A stretch of 64,000 nt of DNA from a virus. The notes under the pieces are model-generated. The model did not search any database, had not been told where the DNA came from, and saw only the letters and a program-made list of their open reading frames with translations. The DNA lies in IMG/VR virus record IMGVR_UViG_3300043399_000524, positions 32,001 to 96,000 of that record. One strand, written 5' to 3'. Of the stretch, positions 1-64,000 are shown one piece after another. The stretch's first letter is position 1, and the number at the start of each line of letters is the position of its first letter. The position numbers and the translations under genes are program-made.

Positions 1-4
1 CGAC

Positions 5-901
5 TTGAAGCGACACAAGGTTGGTCAATTCATTACCACTGTTCCTTGTTTGTATGAACAAAAATATGACGGCAAGCCTGCTGAGGAAATCTATGATGAC
101 CTCATGAAGAATGTCCAAAAGATCAATATCAACGACCTTATCGACCAAATGATTGACGATCACCTTGACGGTGACGAAGGTGATGGTGACAGTGATGGTG
201 ATGGTGACAAAGACGGCAAGAGTAAGCGTCCTAAAATGTCTCCTGAGGAACGTGAACGTGCCCGCCAGGAAATCAAGCAAGCGATTATCAACGCAGCACA
301 AAGTGCCGAAGCAGGCTCTCTTCCTCTAGGTGTTGAGCGACTGATTAAACAAGCTACTGATCCAGTTATGCCTTGGCGTGAACTGATTCAAACTAACTTG
401 ACCAGTGCTATCCGTACTGACTACAGTTGGATGCGCCCAAGTCGTCGTTCTTGGCACATGGATGCGGTCATGCCTGGTATGACTCCCGGTGAAGAAATTG
501 ATGTTGTCGTTGCTATTGACATGTCTGGTTCTATCTCTAACAAGCAAGCACAAAACTTCTTGGGTGAGATCGGCGGCATGATGGAAGCGTTTGACGGCTA
601 TAAGGTTCATGTGTTCTGTTTTGACACTGATATCTATAACCCTGCTGACTTCACAAGTGAGAACCTTGACACTATCGATAACTACGAACCACAAGGTGGC
701 GGAGGCACAGACTTTGATGCTATCTTTGAATACTTGAAGAAGATTGGCAATGTGCCCAAACGACTGATTGTATTCACCGATGGTTATCCATGTGGTTCTT
801 GGGGTGACGCAGACTATTGCGACACTACATGGATCATTCACGGTGATCCCGATCCGAATCCCCCGTTCGGTACCTTCGCTATCTACGATGACCACAAGTG
901 A
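5..901 (+). CDS. vWA-domain protein (DUF2201/vWA-like), 5' truncated by window edge
   Basis: MIDAS motif DMSGS, plus GGGGTDF and FTDG; acidic linker upstream; ORF runs from window start. Confidence 0.8.
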   Translation: MKRHKVGQFITTVPCLYEQKYDGKPAEEIYDDLMKNVQKININDLIDQMIDDHLDGDEGDGDSDGDGDKDGKSKRPKMSPEERERARQEIKQAIINAAQSAEAGSLPLGVERLIKQATDPVMPWRELIQTNLTSAIRTDYSWMRPSRRSWHMDAVMPGMTPGEEIDVVVAIDMSGSISNKQAQNFLGEIGGMMEAFDGYKVHVFCFDTDIYNPADFTSENLDTIDNYEPQGGGGTDFDAIFEYLKKIGNVPKRLIVFTDGYPCGSWGDADYCDTTWIIHGDPDPNPPFGTFAIYDDHK

Positions 902-908
902 GAAATAA

Positions 909-1031
909 ATGGATACGTTAATTCAAATTTTGGGTTACGGATTTGTCGCAGTGGTGGTTGCAGGTTTATTTTATATTTTTACTAAGTTGTTGGTTGGAGC
1001 TTTAGGAGCACTAACAAAAGATGATGATTGA
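909..1031 (+). CDS. small membrane protein, 40 aa (not in ORF track)
   Basis: Translated by hand: MDTLIQILGYGFVAVVVAGLFYIFTKLLVGALGALTKDDD*; fills the gap between two genes and overlaps the next start. Confidence 0.6.
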   Translation: MDTLIQILGYGFVAVVVAGLFYIFTKLLVGALGALTKDDD

Positions 1032-1269
1032 CAGTAACAACCAACAACTAACAATATACGAATCTCCTGACGGAGGCAAGACAGTCTACTCCCGCAAGTC
1101 AGGAGAGGCTGTTCGCCAATTAGAAAGTAGACTTACCGATCCTACATGGTTAAAAGAAAAAGAACTTACAGAACGCTGGGCCAGCTTAAAACAAGCTGTC
1201 TTTATGGATGACTCTACTATCAATGATTTGATTGAAAAAATCGAAGTGTTGATGAAATTAAAAAAATGA
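1021..1269 (+). CDS. hypothetical protein
   Basis: ORF tiles between neighbours, ATGA overlap with next gene. Confidence 0.65.
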   Translation: MMIDSNNQQLTIYESPDGGKTVYSRKSGEAVRQLESRLTDPTWLKEKELTERWASLKQAVFMDDSTINDLIEKIEVLMKLKK

Positions 1270-1508
1270 ATCATGAAGTGAACCCATTAATATGGTTTGC
1301 CGAGCGAGAATTACCATATCCACCAGTACATTTTGTAGTCGCATCCACACCTGCCACAATAGAATCCAAACAATGGGTTCTCGATCATTTGTCGGGTAGA
1401 TTTTCTATAACAACAAACTCTGCTGATATTTTTAATTTAGAAAGCATAGGCAGTATCAGTTTTGAAGATCCAAAAGAGGCTATGATTTTTGAACTAAAGT
1501 GGTCCTAA
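1266..1508 (+). CDS. small protein, dispersed member of the F-x-x-E-x-D...L-(R/K)-W family
   Basis: C-terminus FEDPKEAMIFELKWS matches the array at 28.7-32.8 kb. Confidence 0.7.
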   Translation: MNHEVNPLIWFAERELPYPPVHFVVASTPATIESKQWVLDHLSGRFSITTNSADIFNLESIGSISFEDPKEAMIFELKWS

Positions 1509-1571
1509 GAAAAAATATTGCAAAGATTTAATTCTGTTAAATATCTAGCATATATAATAGGAGATTGCAAT

Positions 1572-2237
1572 ATGAGTTTTTTACGACATGTAGGGAAGCA
1601 AGGTGATCGTAAGGTTGCCGTAGTATTCCGTGAAGTACCCGGTGAACCTCATATGTGCTTGGTTACATATACTGAAACATTAAATCAACACATACATGAC
1701 CCACTAATCAAATGTATTGAAAGTGATATTGGGCAAAACAGTGAGCACTTAGCAGATGCACTAAATCGTACTCATACCAAAGACGGTCGAATCATCCTAC
1801 AAGTTTTACACGCTGAAGGACAATTGAAAAAGGTTCAAACAAGTCAAATTGTCATGACACCTGCACCAAATCAATCTATCCGTTTGGATGAATTGAATAC
1901 CATTTTAGATGAAATGAAAACGGGCGAGGCAGCGGTACAGAAACTAGCAGAACTAGACAAGTCACGAGGACTACAAGATCCAGCAGACGTTGTACGCCGT
2001 ATGCGCGGCCCCCAACAAGCACCGCAAGTACAGTCAACCGGTGATGCATTGGGTGATGCTCAACTAGCAAACAATCTACGTCAACAGGCTACTAGGATGA
2101 CTAATGAGGCCAAAGGTCTTATGGCTGAAGCAGAGCGTTTATTGAAAGAAGCCGCACAAATGGATCCAGTTCAAGCAGTTCCTGAAACTACCAAACCAAA
2201 GAAAACAACTGCGAGAAAAACTAAAGTTAGTGCATAA
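1572..2237 (+). CDS. hypothetical protein
   Basis: GGAG SD before ATG 1572 (track start 1518 is an upstream TTG); coiled-coil-like C-terminus. Confidence 0.7.
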   Translation: MSFLRHVGKQGDRKVAVVFREVPGEPHMCLVTYTETLNQHIHDPLIKCIESDIGQNSEHLADALNRTHTKDGRIILQVLHAEGQLKKVQTSQIVMTPAPNQSIRLDELNTILDEMKTGEAAVQKLAELDKSRGLQDPADVVRRMRGPQQAPQVQSTGDALGDAQLANNLRQQATRMTNEAKGLMAEAERLLKEAAQMDPVQAVPETTKPKKTTARKTKVSA

Positions 2238-2533
2238 TGAGTCCCGAATTTATCGAAAAATGGGAACACATCCTTGAAGATGTAGAAAAGAATAAGATAC
2301 CTGTACAGTTTATTAAAAAGTTGATTATCAAACTCGAAGGTAAACGACAACAGACCATCAATATTCAAAAATTTCTAGAGCAAGGATTGGACCCTGATGA
2401 AATTGAAAGCGTAGTAAGTCGCAAACTTGATGAACTGGATGACATGATAGTGAGCGTAGAATTCATACTGAATGTTCAAAGTATTGCAGATACAGTACAA
2501 CCAGAGACCGACAAACTATTAGGAAAATTATGA
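2237..2533 (+). CDS. hypothetical protein
   Basis: TAATG and ATGA coupling on both sides. Confidence 0.7.
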   Translation: MSPEFIEKWEHILEDVEKNKIPVQFIKKLIIKLEGKRQQTINIQKFLEQGLDPDEIESVVSRKLDELDDMIVSVEFILNVQSIADTVQPETDKLLGKL

Positions 2534-2982
2534 AATTAATTGTAGCTTGTGATCCTAAAGGAGGAATAGGCTATCAAAACAAATTGCCCTGGAGTAAAAT
2601 CGAGGGCGATTTGCCAAGATTCAAGGAGCTAACTACTGGTAAAACAGTAGTGATGGGTCGTAACACTTGGGATAGTCTACCAAAAAAACCATTACCAAAT
2701 AGAACCAATATCATTGTAACTAGTTTACCATTTGCGAGACTACCTGAAAACACATGTAGAATTGCAACATTGGAAGAAGTAAGTAATGATTCATGGATTA
2801 TAGGTGGTGCTAAACTAATCAACTCTAGTTGGAATTATGTAGATGAAATACATCTTACTAGAACATTCACCGAATACACTTGCGATACGTTTATTGATCT
2901 AGTACAATTAGAAAAAGATTTTGTGTGTTGGTTTAAAGAAGAACATGACGACCATTCTTACGAAATTTGGAAAAGAAAATGA
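2530..2982 (+). CDS. folA: dihydrofolate reductase
   Basis: IVACD..GGIG..N.LPW, DL.RFK, VVMGRNTWDSL..KPLPNRTNII, WIIGGA. Confidence 0.95.
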   Translation: MKLIVACDPKGGIGYQNKLPWSKIEGDLPRFKELTTGKTVVMGRNTWDSLPKKPLPNRTNIIVTSLPFARLPENTCRIATLEEVSNDSWIIGGAKLINSSWNYVDEIHLTRTFTEYTCDTFIDLVQLEKDFVCWFKEEHDDHSYEIWKRK

Positions 2983-3878
2983 AACAGTATCACAATTTAC
3001 TCAAAGACATATTAGAAAACGGAGAATATAAAGATGATAGAACCGGTGTTGGTACCTATAGTGTTTTTGGCCGTCATCTTCGCTTTGATTTGCGTAGAGG
3101 ATTCCCTGCCATCACCACTAAGAAACTTGCTTGGAAGGCTTGTGTCGGTGAACTACTTTGGTTTATTGAAGGCAGCAATGATGAACGTAGATTGGCAGAA
3201 CTCACCCATGGTACTTCCGAAGGCAAGGTTACGATCTGGACGCCAAACGCAATGGCGCCGTACTGGAAACCCAAAGCGAAGTTTGAAGGTGACCTCGGCA
3301 GAGTTTACGGAGTCCAGTGGAGGCATTGGAACAAGTACGCGGAAGAAAAAGATTATGGCCCGGCGCACAAAGGTGGTACGCGCCTTGCCGTTGACAAGAC
3401 AGAAATTGACCAACTCAAGAACCTCCTTGAGGGCTTGAAGAACGATCCTAATGGACGCAGACATATACTCAGTGCCTGGAACGTAGCAGAAATGGATCAG
3501 ATGGCATTGCCTCCTTGTCATGTCATGAGTCAATTCTATATCAACAAAAATAAAGAATTGTCTTGTCATATGTATCAACGTAGTGTGGATGTTTATTTAG
3601 GGCTCCCGTTCAATATCGCTAGTTATGCTCTACTTACTCATTTGATAGCACACCACTGTAGTCTTAAAGTTGGAGAATTGATTATCAGTACAGGTGATAC
3701 TCATATATATAAAAATCATATTGAGCAAGTTAATGAGCAACTATCACGGTCCGAATACCCACTACCCACATTGTGGTTGAATCCAGAAGTGAAAGATATT
3801 GAAAAATTTACAATGGACGATGTTAAATTAATTGATTATCAATCACATGGTCAACTGAAGGCGCCGATGGCAGTTTAA
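2979..3878 (+). CDS. thyA: thymidylate synthase ThyA
   Basis: DRTGVGT, ELLWF, GRVYGVQWR, LPPCH, YQRSVD..LGLPFNIASY, GDTHIY; uninterrupted. Confidence 0.97.
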   Translation: MKQYHNLLKDILENGEYKDDRTGVGTYSVFGRHLRFDLRRGFPAITTKKLAWKACVGELLWFIEGSNDERRLAELTHGTSEGKVTIWTPNAMAPYWKPKAKFEGDLGRVYGVQWRHWNKYAEEKDYGPAHKGGTRLAVDKTEIDQLKNLLEGLKNDPNGRRHILSAWNVAEMDQMALPPCHVMSQFYINKNKELSCHMYQRSVDVYLGLPFNIASYALLTHLIAHHCSLKVGELIISTGDTHIYKNHIEQVNEQLSRSEYPLPTLWLNPEVKDIEKFTMDDVKLIDYQSHGQLKAPMAV

Positions 3879-3912
3879 TGTTAAAAGGTAGACCATAATG
3901 ATAAATAGTTAT

Positions 3913-4488
3913 ATGAAAACAATTTATCATTATCATCACATTATACCTAAACACATGGGAGGAACTGACGATCCGACCAATCTCATTAAATTAACTGTTG
4001 AAGAACATGCTGAAGCCCATAAAAAACTTTTTGAAACTTATGGGAATAAGTTTGACTATATTGCTTACATGGCTCTATCAAAGCAAATAGGCAAGGAAGA
4101 AGCAAATTATTTGAAAATGATTGGACCAAAAAATTGGACAGATGATGGATTAGAATCTCTAAGAGAAACTGCTAGAAAACGAAAGGGTGAAAAAAATCCA
4201 TTTTATGGAAAAACACACACTGACGAAACTAGAAAAATACTTAGAGAAAATCAGCTAAACAATAGTTGGATTAAGGGTGTTGATCCATCTGAGTTGTCCT
4301 ACACTACTTATTATGAGATAATTTATCCAGATGGTAATACTAAACAAGTCGCTGGTTTAAGATTGATTGCCGAAGAATTTAAAGTTAGTATCACTAATGT
4401 CCATGCTACTATTAAAAGAATGGCTAATGGAGTTATGCCTACTAGGAGTGTATTTAAAGGGCATCTTATCAAGAAAATAGATAAATGA
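3913..4488 (+). mobile_element. free-standing HNH homing endonuclease with NUMOD3-like DNA-binding motif
   Basis: HHIIPKHMGGTDDPTNL...EEHAEAH; NPFYGKTHTDETR; GATAAATA at 3900-3907 precedes ATG 3913. Confidence 0.85.
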
Positions 4489-4772
4489 GCAAATCAAAGC
4501 AAACATGGCAGTTTAATCCAGTTAGACCTAAGATTGTCGAACATCGTGTACACTTGTTTTCTGTAGGAGGTGTTGCCGATCCCGACATGTATGCTGCACA
4601 TCCTATTTGGGAGTGGGAGAATACTGAGCAAGGTAGATGGGTTATGCAAAATAGCAATCCTAAACCTAAGTGGGAACGATATATCGATCCACATACATAT
4701 GGATACAAGTATGTCATCAAGGCATACTTTACTCCTGAGCAAGTAACCTATTGGAAATTAAAATATGAGTAA
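4485..4772 (+). CDS. small hypothetical protein, probable distant member of the array family
   Basis: C-terminus FTPEQVTYWKLKYE; ATGA overlap. Confidence 0.6.
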   Translation: MSKSKQTWQFNPVRPKIVEHRVHLFSVGGVADPDMYAAHPIWEWENTEQGRWVMQNSNPKPKWERYIDPHTYGYKYVIKAYFTPEQVTYWKLKYE

Positions 4773-5751
4773 AATTTTAGTAACGGGAGGCCTAGGACTA
4801 ATAGGTCACAATGTCGTATCAAGATTAGCTAACTTAGGATATCAAGTTGTAGTCACTGATACACGTACAAACTACGGCATCATCCCTCAAGCAGAGATTG
4901 ATTACCTAATGAATGAAAGACTAAAAAAGATTCCTGATAATGTTAAAATCTATGACTATGACATTACAGGTGCATTCATTCATAATGTGTTTGATTACCA
5001 TCGATTTGACCAAGTCATTCATATGGCTAGTTTCCCAAGACAAAAAGTAGTAAACGCTAATCCAGTGTGGGGTAGTCGTGTTATGAGTGAAGGGTTGCTC
5101 AACTTGTTGGAAGCTAGTAAGAAGTACAGTGTCAATAAGTTTGTCTATATCAGTAGTTCAATGGTGTATGGTGACTTTACTGATGATGTAAAAGAAGATG
5201 CTATTTGTAGACCGCAAGGTCAGTATGGTATTATGAAATTAGCAGGAGAATGGCTTGTTAGAGATTATTCTAGACGAGATAATATTGTTCACACAATTAT
5301 TCGCCCTAGTGCTGTCTACGGCCCTCTTGATGTTGAGGACCGCGTCATTGCTAAGTTCATGCTTACAGCGATGCGTGGCGGCACTCTCAATGTTAATGGT
5401 GCCGGGGAAACACTAGACTTTACTTATGTAGAAGATGCGGCTGATGGTATTGTTGCGGCAGCACTGAGTAACAACACAGACAACAAGACATACAATATTA
5501 CTAAATCACATTCAAGAACCCTACTTGATGCCGCAAACCTTGCTGTAAAAATTGTAGGTAAAGGTACAATTAATATACGTGACAAGGACGTAGACTTTCC
5601 AAGTCGCGGTGCATTGAATATTGAAGCGGCTCGTAGAGATTTCGGCTACGATCCTAAAATAGATGTAGAAGAAGGATTTCAAAAATATTATGAGTGGTTG
5701 CAACATTCCCCATTTTGGACTCAAAAGACAGTACAAGAATCTAAGGGATGA
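4765..5751 (+). CDS. NAD-dependent NDP-sugar epimerase/dehydratase (extended SDR)
   Basis: GGLGLIG (GxxGxxG), SSSMVYG, YGIMK (YxxxK), RPSAVYGP, DFTYVEDAA. Confidence 0.92.
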   Translation: MSKILVTGGLGLIGHNVVSRLANLGYQVVVTDTRTNYGIIPQAEIDYLMNERLKKIPDNVKIYDYDITGAFIHNVFDYHRFDQVIHMASFPRQKVVNANPVWGSRVMSEGLLNLLEASKKYSVNKFVYISSSMVYGDFTDDVKEDAICRPQGQYGIMKLAGEWLVRDYSRRDNIVHTIIRPSAVYGPLDVEDRVIAKFMLTAMRGGTLNVNGAGETLDFTYVEDAADGIVAAALSNNTDNKTYNITKSHSRTLLDAANLAVKIVGKGTINIRDKDVDFPSRGALNIEAARRDFGYDPKIDVEEGFQKYYEWLQHSPFWTQKTVQESKG

Positions 5752-6760
5752 AATCCTTGATGCCACTGACCGTGCGTTGAAAGACGGTCAATTGGTAAAT
5801 GGACATTACACCCGTTCATTTGAAGAATGGCTTAGGCATCGTACTAGTACAAAATACGCAGTAACCGTACATTCGGGTACACAAGCACTTGAGATTATTG
5901 CTAGATACAAAAAGATTAAGCACAATCAAACTATGCAGGGTAATCCTAAAATACGCATACCTAACTTAACATATCCTGCAACATTAAATGCGTTTTTAAA
6001 TGCAGGATGGGACTTTGAATTAGGTGATACTGACAAGTACGGTATATTAAAATTAGAAGGTGGTACAGGTGGAGTATATGACTGTTTAGTAGGACTCTAC
6101 GGTAAACTGCCTTGGGAACAATCACGCATAGAACAAAGTCACGGGGTGATTGTCGACGGTGCCCAGCATTGGTTAGTATGTAATGGGCAAGTAGGCAGCG
6201 GCATGGCAATCAGTTTTGATCCTACAAAGAATCTAAATGCTAGTGGCAATGGCGGTGCAATCGTCACTAACGATGAACATTTATATTTGTTTGCCGCACG
6301 TTATAGAGACAATAATAAACCTGACTTCTACGATGCTGGAACTAATACAAAAATGAGTGAGCAGGATTGTGCTCAAATATTAGTTCGTTCAAAATATATT
6401 AACGAGTGGCAAGCTAGAAGAAAAGAAATCGCAAAATTTTGGTGCGATAGATTTAAAGAATTACCAGTGCGATGTTTAGCCGACACATCAGTACCGCATG
6501 CATATCAAAAATTTGTTATATATATGTCTGACAGAAATTCTATGCACACCCATTTGATGCTAAATGGCATAGACAGTAAGATAAATTATGAATATACGTT
6601 GGGTGACTTGCCCACTACGTTTGGTATTCCAAAACCAGATTTGTTGAGTACTAGCGTAATGTTAAGTAGGGGAGTAATTAGCTTACCTATATACCCTGAA
6701 TTGACTGATACTGAAGTGGAATATATAGCAGATAAAGTAGATGAATTTTTTGGAGAATAA
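5690..6760 (+). CDS. DegT/DnrJ/EryC1/StrS PLP-dependent sugar aminotransferase
   Basis: SGTQALE, VDGAQ, SFDPTKNL (PLP lysine), GNGGAIVTND, SLPIYPEL. Confidence 0.9.
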   Translation: MSGCNIPHFGLKRQYKNLRDEILDATDRALKDGQLVNGHYTRSFEEWLRHRTSTKYAVTVHSGTQALEIIARYKKIKHNQTMQGNPKIRIPNLTYPATLNAFLNAGWDFELGDTDKYGILKLEGGTGGVYDCLVGLYGKLPWEQSRIEQSHGVIVDGAQHWLVCNGQVGSGMAISFDPTKNLNASGNGGAIVTNDEHLYLFAARYRDNNKPDFYDAGTNTKMSEQDCAQILVRSKYINEWQARRKEIAKFWCDRFKELPVRCLADTSVPHAYQKFVIYMSDRNSMHTHLMLNGIDSKINYEYTLGDLPTTFGIPKPDLLSTSVMLSRGVISLPIYPELTDTEVEYIADKVDEFFGE

Positions 6761-6773
6761 AGTGTATCCCTAG

Positions 6774-6781
6774 TATAAATA
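6774..6781 (+). promoter_or_regulatory. T4-type late promoter TATAAATA
   Basis: Exact T4 gp55 consensus just upstream of the spanin-like genes. Confidence 0.7.
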
Positions 6782-6789
6782 AGGATACT

Positions 6790-7254
6790 ATGTGGATACT
6801 ATCAATACTCTCTGAAACAGCCATACATACGATATTTGGCATTGGTGTCCTAGGCGTAATCGCAGGGTTCGTCCTAGGTTTTATACCCTTTATTAGGACT
6901 TACAAACTAGCGATACAAATTTGTAGTATCTTATTGCTGGTTTTTGGTGTATATCTTGAAGGCGGCCTTGCTGACTATAAAGAGTGGGAACTCAAAGTCA
7001 AAGAAATGGAAGCCAAAGTTGCAAAAGCAGAAGCAGAAGCAGCTAATAAAAATGTAGAGATACAAGAAAAGATTGTCGAAAAGACCAAAGTAATTAAAGA
7101 AAAAGGTCGTGATATTATTAAATATGTTGACAAAGAAGTGGTTAAAAAAGAAGAAGTTGTCAAGTATATTGAAAACTGCCCAATTCCCAAAGATGTGATC
7201 GATGCTCACAACATTGCAGCCGAATTGAACAAAGCAGCGGAGAATAAAAAATGA
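6790..7254 (+). CDS. putative i-spanin (Rz-like)
   Basis: Hydrophobic N-terminal segments then a long K/E coiled coil; overlaps a lipoprotein gene. Confidence 0.55.
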   Translation: MWILSILSETAIHTIFGIGVLGVIAGFVLGFIPFIRTYKLAIQICSILLLVFGVYLEGGLADYKEWELKVKEMEAKVAKAEAEAANKNVEIQEKIVEKTKVIKEKGRDIIKYVDKEVVKKEEVVKYIENCPIPKDVIDAHNIAAELNKAAENKK

Positions 7255-7514
7255 AGTATTCACTAATCCTTTCGTTGTTTTTAGTTGGCTGTTCAACCAC
7301 AGTTCCAGTCAAACCAACATTTCCTAAAGCGGCGCCTGAACTTATGAAAAAGTGTGAAGCCTTGAAAAAGATCGAAGGTGATAAAGTAGCAATCACTGAA
7401 ATGCTTAAAGTTGTGATTCACAATTATTCACTATATTATGAATGCTCTACTAAAGTAGAAGGTTGGCAAGAGTGGTATAATGAGCAGAAAAAGATATATG
7501 AGAACGCAAAATAA
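7251..7514 (+). CDS. lipoprotein, putative o-spanin (Rz1-like)
   Basis: Signal peptide with lipobox LVGC, Pro-rich segment after Cys. Confidence 0.6.
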   Translation: MKYSLILSLFLVGCSTTVPVKPTFPKAAPELMKKCEALKKIEGDKVAITEMLKVVIHNYSLYYECSTKVEGWQEWYNEQKKIYENAK

Positions 7515-7773
7515 TAGCATATTATTAGCTACTTGTTTGCTATTAGCGGGCTGTGCATCTACAAATGATTACCAGACATATGTAGAAACTCAAAAAACGT
7601 TGAATAAAGACTATACTATGGCTGAACTCGCTAGAATTTCTGCATTGATTGAAATTGTAAAAGAATCTCAGGATATATCTGTTAAAATTGAAGCAATTAA
7701 GGCTTTACAAGAAATACAACGAGTAAAGAAACCGTTAGAAATAGACAGACCGAAGTCTTGGCTAGAAAGATAA
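7498..7773 (+). CDS. second lipoprotein
   Basis: Lipobox LAGC after ILLATCLL; ATG 7498 preferred over 7480. Confidence 0.6.
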   Translation: MRTQNNSILLATCLLLAGCASTNDYQTYVETQKTLNKDYTMAELARISALIEIVKESQDISVKIEAIKALQEIQRVKKPLEIDRPKSWLER

Positions 7774-7793
7774 ATACTATATAGGGATTTATT

Positions 7794-8324
7794 ATGGCAC
7801 AAGAAATTATTAATGTAGGTGCGCTACCTAATGATGGTACCGGAGACCCATTGCGTGTTGCATTTGAGAAGATTAACAATAACTTCAGTAATCTGTTCGC
7901 TACTGCAACAATTACTTACTCAGTATACACTGTAGGCAACACACCCGGTCAAGTTATTTTTGAAACCCCAATAACTGCATTTACTCAAGCCAAATTTCAA
8001 ATTCGTTCTAGTGACAGCGGGTCTCCTAATAGCCAAAATATAACAATTGCAGCGCAAATATCTAATGATAACGCAAATGTAAAATATACTGGATATGGAA
8101 CCACATTTTTTGGTAATCCAGTAACACAGTATAGTATGGATGTGTCATCTGGAAACGTTAGACTTATGGCAGACCCATTAGTCAATGAAGCATTAGTACA
8201 CTTTATTTCTGCACAAGTAACTTACAATAGTGATACCGCAGGTATAGATATTGGATTAGATGGCTATGTTGATTCAGTGCTAAACACTGAAAACAATCTA
8301 AATATCACTACTGAAAACGGATAA
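7794..8324 (+). CDS. virion protein with T4 gp9/gp10-like N-terminal motif
   Basis: INVGALPNDGTGDPLRVAFEKINNNF resembles T4 gp9 N-terminus; GATAAATA at 7769-7776. Confidence 0.6.
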   Translation: MAQEIINVGALPNDGTGDPLRVAFEKINNNFSNLFATATITYSVYTVGNTPGQVIFETPITAFTQAKFQIRSSDSGSPNSQNITIAAQISNDNANVKYTGYGTTFFGNPVTQYSMDVSSGNVRLMADPLVNEALVHFISAQVTYNSDTAGIDIGLDGYVDSVLNTENNLNITTENG

Positions 8325-8325
8325 A

Positions 8326-8721
8326 ATGAGAGCCAGAGAGTTTATTGCAGAATCTACAGGCAGTATTTTACCAGAAGTACAACATACCCTACCGGCCGCC
8401 TGGGTGATCGATGCACTACAAAACAATGATTTTTACAAACAATACCGTTTTGGTGTAGCACTGGCAGGAGCTAAAGGAGCCGAACAACGTAAAAAAGATA
8501 ATGTCCCCGAGTATTCTACGGAAACTGTTTGGGGAGAAAATGAAGTTATAATATCATATGGTGGTTCCGATTATTTAAAGAAATATTTAGATGACGCATT
8601 ACGACAAATGGGATTGCCATCCAGTGCTGCAAAATTAGTAACAACTAAAAAGAGTGAAGAACCAACTAACACTGGCAAACAAAGTACACTACTGCCGTTT
8701 AAAGGGTACAAAAGAAAATGA
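8326..8721 (+). CDS. MRAREFI-family protein A, putative internal head protein
   Basis: MRAREFIAE leader; ends PFKGYKRK. Confidence 0.7.
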   Translation: MRAREFIAESTGSILPEVQHTLPAAWVIDALQNNDFYKQYRFGVALAGAKGAEQRKKDNVPEYSTETVWGENEVIISYGGSDYLKKYLDDALRQMGLPSSAAKLVTTKKSEEPTNTGKQSTLLPFKGYKRK

Positions 8722-9107
8722 GAGCAAGAGAATTCATAACAGAAGGGTCTAAGGGCCTGCGTGGAAACAATAGAGCAGAACCTAACCATGAATTTGCGTC
8801 AGCACACCCTAGTATTGTAGCACCACATGGTCGTGGGGACATGTACATTGGCCGTTACTATGACTTTTATAAAGTAGCGCAATTAACTGGTATGGATCCT
8901 GATGAACTAGACCAGATGGACTTAATTTCATTCTTTGGTAACCTGCCTGTGTTTTCGGGATATACTGAACAGGACCGTGAAAAATTATTCCGTGTTATGA
9001 AAAAGCTAGGTATGAAACCCAAAGACTATATTCCTACTGGTAGCACAGAGCCCGATGATACACATGTCACAAGCCCATTAAATGGCTTCAAGGGTTACAA
9101 GAAATAA
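8718..9107 (+). CDS. MRAREFI-family protein B, putative internal head protein
   Basis: MRAREFITE leader; ends GFKGYKK. Confidence 0.7.
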   Translation: MRAREFITEGSKGLRGNNRAEPNHEFASAHPSIVAPHGRGDMYIGRYYDFYKVAQLTGMDPDELDQMDLISFFGNLPVFSGYTEQDREKLFRVMKKLGMKPKDYIPTGSTEPDDTHVTSPLNGFKGYKK

Positions 9108-9985
9108 TGTGTATCATAGTTGCGAAATACTTTGATGGAATTGGATGGGCGGGCGCAAAGAATCGTGACCGTAAGTATATTCCAACACTAGATTTTTTAA
9201 TTGAAGATGTAGGTGATGTTGAACGTTGTATGATGCATGACCAAATAACAGGTTATAAAGAAGGCATCAACAGTTATGGTTTAAGTATACTGAACACAAG
9301 TTTAGATGTACTAGAAGATGAGCCGGAAGTTGAATCGGGTAAGGCAAAGAATAGTCCTGACGGTCAAGCAATAGCAGAAGCATTGGCGATGAAAGATCCG
9401 TTGGATGCAGTAAAACATCTAATCAAAAAGAAACTTGTAGGGTGTACCATCGTCTTTAATAAAGAAGATATGTATCTTATAGAAGCCGCTGACCAAGATG
9501 GCACAAGATCCTACGAATTTGTTGTAAAAAAGATAGCAAAGAAGAACATAGTAGCAAGAACTAATCATGGAATCTATCTTCCGTGGGCAAGTTTTCAACG
9601 TGTTGAGGGCGATGAGGAACAAACACTTGATAGAATATCTAGCGAAGCGAGGCTTTTACAAGCAGAAGAAGTCGTAAAGAATGCTAAATCTCCGCAAGAC
9701 TTAGTAGATGGATTGTGTCAAGTCAATGTTAACAATCCTCAGCTAAATATAATGAGATTCAGTACAGAAGAAAACAAGTTTCGCACAACAAGTCAGCAGT
9801 TATGTGTACCCAAAGAACGTACATTATATTGTCGTCCAGTGAGTAGCAACTTACAATTTAATTTCTGGGAACTGAATAAGCCAAACCGTGACACATGGGT
9901 AGAAATTATAAGCAACAGAGAATTGTGGAAACATTCAAAGAAAAATCTACCGTTTGATGATGTCAATTTGAAAGATATAGAATGA
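9107..9985 (+). CDS. Ntn-hydrolase-fold protein (Cys nucleophile; C45/NRDE-like)
   Basis: Cys at position 2 (MCIIVA), NRD, EGINSYGL, RTNH. Confidence 0.65.
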   Translation: MCIIVAKYFDGIGWAGAKNRDRKYIPTLDFLIEDVGDVERCMMHDQITGYKEGINSYGLSILNTSLDVLEDEPEVESGKAKNSPDGQAIAEALAMKDPLDAVKHLIKKKLVGCTIVFNKEDMYLIEAADQDGTRSYEFVVKKIAKKNIVARTNHGIYLPWASFQRVEGDEEQTLDRISSEARLLQAEEVVKNAKSPQDLVDGLCQVNVNNPQLNIMRFSTEENKFRTTSQQLCVPKERTLYCRPVSSNLQFNFWELNKPNRDTWVEIISNRELWKHSKKNLPFDDVNLKDIE

Positions 9986-10383
9986 GAGCAAGAGAGTTTA
10001 TCACTGAAACAAAATACGGCTCTGCCGAAGATGTTTCAGCCGACGCCAAAAAACTACCAAAAAGCCAAGCCTCTGCTCTCAAAGGTGCTGTAAGTATGCC
10101 TGACATTTCACAAGTAAAACAAGGTGGTAGTCCATACGCACAATGGCGTTTTGGTATAGCAATGGCAGGGGCACCCGATTTTCCTACTGAACCTGCAGGG
10201 GCATTTGCCGGCGACCCTCTACTGGCAACATATACAGATGTTGAGATGGATATTATCAACAAAGCAGCTAAGTTTATTGGCGCTGGCGAAGTTAAACAAC
10301 TAACTAACAACAGAAGTCAAGAAGCCGATTGGGTCAACAAGAATAGTTTAGTAAAACCATTTAAAGGTTACAAAAGAAAATAA
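9982..10383 (+). CDS. MRAREFI-family protein C, putative internal head protein
   Basis: MRAREFITE leader; QWRFGIAMAGA matches QYRFGVALAGA of protein A; ends PFKGYKRK. Confidence 0.7.
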   Translation: MRAREFITETKYGSAEDVSADAKKLPKSQASALKGAVSMPDISQVKQGGSPYAQWRFGIAMAGAPDFPTEPAGAFAGDPLLATYTDVEMDIINKAAKFIGAGEVKQLTNNRSQEADWVNKNSLVKPFKGYKRK

Positions 10384-10434
10384 TTTAAATCAATCCTCAC
10401 TGTATAAGTAATTTTATACTTTATAGGATTTTCA

Positions 10435-11124
10435 ATGATTGACATAAACAATACACTTGACTTAGTTAAATTAAAACTCTACAATGAGTGGATTTATACA
10501 GCACATATTTATGATGAGGGCCCTAGCCCAATGCATGAAACACTAACTAAACAAGTTGTAGAAAAATACATCGATCCCATAAATTTACCTAAAAACTCTA
10601 AAATCTTGGATATGGGCTGCGGCCCTGGGTATTTTTTGGATCAAATGAAAGAACGCGGATACACTGACCTCATCGGTGTAACTCTAAGTCCCGGAGATAT
10701 AAAAGTATGCGAAAGCAAGGGTCATAAAATTGCAAAGTATGATTTGAGTTTTTTACCCCAAAAAGATGGCTATTACGATGAATCTGTTGACTTCATTTTC
10801 TGCCGTCATGCACTAGAACATAGTCCATACCCGATCTTCACCTTAATGGAATATAACCGTATTTTAAAGCAAAACGGCAAAATATACATAGAATTACCCC
10901 AACCAGATTGTGAACGCAAGCACGAGTACAATCTAAATCACTATAGTATTTTTGGTGAAAATCAATTGGCTGCTTTATTAATTCGTTGCGGTTTTAACAT
11001 TGATATGTTCAACAAACTAGAATTTGACATACAAGGTAAGAGGGAAAATGACGAAGTTTTCATAGCCAAAGAAAAATTCTATTGTATTGTAGTCACAAAA
11101 GCAAGACCATTAGATATCAAGTAA
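10435..11124 (+). CDS. class I SAM-dependent methyltransferase
   Basis: ILDMGCGPG motif I; VDFIFCRHALEH; RILKQNG. Confidence 0.85.
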   Translation: MIDINNTLDLVKLKLYNEWIYTAHIYDEGPSPMHETLTKQVVEKYIDPINLPKNSKILDMGCGPGYFLDQMKERGYTDLIGVTLSPGDIKVCESKGHKIAKYDLSFLPQKDGYYDESVDFIFCRHALEHSPYPIFTLMEYNRILKQNGKIYIELPQPDCERKHEYNLNHYSIFGENQLAALLIRCGFNIDMFNKLEFDIQGKRENDEVFIAKEKFYCIVVTKARPLDIK

Positions 11125-11157
11125 AACGATAAATACTCACTATAAGTGAGTATTTTT

Positions 11158-12786
11158 ATGGCTACACCAGAACCAACCGAAGTCGCACCTTGGTATTTGC
11201 GAAATATCAATCAGGCGCTAGAATTAGATAATGTAACAGGACAAGTACATGTCCGTAGTTCTATTGTGGGAGGTAATGTAACGATAGCAGGAAATATCAT
11301 TGTCAGTAATATCACTGTCGATGCTATGGGAAACATCGACTTGTCTGGTAACACAATGCCGGTCAGTGGAAATGTAACAGTAGATACAATTACTGGTAAT
11401 GTTAACGTTACGCAAGGAACTGATCCCTGGATAGTGTCAGGAAATGTCAATATTGATTCATTACCGGAAGTTGAGATTAAAAACGACATTGATAATCCTA
11501 TACCAATCAGTAAAGATACTAGTGTCAACTCAATAACTAACCCTATCTATGTATCAGGTGTAAACAATGCAAGTTTCTTTGCACCAACACAATCAGATGC
11601 ATTCGGTAGGTTGCGTGTAAGCAATCCGCAGACATTATTTGATACACAAGCAAGATACTATGACCATCAACAATTTGCTTCAAATACAGTTGGTGGAGGA
11701 AATGTAGTTTATAATGCAAATTCAAGCACATTTGCTATGAATGTGGGTACAGGATCAACCGATAGTGTCTTTAGAGAAACATATAAAGTATTCCCGTATC
11801 AACCAGGTAAGAGTTTGTTGATATTGTCAACATTCTGTATGAATGCTCCTAAAGCTAATTTAAGACAACGAGCAGGCTATTTCAGTGCTAATAATGGTAT
11901 ATATTTTGAAATAGACGGTACAACTTTAAACATGGTTATCAGAAGCAGTAGCAGTGGTGTTATTGTGGAAGATAGAGTACCGCAAATAAATTGGAACGGC
12001 GATACGTTATTAGGTACAGGTGGATCAACTAATCTGAGTGGTATACAACTAAATCCAGCAGTAGACCAAATTTGGTTTACTGATATTGAATGGTTGGGTG
12101 TAGGTAGTGTTCGTGTTGGGTTCGTTATAGACGGTCAATATATCGTATGTCATACTTTCCCGCATGCTAACGTTTTAGGTAATACTACAACATACATGAC
12201 AACAGCTAGTTTGCCGCTAAGATATGAAATTACAAATACAGGAACAACAGCAAGTAATAGTACATTAAGGCAGATTTGTTCTAGTGTTATTTCTGAGGGT
12301 GGGTACCAATTATCAGGAACACCAAGATCAATTGGTCACGCATTGAATGCACCGGTAACACTACCTAACGACCAATCATTTAAACCAATATTAAGTATTA
12401 GACTAAAGAGTACTATGTTGGATGCCATCGTATTACCAACATATTTTACCATTGCTCCTACAGCACAAAGTACATTCAAGTACAGAATTTACAGTCGTGC
12501 AATCACCACCGGAGGATCATGGGTAGGTGTAGACGGAGCTTTTGAAAGCCCGGTTGAATACAATTTAAATCCGACTACTATATCAAGTGGTGCAATAGTC
12601 ACTGAAGGATTTATTATTTCTAGTAACCAAGCATCGGCCGCCCCTTCGCAAGTTGCATTTGGATTTGAAGTTCAACTGCAAAGAAACTCTTTTACTAGTG
12701 TTGCTTATGAGTATGTAATTGCTGTTGCTACTACGGGTACTAACCAAACGGTATATTCAAGTATTGAGTGGCAAGAAGTTAACTAA
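11158..12786 (+). CDS. putative virion structural protein
   Basis: GNV-rich beta-repeat N-terminus, DAFGRLRVSNP, T/S/G-rich beta C-terminus; late promoter 11128-11135. Confidence 0.6.
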   Translation: MATPEPTEVAPWYLRNINQALELDNVTGQVHVRSSIVGGNVTIAGNIIVSNITVDAMGNIDLSGNTMPVSGNVTVDTITGNVNVTQGTDPWIVSGNVNIDSLPEVEIKNDIDNPIPISKDTSVNSITNPIYVSGVNNASFFAPTQSDAFGRLRVSNPQTLFDTQARYYDHQQFASNTVGGGNVVYNANSSTFAMNVGTGSTDSVFRETYKVFPYQPGKSLLILSTFCMNAPKANLRQRAGYFSANNGIYFEIDGTTLNMVIRSSSSGVIVEDRVPQINWNGDTLLGTGGSTNLSGIQLNPAVDQIWFTDIEWLGVGSVRVGFVIDGQYIVCHTFPHANVLGNTTTYMTTASLPLRYEITNTGTTASNSTLRQICSSVISEGGYQLSGTPRSIGHALNAPVTLPNDQSFKPILSIRLKSTMLDAIVLPTYFTIAPTAQSTFKYRIYSRAITTGGSWVGVDGAFESPVEYNLNPTTISSGAIVTEGFIISSNQASAAPSQVAFGFEVQLQRNSFTSVAYEYVIAVATTGTNQTVYSSIEWQEVN

Positions 12787-12812
12787 CGAATATTATTGAA
12801 ATAAATAATGGT

Positions 12813-14363
12813 ATGAGTGGAACACCTACCTTAGTCAAGACCCCTTATCAAAAGACACATTTTAAAACCGATAAGGAACTACAAGATTTTATAAAGTGTT
12901 GTGACCCTGACACGGGTTATCTATATTTTATGGATAATTTCTTTTACATACAACATCCTACTAAGGGAAGTATGTTGTATCATCCTTGGCCCTACCAAGA
13001 AAGATTGATCGAAACATACCACAAGTATAGATATTCAATCAGTCTAATGCCTCGACAGTCAGGTAAGTCAACAAGTGCAGCAGGATATCTATTATGGTAT
13101 GCTATGTTTGTACCCGATTCAACTATTCTTATTGCAGCGCACAAATATACAGGTGCTCAAGAAATCATGCAACGTATTCGCTATGCATATGAAGCATGTC
13201 CCGATCACATTAAAGCAGGTGTCACAACATATAACAAGGGTTCGTTAGACTTTGAGAACGGATCTCGTATAGTAAGTGCAACAACGACTGAAAATACAGG
13301 TCGTGGTATGTCTATCTCACTTTTATACTTAGACGAATTTGCGTTCGTTAGACCTAGCATTGCTACAGAATTCTGGACAGCTATTACTCCTACATTGGCA
13401 ACCGGTGGTAAAGCAATTATCACTAGTACACCAAACAGTGACGAAGACCAGTTTGCATTGATTTGGAAAGGTGCTAACAAGTGTGAAGATGAGTTTGGAA
13501 ATACAACAGAAGTCGGTGTAAACGGATTCAGAGCATATAGAGCATACTATACAGAACAACCCGGCCGTGATGAAAAATGGGCAGCAGAAATGAAGGCACA
13601 ACTCGGTGAAGATAGATTCCGCCGAGAGATTGGGTGTGAATTCATTATTGCTGATGAAACATTAATTGCTCCTACAACATTGATCGACTTAGAGGGAATC
13701 GAACCTGTCAGTCGCATGGGTCAAGTTCGTTGGTACGACACTCCTAAAAAAGGCAACATCTATGTTGTTGCATTAGATCCTAGTATCGGTACCGGTGGCG
13801 ACCCTGCTGCCATACAAGTTTTTGAGGCTAATTCAACCAAGCAAATAGCAGAATGGAAGCATAATCGTACGGATATCCCTAGTCAGATTAAATTACTAGC
13901 ACAAATCACGAAACATATATCTGAAATTACAGGTGAACCTAACAATATCTATTATTCAATAGAGTGTAACGGTATTGGCGAAGCAGCGATTGTGTCACTA
14001 AATGAATACGGAGAAAGCAACATTCAGGGCATTTTCTTGACTGAATCAGGAAAGTCAAGCCGCCGCGGCTTTAACACTACAAACAAAAGCAAACTTGCAG
14101 CTTGTGCCAAGTTCAAAACATTGGTTGAGAGCAAGAAAATGAAGGTAAATAGTCGTAGTCTTATAGGAGAAATGAAGTCATTCATAGCCCACGGTGGAAG
14201 TTATGCAGCCAAAGTCGGAGACACAGACGATTTAATTATGGCATCATTATTGGCTGTTAGAATGCTACAGCAATTAAGCGATTATCATTATGATTTAGAA
14301 GAACAAATTCGTGACCATGATGAAACAATACAGCCCCTGCCCTTTTACGCTGTTTTAGCTTAA
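12813..14363 (+). CDS. gp17: terminase large subunit (T4 gp17-like)
   Basis: PRQSGKST Walker A, LLYLDEFAF Walker B, ITSTPN, ALDPS nuclease, DDLIMA. Confidence 0.95.
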   Translation: MSGTPTLVKTPYQKTHFKTDKELQDFIKCCDPDTGYLYFMDNFFYIQHPTKGSMLYHPWPYQERLIETYHKYRYSISLMPRQSGKSTSAAGYLLWYAMFVPDSTILIAAHKYTGAQEIMQRIRYAYEACPDHIKAGVTTYNKGSLDFENGSRIVSATTTENTGRGMSISLLYLDEFAFVRPSIATEFWTAITPTLATGGKAIITSTPNSDEDQFALIWKGANKCEDEFGNTTEVGVNGFRAYRAYYTEQPGRDEKWAAEMKAQLGEDRFRREIGCEFIIADETLIAPTTLIDLEGIEPVSRMGQVRWYDTPKKGNIYVVALDPSIGTGGDPAAIQVFEANSTKQIAEWKHNRTDIPSQIKLLAQITKHISEITGEPNNIYYSIECNGIGEAAIVSLNEYGESNIQGIFLTESGKSSRRGFNTTNKSKLAACAKFKTLVESKKMKVNSRSLIGEMKSFIAHGGSYAAKVGDTDDLIMASLLAVRMLQQLSDYHYDLEEQIRDHDETIQPLPFYAVLA

Positions 14364-14378
14364 AAGATAAATACTTAT

Positions 14379-16655
14379 ATGCCAAAAAATACAGATTCAT
14401 TAAACCGTTCATTATTTGAACTATTAAACAGCAAGGGATATGACCCTACACTATTAAGCACTGCGGGTAAGGAAACACCAACACCTGAGGAAGCAGAAGT
14501 TTTCCAATTCAACTTTGTTAAAGACGGCGAAGATTACGGAAAAGTCACAATGTCTATTGATGGATTACATAAACTAGTTATCTATTACGACGATGACATT
14601 GCTAATAGCGAAAAAGAAGAAAATGAATCTGGTGATTTATCTTGGTATCAGTTATTAAATCAATTGAAAAAATTCGCACAGAAATATCAATTGAGTTTTG
14701 AATTACGGAATGTAAGCAACTTAAAGCACGATATGGCAAAAAGGGAATATATGAAAAAGAAAGAATCTATTGCAGAGGGATATTATCCAATGGGCAAGAA
14801 AGCAAGTTACAGTGATGCTGTACCTAGCGTAAAGATTGTATTACAACACACTCGCCAAATAGAAGAAGGTGAGCAACGTTACCGTAATATTGCTAGAATC
14901 TTTTTAGAAAACGAACAAGGCGAAAGATTCTTAGCTCCCACAACTAAGCCAGGTATTGCCCGTGTATATGCTCGCCACATTGCTGAAGGTGGTCAGCCTC
15001 ATGACGAGCGTTGGAATCATATCAATAGTTTGTGCGAAGAATATCAAAAAATGGCAGGATTTGTTCGTGCAGTTCGCAATGGACAATTTAATGAATCAGC
15101 ACAACAATTGGTTAATGAAGGGGTTAATCATTATCAGTCATTGCGTGAGTCACTAAGCAAGTTAACAGGTCATCGTGGTTACAATGCATATTTTGAAAGT
15201 TGGACTCCTCCATTAATGGAAGATGACACTGATACAAGCAATATCAATGAATTGTTCGTACAAGAAACTGTTGATCCTCGCATTGAATCTGTTATGCCTA
15301 TTCTTTCTAAACTTCAAAAGAAGATTAGCGAGATGAGTGAAGTTAATCAATTAGCAGAATGGGCAGATAATTTAACAGAAGGTGGCGATGGCGGTGAAGC
15401 TAGCGAAGAACCAGTTGAACAAATCGAAGAAGAAGAAAGTTTAACAAGTAAAAATCCAGGTGGTATACCTGAAGGTCATTTGAGCAATCCAGGTGTGGAA
15501 GATAGTCCTGTAGTCAATTCAATTACTCGCCGCATTATAAATCAGCGCACAGACCTATTAGCAAAACATGGCCCTGAAAAAGTTGCACAAGCAATTGACA
15601 GTGTTGCTCATTTTGTAGGTGATGTTGATGAAATTGGTTCTAGTGATATCAGCGGTTGGGTCAAACAAGTTGAAGATGAACTAAACAGTGTAACGGAAAG
15701 TATTGTTGACGATTATGAAGATATGAGCGATAGCGAATTAATGCGTCATGCTCGTATGCTAGGTTTAGAAGATAACATTGTCATGGATGGCGAAGGTGGT
15801 TTAGCTAACCGTATGGAAATGATTTATTTGCTACAACAAGAAGCAGGTGATAATCTAGAAGAAAGCGGATTACAAGCATACTTAGGTAACAAAAAGTATG
15901 GCAAAGAAGGTATGGACGCACTACGAAAAGCGGGTCGTGAACATGCAAGCAAAGAAAAAATGGCAAAGATTCGTGCTAAGTATGACAAACTAGATGAAGA
16001 AGATGTTGAAGAAGGTTTAGGTGATGTTGCTAAGAAAGTTGGCAGCGCATTGAAGAAGGGTGCTACAGCAGTTGGTAAGGCAATCGTAGGTCCTGATGAT
16101 GACGAATTATTAAGAGACTTAAAAAAGAGAGCCGGCGTTCGTAACCCACAAACTGGCAAGCCAAGTATGGCGCACAGTGATGTAGAAAAGCGTGAAGAAG
16201 GTGTGGCGGAAGGTGGCTATCAAGATGATAGTAAAGAGCGTGAAGAAAATTTAAGATACGCCCGCACTCGCAATCCTGTTGCCGATGTGATTCGCAAGAA
16301 ATTAAATCCTAATCAGAAACCAGAAAAAGAGCAAGGTGTGGCGGAAGATTTAGATGCTAACCAAAAGCGTGTTGGTCAATTAGGTCCTTACGAAAAAGTT
16401 AAGAATAACAATATCGGTAAACTAGTCGGTGCTAATGAGAATTTTATCAATACAGATGACCAAGCAGTTGTAACTGAAACTAATCCTAAAGGTAAAGTTG
16501 ATTTTGCAGCTAAATTCAAGAAAAATATTGATAAAGTAAACCAGAATAAAAAAAGTACTGACGAGAAAATAAAACAGCACCATGATGACCAAAATAAACA
16601 AGTCAAAGAAGGACAAGAAGACCTCGATGCTATCCTAAGAATTATCAGAAAGTAA
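14379..16655 (+). CDS. large acidic protein, probable proteolytically processed head protein
   Basis: Late promoter 14366-14373; many hydrophobic-x-E sites in C-terminal half. Confidence 0.6.
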   Translation: MPKNTDSLNRSLFELLNSKGYDPTLLSTAGKETPTPEEAEVFQFNFVKDGEDYGKVTMSIDGLHKLVIYYDDDIANSEKEENESGDLSWYQLLNQLKKFAQKYQLSFELRNVSNLKHDMAKREYMKKKESIAEGYYPMGKKASYSDAVPSVKIVLQHTRQIEEGEQRYRNIARIFLENEQGERFLAPTTKPGIARVYARHIAEGGQPHDERWNHINSLCEEYQKMAGFVRAVRNGQFNESAQQLVNEGVNHYQSLRESLSKLTGHRGYNAYFESWTPPLMEDDTDTSNINELFVQETVDPRIESVMPILSKLQKKISEMSEVNQLAEWADNLTEGGDGGEASEEPVEQIEEEESLTSKNPGGIPEGHLSNPGVEDSPVVNSITRRIINQRTDLLAKHGPEKVAQAIDSVAHFVGDVDEIGSSDISGWVKQVEDELNSVTESIVDDYEDMSDSELMRHARMLGLEDNIVMDGEGGLANRMEMIYLLQQEAGDNLEESGLQAYLGNKKYGKEGMDALRKAGREHASKEKMAKIRAKYDKLDEEDVEEGLGDVAKKVGSALKKGATAVGKAIVGPDDDELLRDLKKRAGVRNPQTGKPSMAHSDVEKREEGVAEGGYQDDSKEREENLRYARTRNPVADVIRKKLNPNQKPEKEQGVAEDLDANQKRVGQLGPYEKVKNNNIGKLVGANENFINTDDQAVVTETNPKGKVDFAAKFKKNIDKVNQNKKSTDEKIKQHHDDQNKQVKEGQEDLDAILRIIRK
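16198..16347 (+). repeat. exact 15-bp direct repeat AAGGTGTGGCGGAAG (16198-16212, 16333-16347)
   Basis: Read directly; encodes GVAE in both copies. Confidence 0.9.
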
Positions 16656-16664
16656 TTCTCCCAA

Positions 16665-16689
16665 AAACCTCACTTAAAATGTGAGGTTT
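16665..16689 (+). terminator. stem-loop after the 758-aa gene
   Basis: AAACCTCAC-ttaaaat-GTGAGGTTT. Confidence 0.55.
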
Positions 16690-16705
16690 ACCATATCCAA
16701 AAGGC

Positions 16706-16775
16706 ATAAATAAAAGTGTAGTTCGCGGAATTGGCGTTCCCAACTACTCTAATGCTATGAAGGAGCACCAGCATG
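16706..16775 (+). promoter_or_regulatory. late promoter plus structured leader of a GIY-YIG gene
   Basis: ATAAATA; GTAGTT/AACTAC enclosing GGAA/TTCC; TGCT/AGCA stem over the AAGGAG SD. Confidence 0.6.
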
Positions 16776-17294
16776 AATATTTATGATAGGTCAAACCCAC
16801 CTCAAGGGTTCTATGTATACGCATATCTCAGAGAAGATGGCACCCCATACTATGTAGGCAAAGGCAAAAGCGTTAGGGCCTCAGCAGACCATAAACACAT
16901 ACCTGTACCAAAAGATCACAATAGGATAAAAATACTTCAACATGGCTTGACAGAAGAACAAGCCTTCGCAGCCGAAAGCAAACATATTCTTGAATATGGA
17001 AGAAAAGATTTAGGAACAGGTATACTTATAAACAGAACTAACGGCGGCGAGGGTCCTACCGGAATGACGCATTCCGAAGAAACTAAACTCAAAATGAGAG
17101 AGTCACATAAAACGCAAATACCTTGGAATAAAGGCCTAAAGACAGGACCACTATCACCAGACCATATAGCTAGAAGTGCCGCCGGCAGAATAGGTAAACC
17201 ACGATCACCTGAATCAAAAGCAAAGCAAGCCGCCACAATGAAGGGTAGAGTTCCTTGGAATAAGGGAAAACAAAAAGTTAAAAAGGACGAATAA
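16773..17294 (+). mobile_element. free-standing GIY-YIG homing endonuclease with NUMOD3-like motifs
   Basis: [49 protein letters not shown] x2. Confidence 0.88.
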
Positions 17295-17307
17295 GGACTA
17301 AATATAT

Positions 17308-17337
17308 TTGACATTCAGAGTATTGATCGCTACAATA
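17308..17337 (+). promoter_or_regulatory. sigma70-like promoter for SSB gene
   Basis: TTGACA-N17-TACAAT. Confidence 0.6.
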
Positions 17338-17412
17338 ACTGTATGTTAGTCTCTCATAGGGAGAGGCGAATACTTAATAGAGACCATCTCAATTTTATAA
17401 GGAAATATTATT

Positions 17413-18411
17413 ATGGCATCACTAGCGGAAATTAGGGCACGAATTGCTGCCCAAGAAAACAAAGGTCAAAACAGGGGTTCTAACACCCAATCTGACAACT
17501 CAATCTACCCCCACTGGAACATTGACGAAGGCACGACAGCTACTGTTCGTTTCTTGCCCGACGCAAACACCAACAACACATTCTTTTGGGTAGAACGACA
17601 ACTAATCAAACTTCCATTCAATGGTGTTAAGGGCGACCCAAACATCAAGCAAACTGTTGTAACAGTTCCTTGCATGGAAATGTATGGTGAGGCATGTCCT
17701 ATTCTTGCGGAAGTTCGTCCTTGGTACAAAGACGAATCACTAAAAGAATTGGCAAACAAATACTGGAAAAAGCGTAGTTATATTTTCCAAGGCTTTGTTC
17801 GTCAAAATCCACTTGGTGATGACGCTACACCAGCGAACCCAATTCGCAGATTCATTATCAGTTCACAAATTTTCAATGTCATTAAGTCTAGCTTAATGGA
17901 TCCTGAAATGGAAGAATTGCCAACAGACTATCTACGTGGTATTGATTTCAACATTAAGAAAATCAGTAAAGGTGGTTATGCAGATTACTCTACAAGTAAC
18001 TGGGCCCGCAAAGAAAGTGCATTGACTGAGGCAGAGCAAGCTGCTATTGAAGCACATGGTCTTTTCAATCTTTCTGACTTCTTGCCCAAGAAGCCAACCG
18101 AAGCAGAACTCAAGGTTATCAAAGAAATGTTTGAGGCATCTGTAGACGGTCAACCGTTCGATAACGAACGTTGGGGCGCATACTATCGTCCATATGGTGT
18201 TGATGCACCTGCAGGAGCGACAGCGGCACAAACATCAGCAGCACCGACCGTGGCTGCACCCGCAACAGCACCCGTAGCAGACTCTGTACCATGGAATGAC
18301 GAAGAACAAGCTCCACAAGCAAGTTCTCCTGTTGAAGTTCCCAAAACAACTTCTAGCGATAAAGCGCAAGACATTCTAGCAATGATTCGTGCTAGACAAA
18401 ATAAGTCTTGA
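17413..18411 (+). CDS. gp32: single-stranded DNA-binding protein (T4 gp32-like)
   Basis: VRFLP, CPI, YWKKRSY, GYADYSTS; A/P-rich linker in C-terminal region. Confidence 0.85.
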   Translation: MASLAEIRARIAAQENKGQNRGSNTQSDNSIYPHWNIDEGTTATVRFLPDANTNNTFFWVERQLIKLPFNGVKGDPNIKQTVVTVPCMEMYGEACPILAEVRPWYKDESLKELANKYWKKRSYIFQGFVRQNPLGDDATPANPIRRFIISSQIFNVIKSSLMDPEMEELPTDYLRGIDFNIKKISKGGYADYSTSNWARKESALTEAEQAAIEAHGLFNLSDFLPKKPTEAELKVIKEMFEASVDGQPFDNERWGAYYRPYGVDAPAGATAAQTSAAPTVAAPATAPVADSVPWNDEEQAPQASSPVEVPKTTSSDKAQDILAMIRARQNKS

Positions 18412-18420
18412 TAGGTAATG

Positions 18421-18436
18421 AGGGGCTTCGGCCCCT
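18421..18436 (+). terminator. C(UUCG)G hairpin after SSB
   Basis: AGGGGC-TTCG-GCCCCT; short T tail. Confidence 0.6.
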
Positions 18437-18452
18437 TCCTAAGGAGAATTCC

Positions 18453-18689
18453 ATGACATTACCAGACGAAAGATTTAGAGCCTTAAAGCAGGCTAAGAAA
18501 CTCTTAGAAGAACTTTGTGATCCAGGTCGTACACCTAGAGTACCCAGTTTGGTAAGAGACAGGGCAAGAGGTGCGTTGCGTCATTTTCCTAGTGACTATG
18601 AACTCGACAAACTAGCAGAAGATTGCCCCGAACTACTTGATAAAATATCATTCACTGATAGAATGTATATGAATATCGTGCAAAAATAA
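18453..18689 (+). CDS. hypothetical protein
   Basis: AAGGAG SD before ATG 18453 (track start lies inside the hairpin region). Confidence 0.7.
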   Translation: MTLPDERFRALKQAKKLLEELCDPGRTPRVPSLVRDRARGALRHFPSDYELDKLAEDCPELLDKISFTDRMYMNIVQK

Positions 18690-18701
18690 TAGGAGAATAA
18701 A

Positions 18702-18893
18702 ATGACAAAGTTAACTAAGTTGGCAAAAGTCAACGAGGGAATTACTGTTAACCGTTATGATAACGGTTGGATGGTTGAAGTAGGCGGCCGTGACAAAAAA
18801 CAAGATTGGAAAAATTGTAAGATTCTGTGCAACACAGAGGAAGAATTAATCGCTCTTATCAAAGAGTGGAACACAATGGAACTGGACAATTAA
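18702..18893 (+). CDS. hypothetical protein
   Basis: AGGAG SD. Confidence 0.7.
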   Translation: MTKLTKLAKVNEGITVNRYDNGWMVEVGGRDKKQDWKNCKILCNTEEELIALIKEWNTMELDN

Positions 18894-18894
18894 C

Positions 18895-19521
18895 ATGACC
18901 CCAATTGGAACATGGTTATACCTCAAGAAACATAATCAAACGGGATTGCTATATTTCGGCAAAACTGTGCGTAATCCTTTGAAGTATAAAGGTTCCGGTT
19001 CGTATTGGTCATCACACCGAAAGATTCATGGTAATGATATATCTACTGTTTGGTGTGAATTATTTGAAGATAACAATAAATTAGTTGAGTTTGCTGAATT
19101 TGTTAGTGACTTTTTTGAAATCGTAACCTTTACTGCTAATGGTAAAAAATTATGGGCCAATGAAGTTCCTGAAAATGGTTTAATGGGTGGTCAAAATAAA
19201 GGACAACCTAGCAAGATGAGGGGTAAAAAATTAGAAAATCCCTCACCTCTAAGAGGAATAAAAAGGCCAAATCATTCAAATCTCATGAAGGGTAGAAAAT
19301 TAACAAATGAACACTCAGCTAATATAAGTAAATCTTTAAAGAAACACACCAGAACCAAAGAACATTCTTTGAATATATCACTAGCAAAGAAAGGTAAGAA
19401 ATTATCTTCTCCTAGAATCTGTAATGTGTATGAATGCCCGCATTGTGGGAAAATAGGCAAAGGGCCTAATATGAAAAGATATCATTTTAATAATTGCAAA
19501 AGAAAGGAACACAATGGCTAA
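18895..19521 (+). mobile_element. free-standing GIY-YIG (Seg-like) homing endonuclease
   Basis: LYLKKHNQTGLLYFGKT...YKGSG; C-terminal CPHC...RYH..NCK. Confidence 0.82.
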
Positions 19522-20584
19522 GCCGTTTGATGTGAGTAAGTTTCGCCGTGACATTACTAAATCTATTGAGGGACTTAGTATCGGATTTAATGACCCTACT
19601 GATTGGGTATCTACAGGTAATTTCGCCCTCAATTATCTTATATCCGGTGACTTTAATAAAGGCATACCTCTTGGTAAAGTTACTGTCTTTGCCGGAGAAT
19701 CTGGATCAGGAAAATCATACATCTGTTCAGGCAACCTCATTCGTCATGCACAAGAACAAGGTATCTTTGTTGTATTGGTTGACAGTGAAAATGCGTTGGA
19801 TGAAGCGTGGCTTCATGCGCTGGGTGTATCAACTGACGAAGATAAATTACTAAAACTCAACATGGCTATGATTGATGATGTAGCCAAAACGATTTCAGAA
19901 TTTATGAAGTCGTATAAGGCGATGCCGGCAGAAGACAAGCCTAAAGTCTTGTTCATCATTGACAGTCTTGGTATGCTATTGACACCTACTGACGTTAATC
20001 AGTTTGAAGCAGGTGATATGAAAGGTGACATGGGTCGTAAGCCTAAAGCACTAACAGCACTTGTTCGTAATTGTGTTAACATGTTTGGTAGTCATAATGT
20101 TGGTCTAGTTGCTACTAATCACACATATGCTTCACAGGATATGTTCGACCCTGATGACAAAATCTCAGGTGGTCAAGGCTTCATCTATGCTTCAAGTATT
20201 GTTGTTGCTATGCGTAAACTGAAACTTAAAGAAGATGAAGATGGCAATAAGGTTAGCGAAGTGCGTGGTATTCGGTCAGCCTGTAAGGTTATGAAAACTC
20301 GCTATGCAAAGCCCTTTGAAAGTGTACAAGTTAAGATTCCGTATGAAACAGGCATGAACCCCTATTCTGGTTTACTCGACTTGTTCGAAGGTCAAGGCAT
20401 GTTGACTAAAGAAGGCAATCGTTTGTCTTACACAACCGAAGACGGTGAGATTCTTAAATTCTTCCGTAAAGGCTGGGAATCAAACGAGGGAGGCTGTCTT
20501 GATAAAGTCATGTCCGAATACCAGAAAAAATCACAAAATAAGCTAAGTACTGTTACTGCCGATGAAGGAGCGGCGACAGAATGA
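19514..20584 (+). CDS. uvsX: RecA/UvsX recombinase
   Basis: AGESGSGKS, VDSENA, IIDSLG, TNHTY, SGGQGFIYASS, KTRY. Confidence 0.95.
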   Translation: MAKPFDVSKFRRDITKSIEGLSIGFNDPTDWVSTGNFALNYLISGDFNKGIPLGKVTVFAGESGSGKSYICSGNLIRHAQEQGIFVVLVDSENALDEAWLHALGVSTDEDKLLKLNMAMIDDVAKTISEFMKSYKAMPAEDKPKVLFIIDSLGMLLTPTDVNQFEAGDMKGDMGRKPKALTALVRNCVNMFGSHNVGLVATNHTYASQDMFDPDDKISGGQGFIYASSIVVAMRKLKLKEDEDGNKVSEVRGIRSACKVMKTRYAKPFESVQVKIPYETGMNPYSGLLDLFEGQGMLTKEGNRLSYTTEDGEILKFFRKGWESNEGGCLDKVMSEYQKKSQNKLSTVTADEGAATE

Positions 20585-20835
20585 GTTTAGACTTGGTAAC
20601 GGAAGTATGGGACGCATTGCGTTCCCACATTGATTTCAATGAACGCAGCGATGCGGCGGACACATTAGTAAATTTCTTGATTGACAATAATTATGAAGCA
20701 GAGGATATTAAAGATGCCTTTAGGGGTGACAAAGATATCATTGCTGCGGTCAAAGATTATCTGTCACAACACGAAGATGAACTAGAATATGAAGATGATG
20801 ACTATGATAGTGACATTGACGATGATTGGAATTAA
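20581..20835 (+). CDS. hypothetical acidic protein
   Basis: Coupled between uvsX and uvsY. Confidence 0.7.
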   Translation: MSLDLVTEVWDALRSHIDFNERSDAADTLVNFLIDNNYEAEDIKDAFRGDKDIIAAVKDYLSQHEDELEYEDDDYDSDIDDDWN

Positions 20836-21294
20836 ATGAATTGGTACACACGCATAACCCAAAACTTAGGCGTGATTCCAGACTTTATTCTTCACTACGA
20901 GAATGAACTTCTTAATGCAAAGGGTGAAGTCAAAATTTATGGCAATGTTGAAAAGAACATTGCCAATTTACCTGGTATCACCGAACATAGATTTAACCAA
21001 TTACAAGAGATTGAAGCGGTTTTAAACTACCTCAACATTCAATTACGGAAAATTCGCCGAAAACATTTTCAAAAATATTTAGAAGCGTATAATAGAGCTT
21101 TAACTAGTCGTGATGCCGAAAAATATGTTGACGGTGAAGATGAAGTCATTGACTTTGAAGTTTTGGTCAATGAAGTCGCATTACTCAGAAACAAATGGTT
21201 AGGTGTTATGAAAGCATTAGAATCTAAGAATTTTATGTTGGGACATGTAGTGCGCCTCAGAGCGGCCGGCATGGAAGATATTAGTTTGGGTTAA
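20836..21294 (+). CDS. uvsY: recombination mediator UvsY-like
   Basis: Helical; R.LTSRDAEKYVDGE, ALESKNFML; position after uvsX. Confidence 0.75.
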   Translation: MNWYTRITQNLGVIPDFILHYENELLNAKGEVKIYGNVEKNIANLPGITEHRFNQLQEIEAVLNYLNIQLRKIRRKHFQKYLEAYNRALTSRDAEKYVDGEDEVIDFEVLVNEVALLRNKWLGVMKALESKNFMLGHVVRLRAAGMEDISLG

Positions 21295-21925
21295 ACTTAC
21301 ATTTATCTCCGTGATACCTTGAATAATTAGGTTTATCAATATTTTTATTACAATGCGGACATGTTAACCTTTCTCGGTTAGCATGTTTTCCCTTCATCTT
21401 GGCAATAGAATCTTCTGTGTGGGTTTTACCAGTAAAAGACTTGTGTCCTGTATGCACACCTTTATTCCATGCAACCTGTCCCTTGTCTGAAGTTTTTATA
21501 CCAGTCAATCCTTTATTCCAAGTTGGTTTTCCTTTTCTATCCACTGACATTTTAAGTTTTACCTCGTCTGAATGTGTTTTTCCAAACATATGATTTAACT
21601 CTCCCCTACGCAAAGATTTCCTCAACCTTTCTTTTTCTGATTTAGCAGGGTTCAGATCACCTGAAGCGAATCCAACTGGATTGTTATTGAAATTCATACA
21701 TAAAGGTTTTCCTATATGTTCGGCTAGAAAGTCTTTTTCAGAATCTTTCAATTCATCTATTGAAGAACAATAAAAAAGGATTTCTTTAGTTAGTTCTGTT
21801 TTATCCTTAATGCTTCTCGGCCACTTACCCGAACCCATATAACCGTCATCTAAATTTTTTGTGCTGTGCCGTCCTATATAATAACGCCCGTTTGTATGTA
21901 CAAGTTTATAAATGTAGTGTATCAT
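21281..21925 (-). mobile_element. free-standing GIY-YIG homing endonuclease (antisense)
   Basis: YIYKL...YYIGRH..NLDDGYMGSG; NHMFGKTHSDE; CPHC...RYH..KCK; own GATAAATA box. Confidence 0.85.
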
Positions 21926-21962
21926 GTTCTTATTTATCATTGAACTGTAGGAATGGACAAAT

Positions 21963-22742
21963 ATGGCTAATTATTCACTCAACAATGCAGGTATGAATGC
22001 AATATCTGGAATTTCCGCACAATCTATTCAGACAATAAATTTGAATAGTTTGGCTAATATATCGTCTGATGGTTTATTGGCACAAATTAACCCTCATGTA
22101 AAAAAATATCAAGTAATTGAGATTGAGGAAGACTTGCTAGCACTTAGTACTACTTGGAAGCGCTTGCGTGACCAATGTAAAAACGGCGGTCCTCATCCTA
22201 ACATTTCTAAATTAGTTGATAGGGAACTATTCAGTAAGGTTACTGAACAAGACCGTGAACAAGCAAACATGATACGAGACTACTACAGCAAGAAAATTGT
22301 TATGTGGAAGTTGAAGGATCAACAACTCACTAAATTCCGCGAGGACATGAATAGTTTTATTCATAGTAACGGAAAAGTTTTCAAAGAAGATATGTATCCA
22401 CTGGTTTATCGTTTGCCAGAATTTTATGAATATGATACTCAATTTGAATCTATTTCCAATGAGCATTCTAAATTAATTACCGATAATCCAAAAGGTAAAA
22501 TCGAGAAAAAATTAAAACTTCAAAAAACATTTAATGTCGATAGTAGCAGAACTGGTAAACGAAAAGAATATTGGTTTAGTGATGAAAATGACAATTTGGT
22601 TTTAATGTCATTCAGAACGGATAATAGTCTATTATCATTATTGGATAGATGTGTCGAGAACATACTTCCTGTTAAAGCATTTTATTCAAAAAGGACACGG
22701 GATAATGTAGATTATTATACCGTTGATAAGTACACATTCTAA
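21963..22742 (+). CDS. hypothetical protein
   Basis: Long ORF ending in a terminator. Confidence 0.65.
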   Translation: MANYSLNNAGMNAISGISAQSIQTINLNSLANISSDGLLAQINPHVKKYQVIEIEEDLLALSTTWKRLRDQCKNGGPHPNISKLVDRELFSKVTEQDREQANMIRDYYSKKIVMWKLKDQQLTKFREDMNSFIHSNGKVFKEDMYPLVYRLPEFYEYDTQFESISNEHSKLITDNPKGKIEKKLKLQKTFNVDSSRTGKRKEYWFSDENDNLVLMSFRTDNSLLSLLDRCVENILPVKAFYSKRTRDNVDYYTVDKYTF

Positions 22743-22761
22743 AAGGCCCGACGGGCCTTTT
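22741..22761. terminator. intrinsic terminator
   Basis: AAAAGGCCC-gac-GGGCCTTTT. Confidence 0.8.
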
Positions 22762-22793
22762 AGTATTACACAAAAAGTATTCATTTTTGAGGC

Positions 22794-22847
22794 TTGACAA
22801 TAAATCAGTTTGGGCATACAATACATGTATTGATTGATTAAAGGAGC
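22794..22847 (+). promoter_or_regulatory. sigma70-type early promoter plus 25-nt leader, copy 1
   Basis: TTGACA-N17-TACAAT then ACATGTATTGATTGATTAAAGGAGC. Confidence 0.85.
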
Positions 22848-22852
22848 ATGTA

Positions 22853-23092
22853 ATGACCGAATTCGAATCTAAGTGCTATGGTATGTCTGTAGAAGATATC
22901 CGTACACAGTACATGAAAAGTATTACCGCTCGTTTCTCGGGTCTAGAAATGGTTGTTATGGGTATCATGTCTGACTGCCAAGAAATGCTTGCAATGGGCG
23001 CAGGCCCTCGCTCGGTTGAATACGTTCGTAAACAAATGAACGTTGCCAAATATATCCTGTCTGAAATGCAGGAAGCCAAACAAACGGTTTGA
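22853..23092 (+). CDS. hypothetical early protein
   Basis: Promoter and AAGGAG SD. Confidence 0.75.
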   Translation: MTEFESKCYGMSVEDIRTQYMKSITARFSGLEMVVMGIMSDCQEMLAMGAGPRSVEYVRKQMNVAKYILSEMQEAKQTV

Positions 23093-23142
23093 CAATAAAT
23101 GGGCATTCTGCTATAATACATGTATTGATTGATTAAAGGAGC
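23089..23142 (+). promoter_or_regulatory. sigma70-type early promoter plus 25-nt leader, copy 2
   Basis: TTGACA-N17-TATAAT then the identical 25-nt leader. Confidence 0.85.
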
Positions 23143-23149
23143 TTTTTCA

Positions 23150-24154
23150 ATGTCTGTTATTCGTGTTCTGTCTGGTTCTTATCGCAACGAACCCGTGAAA
23201 GGTGAAATCTTCACTCTCGTCAAAGGCTACCAACTTGGTGCCAAAGGTGGTTTCGTGACTGTTAAGAACGAAGGTCAGTTCCCCGGTCGACCTGCTGAGG
23301 TCCGTGTGCAAGTTGACAATCAGGAATGCATTCAATTCATGGCAGGTCGTGACACTGTGAAGGTTGAAGCTCCTAAGGAAACTGATGAACAGGCAATGGA
23401 TCGTATTGCTACTCGCTTTGCTGTCCTTGATGAAATGTCTGCCGCATGTATCGCAGGCAACATCCGTGCTATGATTGTGACTGGTCCTGCAGGTATCGGT
23501 AAGTCACACGGTGTGACTACTCAAATGGAAAAGGCATCGATGTTTGACCAAATTGCAGGCAAGCGTCCTCGCTTTGAGATTGTCAAAGGTGCTATTTCTG
23601 GCATCGGTCTGTTCGCTACATTGTACAAGTATTCCGACAAGAAAAACGTTCTGGTGTTCGATGACTGCGATGTGTGGGAAGATCAGGACGCTATTAATGT
23701 GTTGAAGGGTGCATTGGATAGTGGCAAGACCCGTCGTATCAGTTGGAACAAGGACAGTCGCCTGTTGCGTGACGAAGGCGTTCCCAATCAATTCAACTTC
23801 AACGGGTCTATAATTTTCATCACTAACAAGACCTTTGACAACAAAAAGGCAAGCAAGATTCAACCTCACTTGGATGCTCTCCAAAGTCGTTGTCACTTTC
23901 TTGACCTGACTGTTGACAGTGAGCGTGACAAGATGCTCCGCATCAAGCAAGTTCACCGCGATGCTGATGGTGGCCTGTTCAAAGACTATGATTTCACTCA
24001 GGAACAAACTGATGAAATTATGTCATTCATCGAAGTCAATCATGCTAAATTGCGTGAAGTGTCACTGCGTATGTGTCTCAAGATTGCTGACCTTGTCAAG
24101 ATTTCCGCTAACTGGCGTGAACTGGCCAAGGCAACTTGTATGAAACCTGCTTAA
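23150..24154 (+). CDS. AAA+-type P-loop ATPase
   Basis: GPAGIGKS, VFDDCD, IIFITN, SRC Arg finger; ATG 23150 after SD. Confidence 0.85.
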   Translation: MSVIRVLSGSYRNEPVKGEIFTLVKGYQLGAKGGFVTVKNEGQFPGRPAEVRVQVDNQECIQFMAGRDTVKVEAPKETDEQAMDRIATRFAVLDEMSAACIAGNIRAMIVTGPAGIGKSHGVTTQMEKASMFDQIAGKRPRFEIVKGAISGIGLFATLYKYSDKKNVLVFDDCDVWEDQDAINVLKGALDSGKTRRISWNKDSRLLRDEGVPNQFNFNGSIIFITNKTFDNKKASKIQPHLDALQSRCHFLDLTVDSERDKMLRIKQVHRDADGGLFKDYDFTQEQTDEIMSFIEVNHAKLREVSLRMCLKIADLVKISANWRELAKATCMKPA

Positions 24155-24173
24155 TCATTGAAAGGAAGCAAAA

Positions 24174-24356
24174 ATGAAACAGCGTAAGCTAACCCCAATT
24201 CAATCTAAGGCCTTGATGCGTAAGGTTACAGGATTGACTGATGTAGATTATCAACCAACACAAACCTTGGCATTCACTACAGTGAATGATAAAAAATATC
24301 GTTTGGTATATGATACCGATCTTAAATTCACTGGTTTGGCTCATAGGATTTACTAA
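24174..24356 (+). CDS. hypothetical protein
   Basis: AAGGA SD, short ORF before terminator. Confidence 0.55.
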   Translation: MKQRKLTPIQSKALMRKVTGLTDVDYQPTQTLAFTTVNDKKYRLVYDTDLKFTGLAHRIY

Positions 24357-24406
24357 TTACTGCCGTGTGAAGGCGGGGCAATGTCAATAAGTCCCCCACC
24401 TATCTG

Positions 24407-24430
24407 AAAAGGAGACTTTGGTCTCCTTTT
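24407..24430. terminator. intrinsic terminator
   Basis: AAAAGGAGAC-tttg-GTCTCCTTTT. Confidence 0.8.
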
Positions 24431-24479
24431 CTTTGCCTGTTTATTTGATTTTCAAAACAATATTAAATATAATGTTAAG

Positions 24480-25493
24480 ATGCTTTTCTCGACACTTGAT
24501 GAATTGGCTACATGGATGCTTACCAATATTAGATTGAGTAGGTATGATGACCAATTTATAAACAATCTAACACTGTATATTACTAGTCAAAAAAGGATTA
24601 CGACCAATCAGGATACACTATTTAAAAGAGTCGCAAGGAAGTACCACAGGCAGTTTTCCCATCACAAAATTAATGTAGAAAATGAATTATTATTGCATTG
24701 GTCAGTTGATGTAGTTGAAAGTTTACCCGAGTATACAGGGGCAAACATAAAGATAGAGAATGATAAAATAATTTTTCGTAGTCCCTACAATAAAAATTTT
24801 CTTGCTGCACTTAGAAAAAATACCCCATACAGCCTAGTGTGGGTTAAAGAAAAAAAACAATACGAAGCCAATTACAGCCCTACAGTATTGAAACAATTGA
24901 TATATTTGTCAGCGGAACATTATACAGTGCTAAATTATTGTGACACTGTTACACAAATAATCAACACTCTTAGCGAATATGATTCAGTTAAATATTGGGT
25001 TCCCACGTTAGTATACAACAAGGGCTATTACATTGCCGCAATAAATGAACATGTATATGAGGCAACAAAACATATTGAATTGTCAAGTGACCTAAAATCA
25101 ATCGCTCAGTTGGTTAAGTATGGTATCACTGTAGACCAATCAGTTAAGGATGAATTGTTAAAAACAGAACATGAAGACCGTGTGAAGTTAGCAACAGAAT
25201 TTCATGCAACTGTAGAATTGCGTGATATAAAAACAATAATGAGTTGGTTAAAAGAGTTTGGATGTGACGCAATCAATGAAAGCAAAACATTGTTAACTAC
25301 CCCTTGGAATATATCATTAGCTTCTGAATGTGGTATTGATATTTGTAGAACAACAAAATCACTGCGTGATTATAAAAATCCAGTCGCAGTATATCTGCGC
25401 GGTAGCATACAGATGTTTGAAACAAAACCTATAAAATTGATGAAAATCATAAGGGTAGTGAACTCGGAACCAGTTAATTTAGGACCTAAATGA
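24480..25493 (+). CDS. hypothetical protein
   Basis: 337-aa ORF coupled (ATGA) to helicase. Confidence 0.7.
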   Translation: MLFSTLDELATWMLTNIRLSRYDDQFINNLTLYITSQKRITTNQDTLFKRVARKYHRQFSHHKINVENELLLHWSVDVVESLPEYTGANIKIENDKIIFRSPYNKNFLAALRKNTPYSLVWVKEKKQYEANYSPTVLKQLIYLSAEHYTVLNYCDTVTQIINTLSEYDSVKYWVPTLVYNKGYYIAAINEHVYEATKHIELSSDLKSIAQLVKYGITVDQSVKDELLKTEHEDRVKLATEFHATVELRDIKTIMSWLKEFGCDAINESKTLLTTPWNISLASECGIDICRTTKSLRDYKNPVAVYLRGSIQMFETKPIKLMKIIRVVNSEPVNLGPK

Positions 25494-26947
25494 AAGAATG
25501 TAAACTAATAATTAAAGATGAAGTAAATGTAAAACTAGAGGGGCTTGAACTGGCTGACCGTAAAACATTAATGAAGATGTTTGAATACGAAATGCCAGGT
25601 GCAAGATATCTTCCTGCAGTTAGATTAGGACGTTGGAATGGTAAGGTCAGTTATTTTGCATTGGGTGGTAGCACATATATCAATCTATTACCTGAGATTT
25701 TGCCACTATTAGATCAAGCAGGTTATGATATTCAGTTAGAAGATTTGCGTGAGTATACGACAACCTTCAATTTTAACAAAGTGTCCGAGTCTCTGTTTTC
25801 TCAGCATGTTTGGCCTAAGAAGCATCCTAAGGAAGGTCAACCAATTGAATTGCGTGACTATCAAGTAGAGGTAATCAACCGTTTCTTAGAGAATCCTCAA
25901 TGTATTCAGGAAGTTGCAACTGGAGCAGGCAAGACTATCACAACAGCCGCACTTAGTTATAGCGTTCAGAACTATGGACGTAGTATTGTTATTGTCCCCA
26001 ACAAGTCACTGGTCACACAAACAGAAGAAGATTATAAAAACGTAGGGCTTGATGTTGGTGTGTATTTCGGTGACAGAAAAGAGATAGGTAAAACACACAC
26101 TATCTGTACTTGGCAAAGTCTAAACAATTTATTGAAGAAAACAAAAGCAGGTGAAACTGAAATATCTATCGGGGAATTCATCGAGGACGTAGTATGTGTG
26201 ATTGTTGACGAGGTTCACCAAGCAAAAGCAGACGCACTAAAAACACTAATGACTAGCGTGTTCAGTCATGTGCCCATCAGATGGGGTTTAACTGGAACTA
26301 TTCCAAAAGCAAAGTTTGAAGCACAAGCATTGTTTGTTAGCATTGGTCCTGTTATCGGTAAACTTGCTGCAAGTGAGTTACAAGAACGAGGAGTACTTGC
26401 ACAATGTCATGTGAATATTGTACAATTAAAAGATGATGTAGAATTTACAAACTACCAAAGTGAATTGAAGTATCTTACTGAGGACAAGAAACGTTTAGAT
26501 GCTATCAGTGAACTTGTGTTGAAAATCAATCAGACAGGAAATACATTGATTCTTGTAGATAGAATTAGTGCAGGAAAAGAATTAGTTGACAGATTACCGG
26601 GCTCTGTGTTTGTCAGTGGAGAAACAAAATTAACCGAAAGGAAAGAAGAATATGACGAAGTTGCTATTTCCAATGACAAAATTATTGTGGCAACTTATGG
26701 GGTCGCGGCTGTTGGTATTAATATACCTCGTATCTTTAACTTGGTTCTGTTGGAACCTGGCAAGTCGTTTGTTAGAGTTATTCAGTCAATAGGTCGAGGT
26801 ATTAGAAAAGCTGAGGACAAAGACTTTGTCCAAATTTGGGACATAACATCAAGCTGTAAGTTTGCTAAACGTCACTTGACCCAAAGAAAGAACTTTTACA
26901 AAGAAGCTAACTACCCTTTTGATATTGAAAAACTTACTTATAAGTGA
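25490..26947 (+). CDS. uvsW: SF2 DNA helicase UvsW-like
   Basis: LRDYQ, ATGAGKT, VDEVH, GLTGT, GINIP, QSIGRGIR. Confidence 0.92.
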   Translation: MKECKLIIKDEVNVKLEGLELADRKTLMKMFEYEMPGARYLPAVRLGRWNGKVSYFALGGSTYINLLPEILPLLDQAGYDIQLEDLREYTTTFNFNKVSESLFSQHVWPKKHPKEGQPIELRDYQVEVINRFLENPQCIQEVATGAGKTITTAALSYSVQNYGRSIVIVPNKSLVTQTEEDYKNVGLDVGVYFGDRKEIGKTHTICTWQSLNNLLKKTKAGETEISIGEFIEDVVCVIVDEVHQAKADALKTLMTSVFSHVPIRWGLTGTIPKAKFEAQALFVSIGPVIGKLAASELQERGVLAQCHVNIVQLKDDVEFTNYQSELKYLTEDKKRLDAISELVLKINQTGNTLILVDRISAGKELVDRLPGSVFVSGETKLTERKEEYDEVAISNDKIIVATYGVAAVGINIPRIFNLVLLEPGKSFVRVIQSIGRGIRKAEDKDFVQIWDITSSCKFAKRHLTQRKNFYKEANYPFDIEKLTYK

Positions 26948-26959
26948 TAAGATATAACT

Positions 26960-27460
26960 ATGCGAATACTTACATTAGACAATGAACCATATAATTTAGA
27001 GAATCTTCCTGAAGAAGTGGACGATCTTAGATTTGCCATACTTGACAATTCGAACCCCAATTCAGTTGATTATCATTATATACCTTTAATCTTTTTGGAA
27101 AGTTTCAATAGCCCCGCGCTTGTTCTACGCATCGGAAATTCAGTAATTAAAATGCCTGTTGATTGGCAGATATTGATAGGTGAAAAAGAGCACGGAGACT
27201 TAGAAACATTACCATTGACTAGTATTAATGATCGAGGCTTCAATGCATTTGAGTTTAACCCACTAACTAGTTTCAGACCAGACTTTCTACCTATCGAAAT
27301 CATTGACATTTATCATGATGTAACTTGGTACGCACCTCGACTACGTAATGGTCAGTTTTTGTGTGTTCCGATTGATGAAGGTCATAAGCCCAGATGTGTT
27401 TACTTTGTTAAAGAGATTAGTAGAAACTGTGAGATTGTAAATTACTCTCAAGCATTTTGA
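26960..27460 (+). CDS. hypothetical protein, possibly degenerate Hint fold
   Basis: See findings; pattern resemblance only. Confidence 0.6.
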   Translation: MRILTLDNEPYNLENLPEEVDDLRFAILDNSNPNSVDYHYIPLIFLESFNSPALVLRIGNSVIKMPVDWQILIGEKEHGDLETLPLTSINDRGFNAFEFNPLTSFRPDFLPIEIIDIYHDVTWYAPRLRNGQFLCVPIDEGHKPRCVYFVKEISRNCEIVNYSQAF

Positions 27461-27462
27461 TT

Positions 27463-28056
27463 ATGGCAACTAAAAAAGAACCAGTTTCAAAAGAAGAAAA
27501 ACTAGAAAAACAAGATATAAACTTGTTTGAAGTTCTTGCGGCATTGGATAGAAAAGATTACACATATTATGATTCACTGTCAGAAGAACAACAAAAGAAA
27601 ATTGTGCCGTTTATGCTTACTAAATGGATGAGCGCAATCAAAGGTAGTGAAGGTCTTTCTAGATATTATGTTATGAGTACAAATGAATACGCAAACAAAT
27701 ATCTATTCAATGAATATGTATCTAAACATCCTAAATTGCAATGGCTGATGTTGTGCGCTAGCAGTCCTAGCTTAGGAAAACAATTTCATCAGTGGATACC
27801 TGAAATCAGCGTAAAAGTTTCTAAATTAGAAGAAGCGGCTAATTTAAAAAGCGTAAAAGAATATTACAAAAAGATTTATCCCAAAGCCAGTGATGATGAT
27901 ATTGGTGCAGTGAGTGAAGCATTTGTAGAAGAACAAAAACGAAAAAGATATTTGGCTCAACTGTTTCCCGAATTAAAAGTTGCAGACATAGAAGTACTTA
28001 ACCAGATTACAACAGATGAACAAATTGCTCAGTACGAAAGAGACCGTGGAAACTGA
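27463..28056 (+). CDS. possible clamp-loader small subunit (T4 gp62-like)
   Basis: FE.L.A...K, PFM...MS, GKQFHQW resemble gp62; weak. Confidence 0.45.
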   Translation: MATKKEPVSKEEKLEKQDINLFEVLAALDRKDYTYYDSLSEEQQKKIVPFMLTKWMSAIKGSEGLSRYYVMSTNEYANKYLFNEYVSKHPKLQWLMLCASSPSLGKQFHQWIPEISVKVSKLEEAANLKSVKEYYKKIYPKASDDDIGAVSEAFVEEQKRKRYLAQLFPELKVADIEVLNQITTDEQIAQYERDRGN

Positions 28057-28744
28057 CAAACCGTTGAAATATGGTTGTGATTTTTGCGGCAGAGAATTTG
28101 CTAGAGAATCAACAATAGCAAAACATATTTGTGAATACAAACAAAGATGGATGAATAAAGACCTACATGGTAATCGTATAGGTTTTCAGTCATGGGTTCA
28201 GTTTTACAAAAAGAATACTAACTCTAAGAAAACTAAGACCTACGAAGAATTCATCAAGTCAGCATATTACACTGCATTTGTAAAATTCGGAACGCACTGT
28301 GTAGATATAAACGCTATCAACATACCAAGATATGTTGATTGGTTGTTGAAAAATCAAATTAAGATTGACACATGGACAAGTGATACAACTTACACAAAGT
28401 ATCTGATTGAATATCTTAAAACAGAAGATCCATTAGATGGTATTGCCAGAAGTGTAGAGGCTACGATTAAGTTGGGAGAGAATGCAGGCATATTACCCAA
28501 AGATGTTTTACGTTATGGCAATACAAATCGCATTTGCTATGAAATTACTAAGGGCAAGATTAGTCCATGGATGCTTTATCAAAGCAACAGTGGTATTGAA
28601 TTTTTAAGCAAAGTCAATGATATTCCAGAACAAGCTAAAATAATAATGGATTATATTGATCCAGAACAATGGGCATTAAAATTTCACAGAGAACCAGAAA
28701 ATGTCAGAACAGCCAAAGAGATCCTCAACGCTGGCGGGTATTAA
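28016..28744 (+). CDS. hypothetical protein with N-terminal Zn finger
   Basis: CDFC...KHIC. Confidence 0.65.
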   Translation: MNKLLSTKETVETDKPLKYGCDFCGREFARESTIAKHICEYKQRWMNKDLHGNRIGFQSWVQFYKKNTNSKKTKTYEEFIKSAYYTAFVKFGTHCVDINAINIPRYVDWLLKNQIKIDTWTSDTTYTKYLIEYLKTEDPLDGIARSVEATIKLGENAGILPKDVLRYGNTNRICYEITKGKISPWMLYQSNSGIEFLSKVNDIPEQAKIIMDYIDPEQWALKFHREPENVRTAKEILNAGGY

Positions 28745-28955
28745 TGTTGAGCACGATTATCGTGTAAGGATACCTTTTAATCTAATACATGACATAACGA
28801 CAGGTCAAAATACTTGGAATGAATCCTGCGCTAAAGCAATAGAAATGTTTGGGTTGCCGGGTGACAAATATTCATGGAGATTCACAAAAGAATATATTGA
28901 GTTTTGGTTCCGTGAAGAAAAAGATGCAATGATGTTTGAACTATGTTGCGGATAA
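28701..28955 (+). CDS. small paralogue array member
   Basis: IEMFGLPG; FREEKDAMMFELCCG. Confidence 0.7.
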   Translation: MSEQPKRSSTLAGINVEHDYRVRIPFNLIHDITTGQNTWNESCAKAIEMFGLPGDKYSWRFTKEYIEFWFREEKDAMMFELCCG

Positions 28956-29359
28956 AAGCTAGAATTCGTAAATGGAAAGCCGAGCGCAAACTCAAAAAGA
29001 GTGGGTATGAGAATTGGCGTCAATATAAACACAACCGTGATTCTGGAGTAGAACAGTATGCCCAATGCGTAGAAGATTTCTACCTTGATTACCCATATGT
29101 CTACGCTTGTAAAAACCCAACCCATTACGCATATCAATGTTTAGATGATTTTGGTCTCGGTGTTCAGCGTTTTGGGTTCGATGAAATGAACGATTGGTGT
29201 CACGAAAAGATAAGGTGGAACTTTCGTTGTGATATGCATAGGGTTTATGAGAACCAATGGGGAAGAATGGAGTTGAATGATATCGGCGGATATGATATAA
29301 TATACTTTGCATTCAAGCGTGAACAAGATTTTACACACTTCTTACTAAGATGGGCTTAA
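28943..29359 (+). CDS. small paralogue array member with N-terminal extension
   Basis: DWCHEKI; FKREQDFTHFLLRWA. Confidence 0.7.
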   Translation: MLRIKARIRKWKAERKLKKSGYENWRQYKHNRDSGVEQYAQCVEDFYLDYPYVYACKNPTHYAYQCLDDFGLGVQRFGFDEMNDWCHEKIRWNFRCDMHRVYENQWGRMELNDIGGYDIIYFAFKREQDFTHFLLRWA

Positions 29360-29598
29360 AGAAAATCTACATGATGTATCACACACCAAGAACAATAGAA
29401 GTTCTTAATTGGTTTTATGATACGTTCGGTGAACCACAAGAATGGAGTGCAATAGTATTGGAGCCTGTTCAATTGAAACATGGTTATCAATGGGCTAATG
29501 GTAAACACCATGACGGTGACTGGGACGAATTTGATACGGTTCCTGTAATTTGGTGTACAGAAAAAGCGTTTATGATGTATTCTTTGAGGTGGTTATAA
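29350..29598 (+). CDS. small paralogue array member
   Basis: NWFYDTFG; WCTEKAFMMYSLRWL. Confidence 0.7.
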   Translation: MGLKKIYMMYHTPRTIEVLNWFYDTFGEPQEWSAIVLEPVQLKHGYQWANGKHHDGDWDEFDTVPVIWCTEKAFMMYSLRWL

Positions 29599-29849
29599 TG
29601 GAACAAGGTAGCTTTACATACAAGACTGAAAAATATTACGGTAGCAAGAAAAATGTCCACACCATTTCTTGGAAGGGGAAGGGCGAAGTTGATAGCGCAG
29701 AGATTCAGAAATGGTGCATTGACAATTTCGGGCAACCTGGCTACCAAGAAGAACACGGTGAAGCACGATGGCTAGACCATACTGATTTTGGTGAAATCTT
29801 TTTGTGTAAAGATGAAGACTTGACCTTCTTCTTACTCAAGTGGACATGA
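29598..29849 (+). CDS. small paralogue array member
   Basis: KWCIDNFGQPG; CKDEDLTFFLLKWT. Confidence 0.7.
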   Translation: MEQGSFTYKTEKYYGSKKNVHTISWKGKGEVDSAEIQKWCIDNFGQPGYQEEHGEARWLDHTDFGEIFLCKDEDLTFFLLKWT

Positions 29850-30079
29850 GAAGAATTCATTTTGAAGGCCCTACATGGCATGACACCAAACCCGGTTGGC
29901 ACGAAATCGAGTTGAACCTAAACGGGCAACCAAAACGCTATCGTGAAATTATAGAATGGCTGTATAATAGTATAGATAAGCCCGAAAGGCATTGTAGGTG
30001 GTTTGAAACTAGTGTAGGAATTAAAATCAAGTTTAGGTATGAACGGGACTATATTTTGGCAATGTTGAGGTGGAAATGA
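29846..30079 (+). CDS. small paralogue array member
   Basis: EWLYNSI; FRYERDYILAMLRWK. Confidence 0.7.
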   Translation: MRRIHFEGPTWHDTKPGWHEIELNLNGQPKRYREIIEWLYNSIDKPERHCRWFETSVGIKIKFRYERDYILAMLRWK

Positions 30080-30429
30080 GAGTAAGCATTTGGTATCGCA
30101 CTGAATTACAGCAACCTAGTAAGTCAGGTTACTATCTAAGTTATCGTGGATGGGGCATCGGTGGCAAGGCTGATGGTGATAGCGATTGGGGTTATGTCTA
30201 TTACGATAAGAAAAAAAATCAATGGAGTGACTACAAAAGCGAGGATAGTCACTATGCTATTGTCTATTACTGGACTGATGCTACACCTGATGATTGGACA
30301 GACCAAGACCCTCCTAGCGTCAGCCTACACATACTAAAAGCACAACATAATGTAGCCCTGGAAGATGCGTGGAAAAAAGTTGTAGAAGCAATTGACCAAT
30401 ACAACATGATTAAAGAGTTGGTGAAATGA
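30076..30429 (+). CDS. hypothetical protein (not in the array family)
   Basis: Coupled ORF, W/Y-rich. Confidence 0.65.
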   Translation: MRVSIWYRTELQQPSKSGYYLSYRGWGIGGKADGDSDWGYVYYDKKKNQWSDYKSEDSHYAIVYYWTDATPDDWTDQDPPSVSLHILKAQHNVALEDAWKKVVEAIDQYNMIKELVK

Positions 30430-30728
30430 AACAAGGCGATATCATTAAACTTATTGAAGAAATTGCCGATGGGTTAGCAAAAAAGATTAAACATGATAAA
30501 GCAATGTTTGAGATAAAAACAAATACTAAGTATAAGTTCAGCCGTAACTGGTATCAAGCATATTTCGACCTTAAAGACTATGATGCTGTAGATGAATGGT
30601 GTGAACAACAGTTTGGAAAGCATCCTAAGAATCCTGATGCTTGGAGTCGCTGGTGGCACAAGTTTGAGGACAGTATTCTGTTCCGTGATGAAAAGGACTA
30701 TGTGTTGTTCACGTTGAGGTGGAGTTGA
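30426..30728 (+). CDS. small paralogue array member
   Basis: EWCEQQFG; FRDEKDYVLFTLRWS. Confidence 0.7.
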   Translation: MKQGDIIKLIEEIADGLAKKIKHDKAMFEIKTNTKYKFSRNWYQAYFDLKDYDAVDEWCEQQFGKHPKNPDAWSRWWHKFEDSILFRDEKDYVLFTLRWS

Positions 30729-31006
30729 TGAAATTATTTTATAGTAGTGCTGGGGCAAGCAATCCTAGCTTTGTGTATAAATTCAAAGTTAAAAAGTGTA
30801 CAACTGAAATGTATGAGTGGGCTAGCAATTATCCCGAAAAAGGCCCCTTCAGCCGTTGGTATGTAGAATGGAATACTATGAAAATGGATAGCGGCAAAAA
30901 TTACGATGTAATACAGATTGAACACAGCGAAGCAGCCAAAATATTCAAAATTGCATTCGCGGGTGAATATGAAGATATCACTATGAAAGAATATAGGCTT
31001 GATTGA
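30728..31006 (+). CDS. divergent array member
   Basis: EWASNY; IEHSEAAKIFKIAF. Confidence 0.6.
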   Translation: MKLFYSSAGASNPSFVYKFKVKKCTTEMYEWASNYPEKGPFSRWYVEWNTMKMDSGKNYDVIQIEHSEAAKIFKIAFAGEYEDITMKEYRLD

Positions 31007-31217
31007 AGTCAAACTGATAGATAAACTTCCTATTGAGTTTTTGGTCATTGTAAATGAACTCAAAGAAAAGGGATATGTTCAAGGCGTAGACTTTGACTTT
31101 GCCTATCATCCACCCAAATTTGATGACTTTTCAGGTGATGCAGTCTATAATAGATGTGTAATCTTTACTTTTTATAAAGAAGAATTAGCAACATGGTTCA
31201 GTCTAATATACCATTAA
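30999..31217 (+). CDS. small paralogue array member
   Basis: FYKEELATWFSLIYH. Confidence 0.6.
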   Translation: MIEVKLIDKLPIEFLVIVNELKEKGYVQGVDFDFAYHPPKFDDFSGDAVYNRCVIFTFYKEELATWFSLIYH

Positions 31218-31468
31218 CAATAGATCAAGTAATCAAAGAGAAAGTCGATGAAATGCAAAAGGGTATCGACAATGATGTTATGAGAGCCTGTTTAGTCGAA
31301 AGTGGCTGGACACAAGTAGAATTCTACTATACCAATAATAAACACGCAATTGATGTGCTAAATTGGATCGGTGACAATGTGAAAGAAAATCAGTGGTCAC
31401 GGTTGAACAGTTACTTTGTATTCCGCAAGAAAAAAGATGCGGAGTGGTTCATGTTACGATGGCTATAA
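31193..31468 (+). CDS. small paralogue array member
   Basis: NWIGDNV; FRKKKDAEWFMLRWL. Confidence 0.7.
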   Translation: MVQSNIPLTIDQVIKEKVDEMQKGIDNDVMRACLVESGWTQVEFYYTNNKHAIDVLNWIGDNVKENQWSRLNSYFVFRKKKDAEWFMLRWL

Positions 31469-31469
31469 A

Positions 31470-31691
31470 ATGGAATATACTATAGTCGAAGATGGGTGTG
31501 ACTGCTATCCTTGGCATGAAGTTTATGCTTTGTTGCCGCATAAAACTGTGACTGGTAAGAGAGTTTGGTTACAAAAAGTGTATAAGCGTAAAGTGTGGGT
31601 TGTATGGGGCACAGGATTTCATATGGAACCAGAAGTGCAATATGCTACTGCATTTGATTTATTAGTTTATGACAACAAGTATAATCCTTAA
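31470..31691 (+). CDS. hypothetical protein, paralogue of 55783-55977
   Basis: PWHEVYALLPHKTVTGKRVWLQKVYKR. Confidence 0.65.
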   Translation: MEYTIVEDGCDCYPWHEVYALLPHKTVTGKRVWLQKVYKRKVWVVWGTGFHMEPEVQYATAFDLLVYDNKYNP

Positions 31692-31890
31692 ACATGGGTT
31701 AGGTGCCCGTGAAGAACAATGGTTAGCAAAGAATGTGGGGCCTAGAATGCATTATATTCACAATAGCATAGGTGGACAGGGCTGGATAGCTAAACGTGAA
31801 TGGACTCCTGGAATGGTTAGTAGAGAATGGGTTCTGACATTTGAAGATGAACGCTATGCTACATTTTTTAGATTGATGTTTCCAGAATGA
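31669..31890 (+). CDS. small paralogue array member
   Basis: QWLAKNVG; FEDERYATFFRLMFPE. Confidence 0.7.
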   Translation: MTTSIILKHGLGAREEQWLAKNVGPRMHYIHNSIGGQGWIAKREWTPGMVSREWVLTFEDERYATFFRLMFPE

Positions 31891-32153
31891 ATATATCTAA
31901 AGACTTTCAGGATTATGATGACGATGGTCCAGAAATGGAATTTCGAAAAAACCGCTGGAACTATTGGTCTGCTCTTAAACAAGCACGCCAAGAATATATG
32001 AAAACAAAAATAGAGTTTGATGCGTATGAGTTTGAAGATTGGCTCGAAGCAATATATGGTATAAAGATGAACATCGTCAACGGTAATATCACAGATGGTT
32101 ATAAAATTATGGATGAAGCCAAATACACATTTTTTCTATTGAAATTCCAATGA
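31887..32153 (+). CDS. small paralogue array member
   Basis: DWLEAIYG; IMDEAKYTFFLLKFQ. Confidence 0.65.
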   Translation: MNISKDFQDYDDDGPEMEFRKNRWNYWSALKQARQEYMKTKIEFDAYEFEDWLEAIYGIKMNIVNGNITDGYKIMDEAKYTFFLLKFQ

Positions 32154-32494
32154 ATAACAATCATCCATTTAAGATCACACAGTACGATAGATTTATCACT
32201 GTGACATGGCCTAATATGAATGATGTCAGGGAAAAAGTTACTAAATTAAAATTAATAGAGGCAGCATTTCAACAATCCAAAGCAGTTGAAGTAGGCTTTG
32301 TGTTAGAACTCAACAATAAAGAATATGATATCATGTGGATCAATTCTTTTCTTAGTTTGACTGAAAATGATTATGTGAATTATATACAAGATATGTATGT
32401 TATTAAGGGTGTTGCATATAGAGAGAAAACAGATGCAGAGAAGTTCTACAATTGGTTAGAAGGAAAGTATATATGGCAATTACTCAAGGAATAA
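32150..32494 (+). CDS. divergent array member
   Basis: YREKTDAEKFYNWL. Confidence 0.55.
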   Translation: MNNNHPFKITQYDRFITVTWPNMNDVREKVTKLKLIEAAFQQSKAVEVGFVLELNNKEYDIMWINSFLSLTENDYVNYIQDMYVIKGVAYREKTDAEKFYNWLEGKYIWQLLKE

Positions 32495-32751
32495 ACGGAA
32501 CATTCGTTTCATACAGCGAAATGGATGACCCAATCTATTTTCGTAAATTCAAAAAGACCGTTCCACTTGACGGATCATGGGAAACCCGTGTATTCTATGA
32601 GATAACTAAGTTTCCATTGGGTCGCAAAGAAACAGAACAATGGCTAGAAGACCATTATGGTAAGTTGAAATATAGCGACAGTTGGTGGAAAACATTTAAC
32701 GGTATATGTATGAATGAAAAGATATACATACACTACAAATTATTGGAGTAA
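32452..32751 (+). CDS. divergent array member
   Basis: QWLEDHYG; CMNEKIYIHYKLLE; true start uncertain. Confidence 0.6.
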   Translation: MVRRKVYMAITQGINGTFVSYSEMDDPIYFRKFKKTVPLDGSWETRVFYEITKFPLGRKETEQWLEDHYGKLKYSDSWWKTFNGICMNEKIYIHYKLLE

Positions 32752-32753
32752 GT

Positions 32754-33314
32754 ATGGCGGCGGATATAATGATTGATATTGAAAGTTTGAACACAACACC
32801 TGATTGTGTTATTCTATCTATCGGCGCGGTTAGATTTGATCCTCGAGGCAACGGTGTTGTTGAACGATTAGAACTTAAACCTACAGTCGAGGATCAAACT
32901 GAAATATATAATAGGAGTATTAACGATGATACAATCAGATGGTGGTCAGAACAAAATCCTGCTGCCCTTGAAGAAGCATTCAGCGAAGAAGGTAGAATCC
33001 CATTTGCCGAATGTATGGAGATCCTATACAAGTTTTGTTGGAATCGCCGTGCTGTGTGGAGTAATGGTGCCCCCTTCGATTTGGTCGTTATGGAACATGC
33101 TTGGAGACAAACAAGCGATAAACCTAATCCCATCCCCTGGCCTTTCTGGACAATGCGAGACACAAGAACACTGTGGGAAATCGCAGGAGTCAAACTCAAA
33201 GACGGAGGACACGTTACAAGTCACAAGGCTGTAGAAGATGCTGAACGACAAGCCATCGTTGTTCAACAAGCATACATGAAATTAATGAAAGCAGGATTGG
33301 CAGAATCACGATGA
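32754..33314 (+). CDS. stand-alone DEDD 3'-5' exonuclease
   Basis: IMIDIESL (ExoI), NGAPFDL (ExoII), RDTRT, HKAVEDA (ExoIII). Confidence 0.85.
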   Translation: MAADIMIDIESLNTTPDCVILSIGAVRFDPRGNGVVERLELKPTVEDQTEIYNRSINDDTIRWWSEQNPAALEEAFSEEGRIPFAECMEILYKFCWNRRAVWSNGAPFDLVVMEHAWRQTSDKPNPIPWPFWTMRDTRTLWEIAGVKLKDGGHVTSHKAVEDAERQAIVVQQAYMKLMKAGLAESR

Positions 33315-33517
33315 ATGTCGAAAGAGAAAACACTTGGAGAACATTGCAAGGTCTTAAACCTATACAATCTTGGAAATGTAGACTTGGATGGCATCGTTGG
33401 ACTAATTATGAAATTCACGATAGGTCACATGATTTTATGGGACCAGTTGCAAGATGCCATTGTGCTGATTGCGGATTACCTAGAATAGAGCCTCCCTACA
33501 CAAAGAGTAAAAAATGA
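33311..33517 (+). CDS. small Cys/His protein
   Basis: CRLGWHRW...CHCADC. Confidence 0.6.
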   Translation: MNVERENTWRTLQGLKPIQSWKCRLGWHRWTNYEIHDRSHDFMGPVARCHCADCGLPRIEPPYTKSKK

Positions 33518-34086
33518 AACTAGATGCTGATATTGACATTGACTTTGGTGACAGAGATAAGTTGTTGAAACTTATTGCTCATACATCTGCGGCTATGCGT
33601 AATGTTAAACCCATGCGTAAACATAACACGGGTGTCTATGTTACGGACATTCCGTATGATTCAGTAAATGACATGGCTAGTATTGATTACACCGAGGCTG
33701 AAAAACGTGGTTATTTTAAACTAGACTTGTTAAATGTTCATGTTTACGAGCAAGTACGTGATGAACAGCATTTAGTTGAATTGATGCAAGAACCAGACTG
33801 GTCTAAATTAAATGATAAAGAATTTGTTGAAAAACTGATTCACTTAGCGAATCATTATAATTCTATACAAAAAATGCCTGAACCCATTGATAGTATCCCT
33901 AGACTAGCAATGTTCTTAGCCGCTATTCGTCCAGCTAAAAAGCATTTGATTGGATTACCCTGGAAAGAAGTCGCAAAGACTATATGGGATAAAGGTGATG
34001 ATGGGTACAGTTTTAAGCGTTCGCATGCCGTTGCTTACGCACATTTGGTAGTAGTTCATATGAATCTACTTACGGCATCCTCTTAA
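33514..34086 (+). CDS. miniature C-family (DnaE-like) polymerase catalytic fragment
   Basis: DIDIDF, KHNTGVYV, GYFKLDLL, LAAIRP, YSFKRSHAVAY, collinear with DnaE. Confidence 0.8.
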   Translation: MKLDADIDIDFGDRDKLLKLIAHTSAAMRNVKPMRKHNTGVYVTDIPYDSVNDMASIDYTEAEKRGYFKLDLLNVHVYEQVRDEQHLVELMQEPDWSKLNDKEFVEKLIHLANHYNSIQKMPEPIDSIPRLAMFLAAIRPAKKHLIGLPWKEVAKTIWDKGDDGYSFKRSHAVAYAHLVVVHMNLLTASS

Positions 34087-34450
34087 CTAACGTAATGCTC
34101 TTGCGTTTGGTCCTACGCTTGTTTAGTTCACTGATACTACATATAGGACCATGAATAATAGTCAGACTTTTATTGTTAAAAGTCCTTAAATAGGGCTTGA
34201 AAATACTCCATTCATCTTTCAGGAATAGGTTTATGGGGATAAGTCTATTACTTTCCCACCACCAAATATCTCCTAATTCTAGGAATTTTTCTTTAATTAG
34301 AGGGTCTACTATGGCCCCATAATCGTATATTGTAGTGACAACATCATCCCTATTCTGTACTATACCCACGTAATCTTGGTTTGAGTGCGAACATACTGTT
34401 ATGAACGGGTGATTTTCACTTAATTTTTTAAAAAATTCGTTGTGTATCAT
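34070..34450 (-). CDS. hypothetical protein
   Basis: Minus-strand late box at 34470-34478 precedes ATG 34450. Confidence 0.65.
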   Translation of the reverse strand: MIHNEFFKKLSENHPFITVCSHSNQDYVGIVQNRDDVVTTIYDYGAIVDPLIKEKFLELGDIWWWESNRLIPINLFLKDEWSIFKPYLRTFNNKSLTIIHGPICSISELNKRRTKRKSITLVKRMP

Positions 34451-34468
34451 TATTATTTTTAGACCGAA

Positions 34469-34511
34469 ATATTTATCATTGGACACAACCATAATATATT
34501 TTGATAAATAT
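34469..34511. promoter_or_regulatory. divergent pair of late promoters
   Basis: ATATTTATCA (34469-78) and TGATAAATAT (34502-11) are reverse complements. Confidence 0.7.
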
Positions 34512-34518
34512 CATTATC

Positions 34519-35307
34519 ATGTATTCAACCCAAGTATTTGTTTATACACAAAGACAAATTGTTGTCTTGCTATCAGGGACTTCTCCAAGGAGCTATATGC
34601 CTCAGTATGCCAAACCATTAACCCTACACAAAGGTGTAGATAACCAAATTCAATTTCAGTTCTTGAACCAAGAACAGAAACCCGTAGATATCACAGGAAA
34701 AGAAATTACCTGCAGAATTTTAAATAGTACTGGCACAACTGTCCTAATCAAAAAAGCATTAACTGTACAATTAGGATTAACAGGTATTGCTGCACTATAT
34801 CTAGATCCAGGTGAGTTAGAAGAAATTGACGCACAGAAATGCTATTACACATTAGAAATTCCAGTGGGAACATTTGATTATCCAGTATTTGTTGACCAAA
34901 ATGCAGCCGGCCGCGGAGATATGAACATTGTTAATAGTATATTACCTAGCTTTGTTCCTAGTACAGAACTAACAATTCCCTCTGGTCAAGCATTTGCAAA
35001 TACTGGTTGGATCCCAAATACATATTATGTTCCCGATCCAAACTCAGCAGTGTATTATACCAGTGTTTATACCACGACTAACAACCCGACACTTACTATT
35101 CAAGCAACATATACTGATTTTTATGGTAATGTAATGGTCGAAGGATCAACTGATATTGATAGTGATTGGTATCCAGTTAGCCCATTATTCAATTATACCG
35201 ATACCACAGAAACTTTCCATTATAATGTAACGGGATATCATCCTTATATCCGCATAGGATTTGTAAGTAATGCGGGCGTAGTAACCAATATATTGGTAAG
35301 ATCATAA
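34519..35307 (+). CDS. putative virion protein
   Basis: Late promoter; beta-rich composition. Confidence 0.55.
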   Translation: MYSTQVFVYTQRQIVVLLSGTSPRSYMPQYAKPLTLHKGVDNQIQFQFLNQEQKPVDITGKEITCRILNSTGTTVLIKKALTVQLGLTGIAALYLDPGELEEIDAQKCYYTLEIPVGTFDYPVFVDQNAAGRGDMNIVNSILPSFVPSTELTIPSGQAFANTGWIPNTYYVPDPNSAVYYTSVYTTTNNPTLTIQATYTDFYGNVMVEGSTDIDSDWYPVSPLFNYTDTTETFHYNVTGYHPYIRIGFVSNAGVVTNILVRS

Positions 35308-35343
35308 CTTGATTGTGTAACTAAAATATGTTACACTAACTTA

Positions 35344-36321
35344 ATGTTTGATATTCTGTCTTTAATTCCAGGCAAGAAAAAACTTACCCACGGTGGCTGG
35401 CATAGCTTTAATGCTATCTGCTGTCACCATCGTGGGCACACTGCTGACAAACGAGGTCGCGGTGGTATTAAGTTTGACGGACAAACAAATTGGTCATATC
35501 ACTGCTTTAATTGTAACTTCAAAACAGGCTTTGTGTTGGGTAGAAGCATTAGTAGAAATACGAGACAATTATTGTCTTGGTGCGGTGTAGATGAATCGCA
35601 AATTGGCAAGTGGAGTTTAGAAAGTTTACAACAAAAAGATTTCTTGGATTTCACACTGCCCAAGAAAAAAGAAAAGAAGATAAAATTCAAAGACCATCAA
35701 TTGCCCGAAAATGCTGTGTTGATTGATGAAAATAACCCATCGCACAAAATATATATAGACTATCTCAGGGCCAGAGGCATAAGTAATACTGAATATCCTT
35801 TCATGGTTACTACTGATGACGTTGGTCGAATGGGTAACCGCATCATTATACCATACACTTATAAAAATAAGATTGTAGGACATACAAGTAGATTCTTAGA
35901 TAATAAAATACCCAAATACATTAACGAACAACAGCAAGGTTATGTGTTTGGTTATGATTTTCAATTACCCGATCAAAGTGTTACTATATTGGTCGAAGGT
36001 ATCTTTGACGCATTGAGTTTAGGTTGTTGTGCATTGACACACAATTCAATCAATGAAGGTCAAGCAGAATTACTAGCACAATTAAATAGACAGATTATTT
36101 TTGTCCCAGACCGAGACAAATCAGGACTTGAAACTTGTGAGAGAGCTATTCAATTAGGTTATAGTGTCAGCATCCCACATTGGGATAAAGACATAAAAGA
36201 TGTAAATGATGCCGTTGTAAGATATGGTAGACTACCAACTTTACTAAGTATATTAGAGTCTGCTACAATGAGCAAAATTAAAATAGAATTGAGGAAGAAA
36301 CAAATTGAAAAAGGACTATGA
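35344..36321 (+). CDS. DNA primase (T4 gp61/DnaG-like)
   Basis: CCHH...HCFNC Zn domain, RIIIP, LVEGIFDAL and PDRD TOPRIM, KDVND. Confidence 0.88.
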   Translation: MFDILSLIPGKKKLTHGGWHSFNAICCHHRGHTADKRGRGGIKFDGQTNWSYHCFNCNFKTGFVLGRSISRNTRQLLSWCGVDESQIGKWSLESLQQKDFLDFTLPKKKEKKIKFKDHQLPENAVLIDENNPSHKIYIDYLRARGISNTEYPFMVTTDDVGRMGNRIIIPYTYKNKIVGHTSRFLDNKIPKYINEQQQGYVFGYDFQLPDQSVTILVEGIFDALSLGCCALTHNSINEGQAELLAQLNRQIIFVPDRDKSGLETCERAIQLGYSVSIPHWDKDIKDVNDAVVRYGRLPTLLSILESATMSKIKIELRKKQIEKGL

Positions 36322-37756
36322 AGATAATAGTTACCCAGTTGAGAAGCAAAAATATTTTTTACGAATGATGTTAACTAACGCAGAGTTGTTTACCCGTGTT
36401 ACTAACATCTATAATGCAATCAATTTTGATAAATCAATCAGACCTGTTGCTGAGTTTATCAAACACCACGCTGACGAATACAAGATACTACCTGAGTTTG
36501 AACAAGTAGAAGCCGTTACAGGGATTAAACTTGATCCTATTCAAAACTTAAATCAAGGACATTATGATTGGTTTTTGGAACAGTTTGAAAAATTTACTAA
36601 ACGACAAGAACTAGAACGTGCGATTTTAAAGAGTGCTGACTTGCTTGAAAAAGGTGAATATGATCCTGTTGAAAAATTAATCAAAGATGCGGTACAAATA
36701 AGTCTACAAAAAGACATGGGTATGGATTACTTTGCTGATCCACGTGGTCGGTTGTTAGCATTGAAATCTAATAATGGTCAAGTCAGTACAGGTTGGCCTA
36801 GCATGGACAAGAAACTATATGGTGGTTTTAACCGCGGTGAACTGCAAATCTTTGCAGGAGGCTCAGGTTCTGGTAAGAGTTTGTTCATGCAAAACTTAGC
36901 AGTTAATTGGACTAGTATGGGACTGAACGGAGTATATATCACACTAGAACTTAGTGAAGGCTTGTGTTCTATGCGTATTGACTCCATGACCACTGAAACA
37001 TCTAGTCGTGAAATTTTCAAATCAATTGATGATATTGAAATGAAAATTAAAATGATGAGTAAGAAGTATGGTAAGTTCCGTGTCAAATATATGCCGGCAC
37101 AAAGTAATGTCAACGATATCAGAGCATATTGTAAAGAACTACAGATCCAAACAGGTATGAATATTGACTTTTTGTGTATTGACTATTTGGACTTATTGAT
37201 GCCAGTATCTGCAAAAGTCAGTCCGAGTGATTTGTTTGTTAAAGACAAATATGTTGCAGAAGAAGTGCGTAACTTAGCAAAAGAGTTAAATGTATTATTA
37301 GTAACAGCATCGCAGTTGAATCGTAGTGCTGTAGAGGAGATTGAATTTGACCACAGTCATATTAGTGGCGGTATTAGTAAAATCAATACTGCGGACAATG
37401 TATTTGGAATCTTTACATCCAGGTCTATGCGTGAGCGCGGGCAGTATCAATTGCAATTGATGAAAACTCGTAGTAGTAGTGGTGTAGGACAAAAGATTGA
37501 ACTTGAATTTAATGTAGAAACATTAAGGATTACCGATCCTGATCCTGAAGGTTACGGGGAACAACAATCTAAGTTTAAACCTAGTCCCAGCCCCAATGAC
37601 ATTATGAATAGGTTAAAGCCCCAATCTACAATAGTTTCTACTGAACCTATAGTTGACCAGAATACAGGAGAAGTCTTGGAACCGTCAAACAAGAAGGTTG
37701 TTGTGGACGTTCAGGGATCAAAACTCAAGACTTTATTGAATAGTTTAAAGAAATAA
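36305..37756 (+). CDS. replicative helicase (T4 gp41/DnaB-like)
   Basis: GGSGSGKS, ITLEL, IDYLDL, ASQLNR, KTRS. Confidence 0.93.
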   Translation: MKKDYEDNSYPVEKQKYFLRMMLTNAELFTRVTNIYNAINFDKSIRPVAEFIKHHADEYKILPEFEQVEAVTGIKLDPIQNLNQGHYDWFLEQFEKFTKRQELERAILKSADLLEKGEYDPVEKLIKDAVQISLQKDMGMDYFADPRGRLLALKSNNGQVSTGWPSMDKKLYGGFNRGELQIFAGGSGSGKSLFMQNLAVNWTSMGLNGVYITLELSEGLCSMRIDSMTTETSSREIFKSIDDIEMKIKMMSKKYGKFRVKYMPAQSNVNDIRAYCKELQIQTGMNIDFLCIDYLDLLMPVSAKVSPSDLFVKDKYVAEEVRNLAKELNVLLVTASQLNRSAVEEIEFDHSHISGGISKINTADNVFGIFTSRSMRERGQYQLQLMKTRSSSGVGQKIELEFNVETLRITDPDPEGYGEQQSKFKPSPSPNDIMNRLKPQSTIVSTEPIVDQNTGEVLEPSNKKVVVDVQGSKLKTLLNSLKK

Positions 37757-37783
37757 AAACGGCTTCAGACTAAATACTATATC

Positions 37784-38038
37784 ATGCAAAAACAAACTCG
37801 CAGTCTTTTAGAGGAATTAGAGGCCATTGGTAATAATCGTGATACCGCTCACATTATTGAGAGCAGGGGTCACAACATTATTACTAGCGCCATCAATTTA
37901 ATTGAAATGATTAATAAATACTATTCTCCTGATCAGGCTGAGATTTTAGAAAGAAAATTATTGAGTGCCATTAAAAGCAAGGATCAATCTAGATTTTCTA
38001 AGTCTATAAAAAAGAATAGTAAAAATGAACCCATCTGA
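37784..38038 (+). CDS. hypothetical protein
   Basis: CTAAATA at 37770-37776. Confidence 0.65.
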   Translation: MQKQTRSLLEELEAIGNNRDTAHIIESRGHNIITSAINLIEMINKYYSPDQAEILERKLLSAIKSKDQSRFSKSIKKNSKNEPI

Positions 38039-39170
38039 TGAACTATCATTGCTAAAATCTAAGATTGAAGAATTAAGTCTTTTTGAAGGTAAAGGTCATT
38101 TAGACCATCCTGAGGATTTGATATTTTTAGATGGAACTCAGGGCGCTAATCATGCTATACAGGCATCAGTGGCCACAGTTAATAATCCACAAACAGTTAC
38201 TATCAAATGGGATGGATATCCTGCATTAATTTTTGGTCGTGGAACTAATGGTAAGTTCACTATAATGGACAAACACATGTTCAATAAAAAAGATTTATCA
38301 GGAAGACAAGTCTTTAGTCCAGAACAGTTTGTTCAGTATGACCGAGCACGTGGAGTAGACCGCACTGGATTACATCAAATAATTAACGAAATATGGCCTG
38401 GTCTAGAAAAGTCAGACCGTAGCAAAGGGTACTATTGGGGTGACCTACTATTCAGTCAGCCACTGCAAGACCAAAACGGTATGTATAAGTTTAGAGCCAA
38501 TCCCAATGGTATCACATATACCGTAGATACAGATAGTGAAGTAGGGCAGTTATTTAAAGGAAAGCAAGCGGGAATAGTTGTTCATCAATTTATTCCTGCT
38601 ACAGCAGTGACCACTGACGAGGCAACTCCTTTAGATGGCACTATAGGTAGTTTAAAAAATAATAGCAATGTTGCTATTGTTCCTGCCAAGATGCCTATAA
38701 CTCCTAAACTAAAGTTGAATAACAGTTTAGTCAAAAAAGCACAAGCTGCTATTGCTAAGTACGGCAAAGATGTGGATCAGATGCTAAATACTGCTCCACA
38801 GGCAGCATCTGCCTTTCGTACTATGTTTACTACCTACATCAATAAAAAGATTGTTGCAGGAGATTTGAACAATTTAGTAGATGGTTTTATGGAATTCTTC
38901 AATAGCCGTCCAATGACCGAAACTATGCGTCAAAAGTTAACACAACATTTACAAGCTAACAAAGCAGGACTAATAGGGGCATTCACCATTTGGGCTGCAC
39001 TATATCAATTAAAAATGTCTATTGTTGACCAATTAAACAGAGCAGCAGAGGCTAGCCCCGTTAAGGGTTATTTACAAGACGGCACACAAACTCAAGAAGG
39101 TTTTGTCAGTCAAGGGTTAAAATTCGTTGATAGAATGGGTTTTTCACGCCAAAATCTTGCAGGCCGATAG
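38025..39170 (+). CDS. conserved phage protein with KWDG motif (DUF6267-like)
   Basis: HLDHPEDL, TIKWDGYPA, EGFV...KFVDR. Confidence 0.6.
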   Translation: MNPSDELSLLKSKIEELSLFEGKGHLDHPEDLIFLDGTQGANHAIQASVATVNNPQTVTIKWDGYPALIFGRGTNGKFTIMDKHMFNKKDLSGRQVFSPEQFVQYDRARGVDRTGLHQIINEIWPGLEKSDRSKGYYWGDLLFSQPLQDQNGMYKFRANPNGITYTVDTDSEVGQLFKGKQAGIVVHQFIPATAVTTDEATPLDGTIGSLKNNSNVAIVPAKMPITPKLKLNNSLVKKAQAAIAKYGKDVDQMLNTAPQAASAFRTMFTTYINKKIVAGDLNNLVDGFMEFFNSRPMTETMRQKLTQHLQANKAGLIGAFTIWAALYQLKMSIVDQLNRAAEASPVKGYLQDGTQTQEGFVSQGLKFVDRMGFSRQNLAGR

Positions 39171-39251
39171 CCCAAAACCAAGATTTTTTTCTACCAGGAC
39201 TAAATAAGTGTATGAATCTATATGATTCAAACATTTTAAAGGAATAATATC

Positions 39252-39674
39252 ATGGCAGGATTTACACGTACTCATGGTGATGCACAACCAGTATTTGCAA
39301 TGGACGTTCAGAACGGTCCAGTAGCTTCTTCAGCAGCAGCAAACGGTACAACTACTAACTTCATCGGTCCAGCAATGGACTTCTTCGGTTTCGACCTAGG
39401 TGCTGCTCCAACAGACCAATTAGGCGTTGACGAAATGGTTGCTCAAGTTCTAGTTTCTATCGAGCAATTAGCTACAGTTATGATGTACAGCGTAAGCGCA
39501 ACAGCTAACGTGACAAACATGTCTGTTGCTGTATACCCAGTTGGTGCATACACAGCGGCTGCCCTACAGACACAAATTCGTGCTCTAGGTACAGTTAACG
39601 GTTATGACCTAAGCGGTGCAACAGTAACTAACGTTGGTTTCCGTCTAGCTTCTACAGCTACAAGCGCAAGCTAA
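39252..39674 (+). CDS. putative virion protein
   Basis: Late promoter 39200, AAAGGA SD, A/T/G-rich protein, terminator follows. Confidence 0.65.
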   Translation: MAGFTRTHGDAQPVFAMDVQNGPVASSAAANGTTTNFIGPAMDFFGFDLGAAPTDQLGVDEMVAQVLVSIEQLATVMMYSVSATANVTNMSVAVYPVGAYTAAALQTQIRALGTVNGYDLSGATVTNVGFRLASTATSAS

Positions 39675-39692
39675 TCAGTTGTTTATCAACAG

Positions 39693-39724
39693 AAAAATCC
39701 GAGATTTATTCTCGGATTTTTTTT
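39693..39724 (+). terminator. intrinsic terminator
   Basis: AAAAATCCGAGA-tttat-TCTCGGATTTTT plus T run. Confidence 0.8.
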
Positions 39725-39740
39725 GCCTCTAAATATAGAT

Positions 39741-40205
39741 ATGAGTTTTAAAGTAAGTTGCTATACACTATTTGATATCACTCAAACGGGTGTAATCAAT
39801 AGAAGTCGTCCCGGTCCAGAAGATGAACCTGATGTATGGCTACACAAAAGAAATACGCAATGTAATTTTGATACAATATTGCAAGTAATTTCATTACGCA
39901 GCCAACCAGAAGAAATTGGAATTCCCAAATTAATTAAAATCAAATTCAATGAATTTGATAATTTTGGGTTTTTGTTTAGTCAGGAACCCGACGAAGAATA
40001 TAATTGCTGGACATTTGATTTTACCATACATCATCCTAGTGTATTCTATGATGGTATTACAGAATTAGGTCATTTATACGCTGATTGCGATCAGGTACCT
40101 ATGATAAAAACAAATACAACATGGGATAAACTTCCTGCGTTTTTGGACTCTACGGATGAATTACGTAACATTTATTTTAAGGTGATTGAAAATGAGGATA
40201 ACTGA
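39741..40205 (+). CDS. hypothetical protein
   Basis: CTAAATA immediately upstream. Confidence 0.65.
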   Translation: MSFKVSCYTLFDITQTGVINRSRPGPEDEPDVWLHKRNTQCNFDTILQVISLRSQPEEIGIPKLIKIKFNEFDNFGFLFSQEPDEEYNCWTFDFTIHHPSVFYDGITELGHLYADCDQVPMIKTNTTWDKLPAFLDSTDELRNIYFKVIENEDN

Positions 40206-40680
40206 GACAGAAATTGAAAGAAAATTAAATCGAATAATTTCTTATAGGGAAATGAATGATTTGCAGTCAATTTCTATATTTGAACTGTCACCTAATTACT
40301 ATTCTGTATTTGGTAAATATTATATCAATAAAAAATCAAAAACATCGGTAGAAGTATTAGAATTAAATGGGGAATTAGTTCATACTTTTTTTAGTATGCG
40401 TAATGCAATTTGTTGGTGTATAAATGATTTGCGTGGAAAATATATTTCAGCGAATAGAGTAATTACATTAGACAAAAACATATCCAATGAAGAAGCTCAA
40501 ATAGCAGTACACAAATTATTGTTTAAAAAAGCTAAAAACACAGATGACAAATTGATTTTTTTGGCTAAATTGAATGAAGAAAAGCTAAAAAGAAGCAAAA
40601 TGATGGGTGAATTAGAGTCATACATCATAGAATCCAACTATTGGCAACAAAGTAAGTTTAACTTAAAAACCGAATATTAA
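40192..40680 (+). CDS. hypothetical protein
   Basis: Coupled ORF. Confidence 0.6.
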   Translation: MRITETEIERKLNRIISYREMNDLQSISIFELSPNYYSVFGKYYINKKSKTSVEVLELNGELVHTFFSMRNAICWCINDLRGKYISANRVITLDKNISNEEAQIAVHKLLFKKAKNTDDKLIFLAKLNEEKLKRSKMMGELESYIIESNYWQQSKFNLKTEY

Positions 40681-40725
40681 AGCCAAAAATGATAAATAAG
40701 ATATACTAGTCTTAGGACCCTAACT

Positions 40726-41436
40726 ATGAAATTAACAGATTTTGATAAAAAGCCAGTAGAAGTTGCTCAAAGAGCACTAAAAGAACATTATGGTAGATCC
40801 ATTGATGTTAGCAAAATGTCTTACGCACAAGTAAGAACAATGCTCAGTAAAGTTCGTGGATTAATGAACGAATCAAAAGCAAGCAGCGACTACTACAAAG
40901 ATAACTCAGCATACATGAAACTAGTTTTCATGGAGCAAGCACTAAGCAAGCAATTTGCTCAACTAAGCGCAAATCGTCCTCGCATTGTTGTCGAAAATGA
41001 AGAAGTTGAAAAGTCTCAGACTATTCTTGCTGCTCAAGATATGGTTGATTCTATTCAAAAGATGGTTGAGCAAGTTTCTGACATGATTGTCAAAGAATTG
41101 CCTGCACTAGTTGATAGCGTTCAAAGTGAAATCGGTGTCAATGAAAGCCAACAGTTTCAGCAGCAGGCCAGCGAGGCATTGACTTCCCTGCAAGCAGCAT
41201 TGACACAAAGCCAAACAACAATGAAGGAAGCCGTCAATGGCATCACCGGTCAAGGTGGCATGGGAGCATTTGATGCTGGCGCCGACATGGGAGCAGATGC
41301 AGATATGGGCGGAGAAGAATTTGCTGACATAGGTGCTTCTGAAGAACTTCCCGGAGGCGAGGAAGAAGTTGATCTAGACATAGGTGCTGAAGAAGAACCT
41401 GAAGATGTTGGGTCAGTAGGCCGCGCCAAAAGATAA
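40726..41436 (+). CDS. helical acidic protein, possible prohead core/scaffold
   Basis: Late promoter 40691; coiled coil; D/E/G-rich tail. Confidence 0.55.
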   Translation: MKLTDFDKKPVEVAQRALKEHYGRSIDVSKMSYAQVRTMLSKVRGLMNESKASSDYYKDNSAYMKLVFMEQALSKQFAQLSANRPRIVVENEEVEKSQTILAAQDMVDSIQKMVEQVSDMIVKELPALVDSVQSEIGVNESQQFQQQASEALTSLQAALTQSQTTMKEAVNGITGQGGMGAFDAGADMGADADMGGEEFADIGASEELPGGEEEVDLDIGAEEEPEDVGSVGRAKR

Positions 41437-41437
41437 T

Positions 41438-41758
41438 ATGAGATTATTTGAGTTCACCGACAGTCCACTAGTGGTTGGGTTGGTAGCAAGTACTAACCAG
41501 CTTAAACACGAAATAGATAGTGGTAAAGCAAGACCTGATTGGACTGTAGCAGAACTATTGAATTATTATAAAGATAATGATATCATTATCGACAAGAGCG
41601 ATTTGTATAATATGATTAAACAACCTCCCCTAAATAAGTATATTACAAATATACAAGGGGACAATGTAGTTTTCAAAGGACAATCAGAACCGGGTGAGCA
41701 AAAGCCTGACGAGAAGAAAAAGGTTGTTCAGCAAATGGCTAAAAAAGCAATGAAATGA
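41438..41758 (+). CDS. hypothetical protein
   Basis: MRLFEF start; coupled. Confidence 0.65.
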   Translation: MRLFEFTDSPLVVGLVASTNQLKHEIDSGKARPDWTVAELLNYYKDNDIIIDKSDLYNMIKQPPLNKYITNIQGDNVVFKGQSEPGEQKPDEKKKVVQQMAKKAMK

Positions 41759-42075
41759 TAACTCTGACAGACAAAGCAAAAAGTAAAATACAACAACAAA
41801 TTAAAAAGCGTGGCAAAGGCCTGGGTATTCGTGTAGGAGTTAAGACTACAGGTTGCTCAGGTTTAGCTTATGTGCTTGAGTATGTTGACAATCCAGTAGA
41901 GGGTGATATCGCTGTTGATTGCGAGGGTTGCTCATTGTTTGTTGATCCTAAAAGTTGCCCATATGTTCAAGGTATGACTATTGATTTTGTTAGAAATGGA
42001 CTTAATGAAGGTTTTGAATTTAGCAATCCAAACGAGCGTGACCGTTGCGGTTGCGGGGAAAGTTTCAGAGTATAA
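41755..42075 (+). CDS. iscA: Fe-S cluster assembly A-type carrier IscA/HesB
   Basis: TTGCSGLAY, F.NPN...CGCGESF. Confidence 0.95.
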   Translation: MITLTDKAKSKIQQQIKKRGKGLGIRVGVKTTGCSGLAYVLEYVDNPVEGDIAVDCEGCSLFVDPKSCPYVQGMTIDFVRNGLNEGFEFSNPNERDRCGCGESFRV

Positions 42076-42113
42076 GTATTGACAATGATTGATTCTTGTG
42101 CTAGAATTAAAGA

Positions 42114-42800
42114 ATGTATATTCCAAACAAATATAATTATGTTTCAATTAATAGGGAAACAATAAATGGTGAACGAAGATACGCTACACCTGACGGTGAG
42201 AAACTACCTAGCGTAACTACGATACTTTCTGCAACAGCCCCAAAAGAAAAACTTCAAGCATTGCAGGAATGGCGCAATCGTGTGGGCCATAAACAAGCAC
42301 AGGCAATCACTACAGAAGCTGCAGGCCGTGGCACACGAATGCACAAGTGGTTAGAAGATTATGTAAAAACAGGAGTTATAGGTGTCCCCGGAAGCAATCC
42401 ATACAGCATCCAAAGCCATAAAATGGCATCTACCATCATTTATGAAGGACTTAGTAAATGTAATGAATATTGGGGGACAGAAGTTCCCCTTTATTTTCCT
42501 AAAGTATATGCCGGAACAACTGACCTGGTTGGCGTTCATGATGGTAGTCCTGCTATCATGGATCACAAGCAATCTAACAAATTGAAAAAGCGTGAGTGGA
42601 TCGAAGACTATTTCCTACAGTTAGCAGCGTACGCCAATGCACACAACGAAGTACACGGTACAAATATTCGCAAGGGTGTCATTTTTATGTGTACCGCAGA
42701 CAATATCTACCAAGAATTCATCGTTGAGGGTAATGAATTTGATGAGTGGACAAACAAATGGTTTGAACGGGTTGAAAAATATTACACACAGTTCTTGTAA
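42114..42800 (+). CDS. PD-(D/E)XK exonuclease
   Basis: LPSVTTIL, RGTRMH, TE, AGTTD, DHKQS, QLAAY. Confidence 0.85.
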   Translation: MYIPNKYNYVSINRETINGERRYATPDGEKLPSVTTILSATAPKEKLQALQEWRNRVGHKQAQAITTEAAGRGTRMHKWLEDYVKTGVIGVPGSNPYSIQSHKMASTIIYEGLSKCNEYWGTEVPLYFPKVYAGTTDLVGVHDGSPAIMDHKQSNKLKKREWIEDYFLQLAAYANAHNEVHGTNIRKGVIFMCTADNIYQEFIVEGNEFDEWTNKWFERVEKYYTQFL

Positions 42801-42844
42801 TGGATTTTAGATAAATAAGTATAAATCTGCAAAGAATTACACTT

Positions 42845-45439
42845 ATGGCTATTATACAAATTTCAAAAATCCAACAAAGATCCGGAAACTTAGTCGATCT
42901 ACCACAACTTGATGAAGCTCAATTTGGTTGGGCTACAGACGCTAAGAAATTGTTCATTGGTAAAACCACAGGAAACATAGAAAATATTGAAGTATTAACT
43001 AGTTATTCCAATATTAGTTTCAGCCAAATTGATGGGTCTGACGGCGGCAATTTTAATATTAGCAACGCTACTAATGGACAAATACTGACATATGTAGAGT
43101 TAACAAATACTTGGGAGAATTGGACAGGAAATGCATCTCAACTAAGTAATTCAAAAATACAATTAGGTGATGTTTCAAACATCAGTATAGAAGGCGGCGC
43201 AACTGGCTATGTCTTAGAAACAGATGGTGTAGGTAATCTTGCCTGGACAAGTAAGGGAACATTAAGGTCGGCCATTTATGGGTTATCAAATGCAACTCCC
43301 ATAATAATGACAGTTGAAAATACTACTCCATATACAAATAAATTACCAGTTACTATTAGTGGCGCAAATGCAGATAATGCTAACTCAATTGTAAATGGAC
43401 AAACCTTCTTTGTTAAACTATCAGTAGATTTCCCTACAACTGGAAATGTTGAATTATATACCTCCTCTAATTTAGATATGGCTAATGCGGCAGTAGGTAC
43501 AGGGTTAAACAACTATGTTTCAAATTCAGGTATAGCAACTGCACTATTAAGTGCTGGGGTAGTACCCAATGCAGGCGGCTCCGTCAATACTATACAGTTT
43601 AATAACAGTGGAATATTAGACGGTTCGGCAAACTTTACTTTTTCTGGTGGAAACTTAGTAACATTGAATGGTAATCTTATTGCTGGTAATGTGAACGGTG
43701 GAAATCTAGTATCAGCAAATTACGTTTCGGGTGTGTTGACTACAGCATCACAACCTAACATTACTGCTACTGGTGTATTAGCAAATTTAAGTATTAGTGG
43801 CAACATCAATGTTGGGGATATAAATGTTTCTGGTAATATAATACCCACTGCAAATGTAACTTATAATTTAGGTAATTCTACTAACGCATTTAAAGATTTG
43901 TATCTTTCTGGTACAAGCATTTCACTAGGAACGCAAACAATAACGTCAAACGTTAACGGAGTAATATTATCTAATACAGTTTTTGCATCTGCTTTAAGTA
44001 TAACCGGTAATGCAGATATTGGAAATATTAATACTAGTGGCACAATAAGTTCTACTGGTACTGCTACAGTTGGTAATTTAAGCACAGGTGGCACAATAAC
44101 TTCTACTGGTACTGCTACAGTTGGTAATTTAACTACTAGTGGTACAATAACTTCTACCGGTACTGCTACAGTTGGTAATTTAACTACTGGTGGTACAATA
44201 ACTTCTACTGGTAATATTGCCGGTGGAAACTTAACAACAAATGGAAACGTAACGGCTAATAACATTTCTGCTACTGGTAACGTTACCGCTGCAAATTTTA
44301 TCGGATCAGGTAATGGATCTCCTACTATTAATAGTGCAAGCACTTTAACTATTTCTGCTAATTCAGGGGTGACATTAGGCAATGTTACTATTTTATCTAC
44401 TGGCTCCAATACTACCGCAGGAACAATTGTTGGTAATTGGACGTTAGATGGAAGTTTTAATGCATCAGGTAATTTGGGTACATCTGGTAATTTGAGTTCA
44501 ACTGGTAATTTAAATATTACTGGTAACATGACAATTGCTACGAGTCCTGTTTTAAATAGTAAATTTGGTGTAATATCTTCTGGAAGATTATTGGGAGTAT
44601 ACACTAATAGAGTCGGTATTGGTAGTTATTATGCTGATTATAATGGTACTAATGATATTACATCTGCTGATGCTACTAGCGTAAGTAGACTAGGTACTAT
44701 TTTGGATACCGGAATAGCTTCATCAAATACTTCTGTTGCATTCGGTACCAGTTACGGCAGCAATCCGGCAGGTCTAGCATTTGTTTCTGGTACTGCACAG
44801 GACGTACTTAGAATCGCTACTGGTTTACCGCCTACTTATACGGGAAATATCAATGCTGTTTTATTGGGGTACCCCAGCGGTGGACCAAGAATTCTAGTGC
44901 AGAATTATGCACTTGTCGATGATTCACCGAATACTATCACTCATGTTGCTACTACACATAAATTTGTAGGAGAATTATCAACAACAAATATTACAACCGG
45001 CGCAAACACGACCGCAGGAAGTTTGACAGGAAATTGGACATTAACAGCAGGATCTCAATTACAAGCAACATACGCTGACTTGGCTGAATATTACGAAGCT
45101 GATGCTACTTATGAACCAGGAACAGTTTTAGAATTTGGCGGACTAAAAGAAGTTACATTAGCTGAAGATGAAACAACTAAAGTAGCAGGTGTTGTTTCAA
45201 CCAATCCGGCTTATGTGATGAATACCAACTGTAAAGGGTTTGCCGTAGCTATTGCTCTGCAAGGAAGAGTTCCAGTAAAAGTTAAAGGCAATATAAAGAA
45301 GGGTGATATGATGGTTAGTGCTGGTGATGGATTTGCAAGACCCACAAATAGCCCTAAATTAGGTACTATCATAGGAAAAGCATTGGCTGACTTCAATGGA
45401 ATTGAGGGTATAATAGAAATTGCTGTAGGAAGATTGTAA
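42845..45439 (+). CDS. tail fibre/adhesin with C-terminal autocleaving chaperone-like domain
   Basis: N-terminal QI...LPQL..FGW.TD..KLFIG; GN/T beta-repeats; YADLAEY...GVVST.PAY...GRVPVKV (peptidase G2-like). Confidence 0.75.
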   Translation: MAIIQISKIQQRSGNLVDLPQLDEAQFGWATDAKKLFIGKTTGNIENIEVLTSYSNISFSQIDGSDGGNFNISNATNGQILTYVELTNTWENWTGNASQLSNSKIQLGDVSNISIEGGATGYVLETDGVGNLAWTSKGTLRSAIYGLSNATPIIMTVENTTPYTNKLPVTISGANADNANSIVNGQTFFVKLSVDFPTTGNVELYTSSNLDMANAAVGTGLNNYVSNSGIATALLSAGVVPNAGGSVNTIQFNNSGILDGSANFTFSGGNLVTLNGNLIAGNVNGGNLVSANYVSGVLTTASQPNITATGVLANLSISGNINVGDINVSGNIIPTANVTYNLGNSTNAFKDLYLSGTSISLGTQTITSNVNGVILSNTVFASALSITGNADIGNINTSGTISSTGTATVGNLSTGGTITSTGTATVGNLTTSGTITSTGTATVGNLTTGGTITSTGNIAGGNLTTNGNVTANNISATGNVTAANFIGSGNGSPTINSASTLTISANSGVTLGNVTILSTGSNTTAGTIVGNWTLDGSFNASGNLGTSGNLSSTGNLNITGNMTIATSPVLNSKFGVISSGRLLGVYTNRVGIGSYYADYNGTNDITSADATSVSRLGTILDTGIASSNTSVAFGTSYGSNPAGLAFVSGTAQDVLRIATGLPPTYTGNINAVLLGYPSGGPRILVQNYALVDDSPNTITHVATTHKFVGELSTTNITTGANTTAGSLTGNWTLTAGSQLQATYADLAEYYEADATYEPGTVLEFGGLKEVTLAEDETTKVAGVVSTNPAYVMNTNCKGFAVAIALQGRVPVKVKGNIKKGDMMVSAGDGFARPTNSPKLGTIIGKALADFNGIEGIIEIAVGRL
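44039..44213 (+). repeat. 51-bp (17-aa) tandem repeat, about 3.4 copies
   Basis: Units start at 44039, 44090, 44141, 44192; GTITSTGTATVGNL(S/T)T(G/S). Confidence 0.92.
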
Positions 45440-45443
45440 AAAT

Positions 45444-47456
45444 ATGAGTGAGAAAAAAGTTTATCAGATTGGATGTTATACTGAAGCCGGCTGGGATATA
45501 GTTCATGAATTACTAACTAGAGATGGAACATTAGAAGATAATATTCCTCCTAGGAGTGTTGAATTAGTAGACTATAAAGAGCATAGTCCAACTAGATCAA
45601 CTTATCTTTTGTCTGATGAAGAAGCCGAAGAATTAAAAAAACGTCCTGAAATTAAATTTGTCAATATAGATTATACTAGCTACGGAGATCAATACAAACC
45701 ACCGGCAAAAGATTTGTATTGCGACTATAGATATTCATCTAATGTAAAGTCTTATAGAAATTTTTATTCTCCCAATCAATTGCCTGCATCTCCGACTTCG
45801 GCAGACTTGAACAGAAATGGGTATCAATTATATAGGTGTACACAAAAATTAAATCCATGGGCGGGTGTAAGTGACACTACAGTTTTTAATGATAGAATAC
45901 AAAAAACCGGTACTGGTCTAGGAGTAGATGTTATAGTAAGTGATGACGGGTGTTGGTTTGGTCACTCTGAATTTCAAAACAATACAGGATCTGGTCCTAC
46001 TGATTATATAGGTGGTAATGTATTGCCCGGAAACGGTACATGTGATTTGTTAGATTTATATCTGGACAGTCCTTATTATATTGACCCAGACTGGTTCAAC
46101 GCAGATCCTGCAACTAGGCTAATTACAAGATGGGATGGAACCATTGTTCCAGTTGAGCAAGTCGCTAGAGATTGGTGGAGTAATCCCACAAAAAGGTCAG
46201 CCAAATTTGCAGGAATAGGAACTGTTCCGGAGCGCACTGCATATACAAGAGATACTTGTAATGGATCTAACACATTTAAACTGGGGATATTTGCTCAAGG
46301 AACACATGGAACACCGTGTAGTTCTTTAGCATATGGTAGAACACTAGGATGGGCATATAATGCCAATAAATGGGCTGTCAATATTCTTGGTTTAAACTCT
46401 ATATCAGAAGAATCATATTTTGATATGATGAAAATATTTCATCAAAATAAACCAATAAACCCTTCTTATGGAAATAAAAACCCTACAATAAGTTCTAATA
46501 GTTGGGGATACAGATATGCAATAAGTACGTTTAGTTCATTTAATACTTATTACTATCGTGTAGGAACTACTGGTTCGGGAGGGATTAATAAACCCACTCT
46601 CCCTGGTTTTTTATATTATTTAGGTTATTTTGATAATTCAAGAATTTCTAGTGAAATGCTAGATAACTCAATTAGTGAAGCTGGAAAAGAAATGATAGAT
46701 TCCGGGGTTATTTTTGTCGCGGCAGCCGGCAACAATAATCAAAAAATAGTAGGATCAAATCATCCTGATTACAATAATTATTGGGCAAATAATCAGAATG
46801 TACCTCTAGCAAATGCAACCTACACTGATTACTATGATAGGGTATATTACCAAACATCAAGCCGCCGCGGTTATCCTACCCAGTTAGGGAAATATACCAA
46901 TACAGGTTCGGTTGTATATCCTGTAATTGCAGTTGGCGCATTAGATGGACGTATGTACTCTCCTAATACAATAGAATATATAGCCAACTATAGTATGCGG
47001 GGCGAGTCAGTTGATTTATATGCTCCCGGAGATGGTGTTTTGGCTGCAAGTACGTGGCAGGCAGATTCTGGCTATACACAATATAATAGGGCAGATACGT
47101 ATCCTGGTGCTAATTTTACATTTCAGGATATATATTTTAATGGTACTAGCGCAGCATGTCCTGTCACAACAGGTTTAATTGCCACCGCATTACAATACAA
47201 TAGAAATTGGACTTGGCAAGATGTTAAAGCGTGGATAAACACATTAGAATTGCAGACTGAATCTGCTTTTTATCAAGGACCAGATCCCAATACTGCTGAA
47301 AGTCCAGACTGGAGTAGTTTTACTAGTCTAATGGGAGGCTCAAGACGTATATTATATAACAATGTCACAATACCCACGCCTCCGGTTGTAACTAATCTTC
47401 GTATAGCTGGATCAGGACTTCGACTTGGTGGTAATGGTTTAACAATCAGTTTGTAA
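45444..47456 (+). CDS. subtilisin-like S8 serine protease
   Basis: VIVSDDG (Asp), HGTPC (His), AAGNNN (oxyanion Asn), FNGTSAACP (Ser). Confidence 0.88.
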   Translation: MSEKKVYQIGCYTEAGWDIVHELLTRDGTLEDNIPPRSVELVDYKEHSPTRSTYLLSDEEAEELKKRPEIKFVNIDYTSYGDQYKPPAKDLYCDYRYSSNVKSYRNFYSPNQLPASPTSADLNRNGYQLYRCTQKLNPWAGVSDTTVFNDRIQKTGTGLGVDVIVSDDGCWFGHSEFQNNTGSGPTDYIGGNVLPGNGTCDLLDLYLDSPYYIDPDWFNADPATRLITRWDGTIVPVEQVARDWWSNPTKRSAKFAGIGTVPERTAYTRDTCNGSNTFKLGIFAQGTHGTPCSSLAYGRTLGWAYNANKWAVNILGLNSISEESYFDMMKIFHQNKPINPSYGNKNPTISSNSWGYRYAISTFSSFNTYYYRVGTTGSGGINKPTLPGFLYYLGYFDNSRISSEMLDNSISEAGKEMIDSGVIFVAAAGNNNQKIVGSNHPDYNNYWANNQNVPLANATYTDYYDRVYYQTSSRRGYPTQLGKYTNTGSVVYPVIAVGALDGRMYSPNTIEYIANYSMRGESVDLYAPGDGVLAASTWQADSGYTQYNRADTYPGANFTFQDIYFNGTSAACPVTTGLIATALQYNRNWTWQDVKAWINTLELQTESAFYQGPDPNTAESPDWSSFTSLMGGSRRILYNNVTIPTPPVVTNLRIAGSGLRLGGNGLTISL

Positions 47457-47481
47457 TAAATACAATACAGGAATACAAAAA

Positions 47482-47769
47482 ATGGCGTCATACATATATA
47501 CCGCGACAGGCTCTAGTCAAAAATCAGCCGCAATTCAAACAGATAAGGTTAGAATCTCTACAACAACATCAGCTATAGCAATCGCCATTGGTGATGCCAA
47601 TGTAACTGCTAATTTGACAGCATGTGAAATAGTTCCATCTAACACGGTTCTTAACAGTGTTATTGTTGGGCAAAATAATTATATAGCATTTATTAATGTC
47701 GCAGGGACAGCAGGTGCTTTTAGTGTTACTGAATTAGGTGCTAATCATCCCGAAACTGGCACCGAATAA
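47482..47769 (+). CDS. small putative virion protein
   Basis: AATAAATA at 47455-47462, CAGGA SD. Confidence 0.6.
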   Translation: MASYIYTATGSSQKSAAIQTDKVRISTTTSAIAIAIGDANVTANLTACEIVPSNTVLNSVIVGQNNYIAFINVAGTAGAFSVTELGANHPETGTE

Positions 47770-47781
47770 TTGTCCATTTCT

Positions 47782-47880
47782 GATAAATATATAGTACGCT
47801 CTTAATTCTGAGAGTTTATGCGGTCCCCGCCGCGTAGTGGAATAGAACCCACATATCAACAAGGAGAAAACAAATGGGAC
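47782..47880 (+). ncRNA. candidate structured cis-regulatory RNA leader
   Basis: Late box then three hairpins; loop complementary to the start-codon region. Confidence 0.45.
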
Positions 47881-48890
47881 GTCCTTTAAAAATCGCTAAG
47901 GCTCAAGCAGTCTTAACAATCACAGATACAACAGCAGCAACAGATACAGTTACAGTATCTCAAGATATTTCAGCACCACCAACAGGTGTTGGCATTATTG
48001 CAGGTATGCCATTTGTAGTTGCATCAAACGTTGGTGGTCTAACAGCTAACACAACATATTGGGTTTTAGAAGTTATCGATGCTAATAATTTCACAGTTTC
48101 AGCAACTGATTTAAGTGCAAATAGAACTCGCACACCAGTATCATTGTCTGACACAACATCTCAAACAGTCTCCGCTTCCGTCGGTGTAGTTGACGCTTAT
48201 TTCAACAATCCAAACGGTGGCGCAGGTTTCCCAGCAACAAACGCTAACACATACAGTGTAGTTGGTGGTAATACAGCTATTATTGGTCCACAAGTACTAG
48301 CACGTGTTGCTATTGCACAAAATGGTGTAGGTACAATTACAGTAGCCGACGATAGTCCAAACATCACTGGTGTAGGTACAGACTTTGCTAACACGTTGAC
48401 AGATGGAACAGTAATTACAACAGCAGATGGCACATTATTAGGTTATGTAACTGATATCGCTAATGCTAACGCTACATTTGCTACGTTTGCAGCTAACAGC
48501 TTGTCTAATGCTACAAATGTGAGTTTCGTATTTGCTAACAATGAAGCAGGATTTATTGTTCGCCAAAAAGGTAAACAGAAATATCTAGTACAAGGTACAA
48601 CTTCAGGTTTAGTTGGCGCTTGCTTTACAGCTAACCTAGCTAATGCTGATTTATATCCAGGTACTATGAACATTGTTGGTACATATGCTAATGCTGCTAC
48701 AGAAAACGTACAGTCATTAAGCGATCACAATGCAGAATTGTTTACAGCAACCTCTGGCATAACAGCACTGCCAAACGAAACTGCAAACATCAATAATAGC
48801 TCACCAGCATACAGCACGTTCAACACTGCTTACGATGCTGATACATACGGTGGTCAACCATACCCAATCGTAACTATTTCTAATGCATAA
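47874..48890 (+). CDS. putative virion protein (MGRPLK...)
   Basis: AAGGAG SD; T/A/N-rich beta composition. Confidence 0.7.
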   Translation: MGRPLKIAKAQAVLTITDTTAATDTVTVSQDISAPPTGVGIIAGMPFVVASNVGGLTANTTYWVLEVIDANNFTVSATDLSANRTRTPVSLSDTTSQTVSASVGVVDAYFNNPNGGAGFPATNANTYSVVGGNTAIIGPQVLARVAIAQNGVGTITVADDSPNITGVGTDFANTLTDGTVITTADGTLLGYVTDIANANATFATFAANSLSNATNVSFVFANNEAGFIVRQKGKQKYLVQGTTSGLVGACFTANLANADLYPGTMNIVGTYANAATENVQSLSDHNAELFTATSGITALPNETANINNSSPAYSTFNTAYDADTYGGQPYPIVTISNA

Positions 48891-48892
48891 TT

Positions 48893-49204
48893 ATGCCAGC
48901 AGCAAAGACTATTAAAATGCCTAAGACAGAAACTGAGGTAGCAATCTTGCAAGTACAAGTTAAAAACATTGAAAATGATGTTTCTGAAATAAAATCAGAA
49001 ATAAAAGATGTTAAACAAGGCCTTGTGGAAAATATGGAAGAAACTAAAAAACTTCTTAGAGATATGAAGGATGCTAGTACCAATGCTCACAAGGCAATGT
49101 CTGAAAAAATCTCTGCGCTAGAAAAATGGCGATGGATGATGATGGGCGCTGGCGTAGTCATAGGATCTTTGGGATTCGATACGCTGGGAAAGCTGTTCAA
49201 ATAA
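48893..49204 (+). CDS. coiled-coil protein with C-terminal TM segment
   Basis: Heptad pattern then WRWMMMGAGVVIGSLGF. Confidence 0.65.
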   Translation: MPAAKTIKMPKTETEVAILQVQVKNIENDVSEIKSEIKDVKQGLVENMEETKKLLRDMKDASTNAHKAMSEKISALEKWRWMMMGAGVVIGSLGFDTLGKLFK

Positions 49205-49230
49205 AAAAGGACTCTTAGGAGTCCTTTTTT
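49203..49230. terminator. bidirectional terminator between convergent genes
   Basis: AAAAAAGGACTC-TTAG-GAGTCCTTTTTT. Confidence 0.88.
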
Positions 49231-49631
49231 GTTAAAGTCAATAATTTAGATTGTACAACATCAAAATTTACGGTGTTAAACAATCCAGGATGTAATGGTT
49301 TAGGATACTGATTATCACCTACCCAAGCATATCCGCAATGCTCATCATTTAGTATGGGCGTAAACTCTTTATCAACTTCACAAAAGAATGTATGATATGT
49401 GAATGAATGATTTACAAATTTTTGAATTGGAATTAATTTTGCTTTTTTGGGAAAGTACCCAATTTCTTCCATACACTCACGTTCAACACCTTCAATAAGT
49501 GTCTCACCTTCTTCAATCTTACCACCTGGTATACCCCAGTTACCGGGATTTTTGTGGTCAGTTCTCAACAGATATAGATACCTGTCTGTCTTTTTTGAAT
49601 AAAAGAAAACTCCTGCTGAAGTATTACTCAT
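49215..49631 (-). CDS. Nudix hydrolase
   Basis: GGKIEEGETLIEGVERECMEEIG Nudix box. Confidence 0.9.
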   Translation of the reverse strand: MSNTSAGVFFYSKKTDRYLYLLRTDHKNPGNWGIPGGKIEEGETLIEGVERECMEEIGYFPKKAKLIPIQKFVNHSFTYHTFFCEVDKEFTPILNDEHCGYAWVGDNQYPKPLHPGLFNTVNFDVVQSKLLTLTKKDS

Positions 49632-49648
49632 ATTATGATTTATCATAA

Positions 49649-51022
49649 TTAAATCACAATAGAATAATCTCCTTGGTCATACCAACCTTCGTATGATTTC
49701 ATCCAAACACCATCGGGTGTATAGCGATATTGAATACCTGTGGTTAGATTAGTTACGTATTCCACTGTGTCACAGGCTTGACTGTCAAAAGAAACGAACC
49801 ACTGGCCTGAGGTGGCATCATATTCAACAATGTCGTTAGCGTTAGCTATTAAATCACCCCACGCTACTGTAGAATCTCCCTCACTACCAATTGACTCTAC
49901 CAACAAGTATCGAACGCCATTGACAGGTCCTGGCAATCCTGCATTCGGCCCCGAGATTAGAGGGTTAATTACACTGTTTACTGGTCCAAGTGTATTTTGG
50001 GGAAGGGTATCTGGGTCAATATTATAGATTAGTAATCTATCATCAGTTGGATCTTGTACAATAGTACCAACAATATCTGTATCCATATATGGATTTTGCA
50101 GCCATATTTGACTAATACCCGGTCTGATGGTTCCGTATACATTCAATAATGATGACCAATATAAACTGGTATTAGGTGGGTTAGGATAATTTAAATCAAT
50201 GTTACTCACGAAGGGAGCATTATCCGCAGGTAATAATTGAAGTCTATTGCCCATCAATAATACTTTATAACCATAAGGCGTAATTTTTTGTCGAGTTCCT
50301 AACAACAAGTCATCATTTTGAATATCTTGTAATGCTGTTCCTTTGTAGATACTGGCGATAATTTTCTCAATGACACCCATCTTCTTGAGTTTAGCAGCAG
50401 TACTAATCCATATAGGCATGTAAAATTTCCAACTCATTACATCGATGGGGTTCGCAGTACCTTGTGGTATTGTTCTACTACTGAATGTTAATCCATCTTG
50501 ATATACAACTGACAACGAAGTCCAATCAATAAAGTTATCAGTAGATTGAATCTCCATACTAGGATTAAATAATGTTCCTAACTGTTCGATTAATTCTAGT
50601 TTTTGATTATAGTTTGTAGTCCAAAAATCAACTGTTACTCTTAATGTATATGGTACAGGCATCAGTCTTTCGACTGTAAATGCTTGACCTTGAACACTTT
50701 CATATTGCCCTGTATCTTCGTTGTATTTTCTTTGTCTAACGTTGATTCTATCAATATAAGTAGGATCTTGAGTTCTGCGCTGGTCATACTCTAGACCACT
50801 TATATAGTATGTAATCAAGGGTGCGCTAGGTAAATTACTTGCAGAGTTATTTGCTATTACTGTAGAGGCTTGACGACTTTGGTCACCGTACATTATAGGC
50901 ACTCGCACTAATATGTCGTTCCCATTAGGATCTTTGCCTTTAGTGACATACCAATTGCTAAAAATTTTTGCAAATTGAATTAAAAATCTGCGTATCTGAT
51001 TATCGTAAAAAAACTGTGCCAT
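49649..51022 (-). CDS. tail completion/sheath terminator (T4 gp15-like) with C-terminal extension
   Basis: FFYDNQIRRFLIQF..IFSN, VPIMYG, LPSAP, PVPY, EQL..LFNP. Confidence 0.75.
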   Translation of the reverse strand: MAQFFYDNQIRRFLIQFAKIFSNWYVTKGKDPNGNDILVRVPIMYGDQSRQASTVIANNSASNLPSAPLITYYISGLEYDQRRTQDPTYIDRINVRQRKYNEDTGQYESVQGQAFTVERLMPVPYTLRVTVDFWTTNYNQKLELIEQLGTLFNPSMEIQSTDNFIDWTSLSVVYQDGLTFSSRTIPQGTANPIDVMSWKFYMPIWISTAAKLKKMGVIEKIIASIYKGTALQDIQNDDLLLGTRQKITPYGYKVLLMGNRLQLLPADNAPFVSNIDLNYPNPPNTSLYWSSLLNVYGTIRPGISQIWLQNPYMDTDIVGTIVQDPTDDRLLIYNIDPDTLPQNTLGPVNSVINPLISGPNAGLPGPVNGVRYLLVESIGSEGDSTVAWGDLIANANDIVEYDATSGQWFVSFDSQACDTVEYVTNLTTGIQYRYTPDGVWMKSYEGWYDQGDYSIVI

Positions 51023-51023
51023 A

Positions 51024-52739
51024 TTATAAAATCGGTGGTAGTGGATCTGGAGCAATAGTCAATATTGATGACAATGGCTGAGATTGTGTTGTCGTTGTTC
51101 CATCAGTTAGAACGGTTACATTACTGTTATTTATGAAGCTAGATAGTTGTGATTGATCTCCATCCATCAATCCAGTATCTGTTCTTACATTTTCACTAAT
51201 TCTAACCCATATGACTCCGTCCCAACGATATAATATTTGCGGCAAATAGTCTATTCTTAGGAAATAATCTCCAACTTGTGGATTTTGTGGGAAGCTGATG
51301 CCTGCTCCGGTCGGGTAACCATTTGGAGCCTCTGATGTACCAGTCAAATAACCTGCACTATAACCGAAACTTCTTGGACTTGAACGTGCAATATATTGGA
51401 ATCTAGGATCACAATCCGCACGATAGTCCATTTCTTGAGTTATGTTACCAGTAAATCCCGGTGCTTCTGGGTTTTGATCTGCAAATGCGTATGTATTATC
51501 GGCAGTACCATATGGACCAGTTATGGTCATCATACTATCGACAGTCAATATAATATCATTTTCAACTGCGCCTGAACCCCCGTCTGTCATCATTGGGGCT
51601 ATTTCTTGGACTAAAAGCGAAGTTGTGATGTTTGTTTGACTGGAAGGTATTCCTGGAAATGCAGTGTCTAATATTTGATTCCATATTTTAGCTACTGTAG
51701 CAGCCGGTATTCTTAGATAAGGACTATCATTAACATATTTGGCATTGCTATAAATTTCAACTACCGGCGAAGGTGCACCGTCCTGTGCTGCACTCGTTAC
51801 AACGTTAACTGGTGGTGCAGGTTGATTTAATTTATCTGATAATAGATTATCCTCTTCATAGGGGCCGTATGTAGGAACAATATATAGGTTGCTCGTGTCA
51901 TAACCTGATTTAGGTAATAACCGTTTAGCCTCGTCGAGGTTAGCATTATTGATTTCAAGATTTTTATTATATGTAGACAATATATCTTTGAGATTTTGTT
52001 CTTCCGTTAATTTCCAATATGTTTCATTGGGTGGATTAATTCCTGCAGGCACTTCAATAATCGATTCGTAATTTTTATCACCGTAACTAATAATATAACC
52101 CGGTGGATATGTTTTATCTTTATCCCATAATCCTAAATAATTATCTTGATTAATGGGCTCTTGTAATATTTGACTGAATTCTTGACTATCAACCAATGGC
52201 TCACATTTAATGCGCCATAAATGAGGGAACCAAGTTTGACTAAAACCCTCGCTGGCAAAATTAGCATCAGTAATCTGGTAAAATCTTTTTAATGCTACTG
52301 GAATAGTTTCTCTTAATGGATTATAATCTAATAAATGGGGTAATTCTAATACATCACCGACCATTAACTTTCTACCAACAATATCAATCATATCATTATA
52401 ATGTACATTAATGAATATAATATCGTTGTTTAAAAATAATCCAAATTGACTTAAATCGAAATCTAAATTCTGCACATTATAATGTCCACGTAATCTATAT
52501 ACATTTGGATCATATGTCCTATCTCTATTTTCTAAAAATAGTAAATCCTGTATATTAGTAGGACTTAATGTAGCATATTCAGGTTGAGTATAATCTATGC
52601 TCTGACCTTGATTTGTTGGTCCTAAATACTTGTGAATATATAAATCCGTGCCGCCCACACGCAATTCTTCGGATATTGTTCTATCAAAGAAACGGTAATC
52701 GTTTTGTTTATTTGGGCGGTATAGTGACAATTTTGGCAT
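51024..52739 (-). CDS. neck/head completion protein (T4 gp14-like) with extension
   Basis: E..RVGG.D.YIH, LSQFGL, GDVLELP; adjacent to gp15-like gene. Confidence 0.6.
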   Translation of the reverse strand: MPKLSLYRPNKQNDYRFFDRTISEELRVGGTDLYIHKYLGPTNQGQSIDYTQPEYATLSPTNIQDLLFLENRDRTYDPNVYRLRGHYNVQNLDFDLSQFGLFLNNDIIFINVHYNDMIDIVGRKLMVGDVLELPHLLDYNPLRETIPVALKRFYQITDANFASEGFSQTWFPHLWRIKCEPLVDSQEFSQILQEPINQDNYLGLWDKDKTYPPGYIISYGDKNYESIIEVPAGINPPNETYWKLTEEQNLKDILSTYNKNLEINNANLDEAKRLLPKSGYDTSNLYIVPTYGPYEEDNLLSDKLNQPAPPVNVVTSAAQDGAPSPVVEIYSNAKYVNDSPYLRIPAATVAKIWNQILDTAFPGIPSSQTNITTSLLVQEIAPMMTDGGSGAVENDIILTVDSMMTITGPYGTADNTYAFADQNPEAPGFTGNITQEMDYRADCDPRFQYIARSSPRSFGYSAGYLTGTSEAPNGYPTGAGISFPQNPQVGDYFLRIDYLPQILYRWDGVIWVRISENVRTDTGLMDGDQSQLSSFINNSNVTVLTDGTTTTQSQPLSSILTIAPDPLPPIL

Positions 52740-52744
52740 ACATG

Positions 52745-52789
52745 TATTTATCGGAATAGGTTGACAATAAATATGGTCTATGTTATACT
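52745..52789. promoter_or_regulatory. back-to-back late (minus) and sigma70 early (plus) promoters
   Basis: TATTTATC 52745-52; TTGACA-N17-TATACT 52761-89. Confidence 0.8.
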
Positions 52790-52818
52790 AGCATTTAGTT
52801 GTAAATTTAGGAGAAACA

Positions 52819-54000
52819 ATGGCAACTCGTAAGCGTAATTCTGAGGATCACAGTCAAGTCAAAGCACTGAATCCCAAAAACCCTGATACAAAGTACATGG
52901 GTGATGAGCCACTATTTGTCATTCAACCTGATAGCGACCGTAGAACTTCTGCACTAAGTAATGCATTCTCTTGGTATAATTGGTTCTATACTAAAAAAGA
53001 CGCTAAAGAACTACTTTGTCAATACCTAGATTTCAGCAACCGCCAATCCGAGGCTAAAATTGTACGCCGTGTTGCTGATAGCGAAATCATTAACACATAT
53101 TGCTGGCTAGCTAGGATGAAGCTACGTGGTTTGGAACTTAATGAACACGAACTTAGTACCCTCGAAAACGAAATTTCACGACTTATTAAAGCTGTACACA
53201 AGCCTGAAGTCAAAGAAAGTATTACCTCTGTCACTAAGGAAGTAACAGAAGCACCTGCTCGTCCTAATATTCAGGACATTTTGCGTGAAAAAGCAAAAGA
53301 TGCGGCAGGTGAACTTGAAGGCGTTTTTGATGACTTTATTCTAACTGGCAAAGCAAGTTCAAAAACAATGGACGTTGTTGCACGATTTAATGTTATGCCA
53401 CAGCACATCGGTTTGATTACTGAAATTTGGAAGAAAAAACAAAACGAATTTACAGAACTTCAAGGTGGCCTTGATAAACAACTAAATGAAGGTTATAATT
53501 ATCTGACAAAAATTCAGGTTCGCAACATCTTAAAATTTATCGATCAGGTACTTTCTGACCTCAATGCATATATCTCTGTCAAGAAAGCAAGCAAGGCCCC
53601 GCGCAAACGTAAAGAGGTTCCTGTTGAAAAGATTGTCAGCAAACTCAAATACCTCAAGGCATTTAAAGATGCCGCAAGCAAACTTGACTTGGTTAGTATC
53701 AGCCCTGTAAAACTACACGGTGCAAGCGAATGCTATCTGTACGACACTACGAAACGCAAGTTGGTTTATTTGTGTGCTGATGAATATAGCAAAACTTTTA
53801 CAGTAAAGGGTACTAGTATTCTTGGTATTGACACAAGTAAAAGTCAGATCAAAACTTTACGGAAACCCGGAGATCAATTGGGTGCATTTTTGAAACTAGG
53901 TAAACCGGCCGGAAGAAAGTTTTTTGACGAAATTAAAGCAGCAGGTACTACACCTAATGGCAGAACGAATGAAAATATGATTATTCTTAAGGCTTGGTAA
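52819..54000 (+). CDS. hypothetical early protein
   Basis: sigma70 promoter and AGGAG SD. Confidence 0.75.
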   Translation: MATRKRNSEDHSQVKALNPKNPDTKYMGDEPLFVIQPDSDRRTSALSNAFSWYNWFYTKKDAKELLCQYLDFSNRQSEAKIVRRVADSEIINTYCWLARMKLRGLELNEHELSTLENEISRLIKAVHKPEVKESITSVTKEVTEAPARPNIQDILREKAKDAAGELEGVFDDFILTGKASSKTMDVVARFNVMPQHIGLITEIWKKKQNEFTELQGGLDKQLNEGYNYLTKIQVRNILKFIDQVLSDLNAYISVKKASKAPRKRKEVPVEKIVSKLKYLKAFKDAASKLDLVSISPVKLHGASECYLYDTTKRKLVYLCADEYSKTFTVKGTSILGIDTSKSQIKTLRKPGDQLGAFLKLGKPAGRKFFDEIKAAGTTPNGRTNENMIILKAW

Positions 54001-54021
54001 CATACTTGATATCTTCAAATT

Positions 54022-54053
54022 CTCTCCTTATTTGATAAATAAAGTAAGGAGAG
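54022..54053 (+). promoter_or_regulatory. SD-sequestering hairpin with late promoter in loop
   Basis: CTCTCCTTA / TAAGGAGAG stem, GATAAATA inside. Confidence 0.75.
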
Positions 54054-54059
54054 TTTTTT

Positions 54060-55157
54060 ATGGATGAAATTATTAATATTCTGAATAAGTGTTCTTTTAA
54101 AGGAAAATATGTTACTGTAATTAAACAGGCTAATTTATGGCATTTGATAGAAAATAGCGTTGGTACTGTAGAAGTGTCCGATCCAGAAAAAGTTTATTTG
54201 TATCTTAACCCTCTTGCGGAAATAACCTGTTCATCCGGTAATAAAAGGAAGTTCAAAGGTGTCCGAATCGGGTACAACTTATATTGTGAAAATAAAAAAT
54301 GCGATATTTGTAATACAAAGAAAAAGCAGGCAGTTAAACAAGGTGTATTTGAAAAATATGGAGTAGACAATGTAGGAAAACTACAATCAGCGATTATTAG
54401 TAGAGATAAATTTTGGAATGACAAATCTGCCATCGAAGATGCTAATAGTAAAAGAAAACAAACTAATTTGACAAAATATGGATGCGAGAATGTTTTTCAG
54501 AATGAAAAAATTAAAGAAAATATTAAAAACCTATTCATAGAACGATACGGAGTAGAAAATCCGTCACAATCAGAAATTATTAAGGAAAAAAAGAAAAATA
54601 CTTTGACCGAGAATTACGGAGTTCCTTTTGGGCTACAATCACCTATAATCAAAGAAAAAATAAAGACTACGAATACTCGTAAATATGGCGTTCCGCATAT
54701 TATGCAGGTTAACGAAATAAAAAATAAAATGATTGCAACCAAAATAGCAAAGGGCTCTTTTGGAAAAAGTAATTCTTCAATAGAGGCTACTACCTACTTC
54801 AAAAACTATATAAAGACAAAGGGATACAATCTATCACAGGTAGCGTTTAATGATCCTAAAAATGGATTGTATGAATGGGGATTCAGGTTCGATAGATGGT
54901 ACTTGTTTGATTTTGTTGCTTTTGAATTAGGTCATAGAGGAGACTATAAAAAAATTATAGAAATAATAGAATATCACGGACCATTCCACTATACAGAATC
55001 CGATGTGATGATTAGGGGATCTGAAAAAGCCTATCCATGGAAATCTAATAATACTACAATTTTAGAATCTTACCAAAGAGATATACAAAAACAGGAATAT
55101 GCTGTAAAATATCTTACTACAAACTACAATGTTATATGGAGCGAAAATGACAAGTAA
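54060..55157 (+). mobile_element. putative free-standing homing endonuclease (KYG repeats plus C-terminal PD-(D/E)XK-like domain)
   Basis: EKYGVDNV, TKYGCENV, ERYGVENP, ENYGVPF, RKYGVPH; FDF...IEYHGPFH. Confidence 0.7.
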
Positions 55158-55566
55158 TGAAAATCAAGTAAACATGAAAAAGTATCTTAATTTTGTTGAT
55201 ACTTTGACCTCTAATCCAAGTAAAGAACACGAATTATATTTGAAAAGGTTGAATGAGCTAAAAATACAAGGATGTGATATCACTCGGTTAGATACCGCTA
55301 TTTCCGGGCTAATAGCTGAGTCAGGTGAGGCGATGGAAATCTTGAAAAAGATGAAATTTCAAGGGAAAGAGTGGTCAGAAGATATTAGGTACCATTTGAA
55401 AAGAGAAGCAGGCGATGTAATTTTTTATTGGATTAACCTTTGTATTGCACTTGGTTATGACCCCAACGATGTTATTGCTGAGAATGTAGGCAAACTTGAA
55501 GCACGATATCCGGGCGGACACTTTGACGCATTCTATAGCGAGAACCGAAAAGAAGGCGACCTGTAA
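55147..55566 (+). CDS. MazG-like nucleotide pyrophosphohydrolase
   Basis: ESGEAME..KK, REAGDV, N..KL..RYP. Confidence 0.85.
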   Translation: MTSNENQVNMKKYLNFVDTLTSNPSKEHELYLKRLNELKIQGCDITRLDTAISGLIAESGEAMEILKKMKFQGKEWSEDIRYHLKREAGDVIFYWINLCIALGYDPNDVIAENVGKLEARYPGGHFDAFYSENRKEGDL

Positions 55567-55567
55567 A

Positions 55568-55786
55568 ATGGCTCCTTGGGATGAAGAACTGTACTTGTTC
55601 ACTCCTGAGGAGTACGAACAGTTACCTGACGGTATTGAACTAACATCAATTAGTGGTGATTCCAAAATCAAGGGCAAAGATTACATTGACATGGATACAC
55701 GATTCGGGCACATCGCCTATGGCGTGAAAGATCCATGGAATCATGAACTCAAAGACTTGTTCTTGATTTTCAAAATCAAACAATGA
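55568..55786 (+). CDS. hypothetical protein
   Basis: ATG 55568 right after previous stop. Confidence 0.6.
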   Translation: MAPWDEELYLFTPEEYEQLPDGIELTSISGDSKIKGKDYIDMDTRFGHIAYGVKDPWNHELKDLFLIFKIKQ

Positions 55787-55977
55787 GATATGGATATACT
55801 CCCAGAAAGACAGTAGTACATCCCTGGGAGCGTTGGTTTGCGTGGTATCCTGTCAAAGTGCATGGAAAACGTACATGGTTAAAGATAGTATACCGTCGTT
55901 GTATTAATACCTATGTTGATATGGAGGACTGGGAACGATACGAATATGGAAATGTATTTGATTTGCTAAAGGACTGA
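55783..55977 (+). CDS. hypothetical protein, paralogue of 31470-31691
   Basis: PWERWFAWYPVKVHGKRTWLKIVYRR. Confidence 0.65.
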   Translation: MRYGYTPRKTVVHPWERWFAWYPVKVHGKRTWLKIVYRRCINTYVDMEDWERYEYGNVFDLLKD

Positions 55978-56010
55978 TTACCTGATAAATACATTATCAG
56001 GTAATCCATT

Positions 56011-56811
56011 ATGTCTATACCATCAATAACACCAAACATTCTTTCTACTCCCAATGGCATGACATTGGAAGAGCTAAAACAAGGATTATTTCAAAATCTA
56101 CGTTATCGTTTAGGTGACGGAATCATCGACTTAGAATTAGATCCGCAACATTTTGAAGCGGCGTTTAACTATGCTATAAAAGTATATCGTCAAAGAGCGC
56201 AAAACTCTACCGCAGAATCATATACCTTGATGACAACAATCAAGGATATTGACACATATACATTGCCACAAGAATTTATTAACGTCAGAGCAATTTTCAG
56301 ACGTACAGTTGGTCTTGAGACAGGCCCTAGTTCTACTAGCTTTGACCCATTCTCAAGTGCTATTCTAAACACATACTTACTCAATTACAACTGGGCTGGC
56401 GGTATGGCAACATACGATTTTTACGCCGGCTATGTTGAATTAGCTGCACGTATGTTCGGTGGATATGTCATCTACACTTTTGATCCTGTAACAAAAGTAT
56501 TGCGTATTGTTCGTGACCCGAAAGGAACAGGAGAACGTGTTCTAATATGGGCGGACGTTCAAAGACCTGAAATTGTACTATTACAAGATCCAGGAGCAGG
56601 TGTTTGGATTGGTGACTTTACATTAGCAACACTAAAGATAATCATCGGTGAAGCCCGTGAGAAGTTCGGAACAATCGCTGGTCCAGGCGGCGGCACAACA
56701 CTAAACGGTACAGCCATGAAGTCAGAAGGAACCGCCCTACAAGCACAATTAATTGACGAACTCAAGCGTTACGTTGATTACAGTCAGCCGTTAACTTGGG
56801 TCCAAGGTTAA
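56011..56811 (+). CDS. neck protein (T4 gp13-like)
   Basis: LG..IIDLEL..., GEAREKF, PGGGTTLNG; late promoter upstream. Confidence 0.7.
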   Translation: MSIPSITPNILSTPNGMTLEELKQGLFQNLRYRLGDGIIDLELDPQHFEAAFNYAIKVYRQRAQNSTAESYTLMTTIKDIDTYTLPQEFINVRAIFRRTVGLETGPSSTSFDPFSSAILNTYLLNYNWAGGMATYDFYAGYVELAARMFGGYVIYTFDPVTKVLRIVRDPKGTGERVLIWADVQRPEIVLLQDPGAGVWIGDFTLATLKIIIGEAREKFGTIAGPGGGTTLNGTAMKSEGTALQAQLIDELKRYVDYSQPLTWVQG

Positions 56812-56874
56812 CCTAAACACTTTTCTTTGTCACGCTCCTGTCATAGAATAAGTATCTCTGACAGGAGTTTCCAT

Positions 56875-57504
56875 ATGATTTTAGGTGTAACTGGACGTAT
56901 AGGTTCTGGCAAGGATACAATTGCAGATTATCTATGTACATTTCACGGATTTAAAAGAGTTAGTTTTGCAGCGTCATTGAAAGATGCTGTAGCAGCAGTG
57001 TTTAATTGGGACAGAGAATTGCTTGAAGGGTCTACTAAATCAAGCAGAGAATGGCGAGAACAAATAGACGAGTGGTGGTCTGACAGACTAGGAATGAATA
57101 TTACTCCTAGATGGGTTCTTCAATATTGGGGTACAGACGTTCTTAGAAACAATTTTCACAGTGATATATGGGTTGCTAGCGTAGAAAACAAACTACGAAC
57201 TACTAAAGACAATATAGTGATAACCGACTGCCGTTTTGCTAATGAAGTCGAAGCGATCAAAAGAGCAGGCGGAATTACTTGCAGAGTTGAGCGCGGTGAA
57301 CTACCCGAGTGGTACCAATATGCCATAGATCATAATAAAGGCCCCTCACATGTGGGCTGGTCATTAGGAAAATCTCGCCTTGACAAACTAAAAATACATG
57401 CTAGTGAATATTCTAGTGTTGGTCTAGAATATGATTATTATATTGATAACAATAATACTATTGACGATTTACACAAACAAATCAACTCAATAATCAACTT
57501 CTAA
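56875..57504 (+). CDS. deoxynucleoside monophosphate kinase (T4 gp1-like)
   Basis: GRIGSGKDT, SFAASLKD, PRWVLQYWGT, ITDCRF.NE, HASE. Confidence 0.9.
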   Translation: MILGVTGRIGSGKDTIADYLCTFHGFKRVSFAASLKDAVAAVFNWDRELLEGSTKSSREWREQIDEWWSDRLGMNITPRWVLQYWGTDVLRNNFHSDIWVASVENKLRTTKDNIVITDCRFANEVEAIKRAGGITCRVERGELPEWYQYAIDHNKGPSHVGWSLGKSRLDKLKIHASEYSSVGLEYDYYIDNNNTIDDLHKQINSIINF

Positions 57505-57831
57505 GTCACCTCTGCGCCAGGTAACTTCTTTTTTCTTTACAACCTCAACGCAGTTTAGACAGATACTACGTAGATTGGTAAACTTACAGTTATCTAAGTT
57601 TCCGTCAATGTGAAACACTGTAATTTGAGTAGGTAGTACACTTTTAAAGCCACATAAATCACATGTGGCTTTTTTCTTATATCCTGCAGCCTGCCACCTA
57701 GAAGTTCTAGGTTTTTGTTTATTCTTTTTGCGACCACATTCATCACATATACTTCTATAGTGGGTAGTCCCGTTACGCACATAATTTATAGCACAAAGAT
57801 TTTTGTTACAGTGCTTACATATTGGTCTCAT
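57487..57831 (-). CDS. HNH-type Zn-binding endonuclease-like protein
   Basis: CxxC pairs; FHIDGN..N...NL..IC.NC; CTAAATA 4 nt before ATG. Confidence 0.7.
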   Translation of the reverse strand: MRPICKHCNKNLCAINYVRNGTTHYRSICDECGRKKNKQKPRTSRWQAAGYKKKATCDLCGFKSVLPTQITVFHIDGNLDNCKFTNLRSICLNCVEVVKKKEVTWRRGDLEVDY

Positions 57832-57951
57832 GTTATATTTAGCAACTAACCTTCGAAGGTACGGTAAACCCATTATTTTTTCATTTTTAACTAAATAATA
57901 GTATGCATTTTAGGTGGTAAACCTCATAATTTTACATAAAGGAAAAACAAA

Positions 57952-60900
57952 ATGGCATTAGTATCTCCAGGCGTAGAAGTTACAATCACAGACCAAAGTC
58001 AGTATCTTCCAGCCCCAACAAATTCAGTCCCTCTAGTCGTTTTAGCAACAGCGCAAAACAAAGCTAATGCTAGTGGTACGGGTGTAGCAGCCGCAACAAC
58101 TGCTGCAAACGCAAATAAATTATATCAAGTAACAAGTCAGCGTGATTTAGTTAACTTATACGGAAAGCCGTTCTTTTACACAACAACCAATGGTACTCCT
58201 ATTCAAGGTTATGAATTAAACGAATATGGTCTATTAGCGGCATATTCATTATTGGGAGTTACAAACCGTTGTTACGTACTCCGCGCTGATGTTGATTTAG
58301 CTAGTTTAGTTGGTCAGACAAGCCGTCCAACTGGTGCACCAGAAAATAATACTTATTGGCTAAATACCTCAACATCTACATGGGGTATCTATGAATTTAA
58401 TTCTACAACTGGCTCGTTTACACTTCAAAATCCTATTGTAATTACAGACTCTGGTTCGTTGTCTGGTGGTTTTCCTCTAGATAGCATAGGAAATATAGGC
58501 GATTACGCCGTTAACGCTATTCAACCAATCGGGGCGCCTGCTGCAACGACACCGAAGACATTTTTCTATAAAACTTCAAACAATGTTTGGGTAACTTTAG
58601 GTGGTGGCGCCTGGAGATCAGATATACCTACTGTACAAGGTACTATTTCTAATCCAACACTAAGTCCAACTAGTAATTTTACTATCAATGTAAGTGGAAT
58701 TTGGACAGCTACTGTGAGCGTTGTAGGAACTTCAGTTAATGACGTTGCTACTGCTATTAACAACTTAAACACGCCTACAGTTATTGCTAGAGTTGTAAGT
58801 GGAAAATTACAAATCTTATCAAACCAAATTACATCATCAGGAATACCTTCAATCGTATTAACAGACGGAACAAATACTCCATTGGCTAATTTGGGTATTG
58901 ATGCTGGTACTTATTATCAGCCTGCTCTTGCGTATGGAACTTCCGCACAAATGCCATTATGGTCAGCAAGTCAAACATATCCTAGACCAACAGGTTCAGT
59001 ATGGATTAAAATCGGTATTGCTGGAAATGGTTTATATCCTCAACTATCACAATATAAAACTTCTACAGCGTCTTGGACAACAAAAAATGTTTCACAGTAT
59101 AATTCTGATTGGGCAGCCATTGCTAATTTAGACTCTACTGGCGGCGCCCTTATCCCTGCTGGAACAATCTATGGTCAATATGATTTTGATGGACAGATAT
59201 TGACTTCCCCTTACTATTTGTGGGAAAGAATTGCAACAGGTCCTACTGTTGTTACCGGTGATAATAATAGTCCTCTATTCAACTCTACAAATTTAGGAAC
59301 TGCAGGCCCTTATACTTTAAATTTAAGAGTTAGTGTTCCCGCAAGTACTTCATTATCATCAGTATATACAGTTACAATACCTAATAATGCTGACGCTACT
59401 GATTTTGTTACAGCATGGTTCGCAGCAAATATACCATATACATCTGCTAGTGTAACAACAGATGGTGCTATTCAATTGACTCATACAGAAGGAGGCGTAA
59501 TTATATTAGGCGACTTGTCAAACCAAGTAAGTAATGGAGTTATCGCTGAAGCTGGATTTTCGATTGGTTCGACACCAGGTGTAAAATATGGACCAGTGAA
59601 TCAATATTCATGGACTAATCTTGCATCATCAGGCGGAAGTGGTACTGGGGCAAGATTTGATGTGCTAGGAATCGGTGCCGCTTATTATCTAAATGGAGAT
59701 GGAATTAATGTAGGTGGTAGTGGATATACCGTAGGGGATATCATTACTATTAGTGGTACTATCCTAAGTGGTTCCTCCCCGGCAAATGACTTAAGATTAG
59801 TGGTGACATCTGTAGGTGCATCTAATGCTGTTACAGGAGTCGCATATTATTCAGGTAGTGGTGTGGGCGGATATACTACTCAATTGAGTAATTGGGTAGA
59901 ATTTGCTTATACTAGCAACGAAGGTGCCCCTGTAATTAATCCTGTAAACAATACCAATTGGTTCTACTCAGTAATCGATGAAGTCGATATCATGGTTCAA
60001 AAGAACGGTTCTTGGGTTGGTTATAGAACAACTGCTTATGATTTTAACGGACATCCGGCAGCTAGTGGATCTGCAAACACTGATCCAAACGGACCTATTA
60101 TTTCAGGATCTGCGCCTACTACACAAAGTGATGGTACATCGCTTGTTTGGGGTGATCTATGGATAGACACAAGTGATTTAGAACTATATCCTGTTATATA
60201 TCGTTGGCAAGAGGTTAATGGTATCGATCAGTGGGTACTAATAAACAATACAGACCAAGTTAGCCAAAATGGTATAGTATTTGCTGACGCTCGTTGGTCT
60301 AGTTCTGGTGCTATTGATCCTACAAATGATCCCATACCAACAATTACTAGTTTATTAACAAGTAACTATATTGATTTAGATGCACCGGAGCCAACTTTAT
60401 ATCCACAAGGCATGTTGTTGTTTAACACTCGTCGTAGTGGTTACAATGTAAAACAGTTTAGAACTAACTATTTTACTGGTGCTAATTATCCAGATGCAGG
60501 ATCATATAATCCAGCACAACCTACTAATACTAGTAACTTACCGGCGTACAGCTATACATGGGTTTCTGTAAGTGGTAATCAAGCAAACGGCGCCCCTTAT
60601 ATGGGCCGCAAAGCGCAGCGTGCAATGGTAGTCCAATCTTTGAGAGCCGCTATTGATACTAACTTAGCGATACGTGATGAAGATAATTATTTTAACTTAA
60701 TTGCTTCACCTAACTACCCTGAATTACAACCTAACATGGTTGTATTGAATGCGGATCGTGGTGAAACAGCATTTATCGTTGGTGACACCCCATTGGGTCT
60801 ACCTGATGATGCTACTGCAATTCAAGCCTGGGCAACTAATGCAGCAGGTGCAACAAGTACAGGAGAAGAAGGCTTAGTAACACGCAACACATATTTAGGT

Positions 60901-61548
60901 TTGTTCTATCCAAGTGGAATTACTAACGATTTAGATGGCAACGAAGTTGTTGTACCAGCAAGTCACATGATGTTACGAACAATATTAAACAGTGATACTA
61001 AATCTTATCCTTGGTTAGCACCTGCAGGTACTCGTCGTGGTAACATTGATAACGCATTGAATATTGGTTACTTAGACCGCGATACCGGAGAATTTGTTGC
61101 TATTAAAACACGAATTGGTATCCGCGATGTTCTATATATTAATCAAATCAACCCAATGGTATTCTTTACTGGTGTTGGATTGTTGAACTATGGTAACAAA
61201 GTAAGTTTCAACTCACAATCTGCGTTAGATAGAATCAACGTTGCTCGTTTGATTAACTATGTACGTCGTCAGTTGACAATTGCTGCTCGTCCGTTTGTAT
61301 TCGAACCTAATGACCAGCTAACACGTAATGAAATAGCAGGAGTTGTACAAACATTAATGGTTGACTTAGTTGCTAAACGAGGTATTTACGACTATCTAGT
61401 TGTATGTGACGAAAGTAACAATACACCGGCTCGTATTGATAGAAACGAACTATGGATTGATGTTGCAATTGAGCCAGTCAAGGCTGCTGAATTCATCTAT
61501 ATCCCTGTTCGTGTATTGAATACAGGTGAAATTTCAGGTGTAGTTTAA
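57952..61548 (+). CDS. gp18: contractile tail sheath protein (gp18-like), enlarged
   Basis: MALVSPGV; C-terminal WLAPAG.RRG, INP, RINVARL, FEPND, IDRNEL..D..I.P.KAAEFI. Confidence 0.95.
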   Translation: MALVSPGVEVTITDQSQYLPAPTNSVPLVVLATAQNKANASGTGVAAATTAANANKLYQVTSQRDLVNLYGKPFFYTTTNGTPIQGYELNEYGLLAAYSLLGVTNRCYVLRADVDLASLVGQTSRPTGAPENNTYWLNTSTSTWGIYEFNSTTGSFTLQNPIVITDSGSLSGGFPLDSIGNIGDYAVNAIQPIGAPAATTPKTFFYKTSNNVWVTLGGGAWRSDIPTVQGTISNPTLSPTSNFTINVSGIWTATVSVVGTSVNDVATAINNLNTPTVIARVVSGKLQILSNQITSSGIPSIVLTDGTNTPLANLGIDAGTYYQPALAYGTSAQMPLWSASQTYPRPTGSVWIKIGIAGNGLYPQLSQYKTSTASWTTKNVSQYNSDWAAIANLDSTGGALIPAGTIYGQYDFDGQILTSPYYLWERIATGPTVVTGDNNSPLFNSTNLGTAGPYTLNLRVSVPASTSLSSVYTVTIPNNADATDFVTAWFAANIPYTSASVTTDGAIQLTHTEGGVIILGDLSNQVSNGVIAEAGFSIGSTPGVKYGPVNQYSWTNLASSGGSGTGARFDVLGIGAAYYLNGDGINVGGSGYTVGDIITISGTILSGSSPANDLRLVVTSVGASNAVTGVAYYSGSGVGGYTTQLSNWVEFAYTSNEGAPVINPVNNTNWFYSVIDEVDIMVQKNGSWVGYRTTAYDFNGHPAASGSANTDPNGPIISGSAPTTQSDGTSLVWGDLWIDTSDLELYPVIYRWQEVNGIDQWVLINNTDQVSQNGIVFADARWSSSGAIDPTNDPIPTITSLLTSNYIDLDAPEPTLYPQGMLLFNTRRSGYNVKQFRTNYFTGANYPDAGSYNPAQPTNTSNLPAYSYTWVSVSGNQANGAPYMGRKAQRAMVVQSLRAAIDTNLAIRDEDNYFNLIASPNYPELQPNMVVLNADRGETAFIVGDTPLGLPDDATAIQAWATNAAGATSTGEEGLVTRNTYLGLFYPSGITNDLDGNEVVVPASHMMLRTILNSDTKSYPWLAPAGTRRGNIDNALNIGYLDRDTGEFVAIKTRIGIRDVLYINQINPMVFFTGVGLLNYGNKVSFNSQSALDRINVARLINYVRRQLTIAARPFVFEPNDQLTRNEIAGVVQTLMVDLVAKRGIYDYLVVCDESNNTPARIDRNELWIDVAIEPVKAAEFIYIPVRVLNTGEISGVV

Positions 61549-61549
61549 C

Positions 61550-61571
61550 AAGATGCCCTTAGGGGCATCTT
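61550..61571 (+). terminator. C(UUAG)G hairpin after sheath
   Basis: AAGATGCCC-TTAG-GGGCATCTT. Confidence 0.7.
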
Positions 61572-61606
61572 ATAATTAAGATAAATAGTATACAGGAGAA
61601 ATAAAA

Positions 61607-62242
61607 ATGGCAACAGCCTCTCAATCATTATTCAACATGACCGTCGCTAGCGATAATGCAGGTGGCAACCAAGGTCTGTTGATGCCAAAATTACAATACC
61701 GTTTCAGAGTTAATTTCTTAAATTTCGGTGTTGGTCAAACAGTTGAGTTAACAAAACAAGTAATTGATGTCACTCGTCCCCAAGTTAGCTTCGGGGAAAT
61801 TACTATCCCAGTTTATAACTCTACCTTGTATCTTGCTGGTCGTCACGAATGGCAAGCGTTGACTATTAACGTTAGAGATGACGCACAAGGTCAAGTTTCT
61901 AAATTAGTTGGTCAACAATTGCAGAAACAATTAGATTTTGTTGAACAAGCAAGCGCCGCAACAGGACAAGATTATAAGTTTCAAACAAACATTGAAATAT
62001 TAGACGGTGGTAATGGTACTGTTGCACCGCAAGTATTAGAAACTTGGGAAGTTTATGGATGTTTCTTGCAACAAGCAAACTACAATAATTTGGCATACAG
62101 TGCAAACGAAGCAGTTACAATTGCCCTAACAATTCGCTTTGATAATGCAATACAGAGTCCTCTAACTTCTGGTGTTGGCACAAGCATTGGTCGTGTATTA
62201 GGTGGTGCTACTGTAACAGGTATTGGCGCGCCACAAGGCTAA
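61607..62242 (+). CDS. gp19: tail tube protein (gp19-like)
   Basis: PK..YRFRV, W.....RDD, W..YGCF; follows sheath. Confidence 0.85.
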   Translation: MATASQSLFNMTVASDNAGGNQGLLMPKLQYRFRVNFLNFGVGQTVELTKQVIDVTRPQVSFGEITIPVYNSTLYLAGRHEWQALTINVRDDAQGQVSKLVGQQLQKQLDFVEQASAATGQDYKFQTNIEILDGGNGTVAPQVLETWEVYGCFLQQANYNNLAYSANEAVTIALTIRFDNAIQSPLTSGVGTSIGRVLGGATVTGIGAPQG

Positions 62243-62257
62243 TATCAAGGCAGATAC

Positions 62258-63481
62258 ATGAGTGGATTTTTTCAAAATTTATTAAAAGATACCGTAAAGG
62301 GTTTTTTTGGTAATGAATATGTAAGAGATTATACTCATGCTGCCAAAACTTTTAGGTCGAATGCATATCAATACGCACCTAAATTAAAATTTTTATTTCA
62401 TGTATACTTTGAAATTAACCCTGCTGTCTATGCCAAAGGCATAGCCCAGGGTTCTAATTTTGGTCTTGCTGTAAAAACAATCGATTTACCTAAATATTCG
62501 ATTGATACAGCAATCATGAACCAATACAACAGAAAAAGACTAGTACAAACTAAAATTAAGTATCAACCCATTACCGTAGTATTCCATGATGATAACGGTA
62601 ATATAGTCAACGATATGTGGTATAATTATTATACCTATTACTTTCAAGATGCGAATAAACCAGTAGTATCAAGTGCAGGTAGACAAACCACTAATGTCAG
62701 TAACAGTGGTTCAATCGATTTTAATTCTAGAAACTTATACAAACCTGATATATCAGGAGACGAAGATTGGGGATTCATTGGAGAAACTAGTACCCCCGCC
62801 GGAACAGCTAGCCAATTGGCACAGGGTATAAGTAAAATTCCTTTCTTTAAAAGTATACAAATATTTGGATTTAACCAACATAATTTTATACAGTACACAT
62901 TAATTAATCCAGTAATCACGGCGTTTAACCACGATACATATGATTATAGTCAAGGCAATGGCACCATGTCAAATACAATGACAATTGACTATGAAACAGT
63001 TAAATATGCAGAGGGTGCGCTCGACGGCAGATCGCCAAGTAATATTGTCACTGGTTTTGGATTGGACGCAAATTATGACAGGACACCAAGTCCTATTCAG
63101 CGTCCCGGTGCTAATGGTACTATATTAGGTCAAGGTGGATTAGTAGATGCAGCGGGTGGTTTTATTAATGATTTGTCGAATGGAAACATATTGGGTGCAA
63201 TTCGTACTGCCGGAACTGCATATAATACTTTTAAAAATAAAGACTTAAAGCAAATAGCAACTTCTGATGTAAATTCTATTTTAACCAATGCGGTACAGCA
63301 ACAACTACCGAGCGCCGTAAGAACAAATACATATTATCCCGGTTATGGGACAACTCCAAATAATGTTGCCGGCGCACCAAACTCAGGCCTTTCACAACCA
63401 CCACAAATTTCAAGTACAGGAACGGGTGTCAATACAGCAGTACAACCCGCCGGCAAACAAACTATTCCTGGTCAAAAATAA
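62258..63481 (+). CDS. tail tube-like protein (gp48/gp54/gp19 paralogue)
   Basis: PKLKFLF, IDLPKY, YQPI..VFHDD, TIDYE. Confidence 0.6.
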   Translation: MSGFFQNLLKDTVKGFFGNEYVRDYTHAAKTFRSNAYQYAPKLKFLFHVYFEINPAVYAKGIAQGSNFGLAVKTIDLPKYSIDTAIMNQYNRKRLVQTKIKYQPITVVFHDDNGNIVNDMWYNYYTYYFQDANKPVVSSAGRQTTNVSNSGSIDFNSRNLYKPDISGDEDWGFIGETSTPAGTASQLAQGISKIPFFKSIQIFGFNQHNFIQYTLINPVITAFNHDTYDYSQGNGTMSNTMTIDYETVKYAEGALDGRSPSNIVTGFGLDANYDRTPSPIQRPGANGTILGQGGLVDAAGGFINDLSNGNILGAIRTAGTAYNTFKNKDLKQIATSDVNSILTNAVQQQLPSAVRTNTYYPGYGTTPNNVAGAPNSGLSQPPQISSTGTGVNTAVQPAGKQTIPGQK

Positions 63482-63510
63482 TCTTGCATAAATACTCTAC
63501 GGAGATTTAT

Positions 63511-63870
63511 ATGGCAAAAATTATTGATTCACGAACACAACTCGATCAAACAGTTCAAATTTTTGATGAATTCTATGAATTTAATTTAGTTGTAAGTGGT
63601 AGTGAATATGATATTGTTTTTTCATATTTCAAAAGTATCTGCGATACTACCCAAATTGCAGGAAATTTTACTGTCAAATTATTTAGAATTTCTCAAGAAA
63701 CTCAAATCCCTGTTTTAGACTTACTAAGATATATTCAAGGTAAAACACAGCTAGAAACAAATACCGTTATAGCATATTACCTAAACAGTTTTAAATCAAA
63801 AACTTCTCTTTATGGATTTGGTACTTTGCCACAACCAAATGAATCCGTTCAAAGAAACATAGTTCAATAA
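63511..63870 (+). CDS. hypothetical protein
   Basis: CATAAATA and GGAG SD before ATG 63511. Confidence 0.65.
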   Translation: MAKIIDSRTQLDQTVQIFDEFYEFNLVVSGSEYDIVFSYFKSICDTTQIAGNFTVKLFRISQETQIPVLDLLRYIQGKTQLETNTVIAYYLNSFKSKTSLYGFGTLPQPNESVQRNIVQ

Positions 63871-64000
63871 ATGGGTAACTGGGCACAAGGGACATTTGCT
63901 CCCAAGAATCCTGAAAAGTATGTAGGCAAACATGCTCCAAGATATCGTAGTGGCTGGGAACTAAGAGTAATGATGTTTTTAGATGAAAATAAACACATCA
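63871..64000 (+). CDS. head completion nuclease (T4 gp4-like), 3' truncated (not in ORF track)
   Basis: Hand translation MGNWAQGTFAPKNPEKYVGKHAPRYRSGWELRVMMFLDENKH matches gp4 PKN..KY.G....YRS.WE. Confidence 0.75.
   Translation, partial: MGNWAQGTFAPKNPEKYVGKHAPRYRSGWELRVMMFLDENKHI

Follow-up and report, generated by a model that had tools for sequence, protein, structure and literature searches.

A split minimal form of the α subunit of DNA polymerase III (Pol III) has been described in the group 2.2 jumbo phages by Iyer, Anantharaman, Krishnan, Burroughs, and Aravind (2021; Viruses 13:63; PMC7824862). In the portions of that paper that deal with this enzyme, it consists of two small proteins encoded by distant genes, one being the N-terminal half, which binds NTP, and the other the C-terminal half, which binds Mg2+ and the template. 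The split enzyme is suggested there to cooperate with the family B polymerase, either in the synthesis of one strand or in repair, and is proposed as a model of the ancestral bacterial replicase. A family C polymerase is likewise made from two distant genes in cyanobacteria, where DnaE-n and DnaE-c carry split-intein parts and are spliced to a full-length chain (PMC3919608 and established knowledge). The split phage enzyme is already known from sequence analysis, and the gene described here is one more orthologue.

The window, which is the whole stretch of 64,000 nucleotides that was analysed, represents bases 32001 to 96000 of a 139,307-bp IMG/VR virus record that is ~39% complete according to CheckV. 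Complete or near-complete relatives are 335 to 361 kb long (one of them with direct terminal repeats); the record is therefore a fragment of the genome of an uncultured jumbo phage. An open reading frame of 190 codons on the plus strand (33514..34086), whose product has the N terminus MKLDADIDIDF, very likely encodes the C-terminal half (C half) of a split minimal Pol III α of the group 2.2 (T4-related) jumbo phages, one chain of a putative two-chain, non-covalent polymerase. When this locus is compared with the system of Iyer et al. as it is portrayed in those portions of their paper, nothing essential is different: both halves, the distant genes, the family B polymerase, and the lack of other Pol III domains are all matched here, in a freshwater phage. 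Several details go beyond those portions, namely, the split point marked by EF[LI]K-stop, natural fusions of 375 to 376 aa, a dN/dS ratio of 0.16 in both halves, the conservation of a steric-gate histidine, and a convergent neighbour of the phrog_11637 family. Searches of the literature for experimental work yield the 2021 in silico description alone and no biochemical or genetic data on any member.

The C half contains the motifs KHNTGVYV (residues 36 to 43), GYFKLDLL (66 to 73), LAAIRP (134 to 139), and YSFKRSHAVAY (164 to 174), which follow one another in the same order as their counterparts in DnaE. In the Escherichia coli DnaE (NC_000913.3), the GRGS motif starts at position 361, PDFDVDF at 400, KHAGGVV at 510, KFDFLGL at 553, ALFRPG at 636, and YGFNKSH at 754. 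This places D6, D8, and D10 of the C half at D401, D403, and D405 of the E. coli protein, H37 at H511, K69 at K553, D71 at D555, R139 at R639, K168 at K758, S170 at S759, and H171 at H760. The segment FKRSHAVAY aligns with E. coli FNKSHSAAY, the finger helix with the histidine H760, which serves as the steric gate that excludes ribonucleotides (PMC8485763). The catalytic aspartates are absolutely conserved throughout family C (PMC3919608). A preliminary description of this DNA, made from its letters alone, had listed the four motifs in DnaE order and all three catalytic aspartates, and both observations are borne out: the three metal-binding residues (D6, D8, and D71, equivalent to E. coli D401, D403, and D555) are invariant in an alignment of 54 full-length, diverse homologues that extends down to ~32% identity to the protein from the window. 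H37, K69, R139, and P140 are also invariant in this alignment, and D10, G40, Y42, K168, and H171 are conserved in at least 90% of the sequences.

Homologues of the C half are abundant. A search of 1.84 billion cluster representatives yields 386 relatives, and the protein is matched by at least 7996 clusters (90% identity; 104 to 333 aa), of which the 120 listed are 187 to 203 aa long and 77 to 92% identical to it. The homologues in phages PA5oct and Atu_ph07 show 47 and 45% identity, respectively. A megablast search of the locus against phage genomes returns nothing, the DNA of the relatives having diverged too far. At the protein level, the Pfam search of the C half finds no family and a single-sequence phmmer search against the PDB gives chance-level matches (E about 1), so that profiles and predicted structures are needed for its assignment. 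In the PHROGs database, the C half matches phrog_11778 ("DNA polymerase," 197 positions) with an E value of 9.5e-60 over 185 of its 190 residues, and full-length DnaE families are also matched, weakly. A profile built from the 54 homologues retrieves from the PDB only Pol III α chains (E 1e-4) with a colinear order of the aligned segments, residues 54 to 140 falling on E. coli 538 to 641 and residues 151 to 178 on 739 to 767.

The AlphaFold2 model of the C half, built from the same 54-sequence alignment, has a pLDDT of 95.3 and a pTM of 0.88. The top Foldseek matches of this model are all family C polymerases (E about 4e-3, probability 0.98 to 1.00). In VIA-align comparisons, the top 14 chains are all DnaE or PolC (Z 6.2 to 9.7, rmsd 3.6 to 4.2, 182 to 187 of 190 residues), with 3e0d as the best match (Z 9.7, 187 residues), and the next, unrelated chain scores Z 3.6. 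The reading of the fold as a Pol-β-like palm of the family C type stands after structure prediction. The model spans E. coli DnaE 397 to 779, so that 190 residues cover a stretch of 383, which means that the thumb (~433 to 509) and a finger segment (~642 to 738) are missing: the DxD strand and the equivalent of H511 are only ~25 residues apart, and the deletion in the fingers removes ~97 residues (642 to 738), which may include some that contact the incoming dNTP. The chain stops at the equivalent of E. coli ~779.

The GRGS segment was listed among the missing parts in the preliminary description, which on this point has to be amended, as the phage encodes the segment in a gene of its own beyond the window. 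A PF07733 search of the whole contig finds the N-terminal half (N half) on the plus strand at positions 109435-109941 of contig G000:C1 (L001:1237-1743; it would be window position 77435-77941), beyond the end of the window and 44 kb downstream of the C half. Its 168-aa product scores 37.9 bits against PF07733 (cut-off 23.9) and has the C terminus ...VWGVGRGSSVASF...DLSIAEFLK-stop, with GVGRGSS upstream of EFLK. Residues G136-R137-G138-S139, which correspond to E. coli 361-364, are invariant in 34 sequences; residues 126 to 167 align to E. coli 351 to 392, and a weak match links residues 8 to 50 to E. coli 238 to 280. The DnaE identity of the N half is carried by the above-cut-off Pfam match, as a narrow N-half profile searched against the PDB reaches DnaE only weakly (E 0.4).

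In DnaE numbering, the N half ends 3 or 4 residues before the start of the C half, so that the split point falls in the loop that leads from the GRGS helix region to the catalytic-aspartate strand. Among 80 homologues from viral contigs, the N half has 166 to 169 aa and invariably the terminus EF[LI]K-stop. Intein parts would find no space between an N half that terminates with EFLK-stop and a C half whose first aspartate (D6) is preceded by just 5 residues, and Pfam searches give no intein family; an intein-mediated split was accordingly rejected. In contrast to the cyanobacterial split-intein DnaE, the phage enzyme is cut inside the palm active site and carries no intein parts.

Compared with bacterial DnaE (about 1160 aa; PF07733), the two chains share a homologous palm core and part of the fingers, with the catalytic residues in the same order. 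In contrast to DnaE, the split enzyme comprises 358 aa in two chains and lacks the PHP, the thumb, the finger segment, the β-clamp motif, the HhH, the OB, and the τ-binding domain; nor is it the main replicase of the phage. On the contig of the window (39% complete), the profile of full-length DnaE (phrog_405) matches two split pieces only, and it finds nothing beyond these two pieces on relatives that are 100, 95, and 76% complete. Both pieces are present in two of these three relatives, and the 100%-complete one shows the N half only. The PHP part of phrog_405 has no match in the contig or in complete relatives, and the same profile finds no piece of the thumb, HhH, or OB in complete relatives and no piece of the β-clamp motif, HhH, OB, or τ-binding C-terminal domain in the contig or its relatives. 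The preliminary description was right that PHP, thumb, HhH, and OB are missing. Of its proposal of a multi-gene split Pol III, the subunit status of the C half survives with the discovery of the GRGS-containing N half, and the picture of a full Pol III in many pieces gives way to a two-gene core.

A family B polymerase, whose search was also proposed at that stage, is found at the end of the contig (G000:C1:137645+) as an 894-aa open frame with a PF00136 score of 112.7 bits; the family B polymerases of the relatives have 912 to 918 aa. Other parts of a T4-type replisome lie close to the C half on the plus strand: a T4-type Toprim DNA primase (35344..36321; phrog_47, E 9.2e-39; PF13155) and a DnaB/gp41-like replicative helicase (36305..37756; phrog_19, E 6.2e-65; PF03796, E 4e-20). 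The C half, a convergent small gene, a structural protein gene, the primase, and the helicase form a conserved block, the last four being retained at 78, 67, 62, and 54, respectively, of 80 related loci, many of which are interrupted by contig ends. The same block is found in PA5oct, Atu_ph07, and GAP32.

The convergent gene belongs to phrog_11637 (E 3.9e-31) and occupies 34070..34450 on the minus strand, where it encodes ~126 aa from an internal ATG in a frame that stays open to 34492; the 3' end of the C half overlaps it by 17 nt. It adjoins the C half at 78 of the 80 loci and in the same layout in PA5oct, Atu_ph07, and GAP32, with 34 to 36% identity between its product and the Atu_ph07 and GAP32 counterparts. 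A wide fold search with its AlphaFold2 model (pLDDT 88) finds nothing convincing (the best Z is 4.1, and small β-barrels score near Z 3), and a protein atlas search gives no usable match.

The two halves occur together. Searches with tblastn retrieve 96 phage records with the C half and 95 with the N half; the genus tallies of both agree apart from a single Klebsiella record, a difference that may be explained by a 109.5-kb Klebsiella record matched by the C half. The hosts in these tallies are those of PA5oct-like, RaK2/121Q/GAP32/CBB-like, Atu_ph07, XacN1, SCTP-2, and similar jumbo phages. The halves are 43.6 kb apart in PA5oct and 35 to 44 kb apart in large related metagenomic contigs, 5 of 5 of which encode both.

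In three natural N+C fusions, rare proteins of 375 to 376 aa that come from separate contigs and are 78 to 81% identical to each other, a linker of about 10 residues connects the halves, and the PF07733 match is continuous over the junction. The closest relatives of the fused proteins are stand-alone C halves (51 to 59% identity), a sequence relationship that hints that the fused forms are secondary rather than ancestral. Both halves are under purifying selection: pairwise dN/dS ratios have the same median, 0.159, in the C half (120 pairs with 0.1<dS<1.5) and in the N half (239 pairs), with no sign of the relaxed selection that had been considered at the outset.

Prediction of the N+C complex gives an ipSAE of 0.90, and the best control reaches 0.00; in the benchmark, 58 of 80 solved complexes and 2 of 110 mismatched pairs attained this mark. 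Prediction runs share at least 96% of contacts, the pLDDT of the partners is at least 89, and the predicted contacts bring C-half residues 3 to 12 (the aspartate strand) against N-half residues 133 to 142 (the GRGS loop). As single-chain relatives of both halves have been solved, this pass may reflect memory of DnaE structures, and the predicted complex may express likeness to DnaE rather than prove binding.

In the enzyme proposed here, the N half (equivalent to E. coli DnaE ~238 to 393) would provide the first part of the Pol-β-like palm, including the GRGS triphosphate-binding loop. The C half (~397 to 779, minus the thumb and the finger segment) would provide the strand with two catalytic aspartates, the third-aspartate strand with its K/D pair, and the finger helix with the equivalents of K758/S759/H760. 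Judging from the predicted docking, the halves would associate without a covalent bond and without an intein to rebuild one active site. The conserved set consisting of the GRGS loop, the Asp triad plus D405, K553, R639, and K758/S759/H760 is the reason to read the pair as a heterodimeric dNTP-using centre; the conserved steric-gate histidine, in particular, argues for dNTPs as the substrate. With no thumb, proofreading, or clamp contact, such a heterodimer would be distributive and error prone unless helped.

As to activity, DNA substrate, and role, we infer that the pair is most likely a thumb-less, non-proofreading auxiliary DNA polymerase, a putative distributive enzyme that would use dNTPs beside the T4-type family B replicase. 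It might carry out short-patch synthesis, for example to extend or hand off primers, to fill gaps, or to bypass lesions. Two-polymerase replisomes are exemplified by the DnaE and PolC of Bacillus, where a small or auxiliary family C enzyme likewise stands beside the main replicase; the proximity of the C-half gene to those of the primase and the helicase fits this comparison. This is a functional analogy only; unlike in Bacillus, the main replicase of the phage belongs to family B. T4-type replisomes run on one polymerase, so the need for a second one is not evident, which counts against the polymerase reading. A polymerase active site assembled from two small proteins of separate genes, devoid of a thumb, proofreading, and contacts with the clamp, would show how small a family C polymerase can become. 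It also prompts one to ask what a second polymerase offers to this very large clade of giant phages, whose T4-type replisome is already complete.

A bolder version, which we regard as rather unlikely, holds that the 358-aa two-chain core is the smallest active family C DNA polymerase and a true second replisome polymerase of the T4-related jumbo phages. It might, for example, elongate the products of the primase until the family B enzyme takes over, perhaps helped by the adjacent phrog_11637 protein as a subunit that binds DNA or acts as a tether in place of the thumb.

As the pair has no thumb or known DNA-clamping or processivity element, templated synthesis may need helpers or may not be the activity at all. 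The rebuilt core could instead be a nucleotidyltransferase that does no templated DNA synthesis and tails DNA or RNA ends or makes a small nucleotide product. The Pol-β-like nucleotidyltransferase fold serves many non-polymerase chemistries, the clamp-binding, HhH, and OB elements are absent along with the thumb, and the phage already owns a complete family B replicase, all of which would fit this reading. We nevertheless consider it improbable, as the DnaE-specific finger helix is retained with the equivalents of K758/S759/H760, including the steric-gate histidine, all 190 residues of the C half superpose on the polymerase palm and fingers and not on minimal nucleotidyltransferases, and the C half lies within the primase-helicase block in all lineages examined.

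If the heterodimer is an auxiliary polymerase, as we prefer, proofreading might come from a neighbour. A stand-alone DEDD 3'-5' exonuclease of 186 aa (Rv2179c-like/DexA-like; PF16473, E 1.3e-31; phrog_255) is encoded on the plus strand at 32754..33314, two genes upstream of the C half as initially noticed, with one small gene between them. This small gene (33311..33517, plus strand) encodes a Cys/His-rich 68-aa product, is itself a variable insert at this locus, and is coupled through ATGA overlaps to the exonuclease stop (33311-33314) and to the C-half start (33514-33517). It has no Pfam or PHROG match and has a homologue nearby at only 5 of the 80 loci. The coupling, the position of the exonuclease upstream of the C half at 47 of the 80 related loci, and the lack of a proofreading domain in the mini-DnaE itself would suit a dedicated proofreading subunit that takes the place of ε or PHP. 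Slightly less probable even than the nucleotidyltransferase, this assignment is opposed by the distribution of the exonuclease, which is found at none of the loci with 58 to 62% C-half identity and is absent from the 3 to 4 kb upstream of the C half in more distant relatives; in PA5oct, the gene directly upstream of the C half is unrelated to it. A total of 492 phage records contain the exonuclease family, among them lambdoid, Yua-like, and T4-like phages without a mini-DnaE. Its T4-like members are annotated as "exonuclease A," and Pfam groups the family with 3'-5' exoribonucleases. The exonuclease was rejected as a fixed partner of the C half, and the tie between the two that the preliminary description had drawn is given up; it is an independent module located here in one sub-lineage.

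The auxiliary polymerase proposed above presupposes a working active site. The extreme reduction of the protein could also be taken to mean that the pair has no catalytic activity and serves as a scaffold or decoy, directed, for example, against the host Pol III holoenzyme or organising the phage replisome. This is very improbable: the Asp triad, K553, GRGS, and the steric-gate histidine are invariant or nearly so down to ~32% identity, which would be unexpected for a pseudoenzyme, and the known elements through which DnaE contacts its host partners (PHP/ε, the β-clamp motif, and the τ-binding C-terminal domain) are all absent.

Decay of a once full-length dnaE, which could be suspected from the partial coverage of DnaE and the silence of Pfam on the C half, can be dismissed, as a pseudogene is rejected by the homologous clusters (at least 7996) and the median dN/dS of 0.16, the split point is fixed, synteny is kept from PA5oct to Atu_ph07, and complete relatives have no full-length gene by phrog_405; the clean, coupled ends from which the preliminary description had argued against decay are confirmed by both ATGA overlaps.

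Public runs that contain the stretch, among which the source sample may be, are labelled freshwater metagenome, and there is no RNA dataset among those listed. Several GenBank records already label the halves DNA polymerase III alpha.

The N and C halves of the mini-DnaE occur as a natural single chain of 375 to 376 aa in P0178, P0271, and P0272 (locus L008:1066-2193), fused proteins that come from separate contigs. In each of these, a linker of ~10 residues (…EFIKDNKEGIYNIADFDID…) connects the two halves. Their nearest kin are stand-alone C halves, with 51 to 59% identity, suggesting that the fusion may be secondary.

The gene that converges on the C half belongs to phrog_11637 (~126 aa; window positions 34070-34450 on the minus strand, with the ORF open to 34492). 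It is strongly conserved and is found in 78 of the 80 related loci, and its 3' overlap with the C half, 14 to 17 nt long, is seen in the window as well as in the jumbo phages PA5oct, Atu_ph07, and GAP32. The encoded protein contains a WWWESNR motif and a basic tail, KRRxKRRSITLVKR. Its AF2 model (pLDDT 88) predicts a small β-barrel plus helices; comparison of this model with the PDB gave no convincing match (best Z, 4.1). The 68-aa Cys/His-rich ORF (CRLGWHRW...CHCADCG; 33311-33517, plus strand), which appears zinc-ribbon-like from its sequence, is joined by ATGA to both the exonuclease gene and the C half. Because a homologue is found nearby in only 5 of the 80 loci, this ORF represents a variable insert.

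Outside the window, the second gene downstream from the N half is a 126-aa ORF (L001:2091-2471, or 110289-110669 of the full record, G000:C1) whose sequence pattern, judged by eye, is like that of GroES/gp31-type co-chaperonins; a Pfam search with this ORF returned no match at an E value of 0.1.

The DUF6267 protein (PF19782, E value 4.1e-39; 38025-39170, plus strand) contains a sequence, TIKWDG, similar to the KxDG motif for adenylation in ATP-dependent ligases; this protein may be a ligase-like nucleotidyltransferase. Finally, positions 28943-32751 (plus strand) hold at least 9 small, often overlapping ORFs of 72 to 138 aa with a shared hydrophobic C-terminal tail (e.g., FLLRWA, YSLRWL, FLLKWT, AMLRWK, FTLRWS, FMLRWL, and FLLKFQ), a run with the appearance of small paralogous genes arrayed in tandem.
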